Source: Saccostrea cucullata (lineage: Eukaryota). Taken from it: a DNA stretch of 64,000 nt. The position numbers were made by a program, and so were the translations under genes. The stretch spans positions 1 through 64,000 of the forward strand of contig NW_026921569.1 in NCBI RefSeq assembly GCF_032062105.1, read 5' to 3'. The notes beneath the pieces are model-generated. The model saw only the letters and a program-made list of their open reading frames with translations, searched no databases and had not been told where the DNA came from. Below are positions 1 through 64,000 of the stretch, piece after piece (positions within the stretch are counted from its first letter, which is position 1; every line of letters begins with the position of its first letter).

Positions 1-14023: not shown

Positions 14024-14809
14024 TCCTATTACGTCCTACTACAGGAAACATTTAATTTTTTTGCTAAATTTATTTTTGTTAATTTGCTTATTTTTCATAT
14101 TGACCAATGATGCAAAAAATCCTTTAGTAACCGAGTGGTTAATTGTTACTATGTTCAATTACACTTTTTTAAAAGTACAGTACAGAATTTCACGTTTTTC
14201 TAAGGAAACGTTTTATCTGTTTATCTTTTAAAAATCAGTTATTATTTAAATCAGATGCAGACTTTTATTCATTGCAATTCCATCTTCATTCTTTTCACAA
14301 ATGGTTGTAACAGTCGATCAATTTCCACTTGTCATAAATTTCAATTTATTAAAAGACATGTATACCACTGGTAGATCCTCAAAGATTCCACTCGCAAAAT
14401 ATTTTACAATGATCAGTTTCTATGCCAAGATATACTACTGACAAAGAAATACGAACGCTAACTCTCGATTCCCGCCTATAAATTGCACCCTTTTAATTCA
14501 ATATAAATGGCAATTTGGGCATAATGCCTCTGTTTGGTACAAAGAAAGGTTCAATGATAATTGACGACTTGTCTTCATACCAGCGCTTAATAGTAAATTA
14601 TCCGTAATTCTACTTCTTTAAAAAAAGGGGTGGGTATCGAAATCGGACTTTCAAACTCACCATATTTTGAAATAGTCTTGGATATAATAAAAGACTGCAT
14701 GTTTCCATTTAGGAAGAGTGCCGTGGCCGCTTTTTCGAACCCTCTAACTTTATCTAATTAACTCAAATCTTAAACTAAACCCATATTTTGTTATCTGTTT
14801 GGTACATAA

Positions 14810-15420
14810 GCGTGAACATGTATCCACATTTAATACTCGTAACAAACAAGATTTTATTGTTCCTAGGTGTAGGTTAGAACTATTTAGAAACTCATTCCTA
14901 CCTGACGCTACAAAACAATAGAATTTATTAAAAACAGAAATACGAGAGAAGCCGTCTCAGTCAAAACATTTTGAAAAACTTGAGAACAAAAATTGATATT
15001 CCACCACCATACTTTTCTTTTGGCAAACGATACACAAATATTCATACCAAATTACGACAATACTGTATACTTAACCATGATCAAAATAAACGAAATATTG
15101 TAAGTAGTCCATTATGTTTTTGTGGAAAAAATGAAGATGTGTATCTTTTTTTTTTCAAGCACAAATTTTTCTAATGCTAGAAGTACTCTTTTAATCATTT
15201 GTTCATGCTTGATTTGGTTTCTATTAATATTAATATATTTTGGAGATATATGGAGAATGCTTATATAGGCTATGCCTGCTGCCCAATCCATTTATGTATT
15301 TTACATAATAAAATATGTTCAAATCAAATTAATATATTATTATGCGGTGATATTTATTTGCCTTTGCAGATAAATAACAGTATTTTTGTGCTGTTCATAA
15401 ATTTATTGACGAAACATGTA
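14810..15420 (+). pseudogene. Degenerate 3' end of CR1/L2-type LINE ORF2
   Basis: Frameshifted FIVPRCRLELFRNSFLP..PPPYFSFGKR..HTKLR..CFCGKNED typical of the LINE RT C-terminus. Confidence 0.6.
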
Positions 15421-16260
15421 GATTTTCTAAATGATGTATTACATTATATTGTATCTATTTATTTATGTATCAATTGTATTATTTTTTTTCTTTTTGCATG
15501 ACATATTGTATTTTATCTCATACGTGTTGGTGATACAGGCCGTTGGATAAACTTATGCTTTATCAACGGGTAGATGCTTTATCAATAGCACTTCCGGTTT
15601 TGACACGAACCCTCGCTTCAAGATTTTATTTTATTGAAACTTTTATTTGTGAAAATTGTTGCCCTTATAAAATGAATGATAAAGGGTAGCAATATCGTTA
15701 AAAGCAAGATGTCAAAGAAGTGTCTTATTTTATCAAGGAATCCGTTGGCTATTTGAAGACAGATGTTACCCCCCCCCCCCTCTTAGATCGTTTTCGGAGA
15801 AAGTAAAGCCTACATGTACCAGTTAAGTTGTTGTTATAAGACTCCTTTGACATCTTTAACAATGCTTTCTTATATTATACTACGTATGCCTACCTAGTAA
15901 TGTAGGTGTAACTTACCATGGATCAGCAAACAATCTAGACAAAGTCTAGGACCCTAGCCTTGCCTAGCACGATTTGTACTGCCATCGTAAAAAGAGTTGA
16001 TTTTCACGATCCCCATAGTCCTAACAACTTTCAGTCAGAAGTTCGTTTGATGTAAAGCTCCATCAATTTTCACATGATGTTTTCAAAGACACAGATAGCA
16101 AATATTCTAAATTTTGAACTCGATCTACTTTCTCTCGACGCATGTAAACATCAACGGTGCTACGTCATCAAGTTATACGTCATCAATTTGATTTTGGTAG
16201 TCATTCATGTAGTTTCGCAGGGGAAGTCTCAAAGTTTTGTTAAAACGAAAGTCGTATGAG

Positions 16261-16418
16261 ATAAATAGAACATCTATTATAATTGTGTGATTTGATATTG
16301 GCTTTATCCAACTCGTTGAAATGGTGTATATTCGCTCGGCAAGCCTCGCGAATATATATACCATTTCAACTTGTTGGATAAAGCCAATATCAAATCACAC
16401 AATATAGATATCCTCTAT
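16261..16418. mobile_element. Palindromic fold-back element (possibly Crypton-type)
   Basis: ATTGTGTGATTTGATATTGGCTTTATCCAAC / GTTGGATAAAGCCAATATCAAATCACACAAT arms. Confidence 0.6.
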
Positions 16419-16907
16419 ATATAAGGAGAGGAATTCACTAATTTATTTAAAACCTGTTTCCAATCGTTTGGATTGATATCAATAAAATATTTTCAAAACA
16501 TAACTTGCAAGAGTTTTCATTGAAAACAGCGCTTTAGTTTTATTTCAGGTAATTAAAAAAGCCCTCTAGAGGGTATTAATTCCGGAATGTTGCGCTTGTC
16601 TGAGTTGGGTTTTAATTGTGACACATTAATATTCGGAATAGGAGGGTGGGGGGGCACTATATCACTTTATTGATCGATTAAAACAAGATGTACATGTAAT
16701 AGCCATTTATAATGGCTTCTGGGATATTATACAAAATATACAGAAACACAAAGAACTTCTAAATTATTACACCAGTTTTTTTTCCGTTTTTTCTTTTTTT
16801 GAAATATGGGTGCTTTGGAGGATCTTTGAGATGTACGTTCTCCCTTCCTAAATCCATACCACCCCCCCCCCAATTTTGTAGGTTTCTAGGTGGAAATCAA
16901 ACACTTA

Positions 16908-17960
16908 CGAGGGGTCATCAAAAAGTTCGTGGACTAGCCCCATAAAATTAAAACCGCTTTAGGTACATCAATGAATTTTAAAATACCTAGTTAGCATCAT
17001 CTTTTCAATCTAAAGAATAAACCATAAATCATAAATTTTAATTTTTAATAAACTAGTAATGTTTTTGTAGGCAATGGTATGTCCAGGCGGCGCAACCTCG
17101 AACACGACGTTTTTGCGAACTATGTGTAACTGAGAAAAACTCTTTTGATATGAACATTTGACATCCAAAAATCGTGTTATTTCGGGTATGTGTCGGGACA
17201 CAATCATGTCATAAAATATGAAATTTTAACTTCTTTCTGGAAGTTCTATGAAATTTTATCGTGAATTATACAACGAATGTCCAAACAAATGAGGCCTTGA
17301 AAATGACGTCAAAAGGGGGAGGAGTTTCCTTTTCCAACATTCTATAAAGTTTTGCCCCTGGAAAAATTGGTAAATATCTTAAGAAATGTTTAAACTGGCT
17401 ACAGAGAAATAATATGCAGCCAGATTACTTGTCTTTTTAATGTCAAAATAAGATTCAGAGAGAAAGGGATGCTTAGTTCATGTCGATATGTAGTCAAGGT
17501 GTGAAAATCAATTACGTCAAAAAATGACCTTGATCATGTGTTGTAGATATTGAACTCCCAAAAGCAAAATATGCCGGCACAATCAAGCGAAGATATTCCC
17601 CAATGTATAAATCCATTCGGAATATTATATTCATTGAATGACATAGTAAAGACATATAAATAAGGCGGGTTTAAGTCCTTACTCAGCTCCAGGGAATCTC
17701 ATCAAAAAAAGTGTACGAGGTCTAAGTAAACATTGAAAAAACAATGACGTTGTCGGATGAAAATAAACGACGACAGGGCCGGGTGATCGCATAATGTCGA
17801 TTTTATTTTATAATAATTTGGCAAATAATGAACGTATCAGGCTAAATTTTCAACATTTCTTTATTTTGTGTTGTTTTATGTACAATATAAATTTTGAAAG
17901 CACGTACTACATAGTACTAATTTTATAGCCTCAATCCACGAACTTTGTGATAACCCCTTG
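16908..17960. mobile_element. Mariner-type MITE
   Basis: TA-CGAGGGGTCATCAAAAAGTTCGTGGA / TCCACGAACTTTGTGATAACCCCTTG-TA. Confidence 0.7.
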
Positions 17961-18045
17961 TAAAAATAAACTGATTAACTGATTAAGGAAGCCTACTCGT
18001 CTATGAACACGGAAAAAGTCATATTAAAGAATAACTTCTTTTTTT

Positions 18046-18049
<4 letters not shown>

Positions 18050-18095
<46 letters not shown>
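18050..18095. repeat. (CT)n microsatellite
   Basis: Direct observation. Confidence 0.95.
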
Positions 18096-18098
<3 letters not shown>

Positions 18099-19715
18099 CC
18101 CCGTGCTTTTAAAGGTACAGTAGATACTTAGTGCATATAATGGTGTACAGAATTTTTTTTGCGATGTCATTACATTTTGTCCAATTTTATATTCCATTAC
18201 GCTATTAAAATACTTGGCAGAAAAAATTCGATGCTGATTAATTGCCAATGTATATGTAAACAGAGACATATCTTTTTTTTAAAAAGTTGATTGCTTTTCG
18301 ACGGAATTTTTATCGGAGCTACAGCCACGTGGTTTACTGATTTTTTTTGTATTCACAAGATACATATTACCTGTGAAAAAGGAATCTTTGTGTCACGGGG
18401 GAATGTTTTAAAAATATTTTCCATTTTCCGTTGATTTCTTTAGTGAAAGAAAAGTTTTAGCAAAATTTTAGAGTTATTTCCCTTTTTTTTTTCAAATAAG
18501 TAATGTTTTATGAAAACCCATATAATTACTTATGAAAATTTACAAAAAAAAATATCGAATATGTTAACTTTTGAAAAATGACTTAAAGGTAGTCGGGAGA
18601 AAAATACTATCATTTGCAGTTCTTTGTTCATATTACTAAGGTATCAAACAGTATACTTGTTTATAGTTTAATTGTTTTAAATCAACATTTCGCAAGGACT
18701 GCTCTTTGTTAACCGATTGTATTTTAATGAAGGTCACGACTGGCCTTACCGAATGCAGTGGATGTTTCCTCCACTATGGCACCAGATCAAAATTCTGATC
18801 TTTTGGGAAAACTGATCTCCTGTGTTCTCAATTTGAAAATACAACTTTAAGCTTAATAAGTTGGCCTTTTTATTTATATACGCAATCATTTTTTTCTACT
18901 TTAACCTAAGTAATATCAATACTTTAAATTTGACATTTAATAACAAATACTAGTATTTTCAATAAATTGCAATATTTTTACAAAAATTTATCATATCTAA
19001 GTTTTGGTGCCGGTGTTGCTTAATTCGGAAAAGTGTCGCCTGTTGTTGAAAAAACCCATATTATGTGTATTCATTAAATACAGATCTACTTATATACAAC
19101 GCATTCGCAAGATAAAGATCAACTATATATATGCTTCAAAACATTATCTGACTAAATTATGAATTTATATGCTTATATACCAGAAAAATGGTTGTCCATG
19201 CTTAATATTTTTAGTTCAATACACAGGGATTCTTTTTCAGTCTGGGAAACAAGATTAAGTATCTTTGTTCATAGATGCAATTGTATAACGGTGTTTCGTT
19301 GATGTTTCGGGGGTCCGTGTTTGCTCTGCTCTGCTCTTGTTTTGTATTGTTTTATGGACTTACAGATTGTATACTGTTCGTTATCTCCATATCCTTCCTT
19401 TGAAAGGCGAGCAATTTCCTTATCTGTTTCATAATGGTCAATAGCTACATAAACATTATTGTTTTATTAAGTAACCACTTGAGTAACATAATACAAATAT
19501 TGTAAAACAAAATCTTCTCGTCATCCCTGTTCATAATATTTAGACAGTTAGCAATACAGATACATGTATTTGTAGTAAACTCAGGAACATTCCAAGAGGT
19601 TTTTAAAACTTAGTAACAGGACAAGTATTCTATATATTTACAGTGACACAATTAACTTAATCAATATTTATATATAAGAAAATTCTAACCAGGAAGCTGT
19701 TTATTTAGAGAGAAA

Positions 19716-22700
19716 ATGACAAAATGGAAGCATGTTGTTGAATGTAAGTAAATGCATGTATTTCTGCTATTAGAGAACACAAAACACGTAACGAACAAAT
19801 ATCTGTTTTACGAACTGTAAACTTGTTTACTTTGTGATTACCTGTGTAACTGACGAAACGTACGGACCAATCACTCGTATAGAAGTATTTAAATTTACAC
19901 AGGATCTTTTTATTTTGTATTACATGTAATGTTATGTACATACAAACATGTATACATATAAAATTGAATTGTAATATACGAATGTTCATTTTTGATAAAG
20001 GAAACTGTTGATTTTAAATGTACAGATACAGTGAAATTTTCTGTGTCCACTATAAAGTTCCTGCTGAGACTCCGTTTGCGGGATGTAAATCTCATGTGAT
20101 GTTCCATCTATGGCACCCAATACGTTTTGCATGTTGTTCCAGTGAGCACTCATGGATAACCATTTTGCTGCTGTTGGCCAGCGAATTTCTGAAGCCAGTA
20201 TGTCCCACAACATAAACCATGTTCTCTTCAAAATGTAGCCTACACTAGATGTACTTGCTCCGAAGCATAGAGAAAGCAATGGATAAGTTCGTTTCTGCCT
20301 AAGCCGTATTAATGTCATTAAAACTCTATTTTCTGAATTTATTAACTGCCCATTTCTCATGTTTCCATGCAACTCAACGTATAAGAAAAGTCTATTCATT
20401 AATTCTAGAAATGAATCAATCGTCTCACCACTCAGTATCCAGAACTCAAAGGGCCTCGATCTTAGGTCTCGGTAAGTACCCCAGCAGGTCCAGGACAAGC
20501 CCTGGTGGGGTCCAGAGGAGAAACCACCGGAAACTAAAGGATTCTAACAAATTAGAGTGTTTTTCCCTGTTAATTTTAAGATAATCCAATTAAAAAAAAA
20601 ATCAAATGGGGGGGGGGGGGCGCGTCCGGCGCGCCGGTGCTGGATCCGCCTTTGATAATTACAAAATGAATATGAAGCGAGTGATGGTATTCATAAACTA
20701 GTAATACGGTTAATATCGTCGAGTTACGTTCCTTTGTTGGGTGTTAGGTGTTCTCTATTAGATCAATATTTTACACAATTCTCAATTTTTGATAAAATTG
20801 CCAAGTGGGTTGAAGAAATACATGAATCAATTAAGAGGTTTAAGATGACACGGGCATATGGATAACACATCTTTAATTTGTTGTTTGTTTGTCTATTGTT
20901 TAACGTCCCTCGAGAAAATATATTACTCATATGAAGACGTCATCATTTGCCGGTGGAGAGCTGCAAATTTTGCCGTATATGTAGCACTCAGGGCCATTGA
21001 ATAGTGAGGGATCTTTATCGTGCCAACACCACCTGGGACCTCAGTTTATGTTGAGGAAATCGTGAATTCTGAATCTTTTTGCTGCTTCCGTACATCTTCA
21101 GGAAGTCTCAGAATATATGCTGAAATATATTGTTTGGAGATAACGAACAATATTCATATTTTAAAATTATGTTTAATATAACGCTATCATAATGAATATA
21201 ATTACAGAACATCAATTTTAATAATTGCATATACGCGTCGCCGGTAAAACTGTTTGCAACCATTAAATCAGCATTAACGGTCGCAAATACCAAATAAGAA
21301 GATAGTTAGTCCCTAATTTCAATTCATGAAAAAGTTTCTGGCAAGTTCTTTGTCTTCATAAACCGTGTACAAACTATTATAAGCTTCTGCAGAGGAATTT
21401 TCAAGATATACGTTTAACTTTACAGCCGTTCGTTTCTCGTTTAAGACTGAGTCAGCCATTTGTTGTCATGAGTGATCTACTTAATGAGGTCATTTTCACA
21501 TTGTGACGTCACAATCACTTGGCAAAATATTCCATAACATATGCTCTGTGTAGAACATGTGTGCCAAATTTTATTCGGATCTGAATTGTGGTTTTGTAAA
21601 TATAGAGATTTTTTATCACCCCATGTATGCGTCTCAATAAATGTTTCACAAATGAAATTACAAATAATATAAAAGTAACATACTGCATGTAACTTTTATC
21701 CATTTAATATTTATTCAATTGGAATTATAAAACAGGAAACTTTATTTGTGAAGTGGCAGGTATGGATAGATACATCCTGGCATGCCAGGGATCTTTAGTC
21801 AATACGTTGCCGTTAAACGCTTGGTATATTTCAATAAATATCCTTGGCTTGCTTTTCTTATTGAAAATACGAATAAATTTAAATGTTTTAATAATAGTCA
21901 GATTTAGTTGGCGATTGATTGAGAGGTAAGAAAGCTTTTCAATTTTCCTGAAAGACGTAGGTACAGTTTTTCCACGAATATTGAAAGAAATATTAGTATG
22001 TCAAGAGTCTAACAGCAACGTTAACGTGACGACTCAGGACCCATGGTTTGCGAGGATGGGTAGGGATCAATATATCTTAGTATGTGCTTCATTTTCACTG
22101 AATTTATAGAAACAAAAGAAAACCAAAACCCAAACTTCTATAACTAAACCATAATGTCTTAAATAAAGTTTTAGTTTATCACTAGTTTTACATGTATTAT
22201 ATTGTTCCCAGAAAAATTCAGCCAGAATATGAAATATACACATTGAGCACGCTCTCCTAGTTGTATTCTTGCTAGAAATAATATTGGTGAAATAAATATG
22301 TTTGATTCTATACTTTAAATCTAAAAGACTCTGCATTACACCGATGCGTTCAAGCTTTTCGATCATATTCATACACGTTCATACACGTTCAATGTAATAG
22401 CATGTGTTCATTTATTTTGTAATTGAATAGTCCACTTTGTTGTTTGAAATATCCAATGTTCAGTTGAAAATATAAAATATTGACAAGTGCATTACTAGAA
22501 ATGCCCTGCCATGCAGACCGTGTATATATATAAAAATAGTTTCAGCTAAGTTTTTTTTATATATGTCATGGATTTGGGGGAGGGAGTTACTAAGCAGACT
22601 GGCTTCATACCTAACCTATTTACCAAAAAGCATTACATTATAAATTCATAGTTTAATAACATGTATTAAATTTCAGGGTTCCTTAAATCTCTGATTTTGC

Positions 22701-25700
22701 ATTATGGTTGCTCAGCATACAACATAAACAGGTATGTATAAAAGTTTAAAGCAAGTAATATCAATTATAATTAAATGTGATAAGTATTATTCATATTCTC
22801 CTGGCTCTTTGTGGAAAAAATCTGAATAAGGGATTTAAAAAACACAATTATCTCTTCTGAATATTAAGTTAAAATCATAAATTGTTGGAGAAGAAAACTT
22901 TGGAATAAAAAAAAATTATGAGAAATAATAAAAGAATAATACATTAAGTAGATTGACAAAATCTATGAGTAAGGCAATTTTTAGTCTGTCATTCGGCAGA
23001 AGACACACAAAAATACTATAGTTGATAGCCGAATGAATGAAACTAATGTGAATAATGGTGTAGTTATATCAGACTTGAATACTTATTGAAAAAAAAAATA
23101 CTCATGCATGCAAACGTTACTGAAATTTAAATTTTGCTAATTCTGAAAACTCCTTGCTAAATTATAAGGGATGGCTCTTTTCGTATGCCGTGGATGACAC
23201 GAATTAAAATGAAGATACTGATGCGTGTCTGTTGGCTTGTAATAGATATCTGTCTAAATGACATCGTTTTCCTTAATTACCATGATGTCCAGAAATGGAA
23301 TTCTATCTGTACTTTCCTCCGCTGTAAATCTTATATCAGGATTAAGTTCATTCAGTAATGTTTTAAAGGTAGACAATTTGTTGTCGCTGTATTTCCAAAC
23401 AATAAAACAATCGTCCAGATATTTTTTCCAGTTATAAGTAATGTAAAGTTTCCCCTCTTCGTTGAACTGCTCTTCCATTTTCTTATACATTTTTTCTTCT
23501 AAGTATTCTAATGTGGCATATGTAGGAGCTATTTTTGTGCCCATAGCCGTTCCTTTTATTTGTTTAAAATGTTTTCCATTAAACGTGAATGTATTATTAG
23601 ATAGTACTATTTCTGTTGCTTCTGATATAAAATCTTTTGTAAATCTGCCGTTAATTTTGTCGGGATTTTCACTTATCCAGGAATCCACGGCTTCTAGTCC
23701 TAGGGAACTTGATATATTGCTGTACAAGTTTATTACACCCAGTGTAACGAGTTTACTGTTATTTTCCACTTTCTCGGGTAAATGACGTAGAAAATCAAAG
23801 TCATCTCGTACATAACTTTTGACTCCAGAACATAACGGTTTTAGAAGAATTACTGAGTCTCTGTGTTGGTGCCGATGGCCCACCTACTATTAGTCAAAAT
23901 GTGAGATCTTCTGAATAAGGAGAGATTATGTATTCCGAGCACTTGGACTTGATAGCCTCTTTTATATGTCTAGATTTACGAATCTTTTGCAGTCCATAAA
24001 AACTACTTTCACTGTATTCATAATTTATTAAGAAGTCTTCCTCTTTCTTTGTTAGACTTGATGTAGTTTTATTTTGTTTCAAAAGATTCTTAATTTTTGC
24101 ATTGTTTTTTTTCGTTGTTGTTTGGAATTTCTTCGTAGTACTCCGTATTCGATAGCATGTTCATTATATGAACTTTATAAAAATTAGAATCCATGATTAC
24201 AATTGCGCCACCTTTGTCCGCTTCTTTTATAACAATAGATTCATCACTCGACAATGATTGAAGTGCATTCTTCTCTTCTTTTGTTAGATTCCATTTTATT
24301 TTTGGTTTTGTTTTTATTCAGCGGCAAAGTATTTAATGTCTCACAAACAACATCTAGAATTTCGTTTCGTCCTTTCTTAGGGTTAAGGTGAGATTTGTTG
24401 CGTACGAGGTCTTCTTCCTCTTCTGAATCTGAATCACTCTCGTTTTCTTTATTGAAATATTCAGCTAGCCTCATTTTCTTGTTGTCCCCCGCTTGAAAAG
24501 TGGGGGATATTAATTTGGGTTTGTCCGTCCGTCCGTCTTTCTGTCTGTCTTTAATCGTGTAGGTCACAGTCAAGGTCATAAGGTCATTGACCATGAAGTC
24601 ATTTAAAAGATTAATACCAATGTTTATCCTTTGTTTAGTGCGATTATTCATTAACTATCAAGAGCATGTATTTAAATAAATGTGTCGCGTTTTTATGTGC
24701 AGGCTACATCTAATTTACAATGAGATGCCTCATAAAATCGTACTTTCGCAAGGGCATACACTTAATAGATCTTAACCATGTTTTGAATATAAATAAAGGA
24801 TATGTTCCTTAACTTGAAAAGTGCTGCTGCTTTCTTTAAATCGAGGGCGTGATTTTATAAGTACCCAAAATATTTGGTAAAAGTCAAACATATTTCGACA
24901 TTGGCTTATTTACCTGAAAATTTAACTATTAAAACGCAAATTCTATTCAAAGCAGCAGCACTTTTCAGAAACTACAAAGTATGCAGAAACAATTAATAGT
25001 TTGAATTTTTAATTTCAACTAGGGTATGCCCTTGCGATATTGAAATTTGTTCATGACCTACATTCAGTACACGAACTGTGCATTCTTCACGTGACTGTCC
25101 ATCGATTGGACTAAACTTCATACAGTACAGAGTGGACTATACTATGCTATTTCCATAAGTATTTGAGTTCTGTGATAATAAAACAGCTTAATTAAAATAA
25201 ATTCAGTTTTAAGAAGACCCCCCTTTCTGCACGTCTATTTTCCGTTGATTTCTCATACATGTAGTAGGCCTTAACAGAGCTGCGAAGATTTTGTTCTTAT
25301 GCAATGTAATTTTATACCAAAACTCCCTAGGACCTCTCTCACCTCTTTCAAAGTGCCCCGCTCCGTTTGTTTCATTAGTATTTATAGTATTATATGTCGC
25401 TATTTTTAGCAGAGGGGCATGAGGAGAGTTATTGCGCATAAAACAGGTTCTCGGCGGACTTTATGTTCTTATTACATCTCTTAGAACTGTTTAATAAAGG
25501 CTAAATAAATCAAACACCATGGATTGTGAAAAATTTTGACAATACCGAACATGAATATATACATGTATGTGATTTCACTTCTGCATATACTTGATGCTAT
25601 GTAAAGAGACTCCGTGGTCCAGTGGTATGTTTCTCGCTTCCCATGTGAGAGGTCCCAAGTTCAATTCCCGGGCGGACCACTTTTTTTCTTAGAAATACTT

Positions 25701-27706
25701 TATTTTTTTTTACTAAATAATAGTTATTCAGCACGCAAAATAAACAATTTACGAGGTCTAGCTTGTACAAACTCATAAAATCATCTTTACAGTGTGATAA
25801 ATATTCCGTATAAAAAGAATCTACTATACACATAATAAAGAATAAGCAATTAAATCTTTATATCCATAATGGTATATTTTATTTGTTTCAGCATACATGC
25901 ATGTATACATTTAATAATTCGACAAATTCAGTGAGGGGGATATGACTCTCCCCCCTCCCCCTGAACTGCGCATGTTTTACTTTTTCCTTAAGCGGGGGAC
26001 ACAAATGCTCTGAATTAGCTTGTATATTCTTTAATATCGGTCCTTAATTCTTGATTATTACTATGAGGCGTAGGAGTGAATTTTAAACCTTTGGATCACA
26101 GATGTATCTCCGAGTCACTTAAAGGTCTGTTTGAAAGGTTGATAACTTTTAGGGTCAACGTTTTTTGTTGTAGGTTTAGAATTCAAGTCTTGTTCCGCAC
26201 CTTTCGTCGTGTATTCATTGGGTGGTGTTAGTGCTTCTTGTACTTGTTTTACCAGTCCTGAAATAAGTTGTTTGCCCCTTGGTTGGGTTTGCCGCCCCCT
26301 AAAAAATAGTTTCTGGCTTTTTTTTCTATGTATGTCACACGGTTAGTTTTGTACATGTTGAGTGAATAGCCTTTAGATTGAAGATAATATATTTCGTCCC
26401 TTGAAGATATTTTTCCATATGTTCTAGGGTTCTGAATTGCTTTGAATGGAATACTTTGTTTGTGGATCTTTGGTTTACTAAACATTTGCTTTTTCTGAGT
26501 GTTGTATTTTCGCGAACTTGTCACCGTTGGTAGAGTGTTTTGTGTATCATATCTCGGTGGGTCGTTTCTAACGGCATCTGCATAATTTCTACGTGGCATT
26601 GCGTTGGCTTTTCTACTTTGTTGTTTTTTAACTCTTTTGTGCTTTGTAGGTTCCTTTCCATACTTATTCTCGTAATCTAACAGCCAAGCTTCCTTATATC
26701 GCCATTTGTTGAACGATTTCTGTTCTTCTCTTGTACAATCTGATTCCCACATTTTTAGAAGAATTTCGAGTACTTTACCTGATGCTTTGTTCCTTATTTC
26801 TTTTTCCATTTGTGAATCGAAATCAATTCTTGAAGCTTCCTTTTGTAATGCCAATTCATTAATTTCTCTTGGTAATAACTGCGTTGGGGATTGAATTGAG
26901 CTTACCTCGATTTCGGTGAAAACAGCCTTCAATATAGTTTCCTCTTCATCCAAAAGTGTAGGTACTTGATTGTGAACAGGTGGGATTTGACTGCATACAT
27001 CAATTAAATTCTCCAGCAGATTATTTGTAATATCCGTTTTGTTTATCATTAAATCAATTTTCTCAATCAGTTCTGAAAATTGTTCATTTCGTTCAAATTC
27101 TTTCTCCCTCTGAGTAGTACTCCGTGTTTCCATCTCGATCACTGGTAATGTATAGATAAATCCAAGAAAAATCACAGTGGTCGGTGATAAATATGAAAAT
27201 TATTTTAAATAAATAAAAACACAGAGAACGAGTAAAACATAAGCGCCTTCATTTCTTCTTCATGATGTTTTACAAAATACTCATGGTATATATAAATTCA
27301 TTTAAGGTATATCGCTTTTTTTAGTATGTTTAGATGCAAAATCCAAGGATTGGTAATTTTTAATTAATATGAATTTTTTTTGAAAGAGTATTCATGCAGT
27401 GTAATTTGAATAGTTTTCAACTTTAAGTGTTCTTTTGTTTTGATAACAAAAAATCACAATTTGAGCTGAAGTGTAAATAATTTAAAAAATTAAAAAAGAA
27501 ATATTATTTACCTTTAAGTGAGGTGTGCCTTCAAAAGTTGTTCGATTTTGCCTGGGGAGATAAGGGATGCAACTTTACGTTGGCAGATGCTAAACAATGG
27601 CTTGAAACAGGTAAGCAAATGAAAATGGTCCAATTCCGAGTTATGAAGCCATCCTTGGCCTAAATAGGGACTTTTTTAGGAGAGAATAATAATAGTAACT
27701 AGATGA

Positions 27707-27739
<33 letters not shown>

Positions 27740-30700
27740 TGAATTTCTCGATAAGATGAGATGTGATTTTGACTGAGATATTAGTTAAAAGAGAAAGACA
27801 TTAAGTTTTTCTTCATCAAATTTAAAGTTTCTGATATTTATCACGATAGTCTGAACATCTTTTGTTCAATATGGCTTATAAAAATGTTTCCCCTTTTCGA
27901 GACGTAATGCATAAAAAATATAGCATTTTGGCCCCTTGCAAACCTTATATCCATAAAATATGACCAAAATTTTATAACATATTGTTGCAAATCATTTAGA
28001 TGACTACTTTTGCTTCAGTGATGTATAACAAAATATTGATCATTAGAGAGTTATGGATTAAAGAGTTTTAGCCCTTCTCAGTCCCTTATCTGAGGGCTCA
28101 GCCCCATTTCTTTGGTATCAAATGAAAGGTCTTGTGATTTTGAAGATTTTTTATTCAGTATCTTTTCAGAGATTTCTTCTCGTTGTGGAGATAGGCTAAA
28201 TGGAAATATTCAGGGGCCACCCCTACAAGTCCTTAATGGGGCCGTTTTACAAAAATTCAAAGTATGGATATTGTTTAGAACATTATTCTGACCATCTTTT
28301 CTTCAATATTGCTTATCAAAATATTCCCCCTTTTTGAGATATAAAGCGTCAAAGATTTGAAATTCTGGCCCCTTTTGACCCCTAATTACGTAACATATGA
28401 TCAACATTTTATCATATATTGTTGCAAATTGTTAAGATGACTACTTTTGCTTCAGTAATATATAACAAAAAAATGATAATTAGAGAGTTATAGATAAAAG
28501 ACTTTTTGCCCCTTTGAGCCCCTAATTTGAGGGGTCAGCCCCATTTTATTGGTATCAAATGAAAGGTCTTGTAATTTTGCACATTTTTTCTTCAAAATGC
28601 TTTACCACATTATGAACAGGTATGAAGATATGAAACAAAATGTGTCAAATTTTGTGAGATATCTCTGAGACATTTTTTCGTGCCCAACCGAGCTCCGGCG
28701 CCTTTTGCGCTAGAAAGATTTGAAGACCCAATTGCAACTCACCAAACCTTCCTTTATTTTCACTGAAAATCTTAAGTCGATATCTTAAGTCGTTTCGGAG
28801 GAGTTTCCTGGACAAGCCGACCCTCTGAAAATCAGAAAATCCTGAATATCTCGAGATAAGAAGTGACGTCATCAATCAAAAAAATTTCCAATAAGGTTCA
28901 GATCAATACCTACCAGATCTGAAAGTTTCGTGAAATTTGGACGAGTCGTTTCTGAGAACTTGCGTGCACAAAATCGGTTGGAATAATAAAAGGGAAAAAG
29001 AAACCGAACGAAAACAATAAGGTCTTCCGTTGGAGACGGAAGACCTTAATAATTTCTCGTGTTGCATTTCAAAAGTTTTAGTTCGTAGTTGGAATAGCTT
29101 TGAAACAAACTGGCTATTTATATCAAACAGTGATGTCTTGTGTTATGCTAACTTTGGAGGTTAACATTCTTTATAAAATATGGTGAAGGAGTTTCATCTT
29201 TCCTTGGTTTAAACTCATTTAAAAATATTGTTAAATATTGTATACTTGAAAAGTTTCTCTCCAGTCTAATTTTATTGCCTTTCACGATCGTCGCAAAGGA
29301 GCATATAATTTTAATAAGGAAGGTAACATAAACTCTTCGGGGAAACTGTCTACGAAAAAATATAAAGTACTTAACAAATTTTATGATGCACAAGGTAGAT
29401 AACATTTTAAAAATAAGTTTGTAAATCGGATTAGTCTGTGTCGTAAAAGTATTACCATGTTTAATCATTATTATTATATTCAGTGCTGTTTTCTTATTTT
29501 TTTTCAGACACAACTCTTTGTCCTAGAAAATGTCGCGTAAAAATCAACAACTTAGATGAAACAAAACGGGTATTTGATACAAAGTATCGTTTGGAATTTA
29601 TCCATCTAAGATTCAATGTCTTGGTCGAAAATTCAATGAGAATGAAAAGGAAATGCATATTCTTAGATCCATCCAAAGATGGGAGGACAATGGAAATTAA
29701 TTGCAAAATAAATGCAGAAAATTGTAAGTTCTCTTATTCCATGAAGAAATATTTATTCTACTGAAAGATTATTTTATATGAATTAACCAAAAATTATGAA
29801 GAACAATTATATATATAGAGAAAATTCAACACCACCAGAACTTAATAATTATTTATTTGTATGTGGTGAGTATTGTCGTGGCATTATGCATGGGTCGCCG
29901 CACAAATTAATACAACATTGGCAGAACCACTTCAACATCAACATCAAATCAATCAATCAATCATCAATCAAATTCAGCAAATATAAACAAATTGACCGCC
30001 CTGGGTAATCCGCGGACGGTTACTTAGTTAATCTGTACTAATTTACATCAGGGGCCTATATACTAAGTATATAGTCCCCTGTTTACATACACAATCTGCA
30101 ATAATTATTTAATACAAAATGCAGTTTTTCTCCAATTTATCAAACCCAGTCACACAGCAATGTAGTTTGCATCAGCAAAACATTTTCACTCGATCAGTGT
30201 CAACCATTAGTCAACAATTATTTCCCATTAATAGTACTTAGTTAACATATCAGTTGACTTTAGTTTGCGCATACACCAAATGGCTGCAAACGAGTAAACG
30301 TTTGCAGTCACCCCACAAGGGAGCACCAAGTCAACTGACCCACGACAATACTGAACTTCCCTACTTATTTCCTTCCAGATGGACTGATTATAACTATTTC
30401 TGGAAATATCTCCCCTCCAGAGAGGTAAACACCATCTCAGAACCAAAAGGAGGTGATATCCTGTATAGTTTCTGGCAAACACACAAACAAAGGTCATGTT
30501 TAGCAATATCTCTATTAAAACAAACACAGGATCTCTCCATTGGCATTGCTTGATTGTATTGAACATACCTCCATTCTAAACAAAAAAAATTCTTGTTTTA
30601 TCTTATACTGAGTTTTACACTCTCCACCATCCTATCTTGATCATTATCTTCACAGTGAAAACTGTAAGAGACTAAGAGTACAATGTGGTATCATTTATAC

Positions 30701-33700
30701 ACTCTTCAAACAAAATCATTTCATATCATGAAAGTCAATAATCTACATAGGGTTCAAAGCAGAACAATTAACAAACAAATATCACTGCAAACTAACGAGG
30801 ATTTAGAAAAGATTAGTAAGTGGAGTGTACCCTGAGTTTACCACTTGTACCCTTGAGATTTTCATCTACCTGCATACCCCTTTTTTTCTAATTAACACCC
30901 CAATTCATATGAGCAGTGGCTGCCCCTATATTTAAGGACTGTGTTTTAAATTTTCCCCTATCCCCTATCCCTATTTTTTTAGAATGGTAAACTGATACTG
31001 TATAATAGCCTTTCACCCAGAATGACACACCAATGGTCCTTTGATTTTTATCCACAAGAGACAAATACTCAGACATGTACCTAACAGTGCATATACATGG
31101 TTAATTCACAAATTACTGTACAACATTGAATCCTTACCTAGTTACTCACTTACCCTGTTGAACAGACTTAATATTCAAGAACATTATACCTTGGTCAGGT
31201 TCAGTTTTGATGTCTGCAATCTGAATTATAACTGCAATGATAATAATTTTTGGGTGTAAAAGCAGAGTACATGTATACTACAAACCATGCATAATAAAAA
31301 GAACAAAACAAAACGATTAATTAATGTTGATGAAGAATTAGAAAGGTTAGATTCATGTGTAATTCTATGTACCTAATGTGGGAACACTTGCAAAATTTTT
31401 AATAATCATGTGATTGAAATAGTAAAAACTAAATATGTTGCTAATAAATTCCACCTTTTAATTGAATGCACTGCATTGTCAACATAACTTTGCTACCTGT
31501 TTCCTATGGCCTGAATTTATAAACTATAATATATGCATTTACATTAATCTCATGTACCCTATAATTAGAGGATTTTGAGTGAATAAATTAAACTGAACTT
31601 GTGACTTTATCTGAAATAACACTAAAAACTGATGGCAGCAACATACATTGTATGGCCTACAGCAACATACATTGTTTTACCTATCTGATAAATATGCATG
31701 TAGAGCATGAACATGACAAGAATGTAACTCACTGCACTATGTGACTTAAAAATGGTGGCCACATTTCTTTCTAATTAAAGAAGTAATGAAACTTTTGCAA
31801 TGAAAGTACAACACTTTTGTCTTTGTGGCCTAAGATGCCTCAAGAATCTTTCTACTTTAAGGCCATGATCATTCTCACAAATTCCTTGGTAAGCTTTTGT
31901 CCTTGGTGTCAGGTCCCTGAAATGCCTGTACATGCAGTTTATGATAACTTGTACCTGCTATTGAAAACACCTGGTATCTTCTTACCTTAAAAATATTTAT
32001 TATTAATAAATAATAATACTATTAATATTTATATTCATTTATTATTTAAATCTGCATATTGTTCAGACGAACTTTTAACAACCATGTGAAAAACTTTAGA
32101 CTGTTCAAAGAACTTTTTATTAACCGTGTCGTGATGTGAAAATTCTTAAATCCTTTGGTATAGTATGATTGTGTCTGAGGCATAAAAGCCATAACTTACT
32201 TGAAAAATAAAGAATTTTCCAATTTAAATATAACACAAAACTACTGTTGTAAACATAGCTTTGTATGTGACGTCATAGTATATTCACTTAATTGCTCGGG
32301 TACTTCCGTTTTGTGAAAAAAATCCAAGGTTCAAATCTTGATCCTGACGCATTGGGAGTAATACTATTTTTATTTCATTTATATATTGTAAATGTATTTA
32401 CATACACTGCACTTACCTAGCATAGGCAGTAAACGCAAACTATTGGGCTTAAATTGTATCGTCAAAAGCAGATCAACACAAGTTATAAAAGGAACCGAGT
32501 AAGAAATGTTAATGTTGAATAGGGCTCTCCCAATGGTTTCACCATCATACAAACCTATGAACTACAGAATCAGTGATCTTTATACAATCCATGAGCCACT
32601 TATTTCAGCACAAAACCATGTGTTTGCACAGCACACGACAATCCAAAAACATCGTTCGTTATAACATCAAAATAATTTTTCTTTGATATAAAAATTGTAT
32701 CATATGTATATAAAATTGCAATAATTTTAACAATTAACATTTCTTAAAAGCCAATCCGGCATATTTTTACCAATCTAAACGCTTGATTAATCTGTGACCT
32801 CTTTCCTGTTCAGCAACCCGGCATAAGAGGAAGCCCAAGCCCGATCTTAACTTTGAAGTCTGTATATCATACATCTAACCCGATTTGTTTTCTCATAAAA
32901 TAAATGCATCTATTTTATATTTCAAATACATGCTAATATTTAAAATTTAAAAGCTTTATATGACCAATGATCTTGATCCACCGAGGTCATCAAACGTTAC
33001 TTTATCATTACATGTCGCTTATTTGGTCATATTGAAACTATACATGTAGGTTTTTTTTTCATTTTATGCACATATTACTTTCTTTAAACCAGACAAATGT
33101 AAAAAGATGCAATCTCCATTACTCAACTCTCCGTTGAAGACTTGTTTCTATATCAACATTAAATTGTATCCATGGAATATCCCTTTTAATCTGACGCTCC
33201 AGATTATCAAACGCTGCTGAAGAACGTTCGATATGAAAATATTTCTATTTTTTAAGAGGAAAAAAAAATAAACATAACAAAAACGATTGCCCCCAAAAAA
33301 TTAGGTAACCCTTTCTTTGCAGTAGTAGACAGCCCAAAAGATTTGTGTACATCAAGCCATAATTGTACAGAAGAATCCAAGAAATGCTTTTTGACGGGAA
33401 AGATCGGGATCTGCGTATGCAAACCTGAGTATATAGGATTCGAAAATCAATGTTTAAAGGGTAAGTACTTACAGTCGCAGAATTTTATTCTACTATAAAA
33501 GGACCAATTAAGGATATCAAACAAAATGAAAAATAGAAAAACAACATAATTTTCCAAAGGATATATTAGCGCTCTTAAAAACCTGAGTATAACTCTTAAA
33601 CGAAGAAGAGGAGGAAGGAATGTGGTATCGAACTCGTTATTATTTTATTTTTTTTTTTCGATTTTTCCAAAAACCAGCGGATTTACGGTTATTTTACGGA

Positions 33701-36173
33701 ATATAATGCTTCTATCGAACTCATTATTATTGTAAAAAAAAATAAATAAATTTTTTTCCTGGTGTTGTATTTAAAACTTTTAGACATGATTTTTGAAGTT
33801 TGAAATAAATAACATATATTTGTCAAAATTTCTATGAAATTTCTTTCGGATTTAAATTTTAGGAACAAAAGTAGAAATTCTCTGAAAAAAATTATCAAAA
33901 AGCAAAACTATAGTGATATTCACGATATTTGATAAAACTGATACATGTATAAAGATATGTTAACATTCTGTGATTTTGTTTTGAAATCAATTAAAATATT
34001 CAATTCCTTTAATATTGAATGCACTTGAACACATGAAAACAGTAGGATCTATATCTACAATGCTCTAGGAAAACCAAAAGTAGAATATTGTTTTGCATCA
34101 TTTTGATTAAAACAATTACAAAAATGAATTTATCATTGAAATATAACAGCTGGATCATCTTAAGGGGGCCGACTATAGTTTTATTGTGTGAAAACTACAA
34201 TAGCGAAACTTTTCATTTTAATACCATATATAACATACATTAACTTCAGTGTACATGCAAAGTTTGGGGAAAAACTACCGTCCAGGTATTTTTGAAAAAC
34301 GTTCAATTCATAATAAAGATAAACAAAATCAAATATTATGAGGATAGAAAATTAAAGACCATTAAGTTTTAGCATTGATTTGATATTTTTTTATGCTGTC
34401 GGTCTTATTACACCGTCTGGAATACCGCTGTAAAGACGAATAATGACTCCCATCGAATAATGACCGGGAGGGATGTCATTTTTCAACGACGGAAAATGAC
34501 TCCAAACCCGTAGAAAAAGAATAGGCACATTGTCCTTATAGGTCACCTGAGCATCATGCAACAACTTTCCAGTGATTTAATTTGATTCTTGTTTTAAGCC
34601 AGATGCTATGGCATTCAATATTTTAAAAGAGGCAACATTGATCATCATAACTATACACAATGCAATTGCTAAGTTTGGTTACTTAATAGTTAATACCCAT
34701 AGGCAGGGTAGGGGAACAAAAACTGTATTTCAACTAATCAGTGATACTCAGCAATAATCAGTAGTGCCCCTACCACACGTGAACCCCTGACCATAGGTCC
34801 ACACATTGCACAATTTTTGAAAAGGCAACCTTGCTTTTCAAAATGTTTGATTAATACCAATGTGCAGATTTCAAACAATTTATTAATTTTCAGATATACG
34901 TACAGCCCCCCCCATCCCTTTTTGGTACCCCTGACCTTGGGGCCTTGAAATTCACAATTCTAGAAGATTATGAGGGCCCCTGCTCATCATAGATATTCGT
35001 GGGGGATTAAATTTCGTTTATTTCGTTGTTAACAATTTTCAAAGTAATTAAATCCCACACGGAATTTTATGACTATATATGGAAAAAGCTTACTCTCAAA
35101 ACAACAAATTAAATGCCAACGAAACTATTTTCGATGACAGATCAACGAAATTTCATATACCCTTATAAAATTTGTGCTTCCACCAGTATATAGGTAGTTG
35201 ATTTGCTAAATACCCAGGAGCAGAGAAGAAAATTTTCAAAGATTTAAGAAATTTTAAGTATTTTTCACAATATAATCAATAGAGCCCCACCCTAACACCA
35301 GAATTCCTGATCCTGGGGCCATAAAATTCACAATTCTGGTAGAGGCACTCTTGCTTATCATAACTATGCACTTAGTAAGATTATTTAAAAACCAGGAGCG
35401 GAGAAGAAGTTTTTAAAGAATTAATGCATTTTCACTATATAATCAATAGAGCCCCGCCCTAACACCTGAAGCCCTGACCCTGGGGCCATAAAATTCACAA
35501 TTTTGATAGAGACACTCTTGCTAATCATAAATATGCACTTAGTTAGATTATTTATTACCTAGAATCAGAGAAGAAGATTTTCAAAGAATTAATGCATTTT
35601 CACTATATAATCTCAGGCCCCTGGGAGACAGGGATCCTGAAATTCACAATTTTTGTTCCCCTTCACCCAAAGATGCTTTATGCCAAATTTGATTGAAATT
35701 GGTTCAGTGGTTGCAGAGAAGAAGATGAAAATGTTCAAATGTTAACGGAAACGGCAAGACGCACAACGCACGACGACGGACGAAAACGGATAGCAATAGG
35801 TCATCTGAGATTTTTTTTCAGGTGACCTAATAATAAGATAGAAACAAAAAAAAATCAATTTTTGAAGGTCATTATTCTATGGGGTCATGATTCGTCTTTA
35901 CACCGGCGAACTATCATACGGAACTTTTATGCTCTACATAAAACGTTCAATACTTAATTAATAATTAATAATTAATACTTAATTAATAATTACAAGTAAT
36001 AACATACAATTTAAAGGAGCACCTTTGTTCTTTTTCATCAGGAAATTTGAAATTAAATGATACATGCCAGCGAAATGAGCAGTGTTCTGTGGTATCAGGC
36101 TTGGTTTGTCAGAATGATACATGCGTACGTGGGCGTGGATATGTACCACTGAATGATTCAGAATGTTTTCCAT
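19716..36173 (+). CDS. Paralog 2: signal peptide, ~105-aa Cys-containing domain and two EGF/EB-like modules. Exons 19716-19743, 22677-22731, 27519-27610, 29508-29723, 33323-33460, 36042-36173. 3' end unresolved
   Basis: Six GT-AG exons join into a 220-codon open frame (MTKWKHVVEWFLKSLILHYGCSAYNINSEVCLQK...). The last two exons are clearly homologous to 1633-1764 and 1954-2088. Confidence 0.8.
19986..20498 (-). mobile_element. PIF/Harbinger (ISL2EU/HARBI1-like) transposase fragment in intron 1 of paralog 2
   Basis: HTH segment LMTLIRLRQ..FGASTSSV, IRWP, first catalytic motif GAIDGT, YSGHRKFHC; truncated before the remaining DDE residues. Confidence 0.8.
20890..21050 (-). mobile_element. Truncated V-SINE; positional counterpart at 60590-60752
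   Basis: V-core sequence with the same downstream flank in both paralog introns. Confidence 0.7.
24480..26022. mobile_element. HINE-type element nested in the Penelope-like element
   Basis: Hairpin TCCCCCGCTT..AAGTGGGGGA, (GTCC)n microsatellite, matching subterminal AAGCGGGGGAC at ~25990. Confidence 0.65.
25608..25679 (+). pseudogene. tRNA-like remnant (CCC anticodon loop) inside the element
   Basis: A box GTGGTCCAGTGG, stem CTCGC/GTGAG with loop TTCCCAT, B box GTTCAATTC, T-run terminator; acceptor stem imperfect. Confidence 0.45.
27697..29050 (+). mobile_element. Complete HINE-type element with internal ~430-bp tandem repeat
   Basis: 5' AACTAGATG..AGGTCTTCCGTTG subterminal repeat; 3' hairpin AAGGTCTTCCGT..ACGGAAGACCTT. 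Confidence 0.75.
29810..32940 (-). mobile_element. Unclassified non-coding element, monomer (see findings)
   Basis: Both termini and the internal hairpin module are homologous to 53254-59142. Confidence 0.65.
34428..35902. mobile_element. MITE containing a nested HINE (~34515-35830) with ~170-bp satellite-like repeats
   Basis: TIR TGTAAAGACGAATAATGAC / GTCATGATTCGTCTTTACA; hairpin AGGTCATCTGA..TCAGGTGACCT; three repeat units at ~35200-35700. Confidence 0.7.
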
Positions 36174-37229
36174 GTAAGTTTATTTTTTATCAATGTATAA
36201 ATATTTTTACAGTAGCTAAATTGTTATTACAATACTTACTTTTTCCACTACTATTAATTTTTTAAACTAGAAACACATTTGGTCGGCTGATTGGAACATC
36301 AGTGAAGAATACAAAACATGCCGTTCTCATGAATAATTAATGCATTTGTCATTCCAATTAATGAATAAAATTATTTTACCTTTTTACCCACTAGATCTAG
36401 ATGCATTCATAAGATTGCTAAAGTTCTGAATTTATCTTACACTTCTGTCAACACTTAGGCTCTTCAACAAACTTCCTCAACTGAATGAATTGACATTGTC
36501 ATTTCTCCACCTGATGCATTTTTAGTCCAAAAGAATCGTTTTTTATTTGCATATTAGTAGACTTTTTCCCATCGACTTTTGACATATTGTTTACATGTTA
36601 AGCGACGTTGTTACATGCTGTCCATGAAATCCAACGAGAAAGTGTGCATAAGAAATACAGTGTATAATAACTTAAATTCTTTGGTGGAAATAAATAGAGG
36701 TTTTGTATTATTTCAATAATTCTGCATATCACAGCGCAGTCTGTTGGATATGCGTCTTTATCGCAGACGCAGTTATTATTTAATCTACACTGCGAAATTG
36801 CAACTCTCCATTTTTTGGAGGAATTATCGTCCTTTTACATCATGATGAAGCGAAGCTGAGACGTAGGAAAACAACAAGAGATAGACGTCAATTTTTAACC
36901 AGAAGATAGGCGGTATCGTTCTAAAATTTTATTTTTTGAAAACGGTAAGTTGTTACTTTCTCGGGATTTGCGATGATTCTTAGTGAATTACTTAAAATAT
37001 AATTTAATTGCCGAAGTTCAAAAATTTCCATGCACAATGCCCGAGGAAAGTAGCACATGCCGAATCGCATTTGTTCAATATCTTAGTTTAAAACAGGTAA
37101 ATGTATACAAAATAATCATATATAGAGGAAAATATACTATCTAAATTGCTTAATCGCTAACGTTAATAATAATAACATAAAAAACTTTCACGGGTAGAGA
37201 TTTTTGTAGGCAAAAAATAAATCATGCCA

Positions 37230-37800
37230 CTATGGAAATATCGAAAGTCGAATAGTCCATATGCCAGGCCAGCGCCAGCTACAGAAACAATATCGGCACC
37301 GCCCCAATCCACTGGCACAGTCACCACACACAGCCATACTTCCATAGAGGTATGACAATGTCGTTACCCGCATCAGTACCCCCCAACGGAAGCAAACAGG
37401 ATCACAGAACAGCCTGATCAAGATAATGCAGGTAAAAGTACTTGTGTGGGATATGAAATTCATACCAGCAATGATAATAACGATCTTTTGACCCCCAATA
37501 CCATAGACAACACATCATTTAAGTTAAGGTTTAACGTCAATGCGACTACTCGTACTAAAATAGTAGAAGGCCAATACGTAGACTTGGCCGAGCTTTTAAA
37601 AGTTCAACCTTCAGAAACTCCCAACAATACGTTTCATATCAAAAACACAGGGAACTTAATTTTAAAGCCAGAACCCCCCCCCCCCCCCCCCCCCAAAAAA
37701 AATACAACAATCCAAAAGTGGACAGACGCATTCTTGATATTTAGAAGCATTTATCTTTCAGTTCAAAAAGACAAAACCCAACACTTACTCAAATTCAATG
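37230..37800 (+). pseudogene. DIRS/Ngaro-type gag-like fragment
   Basis: KIVEGQYVDLAELL..TIQKWTDAFLIFRSIYL..LLKF resembles gag of tyrosine-recombinase retroelements; no RT or YR seen. Confidence 0.6.
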
Positions 37801-40800
37801 CACGAAAAGCTGAAATTATTTACTTACTTTTTTGCTGAATAAAATCTTTTGCTCTGAATATGATCTCCCTTCTCAAATTATGAAAGATGCTAACGTTGCT
37901 TGCAACCAATGAAACCTCTGTCAATTTAATATATGTAATAAATCTAATCCTTAGTTAAGAATTTTTGTTGTTATTTGTACAGTTTTTGTACCTTTTTTGA
38001 TGAGCTTTGTAGAGTACTCACATATTTCCGTGTGGTCAAATTTTCGTGGTTTGAGGAAAAAATGTTGGTTCGTTGGGATTTGATTTCGTGGATAAAGAAC
38101 TTTTTAGTAGTTGTGCATATCAAAATTTATATTTCGTTGTGAATATGAATTGTGGGTCTGTTCATACCTCGAAAACAACAAAAATTACCCCCCCCCCCCG
38201 AAACGTAGTGATTTCACAGTATTTTCTTCCAAACTCATGTATTTTTAAGGCCCCTGTACATTATCCAGGTCCAGAACATATCACATGTTTGTGTGTTCTT
38301 TTTGACATTTCTCCTTAAAACGTTTAATTTATTATAATAAGCAAAAAACATAAAAAAAACACAAAGTAGTTGTTTACTATCATTTAATCACAATAATAAA
38401 ACAGTTATTGCGGTCAATACGGTGATTAGCAACCTTCGAAATACAATATTCAATATTGTACTCCTCAGATGTCGTAATGATCGAATTCACCATAAAACAG
38501 CAAGTACATTGCATTGTATTGTATAAATCTTTATAAAAGATTTACTGATTACATATTAGATGTTAGGTTTTTAAACAGTTTGATGACAAATATATGGGAT
38601 ACATAAACAAAAGGTATATTCTTTAAAATGCAAATCACATATTTGTGGCAAAATATATTCATTAACAATATTTACATGTAACTCCACCAGAAAATGATTT
38701 CACTTTTCCAGAAAATGATAATGTTGACAACCCTTATTAAAATGGATTTTGACTAGAAACCCAGTTTATAAAACCCCCAAAAAGTCCTTGTTTTTGGCTT
38801 GCTGTTTGGAGATTTTTCTTGAACGTTGAATCCTGAAATAGATATGCAGTCATACATTGATCTAACTAGGTATAATCAAGAGAATACGTGTGTTTTATAT
38901 TTTTAATAATTTAAATTATATTTTAACAATTTTTAACTTGTAAGTTTGTATAGAAAATAACTCTATCACTAGCAAAATAGTCTCGCTAGTTTAAATGAGT
39001 ATTTTGCCATAGAAACTAAAATCAATAAACATTTCGACCACTTTGAAAAATGGTATTCATATTTATTGCTCCTGTCAACATAAATTGCTGGTCATTTCAA
39101 TTTTATTTTAAAGTCGAACGATGTTTGAAGGATACAGAACTTGTAAATTCATAGCATTAACTGTAGTATTAAGCTAAAATAACACAAACAAACTTTCTTC
39201 AGAAATCAGCATTATTTCTCATAGATTTACATTTAAATTGACAACCTGAATAATGTTTACCAAGTAGAGTTGGAGAATTTTATTAGATTTTGTCATAAAG
39301 TTTTAAAAAAATGTGCAAAATTTTGTATGGAATTATATAGAAGGCAAAATAAAATCTCAAATCTAAGCACCAAGGAAAACCTACGATTTCTTTATATTTC
39401 AGGGATTTATTATTTATATCAATACAAATCAAAATCAGTCAAAAAATATATATCAACCCGCGCATCCATTTTTTGTTTGTGGTAAGTACCCTTAATACTG
39501 TATACAAATGTACAACATTTGCTATAGTCCTTCTATATTCAAAACAATTAGATTCTAACTGTATATCATAAAAATTGGGTCGAGGAAGAGTTAAGAATAT
39601 ACGTTGGAAAAACTCAATTAGAATCATTAGCTCTTACATGAACAAATGTTTTTTGGAAATCTACTATATTGATAATGGATAAAAAATGTGACACAAAAAT
39701 GCTAGGTCGATCTCGAGAATTGTCTATCTATATCTGCCGAAATTTACATGTAGGAGAACCTATCACATTAAATTCGTATAAATACAGTTAATTTCGACAC
39801 TAACTTTGCCGTTTCCAACCTCGTTCAATATTACTAGAAGTAGCAATAGGAGTTGAATTTACATTTGAAAGCATTAGAAATGCTTGAACAATAATTTTGT
39901 CATAATATATATTAGAAAATATTTAGCTTAATTGGTAAAATATACCTTTGATTTCAATAATCAAGAAAAAAAGATTTTTATTTAAAGATGGAATCAGACA
40001 TAAATTAGTATAATTTTTACATAATAGAAACAATAGCTTCATACAGAGTCTTCTGAAGGATTTTTCTTTATCTGAAGCCAAGCAATACATGTTTGGGACT
40101 TCACAAAAGGGGGGGGGGGCTTTCAATGATAGCTTTAAAAAATTGCATCAATACAGAAAAGATGATCGATAAAGGAGACTCAAATACCAGTGGGCATGGT
40201 GCTTTTCTTGATGCTTACAATACTATTACAAATTGGAATAGAAATGTAACAGAAAGTAAGAAGAAAAATTCGATTAAAGTTAGGACATTAATAATAATAA
40301 AATGTTCATTTATTCTTATTTATAAAAAAGGATATTTCATTTTTGATCTGTGATATAGAGTTTGCTATTCATTGGTGTCTTTGGGTTACCTGACACCGGG
40401 TTACCTTAAAGAAAGAGACTTCTAAAATGTATTCATTATGGGCAGACACTAGTTAGAATGATCTAACTGTGTGTCGGTACAAGCCCTCACCATAGTTAGA
40501 ATACGTCCCATGTACTTGCAATGTAGCAAATCGGAGCGGATCTGCTCCGAAACGATTTTGAATGATATAAAATGATTTGCACTTGAAATAACTACCAAAA
40601 TACATGTAATCAAAACAAACCTTTTTGAGATTCCTTATGCCTTTTATCCCCCAAAAATAACCCATATAAATACGAAAATTCAATCAATTTTCTCAATGTT
40701 TTTCTCTCGCTTCAAATTAAACTGCCATGTTTACATTCAAAACTCTCCAGATTGTTCGTAGTAAATGCACCGAGTACGAGTTATCGGCTGTGTTTCTTTT

Positions 40801-41365
40801 GCTACATTACGAATACACGGTACGAATTTTATCGTTAAACCGGATCCGTAGGACATTTATCATTTAAACGATAGAAATGGATAAAAACGGCTTCATGGTC
40901 TTTGATTACCTTTTACACTGCTTATTTATCGACCCATGTATGTTTGTCTTGAACAAGCCTCGATAATTATTTTGCTGAAAATCTTTCTTGAAAAAAAAAA
41001 ATCTTACTTACTATATAACTATTGCAATTTAATTTGTCAATCATCATCATGTGCTCGATCATTGTAAAGATCACACGACGAATGTGACAGGAGTACAGGA
41101 ATGCTTTCTCCTCCAAAACATTTAATCCCAATTCTGAAGATATCAGAGGTCAGTGTATGCTCTGCTGTTTATTTTTAAATGGTTTGAATACTTATAGTTC
41201 TTCATATTTTGTAAAAAGACATATTTTATCTTAATATTTTGTCAAATGGAGAATTATTATTATTTCAACTTCATCTTTACCAAATATTAAACGACATCTG
41301 TTTATTTTAAGTTTACATTAGCTAGAAGTACGAGTAAGCTTTTCTTATCAACATTTTACGTTTTC

Positions 41366-64000: not shown

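Follow-up and report, generated by a model that had tools for sequence, protein, structure and literature searches.

This locus raises the question of what a cluster of hairpins closed by an inverted repeat is, and to what kind of element it belongs. In the window, the whole 64,000-nucleotide stretch of Saccostrea cucullata DNA that was analyzed, a sequence-only reading had described such a module twice and had taken it for a selected RNA or single-stranded DNA structure. Both pairs of closing arms were confirmed: those of the first copy (29869–29881 and 30340–30352) are exact reverse complements, and those of the second (53318–53331 and 53866–53879) are one base longer each, with one mismatch that is a G·U pair on the minus strand. 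The inner stems were found where they had been placed, as was the nearby AATAAA, on the minus strand. A 501-nt region with the module folded better than 100 of 100 shuffled sequences on both strands (z of −4.9 for the minus and −5.3 for the plus strand). In the GGCTGCAA/TTGCAGTC stem, a G·T on the plus strand is an A·C on the RNA (minus) strand, the mismatch being fixed; this is a single position that speaks against the RNA strand. The supposed second copy represents a different lineage, with a core about 74% identical to that of the first, and a third, partial copy at 49101–49657 is the B2 repeat of the element that holds copy 2. Nor is the module one repeat unit, as 30278–30352 is unique body sequence and only 29806–30277 is repeated.

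Both window copies sit, on the minus strand, in Ngaro tyrosine-recombinase (YR) retrotransposons with split direct repeats (Table 1). Instead of being an isolated unit, the module is a part of the Ngaro element and straddles the border between its body and the B1 repeat. The order in a full copy, read on the minus strand, is A1-Y-B1-A2-X-B2, where Y is the body and X a spacer, which was always present here (140–410 nt). Element B has this layout, and the internal B1|A2 junction was found in 15 of 20 family-B stretches, the remaining five being A-Y-B only; among 11 family-A contigs the complete layout was seen in five, element A of the window itself being without A2-X-B2. A search of the 1.17-Gb genome with the junction hairpin led to intact relatives, which have the same module and encode a gag-like protein, reverse transcriptase (RT), YR, and a GDSL-like hydrolase. 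In the partners L179 and L164, the RT and YR ORFs matched PF00078, PF02899, and PF00589, and the SGNH hydrolase ORF that follows YR matched PF13472/PF00657 at E values of 5e-6 to 6e-3, under the Pfam curated cut-off; no methyltransferase match was obtained in the eight partner ORFs scanned. The elements were assigned to Ngaro because split repeats together with RT, YR, and hydrolase fit the definition in the portions available of PMC9210276 and PMC8547959. The core is common in the genome: its pattern had 73 exact matches vs none for the reversed control, and each core version had at least 40 matches among the best 40 of 114 and of 142 candidates scored.

A Helitron2/Helentron origin had been suggested by the terminal hairpin and the head-to-tail units, and was dropped when the partners found via the shared junction proved to encode RT, YR, and hydrolase, not Rep/helicase. 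We consider it practically excluded that the module is a Helitron2/Helentron tandem acting on DNA, or that the arms are MITE terminal inverted repeats with target site duplications (TSDs), which the sequence-only reading had named as the case against itself. A hairpin does occur at the true ends of the element, together with short inverted repeats; the arms themselves lie inside it, with one end 63 nt away and the other at a distance of kilobases. As read from the element ends, both termini and the B|A junction of 29 elements carried a short TAAT-like core, with no longer duplication, hence no TSD.

Table 1. Parts of the two Ngaro elements in the window (all on the minus strand; RNA letters refer to the sense strand).
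Feature	Position	Strand	Remarks
Element A	29806–32945	−	non-autonomous Ngaro copy, lineage A1; A1-Y-B1 only, internal deletion
A1 repeat of element A	32731–32945	−	begins with 5′ hairpin
Tyrosine-recombinase remnants, decayed	30891–31900	−	tblastn pieces 30891–31208 and 31708–31900
Hydrolase ORF, decayed, C-terminal part	30367–30579	−	
P1 5′ arm	30340–30352	−	in unique body end Y
P2 5′ strand	30328–30337	−	in Y
P3 hairpin	30310–30324	−	C-rich/G-rich
P4 hairpin	30282–30309	−	
Y|B1 border motif	30274–30280	−	UGGUG here, UGGCG in sister copies
B1 repeat of element A	29806–30277	−	
P2 3′ strand	30251–30260	−	at B start
Conserved hairpin in B	29993–30022	−	self-complementary hexamers in loop region
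Conserved hairpin in B	29890–29930	−	directly before arm
P1 3′ arm (B-end arm)	29869–29881	−	pairing possible with Y arm or X arm
CACCA	29864–29868	−	right behind arm; CGCCA in most families
AAUAAA	29852–29857	−	
Element B	49101–59142	−	complete non-coding Ngaro copy A1-Y-B1-A2-X-B2; two later insertions (~50181–53086, ~54467–55540)
A1 of element B	58873–59142	−	
P1 5′ arm of element B	53866–53883	−	extendable over GCCA with one bulge
P2–P4 core of element B	53770–53863	−	UGUGGCG at 53792–53798
B1 of element B	53254–53794	−	arm 53318–53331, CGCCACA 53311–53317, AAUAAA 53302–53307
A2 of element B, first part	53087–53259	−	B1|A2 junction hairpin near 53230–53260
A2 of element B, second part	50070–50180	−	split off by insertion
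C-rich tract at start of spacer X	50053–50068	−	G-runs on cDNA strand
Spacer X of element B	49658–50069	−	alternative arm P1′ at 49686–49695
B2 of element B	49101–49657	−	arm 49165–49178, CGCCACA 49158–49164

The insertion of about 1.07 kb inside element B has 26-nt imperfect terminal inverted repeats (MITE-like), and the unrelated 2.9-kb insertion that splits A2 contains a perfect 54-bp inverted repeat at 52187–52294. Most of the family-B copies retrieved have a SINE fragment in their body (57451–57684 in the window), and it also occurs in the A1-lineage spacer X (C10054); the fragment was therefore carried along by retrotransposition. Similar short palindromes at 30049–30081 (B of family A) and 53168–53195 (A of family B) are probably a tiny mobile palindrome. 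Elsewhere in the window, a truncated copy of another Ngaro family lies at 36715–37840 (plus strand); an internally deleted copy of that family (L047, 5507–9589, minus strand) is nested in an A1-lineage element on C4109 and C10864. The minus strand also holds a transposase fragment with HTH_Tnp_4 (19986–20543), a 316-aa open frame without a Pfam match (26249–27199), and two stretches (21935–23883 and 60969–61924), again without a Pfam match, which we take from their motifs to be decayed Penelope-like RT pieces. Arrays of 167–168-bp tandem repeats, presumably similar to Helentron-borne satellites, were noted at 35262–35612 and 43951–44493, one of them beside a microsatellite (43724–43781).

The pairings of the module were then compared among Ngaro families of the genome. 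Based on a hydrolase search, the best 150 of 1017 candidates were scored, and 60 hand-picked over the score range plus five known copies gave 65 elements; 42 of them had a clean B1/B2 pair and fell into 22 families, the other 23 being dropped because of a missing pair or nested duplications. The 22 families do not represent independent cases, being related to one another, and the sequences had already been inspected when the arm regex was written. The same pairings recurred in all 22 families with family-specific letters. The body Y gives the P1 arm, a P2 strand, and the P3 and P4 hairpins, from B come the partners of P2, at the start of the repeat, and of P1, close to its end, and spacer X ends with a second arm (P1′) for the same B partner. 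The conserved multi-stem fold includes invariant unpaired bases. In the 21 anchored families, duplexes formed within a family were stronger than those with arms swapped between families: −23.5 vs −16.2 kcal/mol for P1, −19.1 vs −13.1 kcal/mol for P1′, and −22.4 vs −16.6 kcal/mol for P2 (Wilcoxon p ≤ 1.3e-4 in each case). A core fold with z ≤ −2 was obtained for 18 of the 22 families, compared with two of 22 for the B body, and an ungapped-helix shuffle test was significant in 10–11 of 22 families per helix vs 2 of 22 in the control, both control matches being real distant P1 arms.

Double changes were found at nine of 30 predicted core pairs (11 sequences, seven lineages). Covariation across copies, claimed at first from two of them, was thus present both as double changes between lineages and as the preference of the strands for their own partners. 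On the sense strand, the ratio of G·U to A·C was 26:5 vs 123:134 in shuffles; this large excess of G·U favors folding on the sense RNA, and the module likely folds on the RNA of the element. Pairs of diverged copies showed that B1 matches the B2 of its own copy over the whole length and in all thirds (e.g., four and three differences within vs 19 between copies), hence B is regenerated whole. In the L238, L241, L244, and L263 families, the P1 arm lies 120–350 nt upstream of the border vs the usual ~80–140 nt, so the tether tolerates long inserts. A hairpin stands at the start of the A repeat, and the end of B pairs in many families with the stretch just behind it, giving a branched B1|A2 junction (~53230–53275 in the window); this is a candidate site for the recombinase, possibly acting on folded single-stranded DNA. 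One intact Ngaro element on C387 (L162+L161) has an extra A-X-B unit (A1-Y-B1-A2-X-B2-A3-X-B3) with repeats 99–100% identical and three junction hairpins spaced about 850 and 5,460 nt.

Selection on the core was also seen in a lineage that no longer codes. In lineage A1, the genes for gag, RT, YR, and hydrolase are decayed. Large deletions are shared by most or all of the five copies compared, and of 87 places with frame-breaking indels, 36 recur in at least four of the five. As these disabling changes are shared among copies, the lineage spread after losing its proteins. Family B had no coding remnant by tblastn at E 0.01. When six A1 copies were compared with the intact relative L179, identity was 96–98% in the core, 85–89% in the B hairpins and arm, 75–78% in the B body, and 58–76% in RT, YR, and hydrolase, so the core is under selection even though this lineage is coding-dead. 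Exchange of template with a helper could contribute to the core identity of the A1 copies, which would imply a function too. Coding constraint on the module was rejected as an explanation, since the hydrolase stops upstream and indels between lineages disrupt the frame. A spliced captured gene, considered because of GTAAGT-like motifs in the body, was dropped as well: RNA reads contained no canonical splice joint, and the lineage-A1 body is decayed Ngaro coding sequence. The initial claim of a selected structure therefore stood, with covariation across lineages, the sense-strand bias, and conservation in a coding-dead lineage in its favor; what that claim had missed was the type of the element and the fact that the module marks the border between body and B1. 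Of the roles it had suggested, a priming scaffold would agree best with the data. We regard it as close to certain that the module is a cis signal of Ngaro elements, and it probably acts in reverse transcription.

The edges of the repeats are marked by fixed motifs. In each of the 22 families, TGG(C/A) starts within −4 to +2 of the B1 edge, the background rate being 47 of 484 windows; at the X-side edge it occurs only in three families, those whose repeat includes the motif. In all 21 regex-anchored families, GCCA follows the start of the arm motif by 12–16 nt, and the same holds for L216, where it was located by hand. The base after UGGC is associated with the base before GCCA (15/1/2/4, Fisher p = 0.009), and 4–5 nt of complementarity between the border and the GCCA segment are present in nearly all families. 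Several observations limit the weight of this pairing. Pairing of UGGC with GCCA showed no preference for the own family (−10.8 vs −10.5 with swapped partners, p = 0.72), a Watson–Crick pair is restored in only two of the six families without G after UGG(C/A), one family has UGGA vs GCCA, and in most lineage-A1 copies UGGCG stands opposite CACCA. Because P1 itself can cover at least three bases of GCCA in 15 of 22 families, GCCA may simply belong to P1. A scheme in which the Y arm would cover GCCA and the X arm would leave it free was considered as well; stronger masking by the Y arm was seen in 13 of 22 families. The other border is marked by C: in all 20 families for which A was defined, the first 14 nt of spacer X contain 9–11 C, vs 0–6 at A1|Y, and the C3 runs at its start number four in 13 of these families and three in seven.

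The preferred reading, to which we assign a probability of about 0.4, is that the RNA primes its own reverse transcription, its 3′ GCCA end acting at the border UGGC. It is favored because the inner edge of B is a UGGC inside a selected fold that tethers the end of B, which carries the complementary GCCA. Where a retroelement repeat begins or ends is decided by priming, by a stop, or by strand transfer, as established for LTR elements. We infer a route in which the transcript A1-Y-B1-A2-X-B2 would have the GCCA that follows the B2 arm as its end, either directly or after trimming, P1 would tether this end to the end of the body, and P2–P4 would present UGGC. Just as the CCA of a tRNA pairs with a primer-binding site, GCCA-3′ would then pair with UGGC, and RT would copy Y, jump from A1 to A2, and copy B1 until halted by the primer duplex. 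Such a halt would make UGGC the 5′ edge of B, both B copies deriving from B1. The C-rich tract at A2|X may fix the other edge through strand transfer or stalling, and the recombinase would finally integrate the product at the B|A junction. AAUAAA is situated downstream of GCCA in most families, so that the scheme must assume trimming, and by itself it leaves the likeness of A1 and A2 unexplained. The fuller version, in which Ngaro elements self-prime via a tRNA-mimicking GCCA 3′ end docked by a multi-stem RNA on an internal UGGC and a G-quadruplex-type cDNA tract fixes the other edge, seems to us speculative and somewhat unlikely as a whole.

Primer-binding sites canonically begin with UGG, and TGGCG is present in 16 of 22 families, which would suit a host tRNA priming at UGG and positioned there by the fold. 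The letters after UGGC vary freely among families, leaving 4–5 bp for such a primer, and we find this origin of the primer quite improbable. The fixed C-tract bears on another unlikely possibility, that the module acts in plus-strand synthesis: the minus strand would start at the 3′ end of the RNA, a structured piece of border RNA with UGGC at its end would remain to prime the plus strand, cDNA G-runs at A2|X would stop synthesis, and the resulting [B1A2] DNA would bridge both cDNA ends like DIRS's internal complementary region (ICR). One intermediate would then cover both fixed edges and the homogenization of both repeats, the three or four C3 runs would have a role, and the DIRS ICR, according to the accessible part of PMC7192593, works after first-strand synthesis. 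Against it, UGGC does not form a purine tract, no clear role is left for P1 or for the complementarity of UGGC and GCCA, and the G·U bias indicates folded RNA and not an RNA:DNA hybrid.

Transcription was followed in three unstranded oligo-dT runs of one study, made on other individuals, the reads coming from many copies. For family B, depth was ~100–740x over B, A, and X and ~2–85x over most of the body, rising toward the 3′ end; joint reads numbered 161/344/150 for X-to-B and 5/26/7 for A-to-Y. The A-X-B reads far exceeded the A-Y reads (L124 9103–9514 vs 4262–7780), which may be due to 3′ bias or to a short transcript of its own, started at a TATA-like box in A2. Between L124:8755 and 8772, i.e., the arm plus GCCA segment, depth dropped from 232/409/256 to 93/171/90, a drop that internal priming on an A-rich tract can mimic and to which 3′ bias may contribute. 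Among the 5′ and 3′ ends listed for the three runs, no pile-up or sharp end was seen for the module. The reads show that the elements are transcribed and say nothing on the primer.

Read depth was continuous from B1 into A2 and X, and P1 closes 11 nt ahead of AAUAAA, as might be expected if the fold acted before reverse transcription, allowing read-through of the B1 poly(A) signal or serving packaging, export, or stability, with the border motifs as protein-binding marks. The self-complementary hexamers in a B hairpin would agree with such a role, and selection in non-autonomous lineages fits packaging equally well, but the position of UGGC exactly at the repeat edge in 22 of 22 families is left unexplained, and we hold this reading to be improbable. 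The conserved multi-stem fold with its invariant unpaired bases and sharp edge might also recall an unrecognized ribozyme cleaving itself at the Y|B1 border, one of the options raised at first. It is very unlikely: Rfam gave no match in the window at the gathering score and none in four module-bearing loci at E ≤ 1, the CUGANGA core is absent on both strands, in agreement with the early remark that the hammerhead core is not matched, RNA reads span the border with no end listed there, and cleavage would divide the template.

The element is a new member of a known superfamily with a real, selected, and apparently undescribed RNA signal; the literature searched gave no account of this fold or of the border motifs, and the Goodwin/Poulter/Butler reviews, Repbase notes, and supplements, which were outside the search, may bear on this point. 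Young intact and non-autonomous copies coexist in one genome, and the border motifs help to recognize non-coding Ngaro derivatives that otherwise resemble Helitron tandems. If true, self-priming together with a G-tract edge would be a complete non-LTR route regenerating split direct repeats. Chlamydomonas TOC1 is a non-autonomous derivative of split-direct-repeat YR elements from another superfamily, and the Mauriceville plasmid has a CCA end. The closest known systems include Ngaro elements of the DIRS order such as Xenopus DIRS-53_XT (PMC9210276) and Cafeteria Ngaro1–4 (PMC8547959), described as A1-ORFs-B1-A2-B2 in the text available from both sources. Like the elements studied here, they have split direct repeats, gag-like, RT, YR, and SGNH/GDSL hydrolase proteins, and truncated repeat products. 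The same portions mention no RNA fold, border motif, or C-rich tract, whereas all three occur here together with a spacer X that is always present; the window copies, unlike the known Ngaro compared, are non-autonomous. VIPER/SIRE, as far as the consulted part of PMC6681497 goes, also comprise non-autonomous derivatives of split-direct-repeat YR elements, SIRE being A2-spacer-B2, but belong to another superfamily and have no such fold described.

In the accessible part of PMC7192593, it is described as unknown how YR retrotransposons start reverse transcription and which primer is used by elements of the DIRS order, with a 3′ hairpin suggested for DIRS-1; a covarying fold and two fixed border motifs in 22 families bear on this question. 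According to the same text, the DIRS-1 ICR resembles the module in being internal, near the 3′ end, and complementary to terminal-repeat sequence, with proteins supplied in trans. It belongs to inverted-repeat elements and acts after the first strand, whereas the short arms described here lie in a direct-repeat element and appear to be paired in RNA. In the RNA of diversity-generating retroelements (DGRs), the part consulted of bioRxiv 10.1101/2023.10.23.563531 describes cis-priming in which flanking RNA structure places an RNA duplex and sets the stop, a likeness in a bacterial/phage system with an unrelated RT and product. Self-priming is known for Tf1/Tj1, where, in the available text of PMC4600332, the element's own RNA is likewise the proposed primer and is set by long-range pairing; in Tf1 it is the 5′ end of the mRNA that primes, in an LTR layout, whereas the candidate primer in Ngaro would be the 3′ GCCA, with its site deep in the RNA.
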